Shown here piece by piece: positions 1 to 64,000 of a stretch of 64,000 nt of DNA. The stretch is from Candidatus Aminicenantes bacterium. Lineage in GTDB: Bacteria > Acidobacteriota > Aminicenantia > Aminicenantales > CAVYOD01. Location: assembly GCA_963701305.1 (NCBI GenBank), contig OY969586.1, positions 2,825,509-2,889,508 on the forward strand, in the 5' to 3' direction. Each line of letters starts with the position of its first letter. Position 1 is the stretch's first letter. The notes below the pieces were generated by a model. The model saw nothing but the letters and a program-made list of their open reading frames with translations, was not told the origin of the DNA and searched no databases. Position numbers and translations under genes: made by a program.

Positions 1-439
1 CCCCTGTTTGCGACCAGGTGGTGGGCGGTCATGGTCCCTCCCACGGCCAGCCAAAAAAAGTACAGGCTCGGGTTGGAAATGTAGAGGAGGAGGACCCCAA
101 AAATCGGCTTGGGCGATGCCGGGGGCTTTTGGGTCGGTCGGGAAGTCATAAAAGTCTTCGAATGCCGGATCAGGCTGATCCCGATAAAGAATAAGATGAT
201 GGAGGCCAGGACTTTCATGTAGGGGAGAACCTTGGTCAGGTTGATGGTCATGTGGAAAAAACCGACCAGGGCCACCAGGCAATAGATGAAATCCAGTACC
301 GCGGTCGTCAACCCGGCGAGGAGGCCGTGCACAAAGTCGCGTCGGATGGTCTGGGAGACGACAAAAACATTCACCGGACCCAGGGGGATTGCGGCGATGA
401 ATCCGACCAGAATGCCGAGAAGCACGAACACGGGACTTC
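1..439 (-). CDS. LysE/RhtB-family amino-acid exporter, partial (C-terminus runs off the left end of the window)
   Basis: Hand translation of the minus strand gives VFVLLGILVGFIAAIPLGPVNVFVVSQTIRRDF...LVALVGFF...LASIILFFIGISLIRHS, which is the typical N-terminal LysE-translocator signature. There is a GTG start near 439 preceded by aaggtaag. It is absent from the ORF track because the frame has no stop inside the window. Confidence 0.55.
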
Positions 440-813
440 TTACCTTTCGTCGGGATTGATCAACCGCACAAGAATGGTATTTTATAACAGAAGCCAGCAG
501 GGGTGTCAATTTGAAACATCAACTCGTTCCTCGTGCTCGGTACCCCGTACCCCGTTCTCCGGAAATCCGCCAAAACCAAGAAATTTTGGGGTGGTTTTTT
601 CCATTGGCGATTGGAACCGTGCATAAAGAAAGCAGAAACGATTTGGGCTTTTCTTGATGAGCTGACCGGAGCACTGGAAACGTGACGTCTGTGACGAAAC
701 AAACGTGATGATGTTAGGACTGACAAAAAGAGTTGCGAGGAGTTAGTGACGGAACAGGGCCGCAAAGATAATCATGGGAGGGATGTTTCCACCAGACGGG
801 GGATTCCGACCGG

Positions 814-1083
814 TCACATCTTTCCCACGGCCTGGGTCGCATCGGATTCTTCATCCTCATCGGCTTCCGTCTCGATCCCGAGCAGCTTGGCGGTGCCTTC
901 ATAGATCATCTTGAAGGATTTCTTGGCCTGCTGAAGGTCAGCCAGTTTCTCTCTGACTTTTTGAAGTTCTTTTTCCACCTGTGAATCGATGCCGTCCAGT
1001 TGCCGTTTGGCTTCGTCCATGGTCTTGCGGTAAAGATCCTCTTGTTCCTTGCTTAAGGGCATCTTTAACTCCTCTTTAATCAT
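814..1083 (-). CDS. Small acidic coiled-coil protein (89 aa), likely co-transcribed downstream of the receiver-TonB gene
   Basis: ORF track. The protein is heptad-like and K/E/Q-rich (EKELQKVREKLADLQQAKK) with an acidic tail. There is a 13-nt gap to the upstream gene on the same strand. Confidence 0.4.
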   Translation of the reverse strand: MIKEELKMPLSKEQEDLYRKTMDEAKRQLDGIDSQVEKELQKVREKLADLQQAKKSFKMIYEGTAKLLGIETEADEDEESDATQAVGKM

Positions 1084-1096
1084 GTTTAATCATGCG

Positions 1097-2959
1097 TTAT
1101 TTTTTTGGCGTCTTGAATGTTATCGAGAGGGGCTTCCAGACTCTTACGTTGACTCCGTCTTTCGTGGCGGGCTTGAATTTCCATCTCCGGACGGCCGCTT
1201 CCGTGGCTTTTTCGAGCCCGTAGCCCTTGACCTGACTATTGAGGGTCACGATCTGCAGAACATCTCCATTCTCGGAGATAAGAGCATTGACGGTCACGGT
1301 CCCCTGAATCTCCCTTTGGAAAGCCAGGGGAGGGTAGACGGGGTCGATCATTTTGAGCACTTGAGGAGGAGTGGCCGTTTGCTCGAGAGGCACCAGGTCT
1401 CCCAATTTTGTTACGGCCGGCTTCGCCGCCGTGTCGGCCGCGGGCTCTTCTCCGGCTGGCTTTTCGGCGCCGGAGTTCAGTTGTTGCTCTCCACCATTTT
1501 CCTTTGGCTGGTTTTCCCCTGTCTGCGTCCCCGCCGGAAAATCAGCCGGCTTTTGGCTTGTCATCTGAGTTTGGAAATTGGGAATCGAGGCCGGAAGGAG
1601 AGGCTCGATTTTATCATCCGTCGCTTCACCGGCGCCGACATTCTGGACAATTTTTTTGGCAGGAGGTATCTTCTGTGGATTATCTTTTTGGGGCTTAGGC
1701 TTCTCGGCCACAACAGTTGGGTTGTCTTGAGCCTGCTGATCGAGCCCCGTATTCTGGATGTCGGCGGTCTGCAAAGCGGTCTGCTCCACAGGAGGCGGAG
1801 AGGCATGTTTGTGCGGCCTGAAGATGACGAAGACCGATCCGACGACCACCAGGACGGCCAGTCCGAAAATCATGACCCGTGGAGGAGGTTGATTCTTTTT
1901 CTTCTCTGCGTACCTGTCGTAGGGACTTGTCTGGGATAGACGCTTTTCGGAAACAGAACCAACTTCCAAGCGGGGCTCTTGAGGCGTCGGCTTCGTTGCC
2001 TCTTTGGGCTCCGGCTTATGTTCAGATTTGCGTCCTGGCTCGATCCCTGGCTGCTGCTTGTGCTCCTGCTTCTTGGGTTCGACCTTGAGCTCCCCCATGA
2101 GCGCTTCCGGCTCGGGTCTCCGTTCTTGGCGCTCGGGATTAGCCTTTTTCTTTTGTTCTGGCACGGCCAAGGCGGGGATTTGGTCCCAGGCCTCATCGTT
2201 CCTATTGGTTGGCTTTGAAGGGGCCACAGCAGCGGTCTTTTTCTTTTCCGGTTTCAAGCCGAATTCGGCCAGAGTATTTTTGAGCATGTTGTCAATCTCA
2301 GGGCTGGCCCCCTGTTTTTTTATTCTTTTTTCCTTTTCTTTCGGCTTTATGGTCAGAGTGCCGAAGGCTTCTTTCAATTCTTCGTCAATAAGGTCATCCA
2401 ACTTTTTTTTCCGGCCGTCTTCAGGTTTGGACGTCGCCTGAAAAGCCTTCAGACTCTGTTGCGAGAGAATTTCTAGCTTGTCGACGGGCTGAGGTGCCTT
2501 TGAGAGCTCGATTTCTTTTTCGGGACCCCGGAGATTCAAGAGCTCCAGGATTGTCGAGAGAAGCTCCTCTTTTTTGACCGGTTTGGGAAAGAACGCCGAG
2601 GCACCGCAAGAACGGAGGGCCTCGGTCTTTGACAGGGAATCCCTGTAGACACCGCTGACAATGATGACCGGGACTTTTGTGGGAAAAGCCGTCGTGATCT
2701 TTGTGCAGAGGTCAAAGCCGTCGAGCCGGGGAAGCATGGCTTCGAGGATGACGAGATGGGGATTCTCGGCCAGGAACATCTCCAGGCCGGCAAGCCCGTC
2801 GTTCGAGGTTACGATCTTGAAGCCTTCGGCCTCGAGGAATCTGGAAAGGGAATGGAGGGATTCCTTGTCAAAATCGATGATCAGAAGCTTCTTGTTCCTC
2901 ATTCTAGAGATTTTTCTACCTTCGAGGTATGTTATTTCATCCGGGAGACTAAAGGTCAA
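1097..2959 (-). CDS. Response-regulator receiver domain fused to a TonB C-terminal domain through a long K/E/P-rich linker and one TM helix
   Basis: The N-terminus is a CheY-like REC domain (LLIIDFD...LVILEAMLPRLDGFDL...IIVSG). Next comes a roughly 230-aa low-complexity linker (KKKLDDLIDEELKE, PEPKEATKPTPQEP), then a TM segment (VMIFGLAVLVVVGSVFVIF), then a proline-rich spacer. The C-terminus is a TonB_C domain (MIDPVYPPLAFQREIQGTVTVNALISENGDV...VRRWKFKPATKDGVNVRVW). Confidence 0.75.
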   Translation of the reverse strand: MTFSLPDEITYLEGRKISRMRNKKLLIIDFDKESLHSLSRFLEAEGFKIVTSNDGLAGLEMFLAENPHLVILEAMLPRLDGFDLCTKITTAFPTKVPVIIVSGVYRDSLSKTEALRSCGASAFFPKPVKKEELLSTILELLNLRGPEKEIELSKAPQPVDKLEILSQQSLKAFQATSKPEDGRKKKLDDLIDEELKEAFGTLTIKPKEKEKRIKKQGASPEIDNMLKNTLAEFGLKPEKKKTAAVAPSKPTNRNDEAWDQIPALAVPEQKKKANPERQERRPEPEALMGELKVEPKKQEHKQQPGIEPGRKSEHKPEPKEATKPTPQEPRLEVGSVSEKRLSQTSPYDRYAEKKKNQPPPRVMIFGLAVLVVVGSVFVIFRPHKHASPPPVEQTALQTADIQNTGLDQQAQDNPTVVAEKPKPQKDNPQKIPPAKKIVQNVGAGEATDDKIEPLLPASIPNFQTQMTSQKPADFPAGTQTGENQPKENGGEQQLNSGAEKPAGEEPAADTAAKPAVTKLGDLVPLEQTATPPQVLKMIDPVYPPLAFQREIQGTVTVNALISENGDVLQIVTLNSQVKGYGLEKATEAAVRRWKFKPATKDGVNVRVWKPLSITFKTPKK

Positions 2960-3065
2960 TCACCCTTTGGGGTGATTTTGAGGATGATATTTCCCCCTGA
3001 TTTTTCCCCCTAAGCAGAGTCCTGTTTTCATCGCCCTACTCCACCAGGCGGGGCGCCTGTTCGGG

Positions 3066-3094
3066 TTGACAGGAAAGGTGCGTTCCGGTATGAT
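3066..3094 (+). promoter_or_regulatory. Sigma70-like promoter TTGACA-17-TATGAT upstream of the BNR gene
   Basis: The -35 element ttgaca, a 17-nt spacer ggaaaggtgcgttccgg and the -10 element tatgat lie about 40 nt upstream of the ATG at 3135. An RBS ggaatgaaggggaaag precedes the start. Confidence 0.4.
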
Positions 3095-3134
3095 GAAACC
3101 AAGTTCTGGGAAGTGGGAATGAAGGGGAAAGACC

Positions 3135-5105
3135 ATGAAAACAACAAAGGAAAAAACCCTGACCGCGCTGTGTTTATCGGTTTTTTTTGCTTTGGGGGGA
3201 CTGGCTCCCGCCGACATATCAGCCCAGGGGGCGACCTGGTCCTCTGTGGGGCCCGACGGCGGGAATGTCGCCGGTCTCGTGTCCATCAGTTCGTCCAGTT
3301 TTCTTGAGCTCTACGCCGTGGTCAAGAGTTTCCCGGCCCAGGTTTTCAAATCGACCAGCGGCGGCTCAACCTGGACGAGGATCGCCACCATCCAGGATAC
3401 AATCTACGACCTGAAAAACGCCCCCTCGAGTCCGAACACGTTCTATGCCCTGGCCAAAGGGGCCGTCTACAAGTCGCTCAACAAGGGTCTGACCTGGACC
3501 CGTCACAACCTGCCCAGCAACTGTTTTGGGGACAAGGGGCAGCTGGCTATCCAGCCGACGACTCCGAACTTTCTCTATGTCGCGAGCTACCGCCTGTACG
3601 ATGTCGCCAACAACAAAACCTGCATCGCCGTCCTCAAGTCCACCAATGGCGGCCAGACCTGGTCCTTTAGGACGCTGGCCCAGACCGGGAGCAATTCGGG
3701 CTTTGCGTCTTGCCTGGCGCTCAGCAAGCTCAATGCCAATCTCGTCTTCACCGGCGGCGTTTTCAATGACGCCTCGGGCGACCATTTCCGCATCTATAAA
3801 AGCACGGACGGGGGTATCAACTATTTGAACAAAACCGGAACGATCAATACGCTTCCGCTGTCGATCGTAACCCATCCCGCAGATATGAACAGAGCCTTGG
3901 TCGGCACGGCCGTGGGAATCTATCGGACCACGAACGGCGGAGACGCCTGGCTGAAAAACAACGGATCCGCTTTTGCTTTTTCGCTCGCCCTCGACAACGT
4001 CAACTCCCAGGTGGTCTATGGGGGATATGATAAGGAGATTTACAAGAGCACCAACGGCGGAGCCGACTGGACAAAGTACGTCGGGCTCCTGGGGGTCTGC
4101 ACGGATCTTCTGGCGAATTCCAGCACCGTCTATTTTGCCTCGACGGCCGGGGTCTTTAAGAGTTCAACCGGCGGGACTTCTTGGGCCGGTGCGATCGGCG
4201 GCATGAAAGCCGCGGAGATCCCGGGAGTGGCCGTCGCCTTCAGCTCTTCCAACATTGTCTACGCCGGAGTCAAAAACAACGGTATCTTTAGATCGATCGA
4301 CTCGGGAACGAGTTGGACGCGGACACCCCTTTTCCCCGGTGCAGACGCCATCACCAGGATCGCTGTCAATCAGGGCAATCCCAGCCTGCTCTATGCCCTT
4401 GCTTCCGTCCCAGGGCCTAATCTGGTTTATGAGTCTAATGACGGCGGCGACAATTGGATGGTCATCCTGACCGATTTTTGCCAGGATATGGCGGTCAGCA
4501 GGCTCAATTTTGCCAGGCTCTTCTTGGCCGGGCAGAAGCTCGTCGGGAGCAATTTCTTCCTGGCTCTCCACAAATCCACGGACAGAGGCGTCACCTGGTC
4601 CCATATCCAGATTTCGGCGACCGCGGGAACCAGCGGCAACGCCGTGGCCGTGCAACCATCGAATGACAACGTTATCCTTGTCGGAGGCCAGCTCGCGACC
4701 GGCGGAATTCTATACAAGTCGACGAACGGCGGCAGTTCCTGGGTTCGTATCACCGGGACGATCAAGGGCATCGTGCGAGCCATCACTTTCGACCCCAATT
4801 CCGTCAGCCGGATTTATGTCGGGGCCGACGACGGGTTCTACAAGAGTGAGAACGGAGGATCTTCCTGGACTCGCAAGCTGAACAGAGGGATCCGGTGCAT
4901 CCAGGTCAACCCGTTGACGCCGAATGTCGTTTTTGCCGGAGGTCCGGAGGGTGTTTTCAAGAGCTCCGATTCCGGAAACACCTGGAAAGATTTTAACCAG
5001 ACGATCCCGGCCAGAACGGTTTATGGGATGGACATCGATGGCGCGCACAGAATCCTCTACGCCGCCACGATTGGAGGAAGCGTCTGCATCAGAGCCCTCT
5101 TTTAG
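3135..5105 (+). CDS. Secreted BNR/Asp-box repeat protein (Ycf48/sortilin-like beta-propeller, glycosyl-hydrolase-like)
   Basis: There is a signal peptide (MKTTKEKTLTALCLSVFFALGGLAPADISAQG). At least ten S-x-D/N-G-G-x-x-W Asp-box motifs are present (STNGGQTW, STDGG, TTNGGDAW, STNGGADW, SIDSGTSW, SNDGGDNW, STDRGVTW, STNGGSSW, SENGGSSW, SDSGNTW). Confidence 0.8.
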   Translation: MKTTKEKTLTALCLSVFFALGGLAPADISAQGATWSSVGPDGGNVAGLVSISSSSFLELYAVVKSFPAQVFKSTSGGSTWTRIATIQDTIYDLKNAPSSPNTFYALAKGAVYKSLNKGLTWTRHNLPSNCFGDKGQLAIQPTTPNFLYVASYRLYDVANNKTCIAVLKSTNGGQTWSFRTLAQTGSNSGFASCLALSKLNANLVFTGGVFNDASGDHFRIYKSTDGGINYLNKTGTINTLPLSIVTHPADMNRALVGTAVGIYRTTNGGDAWLKNNGSAFAFSLALDNVNSQVVYGGYDKEIYKSTNGGADWTKYVGLLGVCTDLLANSSTVYFASTAGVFKSSTGGTSWAGAIGGMKAAEIPGVAVAFSSSNIVYAGVKNNGIFRSIDSGTSWTRTPLFPGADAITRIAVNQGNPSLLYALASVPGPNLVYESNDGGDNWMVILTDFCQDMAVSRLNFARLFLAGQKLVGSNFFLALHKSTDRGVTWSHIQISATAGTSGNAVAVQPSNDNVILVGGQLATGGILYKSTNGGSSWVRITGTIKGIVRAITFDPNSVSRIYVGADDGFYKSENGGSSWTRKLNRGIRCIQVNPLTPNVVFAGGPEGVFKSSDSGNTWKDFNQTIPARTVYGMDIDGAHRILYAATIGGSVCIRALF

Positions 5106-5217
5106 GGATCGAATAATCCGGACAGTTGGAACGGCCCCGCCCCAAAAATCAGTCGCGACCTAAACTCAAAAAAGAACGCAGAGGCATTTTTGTGTTAAAA
5201 TCGGAGAGGAGATAGAG

Positions 5218-5850
5218 ATGGCAAATCGAGCCAAATTCTGGCTGATCATTTTTGTCCTCCTCTCGGCCTTTGTCCGGCCCGCACTGGCGATCCTGAAAAA
5301 AGGGGAGAAATTCCTTCCATTCTCCCTCAAAGGGATCGACGAAAAAACCTACACCGTCAAGATGGAAGGCGGGAGACTTACGGTCCTCGTCGAGTTTCAA
5401 AAGGAGGGGAGGAGGGAAGTCGAGAAGTCCCTCCCGGGGGCTGTTCTGATCGATTTTTGGGCGACCTGGTGCGTGCCGTGCCGGACGGCCATGCCTTACC
5501 TGGAAAAACTCTATGAGCGCTATCAACCCAAGCCGGGCCAGGAGGCAGGCGGACTTTTGCTCTTCGGGATAGGTCTTGATCAAAAGGGATCGAAGGTCAT
5601 AAGGCCCTTCTATGAGAAGCTCAAGATCACATATCCGATGCTTTCCGACCCGTCGGAGGGGGCCGAGAGCGACGACCTGCTGCGCACGACGAGAGGGATG
5701 TCGACGAAATACGGAGTTCAGGAGATCCCGGTCGTTTATCTCATCGACTCCAAAGGAATCATCGATCATGCCCATATCGGGTTCAAGAAAGAAGAAATGA
5801 GCGACCTCGAAAGAACGGTCCAATCGTTGATCAAGGAAGGCACGAAATGA
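5218..5850 (+). CDS. TlpA/ResA-like periplasmic thiol-disulfide oxidoreductase (thioredoxin fold, WCxPC)
   Basis: An N-terminal signal anchor (MANRAKFWLIIFVLLSAFVRPALA) is followed by the active site FWATWCVPCRTAMPYLEKLYERY. Its stop codon overlaps the next start (ATGA). Confidence 0.8.
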   Translation: MANRAKFWLIIFVLLSAFVRPALAILKKGEKFLPFSLKGIDEKTYTVKMEGGRLTVLVEFQKEGRREVEKSLPGAVLIDFWATWCVPCRTAMPYLEKLYERYQPKPGQEAGGLLLFGIGLDQKGSKVIRPFYEKLKITYPMLSDPSEGAESDDLLRTTRGMSTKYGVQEIPVVYLIDSKGIIDHAHIGFKKEEMSDLERTVQSLIKEGTK

Positions 5851-5981
5851 AACGCAGGTGGTCGCTGTGGCTGATTTTTCTTTTTATCGCCCTGATGATC
5901 GCCGGGCTCGCCATGGGCGAATTCAGGTCCGTGCTGGAAAAAGCGATCACCATCTGTCTGGATTGCATCGGGATCGGCTGA
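5847..5981 (+). CDS. 44-aa membrane peptide with a C-terminal CxxC motif (MKRRWSLWLIFLFIALMIAGLAMGEFRSVLEKAITICLDCIGIG)
   Basis: I found this by reading the sequence; it is below the ORF-track length cutoff. Its ATG overlaps the thioredoxin stop (aaATGA), it has a basic N-terminus plus one TM helix plus CLDC, and it ends 21 nt before the ferredoxin gene. Confidence 0.45.
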   Translation: MKRRWSLWLIFLFIALMIAGLAMGEFRSVLEKAITICLDCIGIG

Positions 5982-6002
5982 TCGGAGGAGCGGGGAGCGC
6001 CG

Positions 6003-6881
6003 ATGAAGTTGCGCGATAAGCGGAGGTGGTTCCAGTGGCTGAGCACTCTGGGAAATAACATCTACCTCCCCGCGTTTCTCAAAGGGCAGATCTTCCAGGG
6101 CGGCAGCAAGGGGGTGTGTGTTCCCGTATTGAATTGCTACTCTTGCCCGTCCGCAGTTACGGCCTGCCCGATCGGCTCGCTTCAGAACGCCTTCGGGTCG
6201 ATCAGGTTCAAGCTAACCGTGGCCGAATATCAATTCGGCCTCTATGTCCTCGGCCTCCTGGGCGCCGTCGGCGGCCTCGTGGGAAGGATCCCCTGCGGTT
6301 GGCTCTGCCCGTTTGGCCTGATTCAAGAACTCATTTATAAGATCCCGGGACCGAAGATCAAAGTGCCTAAATTCCTGAGCTATTTGAAATACGTGGTCCT
6401 GGCGGTGATGGTCATCGCCCTGCCCCTCCTCATCGTGGACGAATTCGGCTACGGCCAGACCTGGTTCTGCAAGTGGATCTGTCCGGCCGGGACGCTCGAG
6501 GCCGGCATTCCCCTCGTCCTCCTGAGCGCCGCGATCCGCAAGCAGGTCGCCTTCATGTACGCCTGGAAAGTGGGGGTTCTGGTCTTTTTTGTCGCCTGGA
6601 TGATCGTCAGCCAGCGTCCTTTCTGCCGCACGACCTGCCCTCTGGGGGCATTTCTCGGGATCTTCAATAAAATGAGCCTTTTCCGGATGGTCGTAGACGA
6701 TGAAAGGTGCACGGAATGCAATAAGTGCGTCCGGGACTGCCCGGTCGGAGTCGAAGTCTATAAAACGCCCAACAGCCCGGACTGCATCCGCTGTCTGAAG
6801 TGCGTGGATTCCTGCAAATACGGGTATATCGGATACGAATTCCTGCCCAAAAAATCGAAAAAGGAAGAATCTTTGGCCTAG
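6003..6881 (+). CDS. NapH/MauN/CcoG-type membrane polyferredoxin (four CxxCP motifs plus two 4Fe-4S ferredoxin motifs)
   Basis: The CxxCP motifs are CYSCPSAVTACP, CGWLCPFG, CKWICPAG and CRTTCPLG, sitting between hydrophobic helices. The C-terminus carries CTECNKCVRDCP and CIRCLKCVDSC. An RBS ggaggagcgggg precedes the start. Confidence 0.8.
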   Translation: MKLRDKRRWFQWLSTLGNNIYLPAFLKGQIFQGGSKGVCVPVLNCYSCPSAVTACPIGSLQNAFGSIRFKLTVAEYQFGLYVLGLLGAVGGLVGRIPCGWLCPFGLIQELIYKIPGPKIKVPKFLSYLKYVVLAVMVIALPLLIVDEFGYGQTWFCKWICPAGTLEAGIPLVLLSAAIRKQVAFMYAWKVGVLVFFVAWMIVSQRPFCRTTCPLGAFLGIFNKMSLFRMVVDDERCTECNKCVRDCPVGVEVYKTPNSPDCIRCLKCVDSCKYGYIGYEFLPKKSKKEESLA

Positions 6882-6914
6882 GTGAGACAAGGACGCCTAT
6901 CGGCCCAATTCGTC

Positions 6915-6940
6915 CCTGAACCTCAGGCCGGGATTTTTTT
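6915..6940. terminator. Putative bidirectional intrinsic terminator between convergent genes
   Basis: The hairpin cctga-acc-tcagg is followed by ccgggattttttt, lying between the ferredoxin gene (ends 6881) and the RHH gene (ends 6940). Confidence 0.3.
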
Positions 6941-7224
6941 CATTTCCAGTCTGTAGGATTGACGATTTCTAGGTCTTTGATGGCTTCCGTGAAGCTCGTT
7001 TCGTCTTTTTCTGTCCAAACGCCAAAAAGGTCCATGAATTCATCCTGATGGTCGTTTTTTTTGCCGCCCAGTCCGAGTGATTTTCCTAGAAGTTCCTTCA
7101 CAGTTTTATTGACGCTCATCTGTTCGGATTTTGCTCGTTTTCTTATTAATTTTTCCAATTCCCCATCCATCCCAGGTATTGAGATCGACTTCGCGGCGCC
7201 TTTATGATTATATTTATGATTCAT
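6940..7224 (-). CDS. Ribbon-helix-helix (CopG/VapB-like) putative antitoxin or transcriptional repressor, orphan
   Basis: KSISIPGMDGELEKLIRKRAKSEQMSVNKTVKELL is an RHH beta-strand plus helix pattern. The gene is AT-rich (about 40% GC) in a 58% GC context. No toxin partner is adjacent. Confidence 0.45.
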   Translation of the reverse strand: MNHKYNHKGAAKSISIPGMDGELEKLIRKRAKSEQMSVNKTVKELLGKSLGLGGKKNDHQDEFMDLFGVWTEKDETSFTEAIKDLEIVNPTDWK

Positions 7225-7440
7225 TACGAAGCATGTTATACATTAATATTTGCCAGTGTTCAACCCGTGGGGGAAACCTCAATTATCTATATCTCAAAAT
7301 GCTCCCAGGAGTATTTAACCGGACGGGGGAGCGCCGTCGCGGGGCCCCATCTTATTCGAACGTGGTAGAGATGGCGCATTGGCCCGAAGGAGCCGAGAAG
7401 GACGGGACTCTCAGGCCCCGACAGGAGCAGGGAGAAGCTC

Positions 7441-10400
7441 TTATTTTGTCAGGATATTGGAGATCTGTTTCTCCTTGAGCAGATTATTAAAGGCCGAAAT
7501 ATCTTTGGCTACGAGCTCGCTCAGTTTGTTTTCTGCGCCCGCCAACTCTCTCTTCAGTTCTTCATGAACGGCGACCATTTGATCTGTTGGTGGGAAATCG
7601 GCCGAGCCCCCGGCGATGTCCCCGGCCAGGACGGAAAGTTGGCCATAAAGGTTAAGGGGAACCCGGAAAGACTTCTCATCCCCTTCGGCAAGAACATGAT
7701 GAAAATACAAGTCCTCGACAGCCAAAAGTTTGGCATCGAGCTCATCGGCGCCTTTGATGATCTCAGGAGATCCCTTACTCTCTGTCAATAACTCCTTGAG
7801 GTCGGCGATCTGCTTCCTCATCCATTCAATCCGGTTGATCGAATCCACGACGGTGTTCAGATTATCCCTGACTTCGAGCGCCCTTTTAACCTGAGCTTGG
7901 ATATCCGCTTCGCTCCCGGTTGAATTCGGGTCTTTCTTTACGACGACCTTCTGACTCAGTTCCTCGCCTCCCGCTGATAATTTCACAGTGTAAGTTCCTG
8001 GGACGGCCAGAGGTCCTGCGGAGCCTCCCTCGATTCCCCAGGCAACGAGCGGAATCCAGCCCTCGCGGACCGAATCCTTGAACCTCCTCTCTTCCCAAAC
8101 GTGAGGATTTCCGGCCGGCTTAGTCCTGAGCTTAGCCCGGTGCGGGCCTTCGTATCTTAAGTCCCACCAGATCCGGTTGATCCCAGCCTTGGCTGGTCCG
8201 GTCAGGGTCCGGAGCGCCTTTCCGTCTGCATCAGTGACGGTGACCTTGGCCCCATCTTTCGACTCCGATTTGAGATAATAATTGAGCGAGGCTCCATAGG
8301 GAGGATTCGTCCCGGCGCACAGGTCGTTCGGCGCACTCTGAATCCCCGTCACATTTCTAAAGCGGTAGGCCGGCCGCGGCTCGAAGAAGTGGGCCGGAGC
8401 GCTCAAGGCATCGGAGTTAAGTTGCTGTAGCGGCGAAATATCGTCCATAATCCAGAAGCCGCGGCCATAGGTGGCAACGACGAGATCGCCAAAATTCTTC
8501 TGGACGACCATCCAATGGACGGGCGCGTGGGGCATGTTTGTCTGGAGGGGAACCCAGTTTCCGCCGTCGTTCCAGGAAATGTAGAGCCCATTTTCTGTTC
8601 CCGCATAGAGCAATCCTTTTTGCTTCGGGTCCTCGCGGACACAGTGGACATAGCTAAAGACGCTCTTGGGAATTGCCGAGCTGATCAGCTTCCAGGTTTG
8701 CCCATAGTCTTCGGTCTTATAAATGAAGGGATCCCGATTGTTCACTTGATGCAGGTCAAAGGTGACGTAGCAGATTCCGGCATCATACCTCGAAGGCTCG
8801 ATGTTGCTCACCGTTCCCCATTTGGGCAAGCCGAGGATGTTGTTCGTCGTATTGGACCAGTGGGCCCCGCCATCCTTCGTCAGGTGCAGTTGCCCGTCGT
8901 TTGTGCCGGCCCAGATCAGACCGGGGGTGACAGGGGACTCGGCGATCGCAAAAACTAGGCATCCGTATTCGACGCCGAGGTTGTCATAGGTCAGGCCTCC
9001 CGAATCCCCCAGCTTGGCCGGGTCGTTGGTTGACAGGTCGGGGCTTATGACCTCCCAGCTCTGCCCGCCGTTAGTGGTCATGTGGACATATTGGCTCCCG
9101 ACGTAGACCCGGTTGTGGTCGTGAGGGGATATGGCGATCGGGAAGGTCCAGTTGAATCGATACTTCAGAAGGTTGGCCGGCGTTCCCATCGTCGACTTCG
9201 GCCAAACACGCACCGACCGGTTCTGGCGCGTTCTCAGGTCCCAGCGGTCGAGGCCCGCATCATAGCATCCTCCCCAGACGATGTTGGGGTCGACCGGATC
9301 GGGAATGGCGAACCCGCACTCGCACCCGGAAACATACGTCCACAAGCCCGACGGAATCCCGCCTCCCCACCAGCCCATGCCCATGAGGCTGTTGCTCGGG
9401 CCGCGGTAGGATTCGCCATCCTGCCTGTTCCCGTATACAAAATAGGGAATCTGGTTATCGACCTCGACATGGTACATCTGGGCCACAGGCAGCACGACCT
9501 CGGCCCACTCCCGGCCGTGGGTGACTGAAATCCAGAGCCCGATGTCGTTAGCTATGGTTATGCGGTCGGCATTCTTCGGATCGATCCACATGTCGTGGTT
9601 GTCGCCGCCCCAGGGAACGAGCGTGTTCGTCTCGCCACCGTCCAGGGTTAGGCTCATCGAATTCGATGGGAAATAGACCTCGTTTTCGTCGACAGGTGAG
9701 ATGACCAGGCGCGTGTAATAATGGGGACGCTCGTTGAGAAGCCGGCTGGAATTGACCAGCTTCCATTCCTCGCCGCCGTCATCAGACCTCCAGAGCGAAC
9801 CGCGCTGGCCGGTCTCAATCAGCGCGTAGACGCGCCTGGAATTGCTTTGGGCGACGGCCACTGCGATCTTGCCGAGCGGGGAATCCGGCAGGCCGTGTCC
9901 GGTAAGACGTTTCCAGGAGATTCCGCCGTCGCGGGAGACGAAGACTCCGCTTCCCGGCCCTCCGCTCCACCTTCCCCAGGTCTTGATGTCCAACTGCCAC
10001 ATCCCGGCGAAAAGGATTCTCGGATTATTGGGATCGATGGCAATATCTGAGCAGCCTGTGTTCTCATCGACGAAGAGGACCTGCTGCCAGGTCTTTCCTC
10101 CATCGGCGGTCCGGTAGATGCCGCGCTCGTTCTGGGGACCGTAGCCGTGTCCCATCGCGGCCACGAAAACTATGTCCGAGTTAAGAGGGTCGACGAGAAT
10201 TCGTCCCACCCGGCCGCTTTTCTCCAGTCCCATGTGCTTCCACGTTTTTCCGGCGTCTTCGGATTTGTAAACTCCGTTTCCGATTGAGACGTTACTTCGG
10301 ATGAAGGTTTCGCCTGTGCCGGCCCAGATGACGTTCGGATCCGAGGGGGCGATGGCCAGAGAGCCGATGGATTGGGCAGGCTGGTCGTCAAAGACAGGCT

Positions 10401-10683
10401 TCCAGTTGATTCCCCCATCGGTGGATTTCCAGACTCCGCCCGAAGCGGCCCCGGCGTAGTAGACACGAAGATCTCCCGGAACGCCGACGATAGCAATCAT
10501 CCGGTTCCCTTGGGGGCCGATGTGGCGAAACCTGAGTTGGCCAAAATAGGCCGGGTCGATCTCGGGTCCGCCGGACAGGGCGGGGGCCTTTTGTTTTTGT
10601 GGCTGAAAACCACTGAAAAGAAAAACGGCAGCCAAAGCCATAAGCCCAAGTGCGGCTTTCCAGCCGTCCTTATTTATGGACAT
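7441..10683 (-). CDS. Large secreted BNR/sortilin(VPS10)-like beta-propeller protein with a C-terminal helical domain
   Basis: The ORF is 7441..10737. The likely true start is M19 (MSINKDGWKAALGLMALAAVFLFSG signal peptide) with RBS gggaggagg upstream. Many Asp-boxes are present (KSTDGGINW, KSEDAGKTW, RTADGGKTW, VSRDGGISW, RSDDGGEEW, TTNGGQSW, LTKDGGAHW, KTEDYGQTW, SWNDGGNW). The C-terminal roughly 230 aa are predicted coiled and helical. Confidence 0.8.
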   Translation of the reverse strand: MSINKDGWKAALGLMALAAVFLFSGFQPQKQKAPALSGGPEIDPAYFGQLRFRHIGPQGNRMIAIVGVPGDLRVYYAGAASGGVWKSTDGGINWKPVFDDQPAQSIGSLAIAPSDPNVIWAGTGETFIRSNVSIGNGVYKSEDAGKTWKHMGLEKSGRVGRILVDPLNSDIVFVAAMGHGYGPQNERGIYRTADGGKTWQQVLFVDENTGCSDIAIDPNNPRILFAGMWQLDIKTWGRWSGGPGSGVFVSRDGGISWKRLTGHGLPDSPLGKIAVAVAQSNSRRVYALIETGQRGSLWRSDDGGEEWKLVNSSRLLNERPHYYTRLVISPVDENEVYFPSNSMSLTLDGGETNTLVPWGGDNHDMWIDPKNADRITIANDIGLWISVTHGREWAEVVLPVAQMYHVEVDNQIPYFVYGNRQDGESYRGPSNSLMGMGWWGGGIPSGLWTYVSGCECGFAIPDPVDPNIVWGGCYDAGLDRWDLRTRQNRSVRVWPKSTMGTPANLLKYRFNWTFPIAISPHDHNRVYVGSQYVHMTTNGGQSWEVISPDLSTNDPAKLGDSGGLTYDNLGVEYGCLVFAIAESPVTPGLIWAGTNDGQLHLTKDGGAHWSNTTNNILGLPKWGTVSNIEPSRYDAGICYVTFDLHQVNNRDPFIYKTEDYGQTWKLISSAIPKSVFSYVHCVREDPKQKGLLYAGTENGLYISWNDGGNWVPLQTNMPHAPVHWMVVQKNFGDLVVATYGRGFWIMDDISPLQQLNSDALSAPAHFFEPRPAYRFRNVTGIQSAPNDLCAGTNPPYGASLNYYLKSESKDGAKVTVTDADGKALRTLTGPAKAGINRIWWDLRYEGPHRAKLRTKPAGNPHVWEERRFKDSVREGWIPLVAWGIEGGSAGPLAVPGTYTVKLSAGGEELSQKVVVKKDPNSTGSEADIQAQVKRALEVRDNLNTVVDSINRIEWMRKQIADLKELLTESKGSPEIIKGADELDAKLLAVEDLYFHHVLAEGDEKSFRVPLNLYGQLSVLAGDIAGGSADFPPTDQMVAVHEELKRELAGAENKLSELVAKDISAFNNLLKEKQISNILTK

Positions 10684-11016
10684 TCTCGCGCCTCCTCCCG
10701 ATTTTATAACCGCCTGGATTTGACAATCTTCTCTCATTCAATCTTGTGATGTCAAATCCAGAGGAACGGGGGACGGACCGACGATTTGCTCGGGCTGATC
10801 TCCGCCTCATGATCGCTACAGCCCTTCTCAAAGCCCATCCTCCACCATCACATGATTGGAAACGCTTCACTCGTAAATTCACTTGTTTGGTGCTCTTGAA
10901 TGATACGTGGTAAAATAAAATAGGGTTGTCAGAGGACGAGATGGGTTGACCCCAAAGCTGATTCAGGGACAAAGCTTACGTCCAATTTTGGATCGGCATA
11001 GAAGGGAGAAAGCAAT

Positions 11017-12453
11017 ATGATTACGACAAAAAATATCGTCAAGGGATCAGCGGCCATCTTATTGGACAAAGTCCTGGCGAATGACGGACTGAGGCATCTG
11101 GCAGTGCAATTTGCGGAGAAAGAATCCTACAAGAGTTCTATGGAAGATGCCTATCCACCTCCTATCAAGCGGGCGGAATTCATCGGGAAGAGGAACCTCA
11201 TCTATTCCATTGACAAGGCCCTGGGAAAAGGAATGATCTCCCCCAACGTCAGAAAAAGGATATTGAAGAACCTGGTCGGGCGGGTGATGATGCCCGACTC
11301 CAATGCCAAAGCGACTTTTTTTGAGAAATACGGCATTCAACCGCCTGGTTTTGTCACCATCAGTCCCACCTCTCAGTGCAACCTTTTCTGCGAAGGCTGC
11401 TATGCCAACAGTTCGACCCGGGAAAAAGCTCATCTCGACTTCGATGTCTTCTCGCGAATCCTGGAAGAAAAGGAAAAATTTTGGGGAAGTTATTTTACGG
11501 TGATCTCGGGTGGAGAGCCCCTGATGTGGCGGAGTTCCGGGAAGAGCCTTTTTGACTTGCTCCGAAAATTCCAGAATCAGTACTTCATGATGTACACCAA
11601 TGGGACTCTCATCGGAAAAAATACAGCCGAAGAAATCGCCGAAATCGGAAACCTGACCCCGGCCATTTCTGTCGAAGGCTTTGAAGAGGAAACGGACGCA
11701 AGGAGAGGGAAGGGTACTTTTCATAAGATCATGGATGCCTTTGAGAATCTGCGCCGGGTCGGCGTGCCCTTCGGAGTCTCGTTGACCCTGACCCGCCACA
11801 ACGTGGAAACCGCGCTGAGCGATAAATTCGTAGATTTTATGTTTGAGCAGCAGGGGGCGATCTACGGCTGGTTTTTCCATTATATGCCCATCGGCAGGCA
11901 GTATACGCTCGATCTCCTGATCACGCCCGAACAGAGGCTGGAGGCCTATAAGCGGCAACTGCATTTTATAGAAGACAAAAAGCTTTTCTTCGTCGATTTC
12001 TGGAACGGCGGGCCGATGACCCAAGGATGCTTGTCCGCGGGAAGAAGGGGTGGGTACTTCTATATTAATTGGAACGGGGATGTGACGCCTTGTGTATTCT
12101 TCCCCTACTCAACCCATAATATCTATAAGGTCTTTGAGGGCGGTGGCGATATCAACACGGTTTTATCATCCGGACTGTTTCAGGACATCCGGCAGTGGCA
12201 GAAGGACTACGGATATTCAGAAGACCCTTCGAAGGTCGACGAAAAAATCGGGAACTGGCTGAGACCCTGTCCGATTCGGGACCATTACCGGGTCGCCTAC
12301 GACCTCATTCAAAAACATAAGGCGGAGCCGATCGACCCACCCGCGGAAGAGGCCCTCGAGGACGAAACCTACAGGAGCCTGCTCGAAGAGTACGGGCGCA
12401 AGGTCGGAGAGTTGACTCAAGAGGAGTGGGAAAGAAAGTACATCAAAGGCTGA
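11017..12453 (+). CDS. Radical SAM enzyme with an N-terminal extension of about 120 aa and a partial SPASM/twitch-like C-terminal Cys region
   Basis: CNLFCEGC (Cx3Cx2C) lies at about residue 121. VISGGEPLMW is the SAM-binding GGEP motif. Downstream cysteines are GCLSAGRRGGYFYINWNGDVTPCVFFP and RPCPIRDH, giving six Cys in total. Confidence 0.8.
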   Translation: MITTKNIVKGSAAILLDKVLANDGLRHLAVQFAEKESYKSSMEDAYPPPIKRAEFIGKRNLIYSIDKALGKGMISPNVRKRILKNLVGRVMMPDSNAKATFFEKYGIQPPGFVTISPTSQCNLFCEGCYANSSTREKAHLDFDVFSRILEEKEKFWGSYFTVISGGEPLMWRSSGKSLFDLLRKFQNQYFMMYTNGTLIGKNTAEEIAEIGNLTPAISVEGFEEETDARRGKGTFHKIMDAFENLRRVGVPFGVSLTLTRHNVETALSDKFVDFMFEQQGAIYGWFFHYMPIGRQYTLDLLITPEQRLEAYKRQLHFIEDKKLFFVDFWNGGPMTQGCLSAGRRGGYFYINWNGDVTPCVFFPYSTHNIYKVFEGGGDINTVLSSGLFQDIRQWQKDYGYSEDPSKVDEKIGNWLRPCPIRDHYRVAYDLIQKHKAEPIDPPAEEALEDETYRSLLEEYGRKVGELTQEEWERKYIKG

Positions 12454-12525
12454 TTCGGACCGCGGTCCAAGTCAGGTTAGGCCAGGCCGGTATCTCCGGA
12501 CCTGCCGATTCCGAACCTTTTCCGT

Positions 12526-12554
12526 TTGACTCGACTTTTTGACTGGTTTAAAAT
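12526..12554 (+). promoter_or_regulatory. Candidate sigma70-type promoter TTGACT-17-TAAAAT upstream of dnaK
   Basis: The -35 element ttgact, a 17-nt spacer and the -10 element taaaat were read from the sequence. I saw no CIRCE element. Confidence 0.3.
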
Positions 12555-12731
12555 ACTCTACAAAGGGTCCCGTTTGAACGGCCCGGATAGAAATGTTTAA
12601 AGCGCAGGATGGCAGGTCACGGGAGCGGGTTGCCCTCGGTTAGGTTCTGAAAGAAAGTAATTTTAAAGAGGTCAGATGAGGAATCGTCAATCCAAGCTTC
12701 GTCGAAGCATGATCTAAAAAAGGAGGCAGCT

Positions 12732-14651
12732 ATGGCAAAAGCAATCGGTATCGACCTTGGGACTTCTAACTCCGCCGCGGCCGTTATGCAGGGCGAGAAG
12801 CCTGTTATCATTCCTTCCGCTGAGGGGGCGGGAGTTGCTTCGGGAAAGGCCTTCCCCTCATATGTTGCCTTCACCAAGGACGGGCAGCGTCTCGTCGGCG
12901 AGCCGGCCAGGCGTCAGGCGGCTATCAATCCGGAAGGGACGATCATGGCCGCCAAGAGGAAGATGGGCACTGACTTCAAATTCCAGGTGTTCGGCAAGGA
13001 TTATACTCCCCAGCAGATTTCGTCTTTTATCCTGCAAAAAATAAAACAGGACTCCGAGAGCTACCTTGGAGATAAGGTCGAGGAAGCCGTCATCACCTGC
13101 CCGGCGTACTTCGATGACAACCAGAGGACCGCGACCAAGGATGCCGGCGAGATCGCGGGGCTAAAGGTCTTGAGGATCATCAACGAGCCGACAGCGGCCT
13201 GCCTGGCCTACGGGCTGGACAAGGCGGGCAAGGAACTCAAGATCCTCGTGTTTGATTTCGGAGGCGGAACACTCGATGTGACCGTCATGGAGATGTGGAA
13301 AGAAGGAGGCTTCCGGGTCAAAGCGACGAGCGGCGACACTCAGCTCGGCGGCACGGACATGGACAATGTCCTGGTCGATTTTATCGTTAATCAATTCAAG
13401 ATGGAGACGGGGATCGACCTCAAGAATGATCGTATGGCCATGCAGCGCCTTCGCGAAGCCGCCGAAAAGGCCAAGGTGGAACTCTCGAGCACCCTGTCGA
13501 CGGACCTCAATCTGCCCTTTATTACGGCCGATGCCTCCGGCCCAAAGCACCTGACGATGTCGATCAACCGTGCCAAGCTCGATTCTCTGGTCAATCCGAT
13601 CATCGAACGCTGCCGCGGGCCTCTGGAAAGAGCCGTCCAGGATGCCAAAGACGCGTTCGCCAAAGAGAGTGTCGAGTTCAGCACCAAGGACATCGATAAA
13701 ATCATCATGGTCGGCGGTCCGACCCGGATGCCGATCGTCCAAAAATTCGTCGAGGACTATTTCGGCAAAAAGATAGAGCGGGGAATCGACCCGATGGAGT
13801 GTGTGGCCCTGGGAGCCGCCATCCAGGCCGCCATTATCAAGGGAGAGGTCAAGGATGTATTGCTCTTGGATGTCACACCGCTCTCGCTGGGCATTGAGAC
13901 ACTGGGCGGCGTCAACAGCGTTCTGATCGAGCGGAACACCACCATTCCGACCAGGAAGTCCCAGATTTACTCGACCGCAGAAGATACCCAGACCGCGGTG
14001 ACGATCCGGGTTCTCCAGGGCGAAAGAGCCATGGCCGGTGATAACGTGGAGTTGGGGAGATTTGACTTGGTGGGAATACCTCCCGCTCCGCGGGGCGTTC
14101 CTCAGATCGAAGTGACCTTTGATATCGACGCCAACGGAATCGTCCACGTATCGGCCAAGGACCTGGGCACCGGAAGAGAGCAATCCATCCGCATCACGGC
14201 GCCGCGGAAACTGGCCAAGGATGAGATCGACAAGATGGTCAAGGACGCCAAGCAGTTCGCCGCGGAGGACGCCAAGAAAAAGGAACAGGCCGAGCTTGTC
14301 AACCAGGCTGACACCCTGGCCTACGCTACCGAAAAATCACTCAAGGAGTATGGGGAGAAGGTCAGCCAGAACGAGCGGGCCGAGATCGAAGCTAAGTTGA
14401 ATAACCTCAGGACAGCGATAAAAGACAAAAACATGGACGGCATCAAGAGAGGCATAGATGAGGTGACGAAAGCCTCCCACAAGCTGGCCGAAGAGGTTTA
14501 CAAGCAGGCTGCCTCGAAGGGCCAGCCCGGCGGGGGAGGCGCCGGCCCCGCGGGAGGCGGCGCAGGCGAGACAGGACAAGAAAAACCGAAGCCGAATGAG
14601 GATGAGGTGATCGACGCCCAGTTCGAAGAGGAGGATGACAAGAAGTCCTAA
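12732..14651 (+). CDS. dnaK: Hsp70 chaperone DnaK (divergent paralog)
   Basis: [37 protein letters not shown], the substrate-binding domain and a C-terminal [13 protein letters not shown]...EEDDKKS tail are all present. There is an RBS aaaggagg. Several motifs deviate from canonical DnaK (DFGGGTLD instead of DLGGGTFD, and an insertion [16 protein letters not shown]). Confidence 0.9.
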
Positions 14652-15800
14652 ATGCCGGCCAAGCGCGATTACTACGAAGTCCTGGGCGTTCAAAAGAACG
14701 CCTCTCTCGACGAGATCAAAAAAGCTTTCAGGGAATTGGCCCTAAAGCACCACCCTGACAGAGTCCCGGCCGAACAAAAGAAGGAGGCGGAGGAGAAATT
14801 CAAGGAGATCTCTGAAGCCTACGCCGTTCTGTCGGATTCAAAGAAACGCACCCTGTATGACCGGTACGGGCACTCCGGCATAGACCAGAAATACGCCCAG
14901 GAAGATATCTTCAAGGGAGCAGACTTCGGCAGCATCTTCGAGGGCATGTCCGACTCCGGGTTCGGGGGAGGTTTTTTTGACCAGCTCTTTGGCGACCTGG
15001 GTCTGGACATCTTCGGGACCAGGTCAAGAGGCCGGAGTCGGAAAGGCAGAGATCTTGAAATCACGGTGGACATAAGTTTGGAGGAGGCGGCCAAAGGAAC
15101 GGAGAAAGTCATTTCCGTTCCGAGATACGAAGTCTGCCCCACCTGCAGAGGGAGCGGCGCGAAGCCGGGCACGAAAAAGACAACCTGCCCCGTCTGCAAA
15201 GGAACGGGTCAGGTCGTGAGTTCCCGCGGTTACATGAGGCTGGCTCAACCCTGTCCGAGGTGCCACGGCGCGGGCAGCGTCATCGAGAGTCCCTGCCCGA
15301 CATGCCAAGGGCAGGGGAGGGTTCAAGTCACCGGGCGCATCAAAGTCAAGATCCCGGCCGGTGTTGATACCGGCTCGCGTTTAAAGATGAGGGGCGAGGG
15401 AGAGGTCGGGACCGGCGGAAAGGGAGACCTCTATGTCTTAATCGAAGTGAGACCGCACCCGATCTTTCAGAGGCAGGAAAACGTCATCTTGACCGAAATC
15501 TCGATCGGCTTGGCCAAGGCCATCTTGGGCGGCGAAGTGGAAGTCCAGACTCTTCATGGAAAAGTGAGGATGAAGATCCCACCCGGCACCCAGAGCAACA
15601 GCATCTTCCGTCTGAAGGGAAAGGGAATCCTTGGACTCCACGGCGGTCCCCCGGGAGATGAATTGGTCAAAGTCAACGTCCAGATACCGACCAGGCTGAC
15701 CGCCGACCAGTGCCGCATTATCGAAGAGTACGCCAGGGCTTCCGGAGAGGAAATCGGGGAAACGGGCTCGCCGGGCAGGCGAAAAAAGGGTAATTATTAG
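14652..15800 (+). CDS. dnaJ: Type I DnaJ co-chaperone (J domain, G/F region, four CxxCxGxG zinc-finger repeats, C-terminal domain)
   Basis: [32 protein letters not shown] is the J domain. [24 protein letters not shown] and CPTCQGQG are the zinc repeats. The start abuts the dnaK stop. Confidence 0.9.
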
Positions 15801-15874
15801 ACCCGATCAACCGGGAAAGAACCTAGCCCTTGCAGCTTCGTCCGGCTGCATCGGACGAAAGACTCAGCTGGAAA

Positions 15875-16757
15875 TCATCGAGTCGAAAAGCGATACATAA
15901 ATATGGTATGGCGATTCCCCGTCTGATCGTTCATTGTGGCAGAATCTGTCTCCCGGTCCTCCCAGCCCGGGATCGTGTAATTATGGCTGACGACGCGCGC
16001 CCCGGACTTCAGCTGTTTCTCGAACAGGGGCCTGAGCAGGGCGTTGGATTCTGGAAGGAGATAAATGGTGACGACGGTGGCGGCGGAGAAATCCGTCTTC
16101 ATGGCGTCCTCGACCTTAAACGTTACTAGATTTTTGACACCCGCTTGCTTCGGCTGCTGTTTCCGCCTCTCGAATTCTGGCCGGATCAATGTCTATTCCC
16201 ACGCCCCAGGCCCGGTATTTTCTTGCGGCCAGAATCACGATCCGGCCGTCCCCGCATCCGAGGTCGTAGACCTGATCCGAGCTGTTGACATGCGCCATCT
16301 CCAGCATTTTTTCCGCGACCTCGATCGGGGTGGGGACGTAGGGGGCCAGGTCATCGGCATCCTCCCGCATGTGAGAGCCCAGGTAGAGATGGATGAGATT
16401 ATTCTCGTCGTACCGGAAGCAATAAGCCTTTCCGGGGCTCAGCTTTTCTATGACCTCGCTTCCGGATCGCTGGTAGGAAACCAAATATTCCCGCCGCGCG
16501 GCGAATCTGTCGATTCCCCCCGTCCTCAGACGCCTCTTTTCCGAAGTGCCGAGCGAGCCCAACGGTTTGACTTCATAAACGACCTCGTGCTCGGTGATAT
16601 TGCGAACGAGGATCTCCTCTCCCGGAGCGGCGATGGCCGAGGGGACGGCCTGAGAAACCGAGGGCACTTCCTCACGGCCGCTTCGAGTGATGATGATGGC
16701 CGTGACGCCCAAAAGGACAAAGAGACAGATTGACGCGATCTCGATCTTACGTTTCAT
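15875..16757 (-). pseudogene. Class I SAM-dependent methyltransferase with a signal peptide, split by a 1-nt frameshift in a G/C triplet near 16140-16142
   Basis: ORF 16116..16757 ends ...VYDLGCGDGRIVILAARKY...DPARIREAETAAEASGCQKSSNV*. ORF 15875..16189 continues in another frame with AGVKNLVTFKVED...ATVVTIYLLPE...LKSGARVVSHNY. Together they read as one methyltransferase, so either a real frameshift or a sequencing error is present. Confidence 0.6.
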
Positions 16758-17580
16758 GATGGTGCTTTTGAGTCGCGTTTGTTCGTAACGGGCTGATCAT
16801 CAAAACCGCAGCCCCACGCTGAAACCGCCCGGATAGACACTGAAAAGCCACTGACGGGCCGGCTGCTCTTGGACATAGATTCGCTTGTTTCCCCAGATAC
16901 TTGATTTCATAATTGTCTAGATCTCGGATTGCCCGACGCGGCTGAGTGAAGATATTGAGGAGAGAGACGGTCTCGTTGGTGGCAAATGTGACCAGCCCGT
17001 CGGTCCAGCGCCTGTGGAAGGCGAGAGATGTCACGAGCCCGGCCGCGGCGTTCGCGCCGAGATTCAGGGCATGGCTCTTCCAGCCCCGGCCTTCCTTCTC
17101 CCGCCGTGCGCACTGGCGGAGGAGTTCTTCGGCCTTTTCAAGCTTGACCCTCCGCTCCTCGGGAGTGCCCTCAGGAAGGGGCCGCAGTTTGTTGGCGGCA
17201 TAGGCCGGAGAAAAGGGAGTGATCAACAAATTTCCTGCTCCCAGAGCACAGGTGACCCCACCCACGAGCATGTCCTGGGCAAAAGCTCGGTCTCGGACCC
17301 GGCGAGGGACCGGAGTGCTCTTGTCCAACTTGACATCATTCCAATGAGCTCCCGCCAGGCTAAGCTGCACGACCGCTCCGGCTGAATAGCCTGCGATCCA
17401 GCCATACCACCAGGTTTTTGCCCGGGACTGGGCAGACTGTAAGGCGTTCTCCACGTAGCCGAGACGCTCCTTCACCTGCTCGTCAGGGATCGTGGCTACA
17501 CTTTGCGCGTAAGTTCTTACGAACGAGGTCAAAAGAAGAAGGGACGCCAGAAAAGAACAATGCCTGAAGCTATGAATCAT
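16747..17580 (-). CDS. Hypothetical secreted or periplasmic protein
   Basis: This is ORF 16747..17691 with the probable start at the internal Met (MIHSFRHCSFLASLLLLTSFVRTYAQS signal peptide). I found no recognisable domain. Confidence 0.4.
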   Translation of the reverse strand: MIHSFRHCSFLASLLLLTSFVRTYAQSVATIPDEQVKERLGYVENALQSAQSRAKTWWYGWIAGYSAGAVVQLSLAGAHWNDVKLDKSTPVPRRVRDRAFAQDMLVGGVTCALGAGNLLITPFSPAYAANKLRPLPEGTPEERRVKLEKAEELLRQCARREKEGRGWKSHALNLGANAAAGLVTSLAFHRRWTDGLVTFATNETVSLLNIFTQPRRAIRDLDNYEIKYLGKQANLCPRAAGPSVAFQCLSGRFQRGAAVLMISPLRTNATQKHHHET

Positions 17581-17830
17581 GCGAATCCCCTTATTGAATT
17601 TGAAGTTTTCGGTGCGCCCATGTTCTCGCCGGCCGCCGAAAATAGCCGAAAGCGACAAAAAAAATATATGGGAGCGTGGAGTCGATGTCAAGAACGAAAA
17701 AATATGGCGGCTCCAGGATCACTCCATAATCTTTGACAGCCGAGGAGTATTTTGTTATTTATTTTTTTCCCTTGATCAGAAAGACGGGGGAAGCGGCTGG
17801 TCACAGCAGCTTGGCCACGAGGAGGAAAAG

Positions 17831-19606
17831 ATGACGTGCAAAATGATTCAGGCGAGACTGACGAGAATCTTGCCGGTCCTGCTAGTCTTGGCCCTGGGGT
17901 GTGCTTGTCAATCCACCCAGCAAAGCCAAAAAGCAGGTCTTCGAATTGGTGTTTCTTATTCCAAAGAGCTTGACCAAGGGCCTCTCGACGGGCGGATGCT
18001 CCTGATGATTTCGGATGACGCCAGCCGGGAGCCGAGGTTTCAGATCAGCTCCCGCAATTCGGACGCGCAGCTCATTTTCGGCCTCGATGTGGATGGATTA
18101 AATCCTGGGGAAGCGGCGGTTTTCGATGCCGCCGCCTTTGGCTTTCCGCTGAAGAGCATGGCCGAGATTCCTGCGGGAGACTATGTCGTCCAGGCGCTCC
18201 TTCACAGGTATGAGACTTTCCATCGGGCCGACGGGCACACCGTAAAACTTCCCATGGATCGAGGCGAGGGTCAGCGCTGGAATCTCGCCCCCGGAAATCT
18301 TTACAGCACCCCCAAGAAAATGAGGATCGATCCCCGTAAAGACGAATTGATAAGTGTCAGTTTGGATAAAGTTATTCCTCCTTTTCCCGAAGAAATAGAC
18401 ACAAAATATATCAAACACGTCAAGATCCAGAGCAAGCTTCTTTCCGAATTCTGGGGGCGGCCGATGTTTCTCGGCGCGATCATTCTTCTTCCGCAAGGCT
18501 TTGAGGAACATCCCGAAGCGAAGTACCCCTTGATGGTCTACCAGGGGCACTTCGAGCGCAAGTTCGATACGCTGGTCGGATTCCGCGAACAGCCGCCTGA
18601 TGCCAAGGAAAAATCGGAATACGCCGGAATTCCGGGTGTCTGGGGAGAGTACTATCGCCTCTACGATGAATATAGTTACAAGTTCTATAAGGACTGGACC
18701 GGCCCAGGATTCCCCAGGATGATCCTGGTGACCATCCAACATGCCAATCCGTATTTTGACGACTCATACGCGGTGAATTCGGCCAATTTGGGGCCCTACG
18801 GGGATGCCATCACCTATGAGCTCATCCCCACCATCGAAAAGAAATATCGAGGCATCGGTGCGGGATGGGCCCGGACTCTTTATGGAGGATCCACCGGCGG
18901 CTGGGAATCGCTCGGAGTCCAGGTCTTCTATCCCGATGAGTATAACGGAACCTGGACTTTCTGTCCCGACCCGATCGATTTTCGGGCCTACTCGCTCGTC
19001 AATATCTATGATCACAAAAACGCCTACTATCTCGACGCCCGATGGAAGCGCACTCCGAGACCCGGATTCCAGAACGAAATCGGGGAAGTGCTGTCCACCA
19101 ATGAAGAAATGAATCACCTCGAACTCGTCCTGGGGACGAACAGCCGTTCGGGCTATCAGTACGACATCTGGCAGGCGGTGTTTGGGCCTGTCGGGCAAGA
19201 CGGATATCCGAAGCCCATTTGGGACAAGCGGACCGGCGCTATTGACCATTCGGTGGCCGAGTATTGGCGGGAGCATTACGACCTTCGTCACATCCTCGAG
19301 CGCGATTGGAAGACCCTCGGGCCCAAATTAAAAGGGAAAATTCACATCTATACCGGCAACATGGACAACTGGTATCTGCACAATGCGGTCTACCTGATGG
19401 AGGAATTTCTCAAGAGCACTCAGAATCCGTACTATGACGGGTCCGTGGAGTATGGGGACCGTCAACCCCATTGCTGGTGCGGCGGCCACAACCTTCCGCT
19501 CTCGATTTCGATGTTGACCGTCAACCAGCGCTTCGCCCCGAAAATGGCCGAACACATCACCAAGACAGCCCCTCCCGGCGCAGACACGAAGAGCTGGAGG
19601 TACTAG
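17831..19606 (+). CDS. Esterase-family alpha/beta hydrolase (enterochelin/feruloyl-esterase-like), lipoprotein
   Basis: This is ORF 17579..19606 with the probable start MTCKMIQARL...LALGCAC (lipobox) after RBS ggagga. It carries YPLMVYQGHFERKF and the GxSxG-like RTLYGGSTGGWESLG. Confidence 0.65.
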   Translation: MTCKMIQARLTRILPVLLVLALGCACQSTQQSQKAGLRIGVSYSKELDQGPLDGRMLLMISDDASREPRFQISSRNSDAQLIFGLDVDGLNPGEAAVFDAAAFGFPLKSMAEIPAGDYVVQALLHRYETFHRADGHTVKLPMDRGEGQRWNLAPGNLYSTPKKMRIDPRKDELISVSLDKVIPPFPEEIDTKYIKHVKIQSKLLSEFWGRPMFLGAIILLPQGFEEHPEAKYPLMVYQGHFERKFDTLVGFREQPPDAKEKSEYAGIPGVWGEYYRLYDEYSYKFYKDWTGPGFPRMILVTIQHANPYFDDSYAVNSANLGPYGDAITYELIPTIEKKYRGIGAGWARTLYGGSTGGWESLGVQVFYPDEYNGTWTFCPDPIDFRAYSLVNIYDHKNAYYLDARWKRTPRPGFQNEIGEVLSTNEEMNHLELVLGTNSRSGYQYDIWQAVFGPVGQDGYPKPIWDKRTGAIDHSVAEYWREHYDLRHILERDWKTLGPKLKGKIHIYTGNMDNWYLHNAVYLMEEFLKSTQNPYYDGSVEYGDRQPHCWCGGHNLPLSISMLTVNQRFAPKMAEHITKTAPPGADTKSWRY

Positions 19607-19646
19607 GGGCCATGAACGCGCCAGAGAAGCTCGGCAGCGCACGATT

Positions 19647-22206
19647 GTGGAAGAATCTATAAGCAAGGAAAAATCTGTCATGCCCAGACAAAAATTAAGG
19701 AATTCGGTTTCGATCTCGCTTCTTTTCTTCTTCTTTTTATCGGGGATCCTGATCGCTGGAGAAAGAGTTGTGATCAGGGCGCGAAAAATTTACACGGCTG
19801 TGCAGGGGGTCATCGAGGACGGGATCATTCTGATTGAGGACGGGAAGATTTTTTTTGTCGGGAAGCAATTTCCGATTCCGAGTGGCACCCAGGAAATCAA
19901 AGCCAACATTGTGATCCCGGGACTGATTGATATCCATTCCCATCTCGGTGTCTATGGCGTGCCCGCTGTTCCAGAGAATGAGGATGGAAACGAGATGTCC
20001 ACACCGGTCACTCCCGAAGTCCGGGCGCTCGATTCTTTTAACTTTGAAGACCCGTCACTCAAAACGGCCCTCGCCGGAGGGGTGACGACGATCGTCTCTC
20101 GTCCGGGAAGCGGGAATGTCATCGGAGGAACAAGTGTCGCGGTCAAGTTAAAAAATGCGCCTCCGCAGCGCATGGTTTTGAAAGAGATCTGCGATCTCAA
20201 GATGACGATCGAGGGCAATCCGCCGGCCTTTCATGGCCGGCAGAACCGGATGCCGATGACTCTGATGGCCGTCTATTATCTGGCCCGTAAAGCCCTCATC
20301 GAAGCCCAGGATTATATGCAGGCTTGGGAAAAATACGAAAAAGAGAGAAGCAAGGGAGGAGATAGGCTGCCTCCCAAGAGAGACCTGGGGAAGGATGCCC
20401 TGGTCATGGCCCTGAAAAGAGAAATTCCGGTTCATATCCATACCTGCCGGGCGTCGGAGATCATGAGTTGCATCCGCCTGGCCGATGAATTTCATCTGAG
20501 GCTGACGCTGGGACACTGCGATTTCGCCTTTCTCCTGAGGGACGAACTGAAGGGCAGGAAGGATGTTCATTTCAACGTCGGACCTGCCTGGTTTACGACT
20601 TACTATGATGATCCGATGAAAATTCGGAATGTCGCCGCGATCCTGGCCAACGCTGGACTGAACGTTTCGCTCCAGGTCGATGCCGTTTCGGGCCGCCAGC
20701 CGGGACAACAATATCTTCTTCATGCGGCCGATCTTTGCGTCCGGCACGGGATGAAAGAGGACGATGCCATCAAGGCCATAACGATTCGAGGCGCAGAGGC
20801 GGCGGGATTGGAGAATAGAATCGGGAGTCTTGAGAAAGGGAAGGATGCAGATCTCGTATTTTTGGATGGCGAGCCGTTTGAGCTCCTGACCTCGGTCGAA
20901 AGAGTGATGATCGATGGAAAGACCGAGTATCAAAGAGATCCTCTGGAGAGGGTCCCGTCCATGTCATCCCTTCCCCAAGCAACAAGCAAGCTCTCGATTC
21001 CATCTGAGATCAGGAACGCGGAGGGTTTCGCCATCAGGGGCGGAACGGTCCTGCCCATGAACGGACCCAGAATCAACGGCGGAATAGTCCTCGTCAAAAA
21101 CGGGAAAATCGAAAAAGTGGGCCAGGATATCGCCATTCCCAAGGGATGGGCGGTCATAGACGCTCACGATTTCGTCATCATGCCCGGGCTCATCTCTCCC
21201 AGGTCTCAAGTGGGAATTTCACAGAATTGGAGGTTTCAGGAATCGGTTGACGAATTGTCGATGCCGGTCGTGCCCGAGATGGAAGTCAAACACGCCATCG
21301 AGCCCCAGGATGTCCTTTTCTCCTCGTCAAGGACCGTCGGAATCACGACACTCCAGGTGACGCCGGGTGACATGAATGTTATCGGAGGACAGGGGGTGGC
21401 GATCAAGACGGCGGGATCTGTGGTCGACAAGATGATCCTCAAAGATAAGTCCGTCATGGTCTTTGGGCTGGGAGTCGCCGCAAAGAGAAAGAACCAGATG
21501 CCTTCAACGCGGATGGGAATCGTCGCTCTCCTCAGGGAAAATTTGCAGAAAGCCCGGGAGTATAGCAGCCGGCTGGAAAAAGATAAAAGCGGAGGGGAGG
21601 GAGTTCGGACGCCAAGGGATTTTTCCCTGGAAGCATTAGTCCCCGTCGTCCGAGGTGAAATGCCGGTCCTGATCCATTGCGAAAGGCAAGATGACATCAT
21701 GACCGCCTTGAGGATCGCGGACGAATTTCATCTGAAAATAATCCTCTCCGGAGCCGCTGAGGCTTTTGGAGTCGCGGACGAGATAAAAAGGAGAAATATC
21801 CCTGTCATTTTGGAGAGGATTTTCCGCGGCGGAGGAAACACCGAAGATCATGATTTCGATCGCAAAAAAGATCTCGGTCCTGGCCAAGTCCGGCGTCAGA
21901 ATCTCCTTCACCCTCGGAGATTATTTGGCCTGGTATATTCCCCTCGCGCTCATCGGCGCCGACCCTCTCGAAGTGGCCGCCCTGGCCTTCAAGAACGGGT
22001 TGCCTGAAGAAGAAGCTCTGAGGTCTTTCACTATTGAGGCGGCGAGGATCATCGGATGCGAGAACAGGGTAGGCAGCCTGGAGGCGGGAAAGGACGCGGA
22101 CATTCTCATCCTGCGAGGGCACCCGTTTCTGACGCATTCGATCCCCGAGGCCGTCTTCGTTGACGGGAGGCTCGTCTATCAGAGGACGGATCAAGAGAAT
22201 TTATAA
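19647..22206 (+). pseudogene. Tandem two-domain amidohydrolase (metal-dependent hydrolase superfamily), interrupted by a frameshift in an A6 run at about 21864-21869
   Basis: Domain 1 has LIDIHSHLGV (HxH) and ...AIKAITIRGAEAAGLENRIGSLEKGKDADLVFLDG. Domain 2 begins at about aa 470, and its C-terminus continues in ORF 21850..22206 (ALRSFTIEAARIIGCENRVGSLEAGKDADILILRG) in a different frame. The junction is at cgcaaaaaag. Confidence 0.65.
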
Positions 22207-22306
22207 GGAATCGTGACCGCGAGGATCCGCTGGGGCCTGCCCACGAGCTTGTGGCCTCCCCAGAACTCACTCCTCCGGGAGATGAATCGGAGGGGATCTC
22301 AGGTCC

Positions 22307-23605
22307 TCAGAACATCCTCACAATCCCTCTCCCTCCGGAGCCAAACCGGGGGTTGACGACATTGCTATAGACAGAGCCGAATGTATAACTGAATCCGACC
22401 ATGATGAAATATTGGTAGGTCGTGGCCTGCTCCTTGCGGCGTAACAAAATCTCTTCCAGGGATGCTCCGCCTTTGGCCAACGAGAGTTGATCGTGAATCC
22501 TCGAAGCGCTTCCGTAAACGTTGAAAGAGAGACCCTTGTAGAGCCTCAACGAGACTTCGCCGTCGAGCACCAGGCGGTTTTTTTTGAGGTCATGAAAATA
22601 GTGGGATCCCTCGAGAGACGCGCTCGCTGTTCCCCACTTCTCTTTGACCTCGAGTGTCCCCGACAGATTTTCGTTCCAGAGATTTTCTTTAACCTTGTCA
22701 AAAATGGTTTCTTCCCTGTACCTAGCGTTGGTGTAACCAACTCTGTAGAGAAAACGAAGCTGGCGTCTCGTGGATTGAGAATATGGAAAAAGATTATACT
22801 CAACGGCAGGGGTCAAGCTCAGAGCGAACTTGATATTTTGATAGGTGGACGACTGAACAGCCAAAAATCCCCCAACCGACCAGTGCTTACCCAAACTCTT
22901 GACAACGAGTCCGCTGAAGCTTTGGCTGCTTGAGCTGCTCCGAATTGTCTCCTCATCTACCTTAAAATCGCTTTCATTGCGGGACGCGGAGAGATAGGCA
23001 TTGATCTTGAGCTCGGGAGTCACTCGGTTGGCCGAGAAAGTGCCATAGATGGACTTGGAGGTGTAGGATTTTTCCCCGCTGAAGAACCCGTCCGCACTGA
23101 GGCTGAACACCCAAGAGTTCCATTTGTCCACAACCGAAGTGGGCTTCGGCTGTTCGGTGAGTCCGATCGCAACACACTCGACGATCGGCGTCTTGGCCAC
23201 ATAGCGGACGAGCCCGACCTTCAAGACCCTGACCAATCCCTGTCGGATTTCGTCTTCCGTGTCCGCCTTATGGGAGAAGTATTTCAGGGTTTCATCCATC
23301 CCCTTGAATTCCTTCTGACCGCTGAAGGAAAGGGTGAACTCAAGGCCTCCGCTCCCCGTGCCTTGCAAGGTGATCAGGACGTGGACCTGGGCCTCCCTGC
23401 GTTCCCGGACGTGGTTGACGAAGGTGATTTCGGTTCGGACATAATCGAGATCGCAGTAATACGACTGGCAATCGATGAAAACCCGCGGGGCGCTTTTCTT
23501 CAGTTCTTCAATATCGACCGGCACTTTCTGCGAGAATGCCAGGGAAACCAGAAGGCCAAAAAAAATGAAAGACCAGACGGTGGCCTGTTTTCGGGACCTT
23601 GACAT
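22307..23605 (-). CDS. Putative outer-membrane beta-barrel protein (hypothetical)
   Basis: This is ORF 22307..23671 with the probable start MSRSRKQATVWSFIFFGLLVSLAFSQ (signal peptide). It shows an alternating amphipathic pattern and a C-terminal ...RGIVRMF ending in Phe. Confidence 0.45.
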   Translation of the reverse strand: MSRSRKQATVWSFIFFGLLVSLAFSQKVPVDIEELKKSAPRVFIDCQSYYCDLDYVRTEITFVNHVRERREAQVHVLITLQGTGSGGLEFTLSFSGQKEFKGMDETLKYFSHKADTEDEIRQGLVRVLKVGLVRYVAKTPIVECVAIGLTEQPKPTSVVDKWNSWVFSLSADGFFSGEKSYTSKSIYGTFSANRVTPELKINAYLSASRNESDFKVDEETIRSSSSSQSFSGLVVKSLGKHWSVGGFLAVQSSTYQNIKFALSLTPAVEYNLFPYSQSTRRQLRFLYRVGYTNARYREETIFDKVKENLWNENLSGTLEVKEKWGTASASLEGSHYFHDLKKNRLVLDGEVSLRLYKGLSFNVYGSASRIHDQLSLAKGGASLEEILLRRKEQATTYQYFIMVGFSYTFGSVYSNVVNPRFGSGGRGIVRMF

Positions 23606-23763
23606 CTCTCGCCTCCGTTCGCGGGTGTCCTGCTCTCGACTTGGGATAAAAGTTAACAAGATACAACACAAGTGTCAATGCCGCGTTCCCAAGACCGTAT
23701 CCGGCTTAGGGAGGCGCGCCAAAACTCAGGCCCGTGAGGCGGCCGGGCGCTCTGCCTGGAAAC

Positions 23764-24153
23764 TTAATCGCAGGCCAACCAGGCTACGCAGAGACCCCCG
23801 CTGCCAGAACTCGTTTTCTCGCTCAGACTCATGTTTGCTTCGGGAGATGGCTCTGGCGCCGTCCCACAGCGGACGATAACACTGCAAAATCCGTTGCAGC
23901 ACTGCGGGCACGAGCAGTTCCCCAAAATCTGCACATCGTCCGCAAGGGGAACGACATCGATAACCTCCATGATTTTCCCACGGCAGGTGACGAATTTTGT
24001 CCCCGGGGGCAGGTAGGCCGTTCCGTGAGAGCAAACCTCAATGTACTTGGGCGAGCTCGAGGTGACCTCTGTTGCCTTTGTTCCGGCCGAGTAAGCGGTA
24101 ACCAATAAGACGACCAGGACAACACCAACGAGATACTTCCACAATTTTTTCAT
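23764..24153 (-). CDS. Small secreted cysteine-rich protein (129 aa; 10 Cys in the mature part)
   Basis: A strong RBS aaaggaggagg lies 8 nt upstream. The signal peptide is MKKLWKYLVGVVLVVLLVTAYSAG. The Cys cluster reads NCSCPQCCNGFCSVIVRCG ... LCVAWLACD. Confidence 0.6.
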   Translation of the reverse strand: MKKLWKYLVGVVLVVLLVTAYSAGTKATEVTSSSPKYIEVCSHGTAYLPPGTKFVTCRGKIMEVIDVVPLADDVQILGNCSCPQCCNGFCSVIVRCGTAPEPSPEANMSLSEKTSSGSGGLCVAWLACD

Positions 24154-24291
24154 CGGAAAATCCTCCTCCTTTTTAAGATAAAAAATACTCCATATAGATA
24201 ATACGCTTCTCGGGAAGGAATTTTCTCACGAAGACCCTCCTCAACCCCGCCCGTCCTTTGAGGTTTTTCGGTTTTCACCCGTCCGCGCCCG

Positions 24292-24903
24292 ATGGGGAAG
24301 CACGCCGCTGCGAGCCTGGAAATTGACATCAGCCATAAAATGCCTTATAAGACTCGTAAATCAATGAAGGAGAGCAACCTCGCCGCGGCCGACCTCGAGC
24401 TCGTTTTGCGGAAATTCTCAAACTCAATTAGGTCCAGCGTCTTGAAATTCGGCTTGGAGAAGAGGGGCATTGATCCCGAGGACATCATTCAGGAAGTCCG
24501 GATCAAAATATGGAAGAAATTCGTCAATGAGAAAAAAGTCAATAACCATTCGTCTTATATTAATAGAATTGTAAATTCCACCTTAATAGACTGCATTCGA
24601 AGATCGAGACGGCAAGAGAGGCTCATCTGGCATGCGCAACAACGCGCTCTTCTTCAAGAGGGATGCTGTCAAGAGCCTGGGTCTGAAGACAACCTCTTCA
24701 GAGAGACGATCACCAAAGCCACGGATACGCTCCTGGAATCACGCCGGACGGTTGTCAAGATGTTTCTGTCGGACATGAACATCGAAGAAATTTCTCTTGC
24801 TTTGAAATGGAGCCAAGACAAGACCAGGAACCTGCTTTACAGGGGTCTGGCTGATCTCAAGAGCAGGCTTCTGGAAATGGGGATCGAATATGAACATCGA
24901 TGA
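24292..24903 (+). CDS. ECF-family RNA polymerase sigma factor (sigma-70 regions 2 and 4)
   Basis: Region 2 is DIIQEVRIKIWKKF...YINRIVNSTLIDCIRRSRRQ. Region 4 is RRTVVKMFLSDMNIEEISLALKWSQDKTRNLLYRGLADLKSRL. There is an unusual insert between the two regions (QEGCCQEPGSEDN). The true start may be an internal Met (MPYKTRK or MKESNL). Confidence 0.8.
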   Translation: MGKHAAASLEIDISHKMPYKTRKSMKESNLAAADLELVLRKFSNSIRSSVLKFGLEKRGIDPEDIIQEVRIKIWKKFVNEKKVNNHSSYINRIVNSTLIDCIRRSRRQERLIWHAQQRALLQEGCCQEPGSEDNLFRETITKATDTLLESRRTVVKMFLSDMNIEEISLALKWSQDKTRNLLYRGLADLKSRLLEMGIEYEHR

Positions 24904-25624
24904 TCAGATACTCAGAGCGATTTACCAGGGTCGTGATGAGGCAAAAAAGCCCTCTTCCGGGAAGAGCTGTCCCTCTCCCAAAAAAATGATAAGGCTGCTG
25001 AGATCGCGGTCATCAGAAAGGGAAGCGACGAAACTCGTTGACCACATCTCCCGCTGCCGCGCTTGCGCGGGAGAGTTCGGCTTCCTGCTGGAGGCCCTCA
25101 GACATGAGGAGAAGTTGATCCAGGATCTAAGGCAATGGCTTTCCAGCAAGAATTCCGCTGAGGTCCGGGAGCCGGAGCGCCTAAGAAGTTTTGATCCCGG
25201 GATACACAGGCGGCCTTCCTTTCTCCGGTTTTCAAGGGGCACGGCCTTCTTGCTAAGCGGATTCGTCCTTGTCGGTCTGATTGTTACGGGGCTTTTGATT
25301 TTTCGGGCCCCTGAAAAATATCGGGCCGGAGCGGGATCGAAAGTTGAATTGCTCCAGCCGGTTGATGAAAAGATCTCTTCCTCCGGCTTGGTTTTCCGAT
25401 GGAAGAAGACCAAGAATTCAGAATATTACGTTCTCGAACTGTTTAACAAAGACCTCTCTCCGGTCTGGAAGAGCGAAAGGACAGCAGAAAATTCTGTCGT
25501 CCTTCCCAGAGCCGTAGCGGAAAAGCTGGAGATCAACGGCTCCTATTTCTGGATGATCACAGCCCACGGCACAAACGGGGAGGACATCACTTCACGCCTG
25601 GACGAATTCACCGTCAAGAAGTGA
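24890..25624 (+). CDS. ZAS-type (HxxxCxxC zinc) anti-sigma factor with one TM helix and a periplasmic C-terminal domain
   Basis: The gene overlaps the sigma gene by 14 nt. The zinc motif is HISRCRACAGEF, the TM segment is AFLLSGFVLVGLIVTGLLIF, and about 110 aa follow it. Confidence 0.7.
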   Translation: MNIDDQILRAIYQGRDEAKKPSSGKSCPSPKKMIRLLRSRSSEREATKLVDHISRCRACAGEFGFLLEALRHEEKLIQDLRQWLSSKNSAEVREPERLRSFDPGIHRRPSFLRFSRGTAFLLSGFVLVGLIVTGLLIFRAPEKYRAGAGSKVELLQPVDEKISSSGLVFRWKKTKNSEYYVLELFNKDLSPVWKSERTAENSVVLPRAVAEKLEINGSYFWMITAHGTNGEDITSRLDEFTVKK

Positions 25625-25659
25625 CATCGGGGTCTTGACCTGCCCCTCGACGTTGTGAA

Positions 25660-28560
25660 TCAATCGACATCCACCGTCGACGCGGGTTCGCCGTGCAGAA
25701 CAAACGCGGCCCAATAAAACGGATGGGAATACCTTGATCTGAGCATACCGAGCTTGGCCAGACGAAGGGCTTGAGCTTGGTCATTTCTTTGCGAAAGACG
25801 ATGATAAAAATCGCCCATAAACCTGGCTGTGGCTTTGTCGCTAATTTCCCAGAGGGTCGAAAGCACGGACCTGGCTCCGGAAAAGAAAAAACTCCTGGTC
25901 AAGCCCAGAATTCCTTCTCCTCGCTCATCATACCCCCTGCTGGTCTGGCAGGCTGAGAGCACAACCAGCTCGGCAGCCAATCGAAGATTGGAAATTTCGC
26001 GAACCTGCAGGAAACCATCCTCGCCTGATCTTTCATCCGAAGATAAAACGAGGGCGGACCGAAAAGGTATTTTTTCGTCGAGGAAACCGTGGCAAGCGAA
26101 ATGAATAACCTGGTAGTCCTCTAAACTAAGCTTTTTTATGGTCTCTTCGGCGGCTTCCTTCCCCAGATAGACGGACCGGTTGTTTTTCGAAAAATAGCGA
26201 GAGACATTCTTGATCTCCTGGGCGCTATGGGCGAGGGGAGAAAAGTCGAATCCTTGACCCCGATAAGTCTCTTTCATAATATTGGCCAGACTAATTTTGC
26301 CCTTCTTTCCCGACGAAACATCCGAGGCGTCTAACGCATCCCCGAAAGCTAAGAGGCCCCGAGGATACCGATTTTCCTTCTTTTTCTCCTTCAAAACCAG
26401 AAGCGATGAACAGGAAGAGCCGTAAGATACGATGTACTTTGAAATCAACAATTCCCCGCCGCAGGTTTGATCTCGGAGGAGAGGAAGCGTCTCGAAAGGG
26501 AGGCCAAACAGCGAACCGTCGGGAATGATGATCAAACGGTCGATCCCCTCAGGCAGGTTATTCAGGGCCGAAAAAAGAAGGCCGCGTGACAAGCGTTCCG
26601 CCGCCGGGGCCCCTTTCCATCTTCCTTTAGGAGGGTCGGAGAGGAGCTTCACGTAGGCGCTGATCGAATTTTCGATTTCGGTCCGCGGGGGAAGAGGGAA
26701 AATCATGAATTTGTTTCTGGCCATGGAAATAAGAAGAGAGCCGTTCTCGCCAAGGAAGTATTCGAGGATTGCGGTTTTCTCATCCAGGAGACGTTCCTGA
26801 ACCTGTTTCACTCGAAGGGGAAGGGGAAGGATGACGTTTGCGACGTCGGGCTCCCCGGCGCTCATTCTCGGGTCGAGCGCGAGGTATTCATCTTCAAGCC
26901 GCTTGAGCGTCCTCTGAAGCTCCACGAGCCTGCTCTGGGGCAAATCTCCTGCGGACATTTCGCGAATAACGGCGGAAATACGGCTTGATATCTCATCTTC
27001 TTTCTTCTTCAGGGACGGTTCCGAGGTGCGCCGGCTAGCTTCCCTTGGTTCGCCCAGGCTCTCTAGGAAAGACCTGGCTTTCGCCCTTTCGACGAGACGG
27101 AAGATCTCTTCTTCTTTGCCCGGAGAGACATCTTTTGCGCGAAGTCTGGACAAAAGGTCGATGGCTGACTCATAAACTCTGAATTTGTTTTTCCCAAACC
27201 CCACTTTGTAATAATCAGATGGAATTCGACTTCTCTGAAAATCAATTGTGTCCATAGAACTTTCGTAGCAAGCCATCGCCTGATCATACGCTTGGCTTTT
27301 TTCGTAACACTGTCCGAGGTGGAACAAAGGTTCCCAGAGGAGCCTGGGAGAGACTTTTTCGTCCGCGCTCTGAAGGGCCTTCCGAAAATACGTTTGCGCT
27401 TTTTCGCTATCTCCCGTCTTGAGGGAGCAATTTCCCAAATTGATGAAGATTTCTGCGAGTGCCTCGTGGGCGCCGTTTTTTTCGGCGAGCTCGTAGGCTG
27501 ATTGGAGATAACTTTTTGCCGTATGATAATAGGTCAGATCGAGGTAAGTGTTGCCGACGTTATTGAGGGCCTGTAGCTCAGCCCATGGATCTGCCTTGCT
27601 TCTGGCCGAATCGAGCGCCTCGTTGAAATAGGTCAGCGCTTGATAAAGATCCGATTTGCCGGAAAAAATAAGTCCTTTGTTTCGAAAGCCCTCGCCAAGA
27701 GCGTTGAGATCCTGCGGAAGGGAAACGGTATTTCCCAATCGCAGGTCGATTTCATGTCCCGACAACAGGTAATCTAACGACCTCTCGTAGAGGCCGAACT
27801 GAATTAAGATAAGACCTATGTTTTTTAAGCAAAAGGACTCGTATTCTTTTTTCGAGATGTTGCTGGAAAGGTCCCTCGCCTCGGAATAATTGTTGAGAGC
27901 TTTAGAGTAGTCACCAGAATTGAGATAATAATAGCCAATGTTCATTAGAGATTTGGCTTGTTCCAACCGATCGTTCGATTCTTGGGCAGCTTGAAGGGAC
28001 CGCTGATTGGCCAAGAGAAAGCCACCCAGATCGTGCCTTGCCAGATGCGTCAAGCTCAATTGGCGAAGGCATCTGACTTCGTGCTCCCGGCTTCCGATCG
28101 TTTTGGCCAATTTGACGGCCGAATCGAAATTCTCAACCGATCTGTCATATTTGCCGGCGAGACGATCCTCTTTGCCTCGAGAATAGAGCTCCCAGATCTT
28201 GATGGCCGCCTGGCATTCTTTCATCTCTCTTTTAAAATTGAGGTCCTTCGCGCGCGAAAAGGCGTCTGAGTAAAACTTCAGGGAATCTTCAGGTCGCCCG
28301 CCGGCCCAGCACAATTTTCCCAGAAGCATCGAACACTGGACTTCGTTCTTCGCGTCTTTCATGCTTCGCGCCAGCCCGAGCGCCTGATTCAGCAAATCTG
28401 AGGACTCCTGGATATTTCCCTCTCTCCACCGGGATTCGGCTGATTTGAAAACCTTGATATATTGCTCGAGGGGGCTTTCCGGCTTTCCGGCGGCCGGGTT
28501 TTGGCCGAACGAAAAATGGAGTGCAATGAGGATTTCCAAAAGGATTACCGATAACCTCAT
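25660..28560 (-). CDS. Secreted TPR-repeat plus CHAT-domain (caspase-like) protease
   Basis: This is ORF 25660..28635 with the likely start MRLSVILLEILIALHFSFGQNP (signal peptide). The N-terminal two-thirds is TPR-like (many AxxxYxxA/LG repeats). The C-terminal CHAT domain carries the His/Cys dyad (IHFACHGFLD ... VVLSACQTSRGY). Confidence 0.8.
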   Translation of the reverse strand: MRLSVILLEILIALHFSFGQNPAAGKPESPLEQYIKVFKSAESRWREGNIQESSDLLNQALGLARSMKDAKNEVQCSMLLGKLCWAGGRPEDSLKFYSDAFSRAKDLNFKREMKECQAAIKIWELYSRGKEDRLAGKYDRSVENFDSAVKLAKTIGSREHEVRCLRQLSLTHLARHDLGGFLLANQRSLQAAQESNDRLEQAKSLMNIGYYYLNSGDYSKALNNYSEARDLSSNISKKEYESFCLKNIGLILIQFGLYERSLDYLLSGHEIDLRLGNTVSLPQDLNALGEGFRNKGLIFSGKSDLYQALTYFNEALDSARSKADPWAELQALNNVGNTYLDLTYYHTAKSYLQSAYELAEKNGAHEALAEIFINLGNCSLKTGDSEKAQTYFRKALQSADEKVSPRLLWEPLFHLGQCYEKSQAYDQAMACYESSMDTIDFQRSRIPSDYYKVGFGKNKFRVYESAIDLLSRLRAKDVSPGKEEEIFRLVERAKARSFLESLGEPREASRRTSEPSLKKKEDEISSRISAVIREMSAGDLPQSRLVELQRTLKRLEDEYLALDPRMSAGEPDVANVILPLPLRVKQVQERLLDEKTAILEYFLGENGSLLISMARNKFMIFPLPPRTEIENSISAYVKLLSDPPKGRWKGAPAAERLSRGLLFSALNNLPEGIDRLIIIPDGSLFGLPFETLPLLRDQTCGGELLISKYIVSYGSSCSSLLVLKEKKKENRYPRGLLAFGDALDASDVSSGKKGKISLANIMKETYRGQGFDFSPLAHSAQEIKNVSRYFSKNNRSVYLGKEAAEETIKKLSLEDYQVIHFACHGFLDEKIPFRSALVLSSDERSGEDGFLQVREISNLRLAAELVVLSACQTSRGYDERGEGILGLTRSFFFSGARSVLSTLWEISDKATARFMGDFYHRLSQRNDQAQALRLAKLGMLRSRYSHPFYWAAFVLHGEPASTVDVD

Positions 28561-28784
28561 TCTTAGACACCGGCGCTCGGTGTTTACGCTGGGAAGGTGC
28601 TTGAAAAGGGGAACTCGTAATCTCATTGTTACCATTATACTCGAATTTTGCTCTGCAATCGTATTTCCGGCACAGATACCCAGGATGAGAAAAAAACCAG
28701 ATTTCGATCGTCTAATATTATGAGGACGGAGTGTATTTGGTTCTTTCGATGAATCGAACGACTCCTCGATTTTAGCTCCAGCAT

Positions 28785-29168
28785 ATGGAAAAAAACGAAA
28801 TTCTGATTGTCGACGATGACATCATCGCCCAAAATATGTTAAAGGCAACGTTGGCCAATGCCGGGTATTCCGTGCTCCTCGCTTCCAACGGTGAGGAAGC
28901 TCTCGAGAAAGCGAAAGAATACCACCCTAGGGTGATTATTCTTGATATCATGATGCCCGGAATCGACGGCGGGGAAGTCGCAAACACGCTCAGGAAAGAT
29001 CCCCAGACAAAAAAAATCCCAATCATATTCCTATCCACGCTCATTTCCGAAAGCGAGGAAAGGGCTGGTATCAGGGGAGGCTCGACCAGTTTTTTTTCTA
29101 AGCCGTTTTCGCGAGATAAGTTGCTCAATGAAATCGGCAGATATATACGCCGACAGAGCTCCAACTGA
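28785..29168 (+). CDS. Single-domain CheY-like response regulator receiver
   Basis: ILIVDDDIIAQNMLKATLANAGYSV...VIILDIMMPGIDGGEV...IPIIFLST. It is divergent from the CHAT gene. Confidence 0.8.
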   Translation: MEKNEILIVDDDIIAQNMLKATLANAGYSVLLASNGEEALEKAKEYHPRVIILDIMMPGIDGGEVANTLRKDPQTKKIPIIFLSTLISESEERAGIRGGSTSFFSKPFSRDKLLNEIGRYIRRQSSN

Positions 29169-29441
29169 TTTAAAGCTCCTCGATCTTTTTTCTTAGATTC
29201 ATACGCCACCGTTCGGGTTGCTCCGGGGACTTTGGGCCTTTCCCTCCTCCAAATCTTTTCTATGAGATTTGGGTCACAAATTATGTGGTGAATCCATGCG
29301 GGCGATTGACAAGGCCGCCATGCAGAAGATATGGTACCGATATGGATAGGAGAGGGGGTCTATTGTCCGGAGCGCCAATTCACGGCGCCGTGGAAAAAAG
29401 ATATTTCTGTAAATCTAGAATCAAAAAACAAAGGAGTCCAT

Positions 29442-30215
29442 ATGAAACTCTCTGATAAAGTTGCGATCATCACCGGAGCGACATCCGGGATCGGGAAAGC
29501 GACTGCTCTCTTATTTGCGGAAGAGGGCGCGAGCGTTGTGATCACTGGACGCCGCGGGGTGTTAGGTGCAGGCGTGGAAGCAGAGATAAGGCAAAAAAAA
29601 GCGCGATGCCTATTCGTCCAGGCGGATCATTCTCGAGCCGAGGATTGCTCTCGCGTCATCGAGCGGACTCTCGCCCAATTCGGCCGGGTCGATATCCTCT
29701 TCAACAATGCGGGCGTTGTCACAAAAGGGACAGCGGAAACCACGACCGATGAGATTTGGAACGAGACCTTCGCCATCAATGTGACAGCAATATGGCGCAT
29801 GTGCAAACTGGTTATCCCGATCATGAAGGAGCAGGGAAAAGGAGTGATCATCAATAATGGGTCGGACTGGTCGGTGGTGGCGGGCAAGAATGCATTTTCT
29901 TACATCATGAGCAAAGGCGCGGTCGGCATGATGACAAAAGCCATGGCGATTGATTTCGCGCACGAGAACATCCGTGTGAACGCGGTCTGCCCGGGGGATA
30001 CGTTCGTAGATCGCTGGCTGGAAAGAGGCTACTTTGAATATTCAGACCCTGACAGTCTGGAAGTGGCGATCAAGGAATCCAGCGCATATATCCCGATGGG
30101 ACGTTTCGGTAAACCCGAGGAGATCGCTCGAGCTGTGTTGTTTTTGGCTTCGGACGATTCGTCTTTTGTGACAGGCCACCTATTACTGGTGGATGGAGGC
30201 AATACAGCACAGTAG
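29442..30215 (+). CDS. Short-chain dehydrogenase/reductase (SDR) family oxidoreductase
   Basis: This is ORF 29331..30215 with the start at MKLSDKVAIITGATSGIGKA after RBS aaaggag. It has TGxxxGIG, NNAG and YxxxK-type motifs (SYIMSKGAV). Confidence 0.85.
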   Translation: MKLSDKVAIITGATSGIGKATALLFAEEGASVVITGRRGVLGAGVEAEIRQKKARCLFVQADHSRAEDCSRVIERTLAQFGRVDILFNNAGVVTKGTAETTTDEIWNETFAINVTAIWRMCKLVIPIMKEQGKGVIINNGSDWSVVAGKNAFSYIMSKGAVGMMTKAMAIDFAHENIRVNAVCPGDTFVDRWLERGYFEYSDPDSLEVAIKESSAYIPMGRFGKPEEIARAVLFLASDDSSFVTGHLLLVDGGNTAQ

Positions 30216-30413
30216 GGACCTGACAGGGTTCCACAATAAATATCGGCCGCGCCGCTCATGGGAGCATAATCCGGAGGTACCACTTTTGTACGAAATAGGT
30301 TCGAAACCTTGCCAAACGGCGTCAGCCAAATTATCATGAGAGACGGAATCCGTAGTTTAAGAAATCAACACGCGAATCCGAGATGGCCCGATAGTTTTGA
30401 CGGGAGGAACGAA

Positions 30414-32132
30414 ATGAACAGAAAAACCGGCATTCTATTCTTCACCCTTGTTGCCCTCTTTGCTTTTCTCAATGCAGCACTCCTCGCAGAAACAGGATCC
30501 AAAGACGTAAAAAAGGAACTGGAGAGCCTATATGGAACATGGGGCAATGCACTCAAAAATAAGGATCTTGTGGTGATTGATAGGCTGCTGAACTCAGACT
30601 TTACGGCCGAACAATCAGGTTTCATCCATAGTCGCAAAAAAATTATGGACATATTGAAAAGCCAATTGGCCGGAGAGGATACCACGGGCTGGGAGGCCTC
30701 AATCGACGATCCCATAGTTAAGGATGACTCGGCCTCGGCAACAGTCAGCACAAGAGAATTCTATACTGCTGCTATGCCGGCAGGCGCTCCGTTGTACAGA
30801 GAGAGCAGATACCTGGACACCTGGGTTCATACCGTGGGAGGTTGGAGACTCCAGCACAGCAAGCAAATTTACACGGCCACTGGCATGATACTTCCTGCCC
30901 AAACCGAGGTAGGGTATGACAGTCCACGTCTCATGAGCCTGGCAAAAGAATTGAAATCAGGCAAAACGTCGGCCACAGAAGAATTCTGGAAGGATATGGA
31001 CGGAAAAGCACCGCTGATTGAGCCGATCGCAGATGACAAGGAGAATTTTTGGGTGACATATCTCTGGCGATCAGGGAAAGAAATCGGGAATGTTTTGGTC
31101 TCCGGGGGGTACCCCACCGTCACCGGAAATCTTCAGAAGACACTTCTTCGCATGGCGGATACAGATATCTTTTATCTAACAGAACGGATTCCCAAGGATG
31201 CGCGTTACATCTACTCCTTCGTGGTCATGAAGACGATTCAAAAGCCGCCATCAGGAAGCAAGGAACCTGAGACTGTGACGGTGGCCATGAGCGCACCCGA
31301 TCCTCTGAATCCGAATTACTTTATCTTCGGTTCTGTTTGTGAATTGCCGGGCGCCTTACCACAGCCATGGTCCAAACCTCTGCCCGGCGTGGCAGCGGGA
31401 CAACTCGAGGATCACATCATCCAGAGCTCGATCTTGAAGCAAGACAGAAAGATCACGGTCTATACACCGGTGGGCTATAAAAAAACGGAGAAGCCCTACG
31501 GCCTCGTCGTCTTTTTTGACGGCCTCCTTGAATTCCCGGCTGTCCCGGCCGCTGTTATCCTCGACAACCTCATCGCCAAGGGAAAGATTCCTCCAATAGT
31601 GGCAGCGACCATTCACAACATCAGCGGAAAAACACGCAGTCCCGATCTGAGCTGTTCCAAGGACTTCGCCGATTTTTTGGCTACGGAAATGGTTCCCTGG
31701 ATTCGAAAGAACTATCATGTCACTTCGGATCCTCAGCAAACGACCATACAAGGCATCAGTCTGGGTGGCCTGATGTCATTCTATGTCGGTCTGAAGCATT
31801 CTGAAGTCTTCGGGAATGTCCTCGCTCAGTCCTCCTCACTCTGGTACTATCCCCAATGGTTGGAGACGACCCTGCCTTTCTACGCCTCAGATAGAGGATG
31901 GCTTTCTCGTCAATATGCTCTGAGTCCAAAATTCAACTTACGGATTTGGATGGAAGTGGGTCGCTTTGAGGCAGAGTTTCAAAATGACATGATTCGTGAA
32001 AACCGCAGGATGCGGGATGTGCTCGAAGCGAAAGGTTATCCGGTCGCCTATTCCGAATACAACGGCGGTCACGACTATGTAACCTGGAGAGGCACCCTAG
32101 CCGAGGGGCTAATTGCACTCTTGGGTAAGTAG
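30414..32132 (+). CDS. Secreted esterase-family (PF00756-like) alpha/beta hydrolase with an N-terminal NTF2/SnoaL-like (DUF4440-type) domain
   Basis: This is ORF 30309..32132 with the start MNRKTGILFFTLVALFAFLNAALLA after RBS gggagga. The N-terminal domain has GTWGNALKNKDLVVIDRLLNSDF...GGWRLQHSK. The C-terminal esterase has ITVYTPVGYKK...GLVVFFDG...IQGISLGGLMSF. Confidence 0.7.
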   Translation: MNRKTGILFFTLVALFAFLNAALLAETGSKDVKKELESLYGTWGNALKNKDLVVIDRLLNSDFTAEQSGFIHSRKKIMDILKSQLAGEDTTGWEASIDDPIVKDDSASATVSTREFYTAAMPAGAPLYRESRYLDTWVHTVGGWRLQHSKQIYTATGMILPAQTEVGYDSPRLMSLAKELKSGKTSATEEFWKDMDGKAPLIEPIADDKENFWVTYLWRSGKEIGNVLVSGGYPTVTGNLQKTLLRMADTDIFYLTERIPKDARYIYSFVVMKTIQKPPSGSKEPETVTVAMSAPDPLNPNYFIFGSVCELPGALPQPWSKPLPGVAAGQLEDHIIQSSILKQDRKITVYTPVGYKKTEKPYGLVVFFDGLLEFPAVPAAVILDNLIAKGKIPPIVAATIHNISGKTRSPDLSCSKDFADFLATEMVPWIRKNYHVTSDPQQTTIQGISLGGLMSFYVGLKHSEVFGNVLAQSSSLWYYPQWLETTLPFYASDRGWLSRQYALSPKFNLRIWMEVGRFEAEFQNDMIRENRRMRDVLEAKGYPVAYSEYNGGHDYVTWRGTLAEGLIALLGK

Positions 32133-32430
32133 GAATAAATGAAGATTCATGGCCTGCCTTAAGTCGAGGCCGCCAGGCAGCGGCTGGCCGGGCGTTTAAA
32201 TAGCCAATTCCCTGCGACGATACTGATCTCCTCCTCCATCGGTGTGTATGCTGGTCTCTTGGATCTTCTCCTGTTTGATGCAGGGCTGGTGGACCTCCAT
32301 AAATGCGATGGCATTTTGGCGAAAATCCTGATATACATACATTCGGCAATTATCTGCCGGCATGGAATTGAAAAACTGCATAATTCATGATCTGCCGGAG
32401 AAAAATAACCAAATCAGGGAGGAGGAAGAA

Positions 32431-32901
32431 ATGGAATTAAGGCGGAAGCAGATACCAATGCGGCAAAAGGCGTATTTCGAGCAAAAACTGCAAGATCGAC
32501 TGGCTTTCCTGTCTGGGAAGGGGATCGAATCTCCCAAGGCCGACAAAGATACTCTCGTTAGAAAATTGCAGGCAAGAATCAGGGCCGTGAATAATAGGCT
32601 GAGGCTGATTGACGACCACGAAAAGAGAACGGAAGAAATAGCGAAGATAAAGGCCGAAAGGGCGGCAGCCCCCAAGAAAGAAAAAGAAGGCGGCAAAGGA
32701 GAGAAGCCCAAGAAAGCCCCCGAAGAGGGCAAGGGAAAAAAGATAAAGGCGGAAAGGGCGGCAGCGTCTCAGAAAGCGCCGGAAGGCGGCAAAAGCCAGA
32801 AGACGACGGAATCCTCCGAAGAAGGCAAGCCAACAATGAAAAAGAAAGAGGAAGAAACGAGGGAGGAACCGGCAGGCCAGGTGAAGGCAGATAAACAATA
32901 A
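32431..32901 (+). CDS. Lysine/glutamate-rich protein with tandem KIKAERAAA...EGGK repeats (histone H1-like low complexity)
   Basis: This is ORF 32362..32901 with the probable start MELRRKQIPMRQ after RBS gggaggagg. A nucleotide tandem repeat of about 105 bp gives KIKAERAAAPKKEKEGGKGEKPKKAPEEGKGK twice. Confidence 0.4.
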   Translation: MELRRKQIPMRQKAYFEQKLQDRLAFLSGKGIESPKADKDTLVRKLQARIRAVNNRLRLIDDHEKRTEEIAKIKAERAAAPKKEKEGGKGEKPKKAPEEGKGKKIKAERAAASQKAPEGGKSQKTTESSEEGKPTMKKKEEETREEPAGQVKADKQ

Positions 32902-32940
32902 AAAACCGAACGCCCGGCCACTGCCAGAGGAGGTGAAATC

Positions 32941-33117
32941 ATGGCCATAGGAGTTGATTCCCTCTTGCGCGATCAGCTTGTCGACCGCCGGCGAAAGCTG
33001 GAGCTGGCGGTTGATGCGGCCGGAGAGAGGCGCCAGGTTCGAAGCCTTATCTGTGAATTTAATTTTCCCGGAGCTTCTTTACTCTCATTAAGCTTTTGTC
33101 TTTTTCAGATGTTTTGA
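32941..33117 (+). CDS. 58-aa ORF with a strong RBS, possibly a 5' gene fragment truncated at the GC/AT composition boundary
   Basis: RBS agaggaggtgaaatcATG. The first 40 codons are GC-rich (MAIGVDSLLRDQLVDRRRKLELAVDAAGERRQVRSLI). It then runs into AT-rich sequence (NFPGASLLSLSFCLFQMF*) and overlaps the convergent gene. It is below the ORF-track cutoff. Confidence 0.3.
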   Translation: MAIGVDSLLRDQLVDRRRKLELAVDAAGERRQVRSLICEFNFPGASLLSLSFCLFQMF

Positions 33118-33610
33118 CACCAATCATGTTTATGGGGATGCCTCGTTTCTTTAATTCTTCATGAATGGCTTTCATAAACAGGCCCATACCGCCAACTTCC
33201 TCACTATTCATGGATGTTGATTCCACTCCACAACTGGGGGATCGGTTTATCCCGATTATGCCCAGGATTGAAAAGCCATTCTTTAGATATTCTTCTATTT
33301 GATAAATAACTTGGTCTACGATTATCTTTAGTTTTTGGGCGGGAACCGATTGATTCAAGGCATTCCTTATTCTCGTATTTTCGACAAGAAGCGGCCTTTC
33401 TGCCCCATGGACATCTCCGCGATCCAACCCCAGGCAGATCAACTCCGGACACGGCAGTTGTAAGATGCCCACATTCCATTCGAGTAACAAATCGACGATT
33501 TCTTTGAAAGTACCCGGAAAATCCGCAGTATTATCTGAGATCGAGTTCTGATTTAGGATACAGTGCGCCGCTAAAACTAGCTTTTTGCTCCTTGCGTCTG
33601 AAAACATCAA
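33059..33610 (-). CDS. Hypothetical Cys-containing protein (possibly DUF523-like or Fe-S/metal binding), AT-rich
   Basis: VLAAHCILNQNS...LQLPCPELICLGLDRGD...RSPSCGVES. GC is about 43% against about 58% nearby. The family assignment is tentative. Confidence 0.45.
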   Translation of the reverse strand: MMFSDARSKKLVLAAHCILNQNSISDNTADFPGTFKEIVDLLLEWNVGILQLPCPELICLGLDRGDVHGAERPLLVENTRIRNALNQSVPAQKLKIIVDQVIYQIEEYLKNGFSILGIIGINRSPSCGVESTSMNSEEVGGMGLFMKAIHEELKKRGIPINMIGVKTSEKDKSLMRVKKLREN

Positions 33611-33745
33611 GCACCTCCAGGTTTTGTGTCACACCCAACACAAAATCGTCCACAGGCCATTCAAGTCACAATTGAGAATCTCTTGCAGCTAATTCGCTCA
33701 TCTATTTTTTATTCATGTATCTTCCCGAATTGCGCGCTGAGTGAG

Positions 33746-35125
33746 CTAATCGCAGAGAAAACGCAATTTGACAGTCGCGGGAGAAGGGCTCCAGTCTATT
33801 TTTCCTAATTTTAAATCGATCGGATTCATGACGTAATTCAAAGGAGTGGGGACAATATAGGTCTTTCCGATGGATATCTTCACTCTCCCCAGGAATCCGC
33901 ATGAGCCTATGTTTCCATCGCGAGATAGTTTGATGAGTAGAATATTTCGATTTGGCCATCTTACGCCTGGGCTCTCTACGCCGAGCCTGTCAGTGGACCC
34001 TATTATTGCAAATCCCCCGTCTGCTGCTTGGCAAACGCCCGCCGCCTCTTCATCAGACTGATAAGGATAGTCCTGCTCTCCGAAGGTCCTCACCCATCCG
34101 ATTTCTCCCTGCGCAGAAAGCTTAAAAATCAGGCAATCTCCTGAATTATTATTCCTTGACGTCCCAGTCATGATGTATCCGCCGCCCTTTGTTTGGATGA
34201 TTTTTCCCCAGCTATCATCGCCCGGCCCACCATAGGTTTTCTGCCAATCGATGGCGCCGCTTGGAACAAGTTTCAAAATCCAGACGTCTTCGCCGCCTGC
34301 ACCAAAGGAAGATGTTTGTCCAGCAACGATAAATCCGCCATCCGAGGTTGGGGAAAGGCAGGAGGCATAATCTCGCCGTGCCCTTCCCAGTTTTTCTTGC
34401 CATTCGATCTCACCTTGGAAAGAAAGCTTCATGATCCAGAAGTACTCTATACTGCCCTCGTAGTTGCCCATAGCGACAAAACCACCGTCCTGCGTTTGCA
34501 GGATAGAGTTGTATCCTCCATGTCTGGTTCCGAATTTCTTTGCCCACTCAACTTCCCCGTGTTCGTCGAGTTTTAAGATACATTCAGCAGAATTAAACTC
34601 GACAGGGTCCGGCCACGATATTCTTCCGATTAGAATATAGCCGCCATCTTCTGTCTGTTGAACGGATTGAAAATACGAATCATCCACTGATATTGCTAAT
34701 TTGAGCCACTCGACTTGACCCGACCGACTCAGCTTGATGATCGTCTTGCCGGCAAGAATGTATCCGCCGTCTTTTGTTTGGCAAGAGCATCCGCAAAGCC
34801 ACCCTAATTTATTCGCCCACTCGAGATCTCCATTTTCAGAAAATTTGTAGACCCATCCATCCGGGCCTTGCGTGTAAGTTAAGTGCCCTGTGATGAGATA
34901 TCCTCCATCATCCGTTTTCAAAATTGAAGTCGCATAGTTTGACCCCGTCCTCTCTCCAAAAGATATCGCCCAATGATTGCCGGGATTGCGACCTGGCCTG
35001 CCTTCGCGGCCGAATTGCTCATTTTTTCTATCTTCTCTCTGCTCGGCGCCGTCAAAAGAGACGAAAAATCCGATAATAAAGATGAGCAAAACCGTCCAAA
35101 GGGATTTCCCCTTGCCACTCTCCAT
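33746..35125 (-). CDS. Secreted beta-propeller repeat protein (seven or more T-x-DGGY/F-I-x-x-G ... W-x-K-x-x-G repeats)
   Basis: This is ORF 33746..35374. Its N-terminal 83 codons are a read-through across the tRNA-Sec fragment. The real start is MESGKGKSLWTVLLIFIIGFFVSF after RBS aaggggg. The repeats are TDDGGYLITGHL, TKDGGYILAGKT, TEDGGYILIGRI, TQDGGFVAMGNY, TSDGGFIVAGQT, TKGGGYIMTGTS, ADGGFAIIGST. GC is about 47%. Confidence 0.6.
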   Translation of the reverse strand: MESGKGKSLWTVLLIFIIGFFVSFDGAEQREDRKNEQFGREGRPGRNPGNHWAISFGERTGSNYATSILKTDDGGYLITGHLTYTQGPDGWVYKFSENGDLEWANKLGWLCGCSCQTKDGGYILAGKTIIKLSRSGQVEWLKLAISVDDSYFQSVQQTEDGGYILIGRISWPDPVEFNSAECILKLDEHGEVEWAKKFGTRHGGYNSILQTQDGGFVAMGNYEGSIEYFWIMKLSFQGEIEWQEKLGRARRDYASCLSPTSDGGFIVAGQTSSFGAGGEDVWILKLVPSGAIDWQKTYGGPGDDSWGKIIQTKGGGYIMTGTSRNNNSGDCLIFKLSAQGEIGWVRTFGEQDYPYQSDEEAAGVCQAADGGFAIIGSTDRLGVESPGVRWPNRNILLIKLSRDGNIGSCGFLGRVKISIGKTYIVPTPLNYVMNPIDLKLGKIDWSPSPATVKLRFLCD

Positions 35126-35179
35126 GACGTACCCCCTTATTATGTATAAAGAAAAAAAGGGCCTTGTCAAGGAGAGGAT

Positions 35180-35326
35180 AAGCAGATCTTCTCCCGTGTG
35201 CCAACAGTGTGACAAAATCGATTGAAAAGCGCTGAAAATTAGGGTTTCGGATTGAAAGACAAAAAAGAGGCTCGTGCTTGCCGAGCATGATGCAAGTTGC
35301 TTAAAATCAAGAGCATTAGGGGCTGG
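35180..35326. repeat. Diverged direct repeat (about 85% over about 80 nt, then patchy) of the selC downstream flank; the second copy is at 37128..37261
   Basis: tctcccgtgtgccaacagtgtgacaaaatcgattgaaaagcgctgaaaattagggtttcggattgaaagacaaaaaagagg aligns with tctccccgtgtgccaacagtgtgccaaaaccgattgaaaagcgcagaaaattacggtttcgggttgaaagacaaaaataggg. Confidence 0.6.
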
Positions 35327-35390
35327 CGGGAAGGTATGGGAGTCGAACCCATCCGGGACTTTTGAAGGCCACATACTGGATTTGAAGTCC
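35327..35390 (-). repeat. Partial 3' copy (about 64 nt, from the anticodon stem through the discriminator) of tRNA-Sec, an att-like direct repeat of selC
   Basis: ggaaggtatgggagtcgaacccatccgggacttttgaaggccacatactggatttgaagtcc is identical to 37263..37326 apart from one mismatch. Homology to the tRNA stops at 35390, so the 5' half (acceptor 5' strand and D arm) is absent. Confidence 0.65.
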
Positions 35391-35512
35391 CGGGAAAGCT
35401 GGCAATCGTGTCGGTCCGATTCTCTCCCAGAGCGCCGGACGTCCCATGATTACAAGTATTTACCCTGATTGCAAAACTGCGTCTTAACAGTAATACTTTA
35501 ATTTCATCCTCA

Positions 35513-36394
35513 CTATTTCTCGAACATTCCCTTCGGCGTTTTTCCCTGCAAGAAAGGTTCGATATAAGAATGCAGCAGGTCGGTCTGCGTGATAACGGCG
35601 GTGTGCGAGGTCGCCGGCAGAACAGCGAGGCGCGAGGCGGGCAGCGGCTTCCCCATGTCGCCCATAGCGCCGCCGCCGAGCAGCCGGAACATCGCAACCG
35701 AATGTTCGAGAGTCACAACGTCGGCGTCGCCGGTGATGATCAGCACCGGAGTCTTCATCGCCCTTCACATCTTTTTCCCACGCCATCGGTTCGTGCTCGA
35801 GCTGCGATCAGTTTTTTGACCAGTGCGGGAAAGCCTTCGGGATTGGCAGCGAGTTTGCGATATTCTTCTACCATCGTCGGCATACCGACGAACATCTCCA
35901 CCGTCATCTGCGGGATGAATGCCTTGAATTCCGGCTGCCAGCCCTCTCATCGTATGCAACGGAAGCCGCGACAAGCTTATTCACCTTTTCCGGGTGGCGG
36001 ATAGCGAGTTGCAGCCCGGCCGCAGCACCCATGGAATAACCGAACACGTCGGCTTTCGCGAGACCTACCGCGTCCATGAAGGCGCCACGTCGTCCGCAAG
36101 GTTGGGATAGGTGATGGGGCGGTCGATGTCAGTGGTGCGGCCGTGGCCCTGGAATTCGAGCGCATAGACCTTATGCGTCTTGGCGAGCGTGGGGATGATG
36201 GCACCCATGGTCGGGATATTCATGTAGGCACCGTGCAGCACGATCAACGGGTCCCCTGTGCCGGAAACTTCGTAATACATTTTCATTCCGTTCACAGTTG
36301 TGTATCCGCTCTTCGGTTGAGCGACTGCGGCGATACTTACGGCGATGCATAACAACGCAATCGCTGTCACAATATTGAAATTCTTTCTGAGCAT
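35513..36394 (-). pseudogene. Alpha/beta hydrolase (signal peptide, GxSxG, C-terminal lid) degraded by four or more frameshifts
   Basis: The N-terminal ORF 36065..36394 reads MLRKNF...LIVLHGAYMNIPTMGAIIPTLAKTHKVYALEFQGHGRTTD. The C-terminal ORF 35513..35758 reads MKTPVLIITGDADVV...ATSHTAVITQTD. By hand translation the middle is readable only by switching frames (MDAVGLAKADVFGYSMGAAAGLQLAIRHPEKVNKLVAASVAYDE / GWQPEFKAFIPQMTVEMFVGMPTMVEEYRKLAANPEGFPALVKKLIAARARTDGVGK). The indels are in mixed contexts. Confidence 0.7.
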
Positions 36395-36405
36395 TTTTAT
36401 CTTCC

Positions 36406-36999
36406 TTATGAAGTTTTATCTTTACGATAGTGAAGCACAACAACGCCCGATTTGAATTTTTTTGTATCGATAAGTTTCAGATTATTCTTTTCGTTCACAT
36501 CGGGGAACAGCCGCTTACCTTTCTTCCAGATGAGCGGTTGCACTGCGAGCCAGTATTCATCAATTAAGCCATGCCTCATGATCTCCTGAAAAACGGTTAT
36601 TCCGCCTACCGAAATGTTCTTACCCGGCCGCTGCTTAAGTTTGACAACTTCTTCTATCACATTGTCTCTCACTATTCTCGTATTGTTCCAATCTGTCTTC
36701 TGAAGTGTTCGTGAAAAGACAATCTTGGGTATTGCGTTAAACTTATCGGCGAATTTGATCATGCTCTTTGTCGCTTGAGGATCGTTATGAGCACTAGGCC
36801 AGTAGCTTTCCATCAGCTGATATGTTACGCGTCCGAACAACAGTGTGTCCACATTGTCCAATAAATTCGCATAGAAGTCATGCAACTCATCATCCGCAAT
36901 TGTCACAGTATGATCAGCGTAGCCGTCAACTGTTACATTGATCGCAAAGATCACTTTTCTTTCCTTGCAAACGGCGTTCTTAATGTTATTTATATTCAT
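36406..36999 (-). CDS. Dihydrofolate-reductase-like protein (RibD C-terminal domain family, YwjB-like)
   Basis: VIFAINVTVDGYADHTVTIADDELHDFY...LLFGRVTYQLMESYW...NISVGGITVFQEIMRHGLIDEYWLAVQPLIWKKGKRLF. It is very AT-rich (about 38% GC). Confidence 0.75.
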   Translation of the reverse strand: MNINNIKNAVCKERKVIFAINVTVDGYADHTVTIADDELHDFYANLLDNVDTLLFGRVTYQLMESYWPSAHNDPQATKSMIKFADKFNAIPKIVFSRTLQKTDWNNTRIVRDNVIEEVVKLKQRPGKNISVGGITVFQEIMRHGLIDEYWLAVQPLIWKKGKRLFPDVNEKNNLKLIDTKKFKSGVVVLHYRKDKTS

Positions 37000-37127
37000 C
37001 TGAAAGATTAAGCCCGCTATCGGTATGAGTATAGAAGGTATTATATAACGTTCTTTTTCAAAATGCTAAGTGTTCTCATCATGAGATCCTCCACGGCTTT
37101 CAATAGGTTAATCTCAATAGACCTCTC

Positions 37128-37261
37128 CCCGTGTGCCAACAGTGTGCCAAAACCGATTGAAAAGCGCAGAAAATTACGGTTTCGGGTTGAAAGACAAAAA
37201 TAGGGTTATGCCGGGTCGAGCATGATGTAACTCTCTGATAATTAAGGAAGATAAGGGGGAG
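37128..37261. repeat. Second copy of the selC downstream flank repeat (partner of 35180..35326)
   Basis: See the feature at 35180..35326. Confidence 0.6.
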
Positions 37262-37354
37262 CGGGAAGGTATGGGAGTCGAACCCATCCGGGACTTTTGA
37301 AGGCCCCATACTGGATTTGAAGTCCAGAAGGCCCACCGGGACCTTGACCCTCCC
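37262..37354 (-). tRNA. selC: tRNA-Sec (anticodon UCA), 93 nt without an encoded CCA
   Basis: I folded it by hand from the reverse complement. The acceptor stem is 8 bp (GGGAGGGT/ACCTTCCC with one G-U). The D stem is 6 bp with a 4-nt loop (AGGTCC-CGGT-GGGCCT). The anticodon arm is CTGGA-CU-UCA-AA-TCCAG. The long variable arm is GGGGC-CTTCAAAA-GTCCC. The T arm is 5 bp (ATGGG-TTCGACT-CCCAT). The discriminator is G. The 8/5 acceptor/T geometry, the 6-bp D stem with 4-nt loop and G73 are the bacterial tRNA-Sec signature. It lies immediately downstream of selB. Confidence 0.8.
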
Positions 37355-37358
37355 GCGG

Positions 37359-39275
37359 CTATCTTAGCACATGCCGGTCTTCGATTCTCTTGGTCAGGCC
37401 GATTCTGTCGAAATATTCCAGGATGGCCTGGCCATATTTGCGCGAAATCCTGAGGCTGTCCCTCAGTTCAGCAATGGTGATGCTTTTGTGCTTTTGCAGG
37501 TGATTGAGGACGAGCGTGCGCGCCGACTCGAGCGCATCCCGGTGATAGGTTACCTTGGCCGAAAGCCGGACGAGATTTCCCCGCTGGATGAGGCTCCCGA
37601 CGATGCTTTTAAACAGGGCCGGCTTCAGGTCGAGCTGTTTCTCAACTTCTTCCTCGAGCGGGCTTTCATACCGGGTGCTCCTGTAAATTTGCTCTATCCT
37701 GTCGGCCGCCTCCTGATCTTTGGGCCTGAACTTGGCTTCGTGGCCGACAAGCCCGACTCCCGCCTCCTTCTTCAAAAGCAGATTTTTCCGGAATAAGTCC
37801 TCGAGGACGACTTTGAAAACCAGGGAATCGCTCGTCTTCAGAAGATGTGAGCGCAGGTCGGCTGCGGGCATGAAAAGACGATGCGGATAAGTCTCGAAGT
37901 ATTCGCGGGCCGCGGAAAGCAGGTTTTCGCCCAGCTTTGCATAAACATTGTGGTGGATGTACATTCCGTCTGGATCGGCCGCCAATGGAACGAGTTTTCC
38001 CTGCCCAACCAGCTTATCAATCGCCTCCTTAACATCGCTCACGTTCTTTCCGGCGCGTATGGCCACGTCTTGTGCGCTCTGGGGGCGGAATCCAGCTTTG
38101 AAAAATATCTGCTCGACAAACTCTCCCAGGCTCCCCTCGAGCTTCTTAAGTGCTTCTATGGCTAGAGGATCCTCTCTCTTGTGTTTTTCGGGCGCGCCTT
38201 CAAGAATTATCCCGCCTCCGATCGTCGTGAGCGGCGAAAACGAGCGGATAACGAAGCGGTCGCCCGGCAAAGCGACAGTCGGAGCCTCGCAGATGAATTG
38301 GGCCAATGAGGACTCTCCCGGCTGCACGGATCTTTTTTCGAGCAGCACCAGCCGGGCGATGACTTCGTCGGTCCCGATATGGAGGCGGATCCTCTCCCGG
38401 TTTCTCAGCTCCCGGCCGTAGCTCTTGAGGAGGTTCAGGCGGGCATCCAACCGGATCGTGGCCAATAGAGATTTGGGAGCCGCGGCGACCTGGCCCCGAC
38501 GGAGAAGCTCTTTATTTATATCCTGGAGGTTGATCGCGGTGCGCTTCCCAAGACCGGAATATTCTTCCTTTTCATTGTGGACCTGGATGCCTCGGACTCG
38601 GACTTCGAGACTCTCCGGATAGATTTCGAGGGCGTCTCCCACCCTGACCTCCCCGGAGAGAATGGTCCCGGCGATGACGGTGCCGAATCCACGGATAGAG
38701 AAAATCCGGTCGATAGGCATCCGAAAGACGCCGCTATCCGCCCGTTTTTTGATTCGCCGGCCGAGAGCGATGAGCTCAGCCTTGATTTCATTGATTCCCT
38801 GGCGGCTCACCGAGGATACCGGGACAATCGGCGCGCCCTCGAGAAATGTTCCCCTGACGAGATCTTTAATCTTAAAGGTCAGCTCGAGTATCTGATCCTG
38901 GTTCACCAAGTCCGCCTTTGTCAGCGCGACGATTCCGAGATTGACTCCCAGGAGCTGCAGGATATCGAAATGCTCGCGGGTCTGGACGCAGATCCCTTCG
39001 TCTGCCGCGATGACCAGCATGACGGCGTCTATGGAGCTGGCGCCGGCGGCCATCGTCTTGATGAATTTTTCGTGGCCGGGGACATCGATGAAAACAATCT
39101 GTTTCTCGTAGTCCGGGGCCTCTAAGAAGACAAACCCCAGCTCGATCGTCAGGCCGCGCTCTTTTTCCTCGGGGAGGGTGTCAGGATCGATCCCGGTCAA
39201 GGCCTTGACGAGCGAGGACTTGCCGTGGTCAATGTGTCCCGCCGTCCCGACGATGACGTGTTCTTTTCCTGACAT
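37359..39275 (-). CDS. selB: Selenocysteine-specific elongation factor SelB
   Basis: The GTPase motifs are [19 protein letters not shown] and TKADL. Domains II and III are followed by a long C-terminal winged-helix extension (638 aa). It sits between selD and selC. Confidence 0.9.
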
Positions 39276-39294
39276 GGCTTTTCGGCCGGCGGGT

Positions 39295-40485
39295 TTATTT
39301 TTTGAGCCTGATTTTGCCTTTGGATTTTGCCGTGATTCTGCCCACGACGGCCGCCCGCCCGACGCCGCGTCTCAGCAACTCTCTTAGCAGGGCTTTCGAC
39401 TTTTTCTCTTCGATGGCCATGAGAAGCCCGCCCGAGGTCTGTGGGTCATAAAGGATCGTTTCCATGTCGTCGCTGACGTCTTTCGCCCTCTGGATGAACT
39501 GGGCCGAATACTCACGGTTACGTTCTATCGCGCCCGAAATAAGTCCTTCCCTCACCAATTCGAGTACTCCCGCAAAGAGGGGGATATTGCCCGCCTGGAC
39601 CTCTGCCGTAACGCCGCTCTGGCAGACGATCTCACTCAGGTGTCCGGCGAGCCCGAAGCCTGTTACGTCCGTAGCCGTGCGGACGCCCATTTTGACCATG
39701 ACCTCTGCGGCGGCCTTGTTGAGCTCGGTCATGGATCGTTCGGCTTCGCGCAATCCCTCCTCCGGCGCCCTGCACAGTTGCCGGGCAAAGCTCAATATCC
39801 CGGTCCCGATAGGCTTGGTCAAGACGAGGAGGTCTCCGGGTTTGGCCGTATCATTGGTGATAATCCGGGCTGGATTGATGGTCCCCGTGACGGCAAAACC
39901 AAACTTGATCTCTTTGTCCTTGATGCTGTGGCCACCGAGCAAGGCTACCCCCGCTTCTTTCAGCTTATCGATCCCGCCTTGGAGCATCTTGTTCATGATG
40001 CGGTGGCTCAGCTTTTCGATCGGAAAGGCGATGATGGAGAGGGCGGTGAGCGGTTTCCCGCCCATCGCGTAGATGTCGCTCACGGAATTGGCGGCGGCGA
40101 TCTGGCCGAATATATAGGGGTCGTCGACGACCGGGGTGAAGACGTCGACCGACTGGACGAGGGCCATCCGGCTCGAGATCTTGAAGACTCCGGCATCGTC
40201 GCAGGTGCTGGCGCTCACCAGGACCCGGGGATCAAAAATCTCGGGGAGACCGGCCAGGGCTTTTTTCAGGTCTTCCTGGCTGATCTTGGAAGCGCAGCCG
40301 GCGTTCTCGACCAGCCCGGTCAGATGGACTTCTTCGACGGCCTCTTCTTCCCGTTCCCCGGAGCAGAGGCAGATATTTTTCTGTTTGAAGAGGTCGCATG
40401 GGCAGGGCTCTTTGGGGTTGCAGATGCAGTGACCGAGCTTGATCGAGCGGCCCATGATGCGCTTGCGCTTCTGGTAATCGATCAT
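39295..40485 (-). CDS. selD: Selenophosphate synthetase SelD (Cys-type) with an N-terminal Cys-rich extension of about 45 aa
   Basis: The PurM-like core has the active-site [10 protein letters not shown] (aligns to E. coli GAGCGCKIS), DDAGV and AMGGKP. The N-terminal extension is [23 protein letters not shown]. Confidence 0.85.
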
Positions 40486-40500
40486 CGTCCGATTCCCTCT

Positions 40501-41907
40501 CTACGGGCCGAGGATCTCCAGAATCGCCTTCTCAACCAAGACGTCTTCCTCGGGCTGGATTGTCCGCAAATCGAAGAGGACATAATCTTTATAAACCCTG
40601 GCAAAAACAGGCGGCTCGTGAAAGCGGAGGCCTCTGGCCAGCGCATCCACTGAGATGTCCAACGGCCTTACGGCCAGCACTTTAGTGGGGATCGTTTCTA
40701 TGGGGACGGATCCGCTTCCTACCTGGGATCCGCTGTCCTCAATCGAAAATATCGCTTTTTCCGGAAGGACCTTGAGGAGCCTGACAGCAAGTTTCTTGGC
40801 CCGCCGCTCCAGTTCTTTAGGACTCGAGGAAAGCATCCGGTAGAGCGGATGGGTTTCGTTGATTTTCTCGAGGTTTAAGAACAACTTAAGCGTGGCCTCC
40901 ATGGCCGCAATCGTTAGCTTCCCGACCCGAAAGGCCCGCATCAAGGGGTTTTTTTTGATCTGCGAAACGACAGCGGCCCGGCCGACGATTATTCCCGACT
41001 GAGGGCCGCCGATGAGCTTATCACCCGAGAAACAGGCAACGTCGACGCCGGCCGCAAGGCTTGTGTGGACCAGCGGTTCGGCCTCGAGACCGTAGCCTTT
41101 GAGGTCAATCAGGGCGCCGCTGCCCAGGTCGTCGATGACCGGCACCTGGTGTTTTTTTGCGAGCTCAACCAGCTCTCCGATCCCAGGTTCTTCGGCAAAG
41201 CCCACGATCCTGTAGTTACTGTGATGGACACGCATAATGGCGCCGGTGCGCTCGCTGATGGCAGATTCGTAATCGCGGAGGTGAGTTTTGTTGGTCGCTC
41301 CCACTTCCCGGAGAATCGCCCCCGATGTGGCCATGACTTCGGGCATCCGGAAAGACCCGCCGATTTCGACGAGCTGTCCTCGGGAGAGAATGACTTCCTT
41401 TCCTTTGGCCAGGGTGTTAAGGATCAGGACCGTCGCCGCGGCGTTGTTGTTGACGACGACGGCTGCCTCGGCTCCGGTCAGTTCGCAGAGAAGCCCGGCG
41501 ACATGGCTGTAACGGTCGCCGCGCCGCCCTGTTTCGCGGTCGATGGCCAGATTGCAGTACCCGTCACTGATCAGTGCGAGCGCCTGCGCCGCCTCCCTGG
41601 AGAGAACCGCCCGTCCCAATCCCGAATGCATCAGAATGCCTGTCGCGTTGATCACTTTTCGCAGCGATGGCGCCATTCTCGCTTCGAGGTCAAGCCGGAG
41701 CTTCGCGGTCACGCTCTCAAGAGCCAGGTCATCTTCTACGACGGAGGGGGATGCATCTTTCAAAATCTTTGCCCTCAGCTCGTCAATCGCGGCGCGCGCC
41801 CGGCGGAGCACCGCCTCACGTCCATAGGTCTCTATGAGGGCAGCGGCGTCCGGATGGGCGAGGAGGGCGTCCACGGAAGGTAGTTTTCGTAAAAGCTCCT
41901 TGTTCAA
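40501..41907 (-). CDS. selA: L-seryl-tRNA(Sec) selenium transferase SelA
   Basis: 468 aa. The PLP-fold core has NATGILMHSGLGRA...NNNAAAT...GDKLIGGPQ. It is the first gene of the selA-selD-selB-selC array. Confidence 0.9.
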   Translation of the reverse strand: MNKELLRKLPSVDALLAHPDAAALIETYGREAVLRRARAAIDELRAKILKDASPSVVEDDLALESVTAKLRLDLEARMAPSLRKVINATGILMHSGLGRAVLSREAAQALALISDGYCNLAIDRETGRRGDRYSHVAGLLCELTGAEAAVVVNNNAAATVLILNTLAKGKEVILSRGQLVEIGGSFRMPEVMATSGAILREVGATNKTHLRDYESAISERTGAIMRVHHSNYRIVGFAEEPGIGELVELAKKHQVPVIDDLGSGALIDLKGYGLEAEPLVHTSLAAGVDVACFSGDKLIGGPQSGIIVGRAAVVSQIKKNPLMRAFRVGKLTIAAMEATLKLFLNLEKINETHPLYRMLSSSPKELERRAKKLAVRLLKVLPEKAIFSIEDSGSQVGSGSVPIETIPTKVLAVRPLDISVDALARGLRFHEPPVFARVYKDYVLFDLRTIQPEEDVLVEKAILEILGP

Positions 41908-41920
41908 GATTCCACCTGAC

Positions 41921-42478
41921 TTAATTGATCTCTTTTGGGAATTGAATCTTGGCGAAGATATCTTGGTTTATTTCCTTGCTGGCCTCAGAGCCCGGCACGA
42001 CCTCCACCGGAATTTCGAGCCCGATTTCCTTGGGCGGCAAGCAGAAACGGTCGTTGCAGGCCTGGTAGCTCACTTTCAGCTTGAGTTTATGGCCGCCCAA
42101 AGCCATACTCTCGTCTGCTTTTACCGCGAGGCCCAGCACCGCATCGGTCGAATAGATCTGGAGCTCAACTTCGGAGTACTCGAACTTGCCCGTTTTTGGC
42201 TGCGGATAAGAGGTCTGGAGGACTCGGAAGCCGTTGTTCTCTTCAGCGGTCAGCGTCGTCGGAATCAGAAATTCATCGTTGACGGGGTTCGCGTTGATGT
42301 GCCATCCGCCGTTGATCGTAAGCACGACGGCGATTTTAAAGATCTCCCCGGGATGGATCTTGTCACGGGAAAGAAACCCCCTTGCCTGGACGGCTTCCTC
42401 ATCTCCTGAGGAGAGGCAAGGCAGGCAGAAGAACGCCGTGGCGATAAACATCGAGAGCCAGATTCTTGTTTTGGCCAT
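41921..42478 (-). CDS. Stand-alone DsbD N-terminal (DsbD-alpha) domain protein, periplasmic
   Basis: This is ORF 41921..42559 with the probable start MAKTRIWLSMFIATAFFCLPCLSSG (signal peptide). The diagnostic C-x4-FC-xPP motif is present (QACNDRFCLPP), compared with E. coli nDsbD GCADAGFCYPP. Confidence 0.65.
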   Translation of the reverse strand: MAKTRIWLSMFIATAFFCLPCLSSGDEEAVQARGFLSRDKIHPGEIFKIAVVLTINGGWHINANPVNDEFLIPTTLTAEENNGFRVLQTSYPQPKTGKFEYSEVELQIYSTDAVLGLAVKADESMALGGHKLKLKVSYQACNDRFCLPPKEIGLEIPVEVVPGSEASKEINQDIFAKIQFPKEIN

Positions 42479-42629
42479 ACTTGTGAGTCCTCTTATATTT
42501 TCGCCCTTCTGGTTCGCGAATTCAAATATTGACTCAGGATCGAGGCGCCGTTTTTGCATTTCCAGCCTTCTCTTTCGGGCAGTAAGATGATATCGAAAAA
42601 CAGTCGTCTGTCAATCGGAAAAGAGAACA

Positions 42630-42738
42630 GGGACGTTCCCCAAGGGGACACCCTTGATGATCTAGAGCTCGCCATTTGAGCTTCCAGGGATGGAAAGGTT
42701 CTCAAGAGACGAAGGGTGTCCCCTTGGGGAACGTCCCC
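42630..42738. repeat. Long imperfect inverted repeat (26-nt arms, about 56-nt spacer) in the promoter-proximal intergenic region
   Basis: gggacgttccccaaggggacaccctt ... aagggtgtccccttggggaacgtccc. Each arm also holds an internal tcccc-aa-gggga mini-palindrome. Confidence 0.5.
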
Positions 42739-42773
42739 CAGTTTGGGAAAGCGCGGCTGCCTGATGGCCTCCG

Positions 42774-42802
42774 TTGACAGAAACTGGAGCCTCTGGTATA
42801 AG
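42774..42802 (+). promoter_or_regulatory. Sigma70-like promoter TTGACA-17-TATAAG
   Basis: ttgaca, the spacer gaaactggagcctctgg and tataag lie about 27 nt upstream of the ATG at 42829 and directly downstream of the inverted repeat. Confidence 0.4.
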
Positions 42803-42828
42803 ACACTCAAAAAGCGAGGTGGTTCGAA

Positions 42829-44307
42829 ATGTCTCGTGACAAAAAGTTCTTAGTTATTGCCTTAGTGATTCTTTTATCTATTCCCATAGGGGTCATTGCC
42901 TCCCAAAAGGACACAGATCTTGGAGAGAGAATCGCCCGCGTTGAGGCCGGTCTTCTCGGAGCTGTTCAAATCAAGGGCCAGCCCCTGTCGCCGATGAAGC
43001 TCTCCGACCGGATGTGCTATTACAAGGTCCCCGGCGTCAGCATTGCCGTGATCAGAGGCCTTGTGATCGAATGGGCGAAGGGTTATGGCCTTAAAGAGGC
43101 AGGGAAAAATAGCCCGGTCCTCGCAGAGACACTTTTTCAGGCGGCTTCCATCAGCAAACCAGTGGCTGCTCTGGCTGCGCTGCGCCTGGTCCAGGATGGT
43201 GTCCTCGACCTGGATGAGGACGTGAATGCGAAGCTTCTCTCCTGGAAAGTGCCGGAAAATTCGTTCACGGCGAAAAAAAAAGTCACTCTTCGGGAGCTCC
43301 TGAGTCACTCCGCCGGACTCACCGTCCATGGTTTCCGCGGCTATGCCCAGGGGGAGCCAGTTCCCACGTTGAGGCAGATTTTGGACGGAGCAAAGCCCTC
43401 CAACTCTGCGGCCATCCGCGTCGATATTCTGCCCGGAAGCCAATTCCGTTATTCCGGGGGCGGCTTTACGATCATGCAGCAACTTCTCATGGATGTCGAA
43501 AAGAAGCCGTTCCCCACGATCATGGACGAGCTCGTCCTCAGGCCCGTGGGAATGAGCCAGAGCACTTATATTCAGCCCTTGCCGGAAAGCCGATGGGGGA
43601 CCGAAGCCCTGGCCCACGGTCCGGACGGCCTGCCCGTGAAAGGGAAGTGGCACACCTATCCTGAGATGGCTGCGGCCGGGCTCTGGACGACTCCCTCCGA
43701 CCTGGCCCGTTTTGCGATCATGATCGCCCAAGCCTGGTCGGGGAAATCGGACAAGATTATCAGCCAGGAGACGGCCAAAAAGATGCTCACCCGGCAGCTT
43801 GATCCGTGGGGACTCGGCCTTCAGCTCATCGGAGAAGGGGAGAGCTTCGCTTTCGAGCACGGCGGAAGCAACGAAGGGTACAGATGCAATTTTGTCCTTT
43901 ATCCGGTCAAGGGGGTGGGAGTGGCGGTGATGACCAACGGCGACAACGGCTCCTATCTTGTTTCCGAGATCCAGCGGAGCATCGGCCGGGAATATGGAAT
44001 CGCCGATCTCCTCCCCAAGGTGAAAGAGGTCAAGACGATAGATCCCAAAATCCTGGATTTGTACGTGGGCAAATATCAGATCACGCCCGATTTCATTCTG
44101 ATTCTCTCGGCTGAAAACGGCCGTTTGTTTATCGCCCCTCCGGGCCAGCTCAAATTCGAACTTCTGCCCGAGTCCGAGACGAAATTTTTCGGCCAAGAAA
44201 ACGGAGTCGAAGTCACGTTCGTCAAAGACAAAAACGGCCGGTTTGATGAGCTTGTGCTTAATTTCGGCGGCGGCAGCCCTTTTCAGGGGAAGAGAGTCAA
44301 ACAATGA
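42829..44307 (+). CDS. Serine hydrolase of the beta-lactamase/transpeptidase fold (class C / esterase EstB-like) with a C-terminal accessory domain
   Basis: A signal anchor is followed by the SxxK motif FQAASISKPVAALAALRL, then YSGGG and HGG-type motifs, and a C-terminal extension of about 120 aa. Confidence 0.85.
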   Translation: MSRDKKFLVIALVILLSIPIGVIASQKDTDLGERIARVEAGLLGAVQIKGQPLSPMKLSDRMCYYKVPGVSIAVIRGLVIEWAKGYGLKEAGKNSPVLAETLFQAASISKPVAALAALRLVQDGVLDLDEDVNAKLLSWKVPENSFTAKKKVTLRELLSHSAGLTVHGFRGYAQGEPVPTLRQILDGAKPSNSAAIRVDILPGSQFRYSGGGFTIMQQLLMDVEKKPFPTIMDELVLRPVGMSQSTYIQPLPESRWGTEALAHGPDGLPVKGKWHTYPEMAAAGLWTTPSDLARFAIMIAQAWSGKSDKIISQETAKKMLTRQLDPWGLGLQLIGEGESFAFEHGGSNEGYRCNFVLYPVKGVGVAVMTNGDNGSYLVSEIQRSIGREYGIADLLPKVKEVKTIDPKILDLYVGKYQITPDFILILSAENGRLFIAPPGQLKFELLPESETKFFGQENGVEVTFVKDKNGRFDELVLNFGGGSPFQGKRVKQ

Positions 44308-44424
44308 CTCTCAAAGCGAATCGAGGATGCCCGCGATCGGCTTGGCCGCGGCCGTGGGTATTTGGAGTGAGGACGCGATCGGCAAACCGACATATGTCCT
44401 GAAATCCGAGGAAGGAGCAGAAGA

Positions 44425-45846
44425 ATGGCTTTTCGCTTCCCTCGCTTGACGGAAGAACAATCGCGCAGGATCTGTTGGGCGAGTCTCGAAATCCTCGAGC
44501 GGGTGGGAGTTCGTCTGTTTCTGGATGAGGCGATTGACCTGCTCAAGAAGGCGGGGGCGAGGGTTACGGATGGAAATCTGGTCCATCTGCCTTCTCATCT
44601 CATCGAGAAAGCCCTCTCGACAGTTCCCAAAAAAATCGTCCTCTTTGACCGCTACCACTATCCCGGTATGCCCGTCGAGGGGGACAACTGTTTCTACGGT
44701 CCCGGCTCCGATTGCCTGAATGTCGTTGACCTGCGCACCGGAATCCGCCGAAAGCCCATTCTGAACGACGTGAGGGCGGGCCTGGCGCTCTGCGACGCCC
44801 TGCTCAACATCGATTTTGTCATGTCCCTGCTCTTGCCCATTGATGTGAACACGTCCATCGCAGATCGATACCAGATGGAGGCGATGTTAAATTCAACGAT
44901 CAAACCGATCATTTTTGGGACCCGCGATTTCGAAGGCTGTGTCGATTGCGTCGAAATGGCTGAGTTGGTGGCCGGGGGAGAGGAGGCGCTCAGGGAAAAG
45001 CCATTTGTCGCCTGCCACATAAGTGTCGCGTCCGGCCTCCGGCACAATAAGGAGGGACTCGAAAAACTTCTTTACCTGGCCTCAAAAAATCTTCCCGTAC
45101 TCTACATCCCCTCTTCGACCGCCGGAGTCGCGAGCCCGAGCACGCCGGCCGGTTCCATCGCTCTGGATTATGCCGGGGTCTTCGTGGGGTTGACGCTGGC
45201 CCAACTGAAACGGGAGGGCACGCCCGTCATTGTCACCGGCATGCCGCCGGGCCATCTAGACATGAAAACCCTTGTCTCTCCCCGCTCCGAGCCGGAGAGG
45301 GGGACGACAGAAGCCCTGAGTCATTTTTACAAGCTCCCGATGTTTTCGGTTGGCGGCGCTTCCGAATCCAAAATCGTGGACCAGCAGGCGGCCGCAGAGG
45401 CGGCTCTGAGCCTTCTCGTGGAAACGCTGGCCGGGGCGAACATCATCCATGACCTCGGGTGTCTGGAGTCCGGACTCGCTTTTTCTCTGTCCCAACTGGC
45501 CATCTGTGATGAGATCGTGAGCTGGATCAAAGCCTTTGGCCGCGATATCGAGGTCGACGACGAGGCCCTGGCCCTGGACGTCATCGCCGAGGTCGGCCCC
45601 GACGGACAATTCCTGCACACGGAGCACACGATCCGTCATTACCGGGAGAGATGGTATCCTGAGATTTTTGAACGAGAGACTCACGACGCCTGGATTCGCA
45701 GGGGAGGGAAGAGTCTTCTGGAGAGGGCCCAGGAGAGAGTGGAACACATCCTGGCCGACCGTAAGGTTGAAGAATTGCCTCGCGATATCAAGAAGAAGCT
45801 GCGAAAGATTATTCAGCGTGCCGAGAAAAAGGTTAAAAGACAATGA
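44425..45846 (+). CDS. MttB-superfamily (trimethylamine/quaternary-amine:corrinoid methyltransferase-like) protein, non-pyrrolysine
   Basis: 473 aa. RICWASLEILERVGVRLFLDEAIDLLKKAGARV is the typical MttB N-terminus, and the protein is TIM-barrel length. There is no in-frame TAG. Confidence 0.75.
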   Translation: MAFRFPRLTEEQSRRICWASLEILERVGVRLFLDEAIDLLKKAGARVTDGNLVHLPSHLIEKALSTVPKKIVLFDRYHYPGMPVEGDNCFYGPGSDCLNVVDLRTGIRRKPILNDVRAGLALCDALLNIDFVMSLLLPIDVNTSIADRYQMEAMLNSTIKPIIFGTRDFEGCVDCVEMAELVAGGEEALREKPFVACHISVASGLRHNKEGLEKLLYLASKNLPVLYIPSSTAGVASPSTPAGSIALDYAGVFVGLTLAQLKREGTPVIVTGMPPGHLDMKTLVSPRSEPERGTTEALSHFYKLPMFSVGGASESKIVDQQAAAEAALSLLVETLAGANIIHDLGCLESGLAFSLSQLAICDEIVSWIKAFGRDIEVDDEALALDVIAEVGPDGQFLHTEHTIRHYRERWYPEIFERETHDAWIRRGGKSLLERAQERVEHILADRKVEELPRDIKKKLRKIIQRAEKKVKRQ

Positions 45847-46613
45847 TCCAAAGAAAGCGTCTGAAAGAAAGAGTCGCTCTGATAACGGGCGGAAATTCGG
45901 GGATCGGCCGGGCCACGGCGCTCCTCTTTGCTCAAGAGGGAGCCAAGGTCGTTATTACCGGACGAGACAAGGAAAGGGGCCTGCGGGTCGTGGAAGAGAT
46001 AGAGAGAGCGGCCGGCACGGCCCTCTTCGTTCCCTGCGACGTCCGCTCCGCGGATGACTGCAGGAGCGCGGTCGGGGAAACAATCCGGGTTTACGGCCGG
46101 CTGGATATTTTGTTCAATAACGCCGGAGTTTATTATCCTCGCACGGCTGTCGAGTGTACCGAAGAAGAATGGGACCTGACGATCGATATCAACCTGAAGG
46201 GCACCTTTTTGATGTCGAAATATGCCCTTCCCGCAATGATCGCCGCGAAGAAGGGCGTCATCATCAACAATTCCTCAGGCTGGGGAATCGTGGGAGGCGA
46301 CAAGGCGGTCTCGTATTGCGCATCCAAAGGCGGTGTCGTGCTCATGACTAAGGCGATGGCCATCGACCACGGCCGGCAGGGGATCCGGGTGAACTGCATT
46401 TGTCCCGGTGATGTCGATACTCCGATGCTTCCGGTCGACGCCAGGCTTCGGGGCATGGCCTGGAAGGAATATCTGGCCGCAGCCGCGAACCGGCCGATGG
46501 GGCGCGTCGGGAAATCGGAAGAGATCGCCACGGCCGCGCTTTTCCTGGCCTCGGATGAATCATCATTTGTGACCGGAGCGGTCCTGGTGGTCGACGGCGG
46601 CGGCACAGCTTGA
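45843..46613 (+). CDS. SDR-family oxidoreductase
   Basis: ALITGGNSGIGRATA, NNAG and SYCASKGGV are present. It overlaps the MttB stop by 4 nt. Confidence 0.85.
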   Translation: MIQRKRLKERVALITGGNSGIGRATALLFAQEGAKVVITGRDKERGLRVVEEIERAAGTALFVPCDVRSADDCRSAVGETIRVYGRLDILFNNAGVYYPRTAVECTEEEWDLTIDINLKGTFLMSKYALPAMIAAKKGVIINNSSGWGIVGGDKAVSYCASKGGVVLMTKAMAIDHGRQGIRVNCICPGDVDTPMLPVDARLRGMAWKEYLAAAANRPMGRVGKSEEIATAALFLASDESSFVTGAVLVVDGGGTA

Positions 46614-46710
46614 CAAAGTCCCCTCTTTCTAATTATTAGTTAATCGTACGCATGAGGGAAAATCAAGCTTCATCAACACGGCTGAGTCGTTTTTTCATGG
46701 GGAGGAGACG

Positions 46711-49458
46711 ATGAACATTAGAAGGCAATCCGTCAGACTCTTTATCCTTCCGGCTATCATTCTGGCCTTTGGGTCGGGGGTGTCGTATGCCCAGAGGCTA
46801 ACGGGGAATATCAAGGGGACGGTCTCGGATGAGGGCGGGGCGCCCCTGCCGGCCGTTTCCGTTGGGATCTCGAGCAGCGAGCTCATGGGAGGCACTCAGA
46901 CGCAGCTCTCGGATGAGAGGGGATTGTACCGTTTTGTCAACCTTCCGCCCGGGCTTTACAAGGTCGTTTTCAGCCTCCAGGGGTTTCAGACGGTCGAACG
47001 GATGAATATCAGGGTGAGCGTCAAGGGCACCGTCACCGTGGATATTACCATGAAGCAAGCCACTCTTGAAAAATCTGTAACGGTGACCGCCGAATCTCCA
47101 GTTGTTGATGTGACGAGTTCGGGGATGTCCACAAACTTCGATAAGGACCTTTTGGAAAAGATCCCTTCCGGACGATATTCTTTTATCGATGTCATCAAAC
47201 AGACTCCGGGCATTGTCACCCTATCAGGTTATAGCGGAAGTCCTCTCATGAGTGCCTTCGGCTCGAATAATGAATCCAATGCCTTCCAGATCGACGGCCT
47301 GGATATCACGAATCCGCGCCAAGGCGACACCTATCTTTTCCCCAACCAGGATCTCTTTACAGAGGTCGAAGTGTCCGGCATAGGGGCGCCGGCCGAGTAC
47401 GGAAGCTTCTCGGGAGCGGTCGTCAATATTGTCACCAAATCCGGCGGGAACATCCTCTCTGGAAGCCTAGGCTATTACGGCCAATTTCAATCATTGACAG
47501 GCGATAACAACCCTCCGCCTCGGGAATTTTATTCTTACCATCGCCACGAATTCCTGGACGGAGCCTTCACCCTGGGAGGGCCTGTTCTCAGGGATAAACT
47601 ATGGTTCTTCGGCTCGGCTAACGTCACCCGCGATGACGCGACGGCCTGGAAAGAAAATCCCCAATATCATTCCGCGACCAAGGAGGATAACTATTTCCTC
47701 AAACTCTCTTTTCAAATCTCAACCAAACACAAGTTGGTAGGAGTCATAGCCTACAGAAACTGGGCTTATCCCGAAGTGCCCAATCCCACTTTGACAAAGG
47801 AAGCGACAAGGACATGGCGAACGAAAATTCCCAACTGGAACGTCATGTATACCTGGCTCATCAGCGGCAGCACGTTTCTGGAGCTAAAAACGGCAGGTTA
47901 CCGGAGCAAAGATGACGGGCTCAATCAATATGGTTCCACGCTCGATGATCCCGTCCATATCGATCTCAACACGGGGATTCAATCCGGCGCGCCCCTATGG
48001 CCTTACTACGCTTACTATTCCCGGTTTCAAGCCCATGCCAGCGTATCTCATTTCGCCGAGGATTTTTTGGGGGGCGATCATGAATTCAAGATGGGCGTTC
48101 AGTTCAACAGGGGAGAGCAGGGGTCGATCTGCGGTTACAGCGGCGGGAAGCTCTACTATGATTATGGCGGCTATAACTATTATCTCTACACCCAGCAACC
48201 TTTTTATTATGGCGGCAAAGTCGACAATATCGGCGTCTTTTTTGATGATTCATGGAAGATCGGAAAACGCCTGACGCTCAACATCGGCCTCAGGTATGAC
48301 AATTATAAAGGAAGCATCCCATCTTTCGACCTCTGGTCCGGCTGGCACAAGGTCGCTGGACAGAAGACCCCCCAAATCAAAGACCTGATAACCTGGAACG
48401 CCATCTCTCCTCGAATCGGGTTCGCCTGGCAGCTGACTTCTGACAAAAAAACCCTTTTCAAGGCCCATTATGGGCGGTATTTTGACCCTCTCTATGTGGG
48501 GACCTTTGAATGGCCTGGTCCTAATAATACAGACTGGGCAGCTTATTACTGGGATGGGTCTCAATGGGTGCAGTACAATTCTATCACCGGGTCGTTCGGC
48601 TGGTCTCTGGCCCCGGGACTTAAAGCCCCGGTTTCAGACCAGGTCTCTGCCGGCCTGGAGAGGGAGATTTCTCCAAATTTTTCAATCGAGATCATGGGGG
48701 TTTATAAAAGACAAGTTCACCAGGTCGCCCTTGAGAATGTGGGAGGAAGGTACAATCTGGTGCCCATGGTTTCTCCGGATAACGGCCAGTCCTACATGGT
48801 TTATGATCAGCTTAACGTGGGTGAAAATAGATATGTGCTGGCCAATCCGAAGGGATTCGAACAGACGTACAAAGGCCTCGTCATTAGCCTCAATAAGAGA
48901 TTTTCGGACAAATGGCTTTTCAATTCTTCGGTGACCTGGTCCAGGTCCGAGGGTCTCACAACAATCTCTCCCAGCACGGGAACCAGGCAGTTGGGGATCA
49001 TCGCTGAGACTTCTTACAACACGGGCAAAGATCCCAATGATTGGACAAATGCCAAAGGGTTGATGCAATTTGACCGCACCTGGGTCTTTAAACTCCAAGC
49101 GGGCTATAGCCTCCCCTGGGACATCATGGCCAGCGCGAATTTCCAGTGGCTGTCGGGAAGACCCTACACGTCAAGAGTCCAGGTTTATCCGGCCCAGGGA
49201 AGGCGGGTCATTTTGGCCGCGCCCAGGGATGGAACCCACAGATTCGACGCTTTGAGCATGCTGGATTTCAGGCTGCAGAAATCCTTCTCTCTCTACGGCA
49301 ACTTCAGGCTGAGCGCGCTGATCGATATCTTCAATGTCTTCAATGCCAAGACGAACTTGAATTTTGAGAATTTTGATGAGTGGTCGACGATCTATCTCCA
49401 GCCGTCCCAGATCCCATACCCGCGGCGGGCCCAGGTCGGGTTGAAACTGGAATTCTAG
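46711..49458 (+). CDS. TonB-dependent receptor-like outer-membrane protein with an N-terminal carboxypeptidase-regulatory-like domain (Oar-like)
   Basis: A signal peptide is followed by GNIKGTVSDEGGAPLPAVSVGISS...YRFVNLPPGLYKV (CarbopepD_reg), a plug-like region and a long barrel. The C-terminus is ...AQVGLKLEF. Confidence 0.8.
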   Translation: MNIRRQSVRLFILPAIILAFGSGVSYAQRLTGNIKGTVSDEGGAPLPAVSVGISSSELMGGTQTQLSDERGLYRFVNLPPGLYKVVFSLQGFQTVERMNIRVSVKGTVTVDITMKQATLEKSVTVTAESPVVDVTSSGMSTNFDKDLLEKIPSGRYSFIDVIKQTPGIVTLSGYSGSPLMSAFGSNNESNAFQIDGLDITNPRQGDTYLFPNQDLFTEVEVSGIGAPAEYGSFSGAVVNIVTKSGGNILSGSLGYYGQFQSLTGDNNPPPREFYSYHRHEFLDGAFTLGGPVLRDKLWFFGSANVTRDDATAWKENPQYHSATKEDNYFLKLSFQISTKHKLVGVIAYRNWAYPEVPNPTLTKEATRTWRTKIPNWNVMYTWLISGSTFLELKTAGYRSKDDGLNQYGSTLDDPVHIDLNTGIQSGAPLWPYYAYYSRFQAHASVSHFAEDFLGGDHEFKMGVQFNRGEQGSICGYSGGKLYYDYGGYNYYLYTQQPFYYGGKVDNIGVFFDDSWKIGKRLTLNIGLRYDNYKGSIPSFDLWSGWHKVAGQKTPQIKDLITWNAISPRIGFAWQLTSDKKTLFKAHYGRYFDPLYVGTFEWPGPNNTDWAAYYWDGSQWVQYNSITGSFGWSLAPGLKAPVSDQVSAGLEREISPNFSIEIMGVYKRQVHQVALENVGGRYNLVPMVSPDNGQSYMVYDQLNVGENRYVLANPKGFEQTYKGLVISLNKRFSDKWLFNSSVTWSRSEGLTTISPSTGTRQLGIIAETSYNTGKDPNDWTNAKGLMQFDRTWVFKLQAGYSLPWDIMASANFQWLSGRPYTSRVQVYPAQGRRVILAAPRDGTHRFDALSMLDFRLQKSFSLYGNFRLSALIDIFNVFNAKTNLNFENFDEWSTIYLQPSQIPYPRRAQVGLKLEF

Positions 49459-51542
49459 TTGAACATCCGCGGAATGGTCTCTTTCCATTCCCGTTGGCGC
49501 AAAAGCTTATCGTTTTCGAAGATCTGGCGCGTGATGGTCACGAAGAAATTCTTTTCGTCGGCTGTGATCACCCCCTTGGTCAGCAGGTAAATATTCCTTC
49601 CAGGGAGTAATATTCGGTCGCTGTCTTCGCCCAGAAAGCGGGCTTGGACCGGATTCTTCTCGTTGACCTCATAATAATTCTTTTCCGTTGCCTCGTAGCG
49701 GACGCCTCTGATCTCGTGGCTGCTCTTGCCTTGCCAATTGACGCTGACGACGCCGCGCTCGAAATCGCGTTTCCATTCATAAATCCCGTGAGGCCAGGTA
49801 TCTCCTCCCAAGCTGCGGGCGTCCTTGGCCTCTTCGTGGGGCTCCGGCGCCTTGAAGTTCGGCGCTTGGCGCTCTTTCATGGGGATCACCGGGAGTTCGA
49901 TACGCGTGTTTTCCACTCCGGCATAGAGTTTTGTCGTCATGGGGAAGGGGGTCGGCCAGATCATGGGGAACAGCGAATTGGTGACGGAAAGGCGGATGCG
50001 GTGGCCTGGCTTGAACGCCCAAGTCGTGAAGTGCATCTCAAAGGCAAGGTCGTAACTCTTTCCCGGAACAAGAGGCTCTGGTGCGAGGCGGGAATTCCGC
50101 TGCGCCCCGGGAAGAAGCGCGCCGGCCACGAGCGACGCCGCGCCGTCCGGGAAGACGTCTTCGAGCCTCGCGACCCAGTGGGCGGTCGAGGCGTCCGACG
50201 AAACCTTTAAGTGGACCTGGGGGAATCCGACGATTTCGAACCCTTTCCCGAGCGGCAGACTGTCGAAGACGAGACTCCCGGCATCGTCGACACGCATGTC
50301 GTCAGTGGGCTCACCCCACCACATGCCTGTGTTTATGCCGTAGCTCGGAATGTAGCGCAGAGATTCGTCGACAGGCTTCCCTGCGCTGTCCAAGAGCTGA
50401 TGATTCTCGGCCGGGAAAAGCTTCTTCCAGGTTGTCCCCGGGATGGGCCAATCGTCCGAGACCCAGCGCCCGGGCGTCTTCATCAGTTGAAAATCCGGCT
50501 CGTGTCCTTCGCGCAGGAAAAAAGTGAACCTCGGATCGTCGCGGACGCCTGTGTTTTTGCCCTTGAGCCACTGGTCCCACCAGCGGACGGCTTCATGCCG
50601 CCACTCATAGTTGGGACCGGGCAGCCCGTCGTCTGGCCAGGCATGATTCCAGGGGCCGATCTCGGCCTTGATCGGGACCTTCATGTTTTCGAGCATGCGG
50701 GGGATGCTGTCCCGGTAGCCGTCGAGAAGGCCGCCGATAAGATAACAGGGGATCTGGATCTTATCGAACTGCCAGCGGAGCGAATTCTTGCGCCAGAAGT
50801 CCCCATCCTTCTGCTGCTTGAAATAAGTCAGGAGGCCCGGATAGGATTCGAAGCGGTTCTTGAAATAATCCTCATCCAGAGGATAATCGGGCGATTTTGG
50901 AATGGCCTTGGCGTGGTCGAACCAGAAAGCCCACTCGTCGACGTGGATGGCGCCGTCGATGTAGTGGATGTCATCGTGGTAGAGATCATCCGTCGCGCAA
51001 CCGGAAAGGATAGCCTTGAGGGCGGGCGGCCGTCGCATGGCCAGTTGGATGGCATTGAATCCGCCCCAGGAAATTCCCCACATCCCGACGTTGCCGTTGG
51101 ACTCGGGAAGCTTCGAAATCTGGTCGATGAGTTCGAGGCCGTCGGCCATCTCTTGATCGGAGTATTCGCGGAGCGGAAAGAGACCTTCTGATGAACCGGT
51201 TCCGCGAAGATCTGCCCTGACCATGATGAAGCCTCTGCGGGCGAAATAGGAGTATTGCGGATAGGTCCCGAGGTAGCCGGAGTCGTCTTTGCGGTAAGGC
51301 AGGAATTCGAAGATGACAGGGAATTTTTCGCCGGGGGAGCGAGGAGCGGGTTTGTAAAACGTGGCCGATATCCTCGTTCCATCTTTCAGCTTGAGCCAGC
51401 CCGTTTCAACCTTGAATTCGTAGACGGGTTGGGAGACCTCCTCTCTGGACGCGGGGGCATTTTTCTGGCCGGCGTCGGCCGCGCCATGAAACAAGAAAAT
51501 CAGGAAGACAAAGAGAGAATAAGCCAAGAGTTTGCGGTTCAT
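49455..51542 (-). CDS. CocE/NonD-family (S15, Xaa-Pro dipeptidyl-peptidase-like) hydrolase
   Basis: A signal peptide, then VMVRADLRGTGSSEG and the nucleophile motif GMWGISWGGF, then a C-terminal beta-sandwich domain. It is convergent with the TonB receptor, with a 4-nt overlap. Confidence 0.85.
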   Translation of the reverse strand: MNRKLLAYSLFVFLIFLFHGAADAGQKNAPASREEVSQPVYEFKVETGWLKLKDGTRISATFYKPAPRSPGEKFPVIFEFLPYRKDDSGYLGTYPQYSYFARRGFIMVRADLRGTGSSEGLFPLREYSDQEMADGLELIDQISKLPESNGNVGMWGISWGGFNAIQLAMRRPPALKAILSGCATDDLYHDDIHYIDGAIHVDEWAFWFDHAKAIPKSPDYPLDEDYFKNRFESYPGLLTYFKQQKDGDFWRKNSLRWQFDKIQIPCYLIGGLLDGYRDSIPRMLENMKVPIKAEIGPWNHAWPDDGLPGPNYEWRHEAVRWWDQWLKGKNTGVRDDPRFTFFLREGHEPDFQLMKTPGRWVSDDWPIPGTTWKKLFPAENHQLLDSAGKPVDESLRYIPSYGINTGMWWGEPTDDMRVDDAGSLVFDSLPLGKGFEIVGFPQVHLKVSSDASTAHWVARLEDVFPDGAASLVAGALLPGAQRNSRLAPEPLVPGKSYDLAFEMHFTTWAFKPGHRIRLSVTNSLFPMIWPTPFPMTTKLYAGVENTRIELPVIPMKERQAPNFKAPEPHEEAKDARSLGGDTWPHGIYEWKRDFERGVVSVNWQGKSSHEIRGVRYEATEKNYYEVNEKNPVQARFLGEDSDRILLPGRNIYLLTKGVITADEKNFFVTITRQIFENDKLLRQREWKETIPRMFN

Positions 51543-51621
51543 TGTCCCTCCATCCGATTGAGGAAATTCTTAACACATGGGGCGACAAGAGTCAATGGCG
51601 CGCTGCGCCCGGGATTAAAAA

Positions 51622-53061
51622 TCAGGATGTCTGTTCATACGCGGCCAGTACGTCGGCCATCTCCCGTCTGATGTCATCCGAAAGAGCCGGGGGCCGGTGG
51701 GTTTCCAATATCTGCTTTGTTTTCAATCGGGCCGCATCGACACGTGAGAGGGCGCCTTTCTTAGACCATTGATCATAACTGTCCCGATTGCTGAGGGTGG
51801 GAACGGACAAGGCAGAGCGCATATGCTCAACCGTATGCATCGTATCTATATAGACTCCGCCCGGGCCCAATTCTTTGATAATATCCAGAGCAAATGCGTC
51901 ATCGCTCAGGTCGACTTCCGATAGGAGCCGTCGCACGGTCGCTCCGATCTCTGCGTCAAGCACGAGCCCCTCATAGGTGAGCAGGTTTGATCCGTCCAAA
52001 AGGCCCAGCCCGAAGAGAAGGTCGGCGCCGGCGAGGGAATTGAGGAGAAAAGAGAAAGCGTGTTCCCAGGCCGATTGGGGTCCCAGATCTTTGGACATGG
52101 TGGCGCCGGAGCCGACGATCGAAGGCAGATTATAAAAGTTGGCCATCTCTGCGACCATGAGCCTCAGCCAGAGGGCCTCCGGCGAGCTTGAGGTATAGTT
52201 TCCCGTCGGAAGATCCATCGTCGCCGGACCGCCGGCATAAAAGATCTTGCACCCGGGCACCGCGATCTGGAGGAGCGCCAGGCCGCAGATCACTTCGGCG
52301 TTCAGCACCGCCATGGTCCCGGCCAACGTAACCGGAGAAGTCACCCCGGCTGTGGCCATACTGTACAAACCTGCGGGGATTCCCGCCCTGGCGAATTCTA
52401 GGGCGGCTCCAATGCCTCCCCGGTCCTGGGTCAACGGGGATATCGTGCAGATAACGTTGGTGAAAAGCGGCCGATGGCGCAGAGCATCTTTCCCCCCGGC
52501 AACGGCAGCCGCCAGGTCGATTTGCGAGCGCGCCTGGCGGGCATCGGAAACCGAAACGGTGATGACGTGTTTGCCGGAGTTGACAAAGCAGGCCTCCAAT
52601 TCATGTGCCGGGATGGCCCGCAGCGGCGCATCCTGGGCGCTCACCATCGGCGAGACGACATCTATCGTTTCGAGATAGTCGCCGATCAGCGCCATTTTTT
52701 CGACATCCTCTTTGCGCGACGAGCGCCTGGCTCCGGTCTGCGGATCGAGGGTGAGAGCGGAACATCCATCCTGGCAGAAATAAGTGTGCTCTCCGTCAAC
52801 GGTCAGATCGTGCTTTCCGTCGCGGGAATATAAGGCCAGACTGGGGGGGGCCTTTTTCAGCGCCTGCACGATCACATCACCATTGACGCGGACCAGGTGG
52901 CCGTCGATCTTCGCCCCGCATCCGTGCCAAATTTCGAGGGCCTCATTGGAATGGAACCTGATGCCGCAGCTCTCGATGATGTCGAGAGAGGACTGGTGGA
53001 TTTTTTTTAGGATCGCTTCGTCATGGCGAAAGAAACCCATGGACTGCAAGGCGCGTTTCAT
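51622..53061 (-). CDS. Second MttB-superfamily methyltransferase paralog
   Basis: 479 aa. ILKKIHQSSLDIIESCGIRFHSNEALEIWHGCGAKI is the MttB-type N-terminus. It is collinear with the first copy. Confidence 0.75.
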   Translation of the reverse strand: MKRALQSMGFFRHDEAILKKIHQSSLDIIESCGIRFHSNEALEIWHGCGAKIDGHLVRVNGDVIVQALKKAPPSLALYSRDGKHDLTVDGEHTYFCQDGCSALTLDPQTGARRSSRKEDVEKMALIGDYLETIDVVSPMVSAQDAPLRAIPAHELEACFVNSGKHVITVSVSDARQARSQIDLAAAVAGGKDALRHRPLFTNVICTISPLTQDRGGIGAALEFARAGIPAGLYSMATAGVTSPVTLAGTMAVLNAEVICGLALLQIAVPGCKIFYAGGPATMDLPTGNYTSSSPEALWLRLMVAEMANFYNLPSIVGSGATMSKDLGPQSAWEHAFSFLLNSLAGADLLFGLGLLDGSNLLTYEGLVLDAEIGATVRRLLSEVDLSDDAFALDIIKELGPGGVYIDTMHTVEHMRSALSVPTLSNRDSYDQWSKKGALSRVDAARLKTKQILETHRPPALSDDIRREMADVLAAYEQTS

Positions 53062-53215
53062 TGTTAGATTTTAAACCAGCCCCGCGACAAATGTCCATCG
53101 TTCATTGTCCAGGGACCTAGACCCCTTGAGACGCGCATCTCAAGGTCCTCCATCTAAGCGAAGAGTTAAGCAGAACCGTAATGCCGCGAGTATTGCTTTG
53201 TTATTGAGATATGAT

Positions 53216-54247
53216 ATGGTAGAAGAGATGAAAACGCTGGTCACCGGAAGCACGGGGTTTATCGGCAGCCATCTCGTCGAAGGGCTTCTTCGCCAGGGTC
53301 ATCAAGTCTCCTGCTTGGTCAGAAAGACCAGCCGCCTCGGTCTCATTGAGAGGCTTGACGTGTCCATCGTCTCGGCCGATCACCGGGATCCGGATTCCTT
53401 GGCGAACGTTGTCAAAGGCATGGATTATGTCTTCCATTGCGCGGCCGCCATCAGGGCCCTCGATTGGGAGACTTACTACCAGGCGAATGTCCTCTACACG
53501 AAAAACCTCATCGAGGCTTGCGCGGCCGAGGCTCGGGACCTCAAGAAGTTCGTCTTTGTCTCAAGTATCAGCGCGACCGGTCCCAGCCCAAAACGGAAGG
53601 CCCTGGATGAAGGCTCTGCCTGTCGTCCCGTTTCGGATTACGGTCGGAGCAAGCTCTTGGCCGAAGAGGCACTCGCGCCGTTTCAGAATTTGATCCCGAT
53701 CGTCATCCTCCGTTTTCCAAATGTGATTGGCCCGCGGCAGAATGAACTCCACCAAGCCGTGAAACTGATGGCCAAAAGAATCCTGCCCGTTATCGGGAAC
53801 GGGGATGTGCAGACAAGCCTGTGTTCCGTGGATGACGCCGTCAGGGCCCTGATCATGGCTGCAGACAAAAAAGAGGCTTCGGGCCAAGTTTATTTTGTCA
53901 CGGATTCCCGGGCCTATCGCTGGAGCGAAATTTCCGATGCCGTCGCCGAATGTCTGGGTGTGCGATTTTTTCTGTTGAAAGTTCCCTTCTGGTTCCAGTA
54001 CATCTTGGCCGGAATTTCTGAGGTCGCCGCGCGAGTTTCTGGCGGAGTCCCTCTCCTCACCCGGGGAGGCGTCAGTGCCGCGCGCAGGCACTACTGGCTC
54101 TATGACGGCTCGAAATTCCGGGAAGAGATCGGTTTCGAAGCGGAGGACGGCCTCAAAGACGCCGTGGGGAAAGCCGTCCGATGGTACAGGACTCGAAAAG
54201 AGCCGACCGACGATGTCACTCATGGTCGGAAAAGAAATCCAGGATAG
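53216..54247 (+). CDS. NAD-dependent epimerase/dehydratase (extended SDR)
   Basis: This is ORF 53105..54247. The start is probably the internal Met at 53216 or 53228 (MKTLVTGSTGFIGSHL). There is a YxxxK-like motif. Confidence 0.8.
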   Translation: MVEEMKTLVTGSTGFIGSHLVEGLLRQGHQVSCLVRKTSRLGLIERLDVSIVSADHRDPDSLANVVKGMDYVFHCAAAIRALDWETYYQANVLYTKNLIEACAAEARDLKKFVFVSSISATGPSPKRKALDEGSACRPVSDYGRSKLLAEEALAPFQNLIPIVILRFPNVIGPRQNELHQAVKLMAKRILPVIGNGDVQTSLCSVDDAVRALIMAADKKEASGQVYFVTDSRAYRWSEISDAVAECLGVRFFLLKVPFWFQYILAGISEVAARVSGGVPLLTRGGVSAARRHYWLYDGSKFREEIGFEAEDGLKDAVGKAVRWYRTRKEPTDDVTHGRKRNPG

Positions 54248-54283
54248 AGCTCAGAGGCAAAGCGGCATTCATCCTTCAAGAAC

Positions 54284-55279
54284 ATGAGGATCTTGGTAAC
54301 AGGGGCAACCGGATTTGTCGGATCAGTCCTCATTCCAGCGCTCCTGAAAAAGCGCGGCGGGGAACGTCTTTCCGCTTTCGTCCTCCCCGGGGAAGCGATT
54401 CCCGGGAATTGGGCAAAAGAAGATGTCGATATCTATCATGGCGATATCACGGACGAAGCGGCCGTTCTTCAAGCGGTCCAAGGTCACTCGCATGTCATTC
54501 ATCTCGCCGGCCTGATTTCGTACAGGCAAAAGGACCGCTCTCGCTTAGTCAGGGTTAACAGGGATGGAGTCCGGAACGTTGTCGAGGCCTGCCTTCAAAC
54601 CGGCGTGGAAAGGCTGATCCACATCTCTTCCGTAGGCGCCGTCGGCGTTTATAAAAATGGAAGACCGGCAGACGAATCGACACCATTCAACTGGCCAGCG
54701 AGTTTCTACTACATGACGTCGAAGTATGAGGGTCAACGAATCGTGGAGGAAGCCGTTAAGCTCAAGGGGCTCAAGGCCGTCATTCTATGCCCCGCTTCGA
54801 TTATGGGCCCCGGGGATGGGAATATTCTCACGCCCCACAATCAACTTTATCTTCGGATCTATCGTGGCCCTTTTTTTGGATCGTTCTCGGGAAGCCTGGC
54901 CGTCGTCGATGTGAGAGACCTCGTGGAGATCATCGTTCAGTCCATCGAAAGAGGAAGAGTCGGGGAAAAATATTTGATTTCCGGAGCCAACACCAGCTAC
55001 CGAGACGTCATTCGGCTTATCGGCAGGTACGCGCGCACAAAGACACATGCTCTGCGGGTCCCCGCCGCACTGGTCATGGCGGCCGGCTTTGTCCTGGAAA
55101 TTGTCAGCGATCTCACGGGGAGCACGCCTCTTCTGACCTTTTCCTATGGGCGCCTGAGCGGCTGGAAAGCCCATTGTTCAAATGCAAAAAGCCGCGCAGA
55201 ATTCGATCATGATTATTTGCCTATTGAGCAAACAATCAAAGATTCGTGTGCCTATTTTGAAAAGACCTTTCTGAAATGA
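54284..55279 (+). CDS. NAD-dependent epimerase/dehydratase (extended SDR), second paralog
   Basis: MRILVTGATGFVGSVL and YMTSKYEGQR (YxxxK) are present. Confidence 0.8.
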   Translation: MRILVTGATGFVGSVLIPALLKKRGGERLSAFVLPGEAIPGNWAKEDVDIYHGDITDEAAVLQAVQGHSHVIHLAGLISYRQKDRSRLVRVNRDGVRNVVEACLQTGVERLIHISSVGAVGVYKNGRPADESTPFNWPASFYYMTSKYEGQRIVEEAVKLKGLKAVILCPASIMGPGDGNILTPHNQLYLRIYRGPFFGSFSGSLAVVDVRDLVEIIVQSIERGRVGEKYLISGANTSYRDVIRLIGRYARTKTHALRVPAALVMAAGFVLEIVSDLTGSTPLLTFSYGRLSGWKAHCSNAKSRAEFDHDYLPIEQTIKDSCAYFEKTFLK

Positions 55280-55327
55280 AAACTGCACAATCCACCATCG
55301 GCCCCCGGCTCCGTTGCACCGGTTCGT

Positions 55328-58201
55328 TTATTTTTTTGGCTCCTCGGCTTTTTTCTCTTCGGGCTTCTTGAAAAGAGCGTTGACATCGCGTTTCCCCCGC
55401 TCGAGGTAGCGCACGCCCTTCTCCATCCACTCCGGCCGAGGCCTGCCGAGCAGGTAGTGGTCGAAGAACTCGTCCAGGAAGACGGTCCAGTATTTCTGGT
55501 TCTCGCGCTCCCTCAAGCCGTGCTTCTCGCCGTTGAAGTTGAACATGTAGGCTTCCTTGCCGAGGTGCCGCAGGGCCGAGAAGAACTCGATCCCCTGGTA
55601 CCAGGGCACGGCGTCGTCCTCGTCGTTGTGAATGGTGAGGTAAGGGGTGTTCACTCGCTCCACCCAGAAGAGGGGAGAGTTCTCGATGAATTGAGCGACA
55701 CGCGACCAGAGCGGCGCGCCGATCCGGCTCTGCGACTTCTCGTATTGCCAGGCCCGTGACATCCCAGACCCCCACCGGATGCCACCGTAGGCGCTCGTCA
55801 TGTTAACGACCGAAGCGCCCGCTTCCACCGCGGCGAACATGTCGGTCTGGGTGATCATGTAGGAAATCTCGTAACCACCCCAGCTATGGCCTTGAATGCC
55901 GACGCGCTTCGGGTCGATGAAACCCATGCCGAGGACCTTCTCCACGGCCGGGATGACGCACTTGAGAGCGCTCGGCCCCGGGTAGCCGACCTTGTAGATG
56001 ATGTCGGGCAGGAGTATGACGTAGCCGTTGCTGACGTAACGGGTGAAATTGATGTTCGTCCCAGGCGCCGGCGAATAATGTCGGTGCAGCCCGTCGGCCA
56101 TGGTTTCGTAGATATAGACCATGAGCGGGTATTTTTTCGAGCCATCGAAATCGTCGGGCTTGATAAGGACGGCCGGGAGGACGATGCCATCCCCGTTGAC
56201 ATAATCAATGAGCTCGGCCTTCCCCCAATTGTACTCGGCCTGCTGAGGGTTGGCGTCGGTTACCTTGTGGGCGCCGGCGAAGTCGGCGTCGCTCACCCAC
56301 AGGTTCGGGAACTCATCGAACCGCTGCCAGGTGAAAGCGTAGACGTCCGCGTTCTTGGCTTTGAGGAGGCCGTCGAAAAGCTTGTCGATCATGATGACTT
56401 GACCCGGTTCGGCCGGGTTCGCGAGGGTCACTCGGTATGCGCCTGAGGCCTTGGTCACGTCATTGGTGGCCGTCAAGACGATGGCTTCCTTGGTGGGGAC
56501 CGTTTTCTGGTCCGGGTCGAGGCCCTCGTATCTAAAGACAAGTCTGTCCCGGCGCCCGACGCCGTTCGTGATCATTCTGGCTCCGCCCCCGTCAGGGAAG
56601 ATTTCCCAGATGTCGTAGCGGTCGAAAATAAGGACCGACTTGTCTCCATCCGTCCAGCCCCCGGTTCCGCAAGGAGGCGGCTCGCTCGGCATGTCCCAGG
56701 TTTCGTCGACGATGCCGACGCCGAGCTTGCCGGTCAGGTTGAACGTTTTTCCATCCGAGACGCGATAAGCGTAATAATTCCGGTCCCCATCATTAAAATA
56801 GAGCAGATAATTCCCGCCGGGCGAAATGGTTGCGCCGTAGCGCGACTTTTCCACGATCTTTTTCCTCGAGCCGTCGGCCAGGCTTACGAGATAAATGTCC
56901 TCATAATTCTGATCCCAAGAGCTGAGCTGGCGATAGGGGAGGTTGGAGCTGCCGACGGCAAGCTTCGCGTCCTCAGACAGTGTGATCTCAGGCACCTCCT
57001 CCGTTGCCAGCTGAACGAACCTCTTCCCTTTGGGACCGAAATGGATGACGCACATCAGGGAGCGCTTTTTTTCGTCGTCGGCCTGGACCTTCTGCATGGT
57101 CTGGAGATAGGGGTCTTTCCAGCTCCAGATGTCGACTTTGACAGGCTCCGGAGCGTCCTTCGGCTCCTGCTTCGGAGCCGTGGCGATGCCGAAGAAGAGC
57201 CGGCTGCCGTCTTTCGAAAAGGTGAGCTTGCCATTTTCGCTTACGGCCATGCCGGCCGGGAAATTGTTGGCCTGGGCCGACACGAGTTCCACAGCTGCCG
57301 CAGAAGGCAGCGCCCAATAGTAGAGCTTGGAGACGGATTTATCCGGCTTGTAGTCGTCGCGGTCGCTGGTGAAGGCCAACTGGCCGCCCTTCTCGTCGAA
57401 GGCGAAGCCCTTGTAGTTCCCGAAACCCTTAAGAAGGGTGACGGTCTTTCCGGAGGCCGTCTCCCGGGCGAAGGCGCCGTCGTTTTCCGGAGTCTTGGAG
57501 GAGACGCCGTAGGCCAGCCACACACCGCTCTTTGGCCAAGCGTACTCAACAACCTCGGCGACCTTCGTCTCCTTTCCCGTGCCCAACTCCCGGACGATGA
57601 GGTCTGTTCCGGGCTCCTTTTTCTTTTCCTCTTTCTTTTGGTCCTTGCCCTCCTCTTTTTTGGCCTCTTCCTTCTTTTCGTCCGCCTTCTTCTCTTCAGC
57701 GGACTTGAGCGGCGGCTCCAGGAGGTAGGCGATCGAGGCGCCGGATTCTTCCGGGATCTTGAAGCTCTTGACCCGCTCGACCGTTGAGACCTCACCGGTA
57801 GACAGGTTCATGATGCCGAGGCCGGGCTTGGGCTGCTCCTCGGGTTTTTTCTTATCCTTTTTTGCCTTGTCCACCTCTGCCTTGAGCGGCGCGATAGTGA
57901 ATGCGACGAATTTGCCGTCGCTTGTGATCACAGGCTGCTTTCCGCGCGCGGAACGGAACTCCTTGTTTGTTTTCAGGTTCAGGGCGACGAGCTCGCCGTC
58001 TCCGTCCTCGAGGACAAGGGCGTAAACGAGCCATGTGCCGTCCCGCGAAATCTGCGTCCCCTGGATCGACCGCCAGCCGTCGTAAGCGTCGTAGGAGAGC
58101 GGCTTCTTGGAAGCCAGCGCGTGGCTCGCAGCCGACGCAAACGCCAAAATCAAGAAACTGCTAAGAAAAACAAACCTGATGCTCGGATGACGACGTTTCA
58201 T
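55328..58201 (-). CDS. S9-family serine peptidase (prolyl oligopeptidase / dipeptidyl aminopeptidase type) with an N-terminal beta-propeller
   Basis: This is ORF 55328..58243 with the start at MKRRHPSIRFVFLSSFLILAFASAASHA after RBS ggagga. The catalytic motif is GIQGHSWGGYEISYMI, and the C-terminal region has D and H. There is a lysine/glutamate-rich low-complexity insert. Confidence 0.85.
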   Translation of the reverse strand: MKRRHPSIRFVFLSSFLILAFASAASHALASKKPLSYDAYDGWRSIQGTQISRDGTWLVYALVLEDGDGELVALNLKTNKEFRSARGKQPVITSDGKFVAFTIAPLKAEVDKAKKDKKKPEEQPKPGLGIMNLSTGEVSTVERVKSFKIPEESGASIAYLLEPPLKSAEEKKADEKKEEAKKEEGKDQKKEEKKKEPGTDLIVRELGTGKETKVAEVVEYAWPKSGVWLAYGVSSKTPENDGAFARETASGKTVTLLKGFGNYKGFAFDEKGGQLAFTSDRDDYKPDKSVSKLYYWALPSAAAVELVSAQANNFPAGMAVSENGKLTFSKDGSRLFFGIATAPKQEPKDAPEPVKVDIWSWKDPYLQTMQKVQADDEKKRSLMCVIHFGPKGKRFVQLATEEVPEITLSEDAKLAVGSSNLPYRQLSSWDQNYEDIYLVSLADGSRKKIVEKSRYGATISPGGNYLLYFNDGDRNYYAYRVSDGKTFNLTGKLGVGIVDETWDMPSEPPPCGTGGWTDGDKSVLIFDRYDIWEIFPDGGGARMITNGVGRRDRLVFRYEGLDPDQKTVPTKEAIVLTATNDVTKASGAYRVTLANPAEPGQVIMIDKLFDGLLKAKNADVYAFTWQRFDEFPNLWVSDADFAGAHKVTDANPQQAEYNWGKAELIDYVNGDGIVLPAVLIKPDDFDGSKKYPLMVYIYETMADGLHRHYSPAPGTNINFTRYVSNGYVILLPDIIYKVGYPGPSALKCVIPAVEKVLGMGFIDPKRVGIQGHSWGGYEISYMITQTDMFAAVEAGASVVNMTSAYGGIRWGSGMSRAWQYEKSQSRIGAPLWSRVAQFIENSPLFWVERVNTPYLTIHNDEDDAVPWYQGIEFFSALRHLGKEAYMFNFNGEKHGLRERENQKYWTVFLDEFFDHYLLGRPRPEWMEKGVRYLERGKRDVNALFKKPEEKKAEEPKK

Positions 58202-58361
58202 GGGATGTTCCTCCACGAAGAGATGGTAAAGGCCGATGGCCATAGTTCTCTGACTTTATCAAGGCACGGCGCTGAATGTCAATCGGCCCGGATGTCTTCG
58301 GAGCTTCAGCGTGATTTTCGGCTGTCCAACAGATGTCGGATGGCCGATATCGGATGGCGTC

Positions 58362-58862
58362 TCATCGCTCTTTGAGCAGCTTTTTTTTGTCCCGTACGGC
58401 CCGGAGAATATCAAGCGCCAGGCGTTTGAGGTCTGTCTCGGCGTAATCCGAGCTCCGCATCGTGACCATGCCCGCGGCGATGAAACAGGAGAGGTTTTTC
58501 ATGGATTTTGCATACCTGACATTCGGGTTGTTTTTTGTTTTTTCGAGAGCGGTGATCTGGATGGTCATGATCTCCTGGCCATCAAGCGTCTGGATCAAAA
58601 CGACAACGTGTTGGTCTTTGTTGGTATCATCGTCATCCAGGCCGATAAAAAACTCTCTTTTAATAAAGTCCTCACCGGGGTATTTGCCGAGATCTTTGAC
58701 TTCGCGATAGATCGTTCCCAGGACCTCAAGATGATCCTGGTTCCGATTCGAACGACCGGCGGACCCCGAGGCCCGGGGTGGACACGCAGAGACTGATAAT
58801 AGAACCAGGATGAGAACGGACGGAAGCGGGCCGATCATGCGCTTGGGCAAGCTCATTGTCAC
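58362..58862 (-). CDS. Hypothetical lipoprotein
   Basis: A signal peptide with a possible lipobox (LLSVSAC). I found no recognisable domain. Confidence 0.4.
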   Translation of the reverse strand: MTMSLPKRMIGPLPSVLILVLLSVSACPPRASGSAGRSNRNQDHLEVLGTIYREVKDLGKYPGEDFIKREFFIGLDDDDTNKDQHVVVLIQTLDGQEIMTIQITALEKTKNNPNVRYAKSMKNLSCFIAAGMVTMRSSDYAETDLKRLALDILRAVRDKKKLLKER

Positions 58863-59099
58863 TACCTATATGTCCGCCTTGCCCTATCATCAGGCGGACG
58901 TTGACGCCGGCCCCGCAGCTCCGGGCAGACTAAGGTATCCGACTCCTCTTCGCTTGCCGGGGTGTCAATCCCTCGAAGGGAAAATCGCCACCAACGATTT
59001 TTGGATCTATGAGCCGGGGAATCCTGACGGCCAAAAAGCACCGCCTTCTCTCCCGCGCACTTCCCAGCTGCGCCCGGAGATCCCTGAAAAAATCAGTCC

Positions 59100-59261
59100 T
59101 TATTTTTTCTTCTTTTTGGTCGGCTCGGATTTGGCCGGCTCATCATGGTGATGTTCGTGTCCAGCTTCTTCCGGCTTTTCCTTGGTCAAGGGTATCTTGC
59201 ACGTGGTGCACTCGATGAAATCCTTGGGGTATTGCTCCCAGCACTTGGGGCAGAAAGGCAT
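59100..59261 (-). CDS. 53-aa zinc-ribbon protein with a His-rich and Lys-rich tail
   Basis: This is ORF 59100..59315 with the start at MPFCPKCWEQY after a strong RBS aggaggag. It has two CxxC pairs (CPKC, CTTC), then HEHHHDE, then KKKKK. Confidence 0.5.
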   Translation of the reverse strand: MPFCPKCWEQYPKDFIECTTCKIPLTKEKPEEAGHEHHHDEPAKSEPTKKKKK

Positions 59262-59448
59262 GATCTCCTCCTGTTTTGGAGTTGGGGACAGGGCCACTGG
59301 GCTTCCTATCTCCACTCATAGATATAATAATAGGTTTCGGCGGAATTCTCAAGTGGGCCGGCTCTTCCAAGCTAAAATTGCTTTCGAACAACCCGGATAT
59401 GGTGCTTTTCCAGGGCGGGGATGACATCTCACGCTCCTTGAGCTTGCG

Positions 59449-60924
59449 TCATTTTTCTATGGTCTTATTTCTCCTCCAATGGAAGTAGAACGGGAGGGAG
59501 AGAAGCAGCAAGAAGATGCCGATGATCGCGTTTCGCGTGTCTTCGACCAAGGTGTTGTAAAGAAACCAGCCCGCAACGGCCACGAACAAAAGCGTTGCGT
59601 ACGGATATCCCCAGGCCTTGTATGGTCTCGGTGCGTCGGGCATTTTTCGCCTGAGCACGACGACCGACAAGGCGGTCAGGGCATAGAAACCCCACGAGCC
59701 GAAGACGACGTAGGAGATGATCTGGTCATACCGGCCGCTCAGGGTGAGAAATCCTCCCCAGATTCCGATCGTCGTGATGGCGACCGAGGGCGTCCGGAAA
59801 CGAGGGTGCACTCTGCCGAAGCTCTTCGAAAATGTCCCGTCGGCGCCGGCCGCATAAATGGCCCGGGGAGCGCTCAGGATGGACCCGTTGGTCGTCCCAA
59901 AAGTCGAGCAGAGAATGCCGGCAATGATCAAAGAGACGCCAAGAGGGCCGAGCACGACCCGCGCCACATCAGCCGCGATGCGCGGAGAACCGGCCATCGC
60001 GTTAAGGGGAATAACATAGGCGTAGGCGAGATTCGCGGCCAGGTAGAGCAGAATCACGACGAGGGTGCCGAAGAGGAGCGAGAGTGGGACATTTCGTTTC
60101 GGATTCTTTATCTCCCCGGCGGTCAGGGTCACGGTGATCCATCCGTCGAAGGCCCACAGGGCCGAGATCATGGAAAGGCCGAACGCGGCCGTCAATTCTT
60201 TCGTCCACTCCTTGGGCCACCAGGGCAAAAAGTTCGCAGCGCTGCCCTTGCCCGAAAAGCAAACGGCGATGATCAAAGAGACGAGCGCGGCGACTTTTGC
60301 GAGGGTGAAGATGTTCATCACCCACCCGCCGAATCTCACCCCTCGCACATTGATGAAGGTGATGAGCGCGATCGTGGCCATCGCCACGATCTGGATCCAG
60401 CCGAAGGTGAATTCTTGGGGATGACCGAAAAGAGAATAACGGAACTTGAGGATCGAATTCTGAGGAGAAAGGGCGGGGAAGAAATGCCCGAGATAGGTCG
60501 CAAAGGCCACCGCGATGGCCGCGATGGACCCGGCGGCGTTGATGAAAAAATGATTCCAGCTGAACATGAAGCCCCAGACCCGGCCGAAGCTGTGGCTGAG
60601 GTAGACATAAGGGCCTCCAGCTTGAGGAAGCACAGAGCTGAGCTCGGCCAGGGTCAGGGCTCCGACGAGGGATAAGAATCCGCCCAGAATCCAAACCAGG
60701 AGAATGGGGCCCATGGCATGAAGATGGCCCGCGATCGTGGCCGGCACGACAAAGATGGCCGAGCCGATGACCATCCCGATATGGATCGACAGCCCCTCAC
60801 GCAGGCCGAGGGCCCGTATGAGCTGAGGTTGAGATGATTGTTTTTCCGAAGATTTAGTATCGTATCGTGGGGACAAGCTCATCGTTGACCCAGGAAGGGT
60901 ACCTAAAAGCGGAGATAATTTCAA
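59449..60924 (-). CDS. APC-superfamily amino-acid permease
   Basis: There are 12 predicted TM segments. LIRALGLREGLSIHIGMVIGSAIFVVP is the typical APC N-terminal motif. Confidence 0.85.
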   Translation of the reverse strand: MKLSPLLGTLPGSTMSLSPRYDTKSSEKQSSQPQLIRALGLREGLSIHIGMVIGSAIFVVPATIAGHLHAMGPILLVWILGGFLSLVGALTLAELSSVLPQAGGPYVYLSHSFGRVWGFMFSWNHFFINAAGSIAAIAVAFATYLGHFFPALSPQNSILKFRYSLFGHPQEFTFGWIQIVAMATIALITFINVRGVRFGGWVMNIFTLAKVAALVSLIIAVCFSGKGSAANFLPWWPKEWTKELTAAFGLSMISALWAFDGWITVTLTAGEIKNPKRNVPLSLLFGTLVVILLYLAANLAYAYVIPLNAMAGSPRIAADVARVVLGPLGVSLIIAGILCSTFGTTNGSILSAPRAIYAAGADGTFSKSFGRVHPRFRTPSVAITTIGIWGGFLTLSGRYDQIISYVVFGSWGFYALTALSVVVLRRKMPDAPRPYKAWGYPYATLLFVAVAGWFLYNTLVEDTRNAIIGIFLLLLSLPFYFHWRRNKTIEK

Positions 60925-61025
60925 CAGCTGGATATCGAGTCCGTGTCGCCTAAGCTCGGAATTCCTTGGATCCCGGTTTAACCCTATTTTGCTTCGACCA
61001 GTTGCGAACCGGCTCCCCGATTAGG

Positions 61026-61412
61026 CTATCGCCGGTAGCGTACGGCGACGCCGACGATGAGTCTTTCGCGATAAACCGCCGTTCCCCGCCAGTAGCTCCT
61101 GGCCACGACCCGGTCGCCGAAGTGTTTATCTTCAACTATCACGAGAGCATCGGCGCCCATCCGCGCTGCTTCCTCCCGAAGTCGGCCCTCGACGTAGTAA
61201 CGACTCTCTCTTGGGTCCGGTTTGATCCAGACTTCGCCCAGCTGGATATGGTCCCGTCGCGGCTCATTCCTCAGGAGCTCAACGCTTCCCGGATAGGTCG
61301 GGGCAAAGCGCGGCACTCCGGGATAAAAATGATACCCGACTCGTCTATAGCAGGAAACCAAACCCAGCGATAAGAATGCCAGGAGAAGCGCGATGAGCCT
61401 TTTGCCTTTCAT
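61026..61412 (-). CDS. Hypothetical lipoprotein
   Basis: This is ORF 61026..61433 with the start MKGKRLIALLLAFLSLGLVSC after RBS gggagga. Confidence 0.5.
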   Translation of the reverse strand: MKGKRLIALLLAFLSLGLVSCYRRVGYHFYPGVPRFAPTYPGSVELLRNEPRRDHIQLGEVWIKPDPRESRYYVEGRLREEAARMGADALVIVEDKHFGDRVVARSYWRGTAVYRERLIVGVAVRYRR

Positions 61413-61769
61413 TTTTCTTCCTCCCAACAGCAACTATTTTATATCCGTCTTTTACTATTCTAGCAAGAACCATACCAAGCAGTCAGGCACAAACGCAGGA
61501 TTTTCTTAATTTGCTTATTACCAGCAGGTTGGAGCCGAAATAAACCGTTGTCCGCCGCCTTTGAACGAACATTTTATTTCGTCCGGAGCGTTCACAAAAT
61601 GTCCTGTTTCGAGGACAGGGGAACTTCCAAGCGCCGCTCACCATTGTGGCCGCGGTCGTGCTGAGCTTCGGACTCGGGATGGTCGGGGCCAAGGAAAAGC
61701 TGGGAGTCCAAGTCTACGAGGGCCTGAAGCGAGACGACAGGCCTCTGCTTTTCTCTAAGCAGAGCGGGG

Positions 61770-62186
61770 TCACCAAAGATTCCTGAGTCCCAAGAATGAC
61801 TGAAAGACATAGAGGGACAGGATGCAGATTCCCAGGATGAAATGGGGTGTGCGCAGCGGAGAAGCGGGGCCCTTAATCTTCCTGGATATGAGGTAGGTGC
61901 TGACCAGCAGAACAACGATGCTCAGTCCGGTAAAGAGATGGAGGGGGAACTCGAAAAGCCTGCCTGTGTCGATAAGAACGAGGGCAAGGCCAGAGATGAA
62001 TCCAAACACGCCGAGTTTCATCAGCAGCGGGCCGTTCCGCCTGTGCCGTCTGACGGCGGGCATTGGAAAGGGCGCTTTTTTGCGCCTTGCCCTTCTGATC
62101 CGCAAGCCAAGCGCAGCCTGATAAAATAACAGGATCATGATCACGGCATTATATGAGCCGTGAACGTATTTAAGATACTGGAGCAT
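61770..62186 (-). CDS. Hypothetical membrane protein with 3-4 TM segments
   Basis: Its hydrophobic segments are VIMILLFYQAALGL, LGVFGFISGLALVLI, LSIVVLLVSTYLI and FILGICILSLYVF. It is directly downstream of the cupredoxin gene on the same strand. Confidence 0.45.
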   Translation of the reverse strand: MLQYLKYVHGSYNAVIMILLFYQAALGLRIRRARRKKAPFPMPAVRRHRRNGPLLMKLGVFGFISGLALVLIDTGRLFEFPLHLFTGLSIVVLLVSTYLISRKIKGPASPLRTPHFILGICILSLYVFQSFLGLRNLW

Positions 62187-62222
62187 CTTTTGAGCCCCAA
62201 GGCGCTTCGTCGTCCGCTGAGT

Positions 62223-62633
62223 CTACTCCACGACCTCAAGGATGCCGTGCATACCGCGGTCCGTGTGGCTCTTGGAAAAGGGCGCCTTCTTGGTGCACTT
62301 AAAAGGATATTTCCCGGCTTTCGTGGGTGTGAATTTGATCGTCTTCGGTTCTTTCCCCAGGGATTCGGAGAAGTCGACCCCCGCTTCGGGAGCTTTGAGA
62401 ACAATATTGTGCGGAGTGGAGCCTTCTTTCTTCACTTTGAGCTCCACCGGGACGTTCACCTTGACGACAATGACATTCGGGTCGAAATAGTAGCTCCCGC
62501 CGGTGATCTCCACTCGCTGGACGCCATCCGAATCGACAGAGGCGACAAGCCTCTTTTCAGTCCACTCTTGCGCCCAAACCAAGGAAGCGACGAGGAGTAC
62601 GAATATAGCGGCAAGCGTCTTAATGTATTTCAT
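62223..62633 (-). CDS. Secreted cupredoxin (type-1 blue copper) domain protein
   Basis: A signal peptide, then the candidate ligand set H(NIVL)...C(TKK)...H(TDRG)M(HG), giving a His-Cys-His-Met spacing. Confidence 0.6.
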   Translation of the reverse strand: MKYIKTLAAIFVLLVASLVWAQEWTEKRLVASVDSDGVQRVEITGGSYYFDPNVIVVKVNVPVELKVKKEGSTPHNIVLKAPEAGVDFSESLGKEPKTIKFTPTKAGKYPFKCTKKAPFSKSHTDRGMHGILEVVE

Positions 62634-62664
62634 GATACTCTCCTTTTGCCAATTATTTATATTT

Positions 62665-63177
62665 TTATTCTAGCATAGCTTGAAGAATCGATTGAAGAAT
62701 TGATACGAGAATTCTCGGGCTTCGCCATGCTAACCCTCCTGATCTTAAGTATATCATGGTTCCCGTCCCCGCAACCGGCCCGATAGTGGCACTGCCTCTA
62801 TTGATGCGGGAAGGTTTTCCGAGCGGCTCCCTCGGATCGAACCCGAACAAGAAGAGCGTCACCGGTCTTCCCTTGATCTTTGTGCTGGCCAGGACCCGCA
62901 GAACTCCCGCTGTGTCCTGAACGCCTTCCGACTTTTTGAATTCCTCGCCGAGGGCTATCGGCAGGAAAGACGAACTCCTGAGGAGGTTTGTGGAATTGCT
63001 TTCGCAAACCCAGATATCGGCCCTGTTTGCCTCAACATAGCCGGTCGATCCTCTCTTGACGCCCTCATACACCCCGAGCAGGAACATCATGAGCATGGCC
63101 GTCAGTCCCAGCCCCGCGGCGGTGATGAAAAAACGCGCTTTTTCCCTCCAGATCATGCGGCGCGCGATGGGAATCAT
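62665..63177 (-). pseudogene. N-terminal fragment (periplasmic-domain half) of an FtsX/MacB-like ABC transporter permease, truncated
   Basis: MIPIARRMIWREKARFFITAAGLGLTAMLMMFLLGV...VLRVLASTKIKGRPVTLFLFGFDP matches the TM1 plus MacB-periplasmic-core pattern. The ORF stops after about 170 aa without the C-terminal 3-TM bundle and is followed by AT-rich non-coding DNA. Confidence 0.4.
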
Positions 63178-64000
63178 TGCTCGAGCCTCCATTTTTTGCC
63201 CCAGGCATGATGCTCTTCGAGGAGCTGCTCCAAAGACGAGGTGCCCATTGCCCAGAGATTTCGGAGCGGGGCCATATCGACGGCGGATCTATCTCCGGAC
63301 GGGAGGACGAGTTCGAAACCCGGCCTTTCCATTACGAGGCCCAGCCGGATGGGACAGAAGTCCGTCTTCTCCGCGGCCGCCAAAAACTCTTGGACCGCTC
63401 GCTCCGGGACCGTAAAAACGAGCTCAAATTCACCGTGAATACCCGCTGCCATGAACCAATGTGGAATTCCTGTCCGGTCGCAGAATTGATAGACATCAGG
63501 GGAGAGGATCTTTCCCCAGTCAGCCTCGATGCTGAAACCGGCTTGATTCAGCCGGACGAGCTGGTCGAGTGTAATGAACAGTCCGTCGCTCGTGTCCATG
63601 CAGGAGGTGGCGAATCTTCGGATCAGTTTCCCTTCCTTGAGGCGCGCCACAGGCCTGTAGGAGGCCTCTGGGAAATAATGCTCGGGCATTCCGGCCAGCG
63701 CCCTCAAGCCCAGGGCGTTGCCGCGGCCCGCGCCCCCGCTGAGGAAGACCACGTCTCCCGGCCTGCCGCCGACGCGCATCAATTTTTCGCCCCGGGGCAC
63801 GAATCCGAAGGCGCAGCCTGTCAGGCTGAGCTCTCGGGCCGTGCTCGTATCACCCCCCAAGATAAACACGCCGAGCGCCTGACAGGCTGCGGCCATTCCT
63901 CGAGCGATTCCATCCCGGAAAATGTCCGCCTTAAGAGGGTCCAGGGCAACGCTGATGACGATTCCCAGGGCCTCGGCGCCCACCGCGGCCAGGTCGCTGA
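63174..64000 (-). CDS. AIR-synthase-related (PurM-superfamily) protein, likely thiamine-monophosphate kinase ThiL; the N-terminus lies beyond the window end
   Basis: VFILGGDTS...GEFELVFTVPERAVQEFLAAA resembles the ThiL GGDtt / DYELlFTvP motifs. The frame stays open to position 64000. Confidence 0.5.
   Translation of the reverse strand, partial: SDLAAVGAEALGIVISVALDPLKADIFRDGIARGMAAACQALGVFILGGDTSTARELSLTGCAFGFVPRGEKLMRVGGRPGDVVFLSGGAGRGNALGLRALAGMPEHYFPEASYRPVARLKEGKLIRRFATSCMDTSDGLFITLDQLVRLNQAGFSIEADWGKILSPDVYQFCDRTGIPHWFMAAGIHGEFELVFTVPERAVQEFLAAAEKTDFCPIRLGLVMERPGFELVLPSGDRSAVDMAPLRNLWAMGTSSLEQLLEEHHAWGKKWRLEQ

Follow-up and report, generated by a model that had tools for sequence, protein, structure and literature searches.

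A probable integrase-less islet beside the tRNA-Sec gene of a Candidatus Aminicenantes bacterium, and the flank module at its junctions

The enterobacterial islands inserted at selC, the gene for tRNA-Sec, include LEE, SHI-2 and PAI-I of UPEC. In phage HP1, attP has extended homology to the 3' end of a tRNA operon of its host. Other systems gather cargo in different ways: the CIMEs of Streptococcus are cis-mobilizable elements without an integrase, and integrons combine the IntI integrase and an attI site with folded attC sites that carry a GTTRRRY box. Genomic islands that use tyrosine integrases to enter tRNA and tmRNA genes have been catalogued by Islander and TIGER (PMC4383910, PMC12424338). 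Site-specific accretion at one att site is described for phage-ICE tandems (PMC13651849). Work on tycheposons and on islands beside tRNA genes in Prochlorococcus reports partial tRNA copies left by successive integrations, degenerate remnants and defence or adaptive cargo (bioRxiv 10.1101/2020.12.28.424599).

Here we analyse a 64,000-nt stretch of a Candidatus Aminicenantes chromosome (contig OY969586.1, positions 2,825,509 to 2,889,508; hereafter the window), in which a tRNA-Sec gene, a repeat of its 3' part and an insert between the two copies are confirmed. We consider it more likely than not that this locus is a small integrase-less islet that was inserted at tRNA-Sec by an integrase-type mechanism involving a flank module. 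It is a known kind of locus, and it adds one tRNA-side islet to those on record, here beside tRNA-Sec and in an uncultured phylum about which little is known. The module at its junctions is unusual and unexplained.

ARAGORN called a single tRNA in the window, a tRNA-SeC with anticodon TCA, and the same gene scored 71.9 bits against the Rfam model RF01852 (gathering score 47). It folds into a cloverleaf with a long acceptor and a long variable arm; the minimum-free-energy structure has an acceptor stem of 8 bp, a long D stem, a variable-arm stem of 5 bp and a T stem of 5 bp. The tRNA callers thus accept the Sec fold that the initial annotation had placed at 37262..37354, with the end of the gene moved by one base to 37261. 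CCA is not encoded, and the discriminator is followed by CTC. The gene starts 4 nt after selB and closes an operon with the order selA-selD-selB. Because both the gene and its displaced fragment lie on the minus strand, "downstream" of either means lower coordinates.

The 3' part of the tRNA gene and the DNA downstream of it form a direct repeat of 207 nt (35184-35390 and 37119-37325, ungapped identity 82%) with a period of 1935 nt, and 1728 nt of unique DNA separates the copies. We refer to the copy at the intact tRNA gene as copy T and to the copy with the displaced fragment as copy F. Subpatterns of the repeat gave 2 matches in the window, compared with 0.00 expected from 100 shuffles. The tRNA parts (35326-35390 and 37261-37325) agree at 64 of 65 positions, from base 3 of the anticodon stem through to the discriminator, which bears out the recurrence of a tRNA-Sec 3' fragment with one mismatch reported at the outset. 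This mismatch, a G to T change in the displaced fragment, disrupts one pair of the variable-arm stem; the fragment reaches a sub-threshold 36 bits with Rfam and is not called by ARAGORN. Its start at the anticodon stem presumably places the locus in the anticodon-loop sublocation class of tRNA islands. The homology does extend about 140 nt into the flank, as had been proposed, but not at a uniform identity of about 85%: over the whole 141-nt flank, copies T and F are 75% identical without gaps, with 56% over the first 59 nt rising to 93% over the 73 nt that follow. With the intact tRNA-Sec and the displaced 3' fragment at opposite ends, the geometry is attL/attR-like, as first suggested.

Table 1 Features of the tRNA-Sec locus (coordinates in the window)
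Feature	Position	Strand	Basis and remarks
selA	40501-41907	minus	sel operon upstream of tRNA-Sec
selD	39295-40485	minus	sel operon upstream of tRNA-Sec
selB	37359..39275	minus	Pfam GTP_EFTU, SelB-wing_3, Beta-barrel_SelB; last protein gene before tRNA-Sec
tRNA-Sec, complete, anticodon UCA	37261..37354	minus	ARAGORN, Rfam, cloverleaf fold, sequence
Repeat copy T	37119..37325	minus	tRNA-Sec 3' 65 nt 37261-37325, spacer 37201-37260, proximal block 37153-37200; repeat search, alignment, family models
Copy T core, TTTTGGCACACTGTTGGCACACGGGGAGAGGTCT	37119-37152	minus	repeat alignment, family models
Sigma-70-like promoter candidate, TTAGCA-N18-TATAAT	37040..37069	minus	consensus scan 10/12; consensus match only
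Cargo gene 1, RibD_C/dihydrofolate-reductase family, intact	36406..36999	minus	Pfam PF01872, E 3.8e-15
Cargo gene 2, secreted alpha/beta-fold hydrolase	35513..36394	minus	three-frame translation, tblastn
Unique 122 nt, hydrolase stop to tRNA fragment	35391..35512	minus	element-side arm if the classical model holds
Displaced tRNA-Sec 3' fragment	35326..35390	minus	from anticodon stem position 3 through the discriminator; CCA follows
Copy F flank	35184..35325	minus	spacer, proximal block 35218-35265, core
Terminator-like hairpin in copy F spacer (a T run comes in addition)	35270-35286	minus	sequence
Copy F core, TTTTGTCACACTGTTGGCACACGGGAGAAGATCT	35184-35217	minus	repeat alignment
First gene after copy F, 459 aa	33746..35125	minus	ORF list; DGGY-type repeats, signal-like N-terminus

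In the closest relative (SelB 89% identical; 90.7% nucleotide identity over 3049 gap-free nt), three contigs (L045, L046 and L124) each have one tRNA-Sec followed by one flank, and neither the fragment nor the RibD_C and hydrolase genes. These two genes are therefore an insertion in the window. The initial annotation had raised an ancestral tandem duplication as an alternative, and synteny in these single-copy, cargo-free contigs showed none. One could still suppose that the tRNA-Sec 3' region and flank were duplicated in tandem long ago, that unrelated DNA entered between the copies later and that the duplication has since been lost from the sampled relatives. This would account for derived characters (CCGAAACC and CACACTG) that the blocks of copies T and F share and that the relative's tRNA-Sec flank lacks. 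The copies do not fit a single duplication age, however, because their spacers are 56–64% identical while their tRNA parts reach 98%; moreover, none of the three relative contigs has more than one copy, and this architecture is met again beside other tRNAs, where the cargo is different. We regard this history as very improbable.

The locus resembles the islands catalogued by Islander in having an intact tRNA gene at one end, a 3' fragment as a direct repeat at the other, foreign cargo and an insert-free relative. It differs from them in lacking an integrase, in its size of 1.7 kb and in a repeat that runs about 140 nt past the tRNA into a flank found at multiple loci. With the enterobacterial selC islands it shares the tRNA-Sec target and the 3'-end insertion geometry; host phylum and cargo differ, their P4-type integrase is absent from the window and there is no sequence relationship. 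The 3' insertion geometry of the selC hotspot invoked in the initial annotation is thus found here, but the enterobacterial comparison is only an analogy because the host is Ca. Aminicenantes.

The cargo is foreign in composition and phylogeny. The only ORFs between the repeats are those of the RibD_C protein and the hydrolase, which lie 11 nt apart, and the unique non-coding DNA of the insert amounts to just 122 nt plus 119 nt. The GC content is 41% in the RibD_C gene, 57% in the hydrolase gene and 54% in the window. The AT-rich RibD_C reductase had been recognized from the start (its GC content was then put at about 38%), and its Pfam match supports this identity. Apart from the protein itself, its best homologues share about 71% identity with it, at most 72%, and come from other phyla, with names from Bacteroidota, Ignavibacteriales, Kryptoniota and further groups. 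The promoter candidate lies in AT-rich DNA upstream of this gene.

The hydrolase gene is broken in the assembly by four 1-nt indels, two deletions and two insertions (near 36083, 35948, 35806 and 35766), in agreement with the four or more frameshifts first described. Stitched over three frames, the protein has no in-frame stop and is 80–86% identical to hydrolases of the Rhizobiales (Bradyrhizobium, Rhizobium and Ensifer), which shows cross-phylum acquisition by an Aminicenantes genome. An independent Logan contig (ERR15459715, 1255 bp) encodes an identical RibD_C protein followed by a hydrolase ORF that is open for at least 170 aa and continues past the first two frameshift sites, and it confirms that the T flank, the RibD_C gene and the hydrolase gene lie next to one another. 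Assembly errors or differences between strains may account for the frameshifts. Of the "fossil" element originally proposed, the missing integrase stands and the decay is uncertain. Because this apparent decay may be an assembly artefact, claims of fossil elements in long-read MAGs call for read-level checks.

The same doubt can be extended to the locus as a whole: a long-read assembler might have joined two strain variants in tandem, with the hydrolase indels as consensus errors at poor coverage. The source is one 4.07-Mb contig, probably assembled from long reads, and the four indels fall within 320 nt, whereas 3049 nt of the sel operon align without gaps to an independent JGI contig; the open hydrolase ORF of the Logan contig adds to this suspicion. 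In a related MAG, two contigs both break at tRNA-Sec, which would suit such an artefact and also fits a variable hotspot. But joining through a shared repeat would not set the left edge of the duplication at the anticodon stem, the fragment-plus-flank architecture is also present in independent JGI metagenome contigs, and the Logan contig confirms the adjacency of T flank, RibD_C and hydrolase. We give an artefact of this kind hardly any credence.

No integrase was found among the 39 ORF translations of the window searched against Pfam, and integrase remnants were not found in the window either, so the absence noted earlier holds. The search also covered the surroundings of other copies of the flank, described below. 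Among about 20 ORFs adjoining them we found no integrase or recombinase, and the roughly 14 contigs that bear the flank family held no autonomous or integrase-bearing relative of the presumed element. Recombinase, replication and packaging hallmark genes were absent both from the window and from beside the other family copies, and the core of the flank had no match in IMG/VR viral contigs.

The islet insertion that we favour would have proceeded as follows. A circular DNA would have carried the 3' part of a tRNA-Sec gene from the anticodon stem onward, a flank module of about 140 nt and the cargo, that is, the low-GC RibD_C gene with its own putative promoter and a secreted alpha/beta hydrolase of alphaproteobacterial type. 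This circle would have recombined with the chromosomal tRNA-Sec in the anticodon-loop region, in the manner of the tyrosine integrases of tRNA-targeting islands, and an integrase would have mediated the crossover. A functional tRNA would have been rebuilt at the copy T end, and the 65-nt tRNA fragment with its own flank would have been left at the copy F end. The recombinase would have acted in trans or been lost, since it is not in the islet. The flank, homologous at both ends, would be a standard module of the tRNA-side islets of this lineage. Phage HP1 offers a parallel, in that the element-borne copy runs past the tRNA and rebuilds the gene together with the DNA downstream, and the homology is long and imperfect. 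HP1, however, is a complete phage with an integrase, and here the extension is a repeat family with many loci. The unique 122-nt segment next to the fragment is 20% identical, in register, to the 5' half of the tRNA and has no significant match to the flank family models.

The flank is one of a family with at least 15 copies in related sediment contigs, all in the same orientation and all 3' of a tRNA or tRNA fragment. Nine tRNA types are adjoined (Sec, Leu, Gln, His, Met, Glu, Val, Asp and Ala). A short 20-mer matched at least 120 metagenome loci, mostly by chance, and at least about 14 contigs, chosen by the core motif itself, carry the family. Each module opens with a T-rich spacer, continues with a proximal block and closes with a near-invariant core of 36 nt (TTTTGKCACAC-NG-TTGGCACAC-GGGGAG). 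Within the core, two TTGGCACAC repeats stand 11 nt apart and are followed by GGGGAG-N-GTCT; similarity between copies ends directly after GGTCT. The genes beside the family copies include TA modules, a ResIII/SNF2 helicase, an AlwI endonuclease and an SMC/AAA_21 protein.

The family flank follows both full tRNAs and fragments truncated at the anticodon stem. Apart from the Sec fragment, nine truncated tRNAs with this flank start at the anticodon stem, among them Val, Gln and Asp (contig L117), Ala (L127), Met and Leu (L148) and Glu (L158 and L113), and the identity of the Leu fragment starts at the same stem position as that of the Sec fragment. Several contigs hold mixed arrays: a full Leu followed by the Val, Gln and Asp fragments in L117, the Met and Leu fragments in L148, and a full Glu followed by the Ala fragment in L127. 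Such arrays are not the product expected of repeated integration at a single tRNA; they point to recombination within the flank.

The blocks of copies T and F are 93% identical to the flank of a tRNA-His and 71–74% identical to the relative's tRNA-Sec flank, and block subtypes are independent of tRNA type. The family is present beside the tRNA-Sec of contig L063, which is only 74% identical to that of the window, and absent beside the closer tRNA-Secs of L005 (85%) and L041 (81%). This patchy distribution and the independence of subtypes from tRNA type fit a mobile or recombining module. They also bear on the proposal in the initial annotation that the element had brought its own selC 3' end and flank from a related donor, which does not hold for a multi-copy family at many tRNA types. 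Because the copies are many and their blocks do not follow selC or host phylogeny, the flank more likely belongs as a standard part to the junction or att module of the family than stems from a single capture of donor selC flank.

What the core does is most plausibly to serve as the putative protein-binding arm of an att site. RNAalifold found 0 conserved pairs in 15 flank copies, so the constraint acts on primary sequence, and a structured RNA is ruled out; Rfam gave only weak tRNA-like matches where a tRNA fragment follows the core. A sigma-54 promoter, which requires GG at -24 and GC at -12 without exception, was also considered for TGGCAC-N5-TTGGCA in the core and rejected, as 7 of the 15 copies, including F, have TGTCAC and lack the -24 GG.

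Recombination within the flank raises the question of whether homology alone could have built the locus, by RecA-dependent Campbell-type insertion of a circle with fragment, flank and cargo through about 200 nt of homology in either the tRNA part or the flank block. The circle could have come from the tRNA-Sec hotspot of a related strain or from any flank-family unit. The 207-nt repeat, with its 73-nt block at 93% and its 65-nt tRNA part at 98%, offers such homology, no recombinase was found, and T, F and the relative's flank resemble one another in a mosaic pattern; the mixed arrays of L117, L148 and L127 would also arise more readily if flank copies recombined with each other. We nevertheless think this unlikely, as it leaves two features unexplained: the start of every truncated family tRNA at the anticodon stem, which is a signature of site-specific cutting, and the near-invariance of the 36-nt core across diverged copies.

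The core could instead be itself the recombination site of an undescribed, lineage-specific system of cassette accretion, integron-like in its logic, in which a recombinase encoded elsewhere would insert units of cargo, anticodon-stem-truncated tRNA and flank after a resident core. Several observations agree with this: similarity ends directly after the core; units lie head to tail, some of them lacking cargo, and their tRNA fragments differ; the pair of direct repeats 11 nt apart in the core recalls accessory recombinase-binding sites; and the cargo is typical of cassettes or defence islets. Integron arrays likewise have head-to-tail cargo units, a recurring site, direct repeats by the junction and closely packed genes of mixed origin, the two cargo genes of the window being just 11 nt from each other. 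Unlike them, the present loci have no IntI, no GTTRRRY box and, in line with the lack of a conserved hairpin or other secondary structure, no attC-like fold, and their sites contain tRNA fragments. No recombinase was found for such a system, and a GGGAGAG repeat flanking the cargo, tried as crossover site or target duplication, did not exceed chance (p 0.05-0.98, four loci). The pairing of a Sec fragment with a Sec gene, which classical tRNA integration predicts, would be a coincidence here. We judge a cassette system to be decidedly unlikely; if real, it would build small defence and accessory islets behind tRNA genes, with junctions that contain fragments of many tRNAs.

Cargo bounded by att-like repeats, the lack of an own recombinase and tandem units separated by att copies are also features of CIMEs and of phage-ICE accretion. 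In contrast to those, no cognate autonomous element is known here, and the arrays mix tRNA types. As in the tycheposon work, so far as its accessible part goes, variable islands adjoin tRNA genes and contain partial tRNA copies, degenerate remnants and defence or adaptive cargo, but the tyrosine recombinase and replication hallmark genes of tycheposons are absent from every locus examined here. That part of the source does not describe a conserved flank of about 95 nt with an invariant core for them (bioRxiv 10.1101/2020.12.28.424599).

Across the family, the junction module, beside which no integrase was found, stands with its unstructured 36-nt core at the edge of TA, restriction and other accessory genes. 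Should a dedicated recombinase bind or recombine DNA at this module, its sequence would be a simple handle for locating variable islets and delimiting them in Aminicenantes-like genomes, and it might reveal a new mode of stacking cargo behind tRNA genes.

Comparison with the relative leaves the polarity of the repeat ambiguous. In blastn against the flank of L045, copy F is 85.8% identical over 120 nt and copy T 78.1% over 137 nt. The spacer of copy F resembles that of the relative's tRNA-Sec, as does its encoded CCA, and the blocks of T and F are closest to each other. The encoded CCA is a weak marker of the native copy because the tRNA-Sec of L063 also lacks it.

The DNA beyond the flank also differs between the window and the three relative contigs. 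L045 has no homologue of the 459-aa gene, so the region beyond the flank is variable too; this gene has no significant match in Pfam or NCBIfam. A search of the rest of the window for signs of an older island end found neither another piece of tRNA-Sec nor another copy of the flank, and exact-protein look-ups with selB and the genes below copy F returned no record of strain variants with or without the insert. More distant Aminicenantes have no integrase at tRNA-Sec in their SelB neighbourhoods. The gene order DsbD_N-selA-selD-selB is kept in other Aminicenantes, and the core genes downstream are different in the more distant ones.

The only tRNA that ARAGORN called in the 64-kb window is a tRNA-SeC (UCA). 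It scores 71.9 bits in Rfam against a gathering score of 47, folds into a cloverleaf whose acceptor stem and variable arm are both long, and closes a selA-selD-selB operon at a distance of 4 nt from selB. A repeat search detected a direct repeat of 207 nt (82% ungapped identity), with copy T at the complete tRNA-Sec and copy F containing a displaced 3' fragment of it; its subpatterns matched twice in the window and not at all in shuffled sequence. Aligned in register, the tRNA parts are identical at 64 of 65 positions, and the single mismatch disrupts one stem pair of the variable arm. The fragment begins at base 3 of the anticodon stem, is not called by ARAGORN and reaches only 36 bits in Rfam. 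These results bear out the tRNA-Sec and the repeat of its 3' part described in the initial annotation, although tRNA, fragment and flanks all lie on the minus strand. The ~140 nt directly 3' of each tRNA part, which we call the flank, are homologous, as had been proposed, but the supposed identity of about 85% is strongly uneven: 56% over the first 59 nt beyond the tRNA part and 93% over the following 73 nt, with similarity lost within ~10 nt past that block.

Coordinates of features in the window and in related contigs (L-numbers); positions without a prefix refer to the window
Feature	Position	Strand	Details
tRNA-SeC (UCA)	37261-37354	minus	ARAGORN
Repeat copy T	37119-37325	minus	
Repeat copy F	35184-35390	minus	
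tRNA part of copy F	35326-35390	minus	
RibD_C-family ORF	36406-36999	minus	intact; Pfam E 3.8e-15
Alpha/beta hydrolase	35513-36394	minus	
Lysine/glutamate-rich ORF	32362-32901	plus	179 aa
MTTB-family gene	44425-45846		
MTTB-family gene	51622-53061		
TPR-CHAT protein	25660-28635		991 aa
REP-like palindrome	42630-42737; L045:4272-4302; L001 and L002 about 5460-5570		
Hairpin mini-element	L045:3052-3160; L046:2797-2905; L002:12018-12089; L063:1640-1765		two copies in L063
tRNA-fragment array	L117:2980-3895	minus	full tRNA-Leu(CAA), then Val, Gln and Asp fragments, flank copy after each, then DUF433/PIN_10 TA pair
tRNA-fragment array	L148:1370-4900		Met fragment, flank, 983-aa helicase, Leu fragment, flank, SNF2 gene
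tRNA-fragment array	L127:215-480		head-to-tail units of tRNA fragment and flank, mixed tRNAs
Tandem-core variant	L117:3500-3530; L117:3060-3090		

The unique DNA separating the repeat copies comprises 1,728 nt and two genes: a RibD_C-family reductase, preceded by a promoter-like TTAGCA-N18-TATAAT (consensus match), and an alpha/beta hydrolase. The hydrolase reading uses three frames. Comparison with a homologue places four single-base indels (two deletions, two insertions) within 320 nt, at about 36083, 35948, 35806 and 35766, none of them in a long homopolymer, and the stitched frames contain no stop codon. The stitched product of 295 aa shares 80–86% identity with hydrolases of 287 aa from Alphaproteobacteria such as Bradyrhizobium, Rhizobium and Ensifer, a family unusually conserved across that class and a myxobacterium. 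For RibD_C the best non-self matches are ~71% identical, and the few named ones come from Bacteroidota, Ignavibacteriales, Kryptoniota and one Thorarchaeota MAG. Because their nearest relatives differ (Rhizobiales at 80–86%, other phyla at ~71%), the two cargo genes have different foreign origins. The cargo is a tightly packed mosaic, the hydrolase (GC 57%) beginning 11 nt past RibD_C (GC 41%).

The initial annotation had taken the hydrolase frameshifts as decay. A 1,255-bp Logan contig (ERR15459715) carries an identical RibD_C and the same 11-nt gap, followed by an ORF that continues without a stop for at least 170 aa, until the contig ends, and so past the first two indel sites; the sel operon of the window aligns with that of a JGI metagenome contig over 3,049 nt with zero gaps. 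The four indels thus reflect either an inactivation that is specific to this strain and very recent, or an error in the local consensus.

SelB places the window, which belongs to a 4.07-Mb contig, in Ca. Aminicenantes. Database records cover just two close lineages. In the first, MAG MFD04408.bin.2.57 (SelB 91% identical to the window's), selB occurs on both of two contigs, L001 and L002 (CAVYOD010000016.1 and CAVYOD010000017.1), which terminate at tRNA-Sec or 72 nt beyond it. They have the appearance of two strain variants, with assembly breaking off at a tRNA-Sec hotspot; the variable-arm loops of their tRNAs differ (CAAAA versus AGAAA). The second population, hereafter the relative, has a SelB 89% identical and is represented by contigs L045 (8.7 kb), L046 and L124. 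In L045, tRNA-Sec is followed by a hairpin mini-element of ~110 nt, a single flank copy, an RHH/PemK toxin-antitoxin pair, an inverted and truncated flank copy, and a convergent tRNA-Leu(CAA). Since L045 contains no tRNA-Sec fragment, RibD_C or hydrolase, the RibD_C-hydrolase segment together with the second repeat copy is an insertion when compared with the closest relatives. Past the flank, the DNA of the window and that of L045 are completely different, and the site downstream of tRNA-Sec is therefore a hotspot. The hairpin mini-element, which lies between tRNA-Sec and flank in relatives and is absent from the window, is bounded by terminal inverted repeats of 12 nt (CCAAAGACGCTT/AAGCGTCTTTGG) and contains an inner stem (CCCCCCTTTG...CAAAGGGGG) with AGGGGGG behind it; the element folds with an MFE of -44 kcal/mol (z = -2.2).

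The flank proved to be the unexpected part of the locus. We recovered its family by scanning metagenomes with the tandem motif and then running nhmmer with models built from the copies. The initial annotation had the element carry its own selC 3' part plus flank from a related donor; this view changes, since the same flank occurs at many tRNAs in about 14 contigs among the matches listed, several of them from the JGI sample series that also gave the relative's contig. In these matches every copy adjoins the 3' end of a tRNA, complete or truncated, and its orientation does not vary. Full tRNAs bearing a flank are Sec, Leu(CAA), Gln, His and Glu; truncated ones are Val, Gln and Asp (contig L117), Ala (L127), Met and Leu (L148), and Glu (L158 and L113). 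Every truncated tRNA starts at the anticodon stem.

In alignment, the anatomy of the flank is constant: a T-rich spacer, a proximal block with the consensus TTTTTGTCTTTCAAYCC...GCGCTTTTCAATCGA, and a core, TTTTGKCACAC-NG-TTGGCACAC-GGGGAG-N-GTCT, right past which the similarity between copies ends. About 20 core positions are invariant in 15 copies, and the two TTGGCACAC repeats lie one helical turn apart. RNAalifold finds no conserved base pair in the flank, so it is the primary sequence that is constrained, as in a protein-binding site. A sigma-54 promoter fails as a reading of the core, because 7 of 15 copies have GT in place of the essential GG. In two L117 copies the tandem TTGGCACAC is replaced by a tandem TTGTCCCCAAA (or GTCCCTGTGGTGTCCCCAAA), which might indicate that the module has two specificity classes.

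The DNA 3' of the core consists of accessory genes: TA modules (L045, L117), a 983-aa ResIII/DEAD helicase and an SNF2 protein (L148), an AlwI endonuclease (L158), an SMC/AAA_21/ABC-3C-like protein (L063) and an ankyrin protein (L067). No integrase was found beside the family copies in any of these contigs. The distribution is patchy: a flank lies beside the tRNA-Sec of L063, which is only 74% identical to the window's, and is absent beside closer tRNA-Secs (85% and 81%). Subtypes agree with neither the tRNA type nor the host. The T and F blocks show 93% identity with the tRNA-His flank of L079 versus 71–74% with the relative's tRNA-Sec flank, which is itself 88% identical to the tRNA-Gln flank of L097. 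The spacer, unlike the blocks, is tRNA-type-specific: T, F and the relative have ACATCATGYTCGRC in common, and the Glu flanks of L127, L139 and L113 are mutually alike.

As to which copy is resident, the blastn match of the relative's flank with copy F is 85.8% over 120 nt, and that with copy T is 78.1% over 137 nt. Moreover, CCA is encoded after the discriminator in copy F, the relative and two distant Aminicenantes, where the complete window tRNA-Sec has CTC. As in the classical picture, copy F is thus probably displaced resident DNA, with the 3' part of the working tRNA borne by the element. The evidence is mosaic, though: across the 73-nt block the closest match of T is F and vice versa (93%), with common characters missing from the relative; some spacer and distal characters are common to T and the relative; and the L063 tRNA-Sec likewise has no encoded CCA.

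The best-supported reading is that the islet would be a small unit that integrated into tRNA-Sec, recombining site-specifically at the anticodon loop. Such a unit would bring with it both a tRNA 3' part and a flank module of its own, and for this reason the tRNA-Sec gene would be rebuilt on its entry; the recombinase would act in trans or have been lost later. This reading is favored because the fragment starts at the anticodon stem, as in all truncated tRNAs of the family, because the site is unoccupied in relatives, and because the cargo is foreign. Short duplicated sequences flanking the cargo did not exceed chance. The flank may be the family's standard junction module, most simply a putative att-site arm with tandem binding sites, in which case homologous flanks at both ends would need no special history. 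Long att homology past the tRNA has a precedent in phage HP1. The initial annotation was sound in observation and partly right in interpretation.

Against a site-specific unit stand the lack of any visible recombinase or autonomous relative and the arrays in L117, L148 and L127, which join fragments of different tRNAs, sometimes placing the next fragment only ~10–30 nt behind a core. Where a fragment follows closely behind a core, the two together score in Rfam as a pseudo-tRNA near the threshold (27–29 bits). Repeated integration into one tRNA cannot yield such mixed arrays. They could have arisen by homologous recombination between flank copies, for instance with deletion of a rebuilt tRNA, or by recombination at the core itself.

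The islet itself belongs to an ordinary kind; what is unusual is the host. With enterobacterial selC islands it has only the target gene in common. It resembles integrase-less cis-mobilizable elements, for which the cognate autonomous element is not known here; it has none of the hallmark genes of tycheposons, and the IntI and attC features of integrons are missing. It works like the tRNA-integrated islands catalogued in Islander (PMC4383910) but lacks the integrase that is a criterion for them. The same likeness and the same difference apply to the tRNA-side islands of Prochlorococcus, in which one integration after another leaves behind partial copies of tRNAs as well as degenerate remnants (bioRxiv 10.1101/2020.12.28.424599).

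Elsewhere in the window, two MTTB-family (trimethylamine methyltransferase-like) genes lie less than 7 kb apart, and a TPR-CHAT protein adjoins an ECF sigma factor pair; neither is related to the islet. The lysine/glutamate-rich protein has internal KAERAAAP...GGKxxK repeats and no family match, and its ORF shows an extreme AT skew (up to 0.69). Between a DsbD_N gene and a beta-lactamase-family gene sits a REP-like palindrome with 26-nt arms (GGGACGTTCCCCAAGGGGACACCCTT and its complement) and a ~55-nt loop; identical copies of its arms lie beside tRNA-Leu in the relative.
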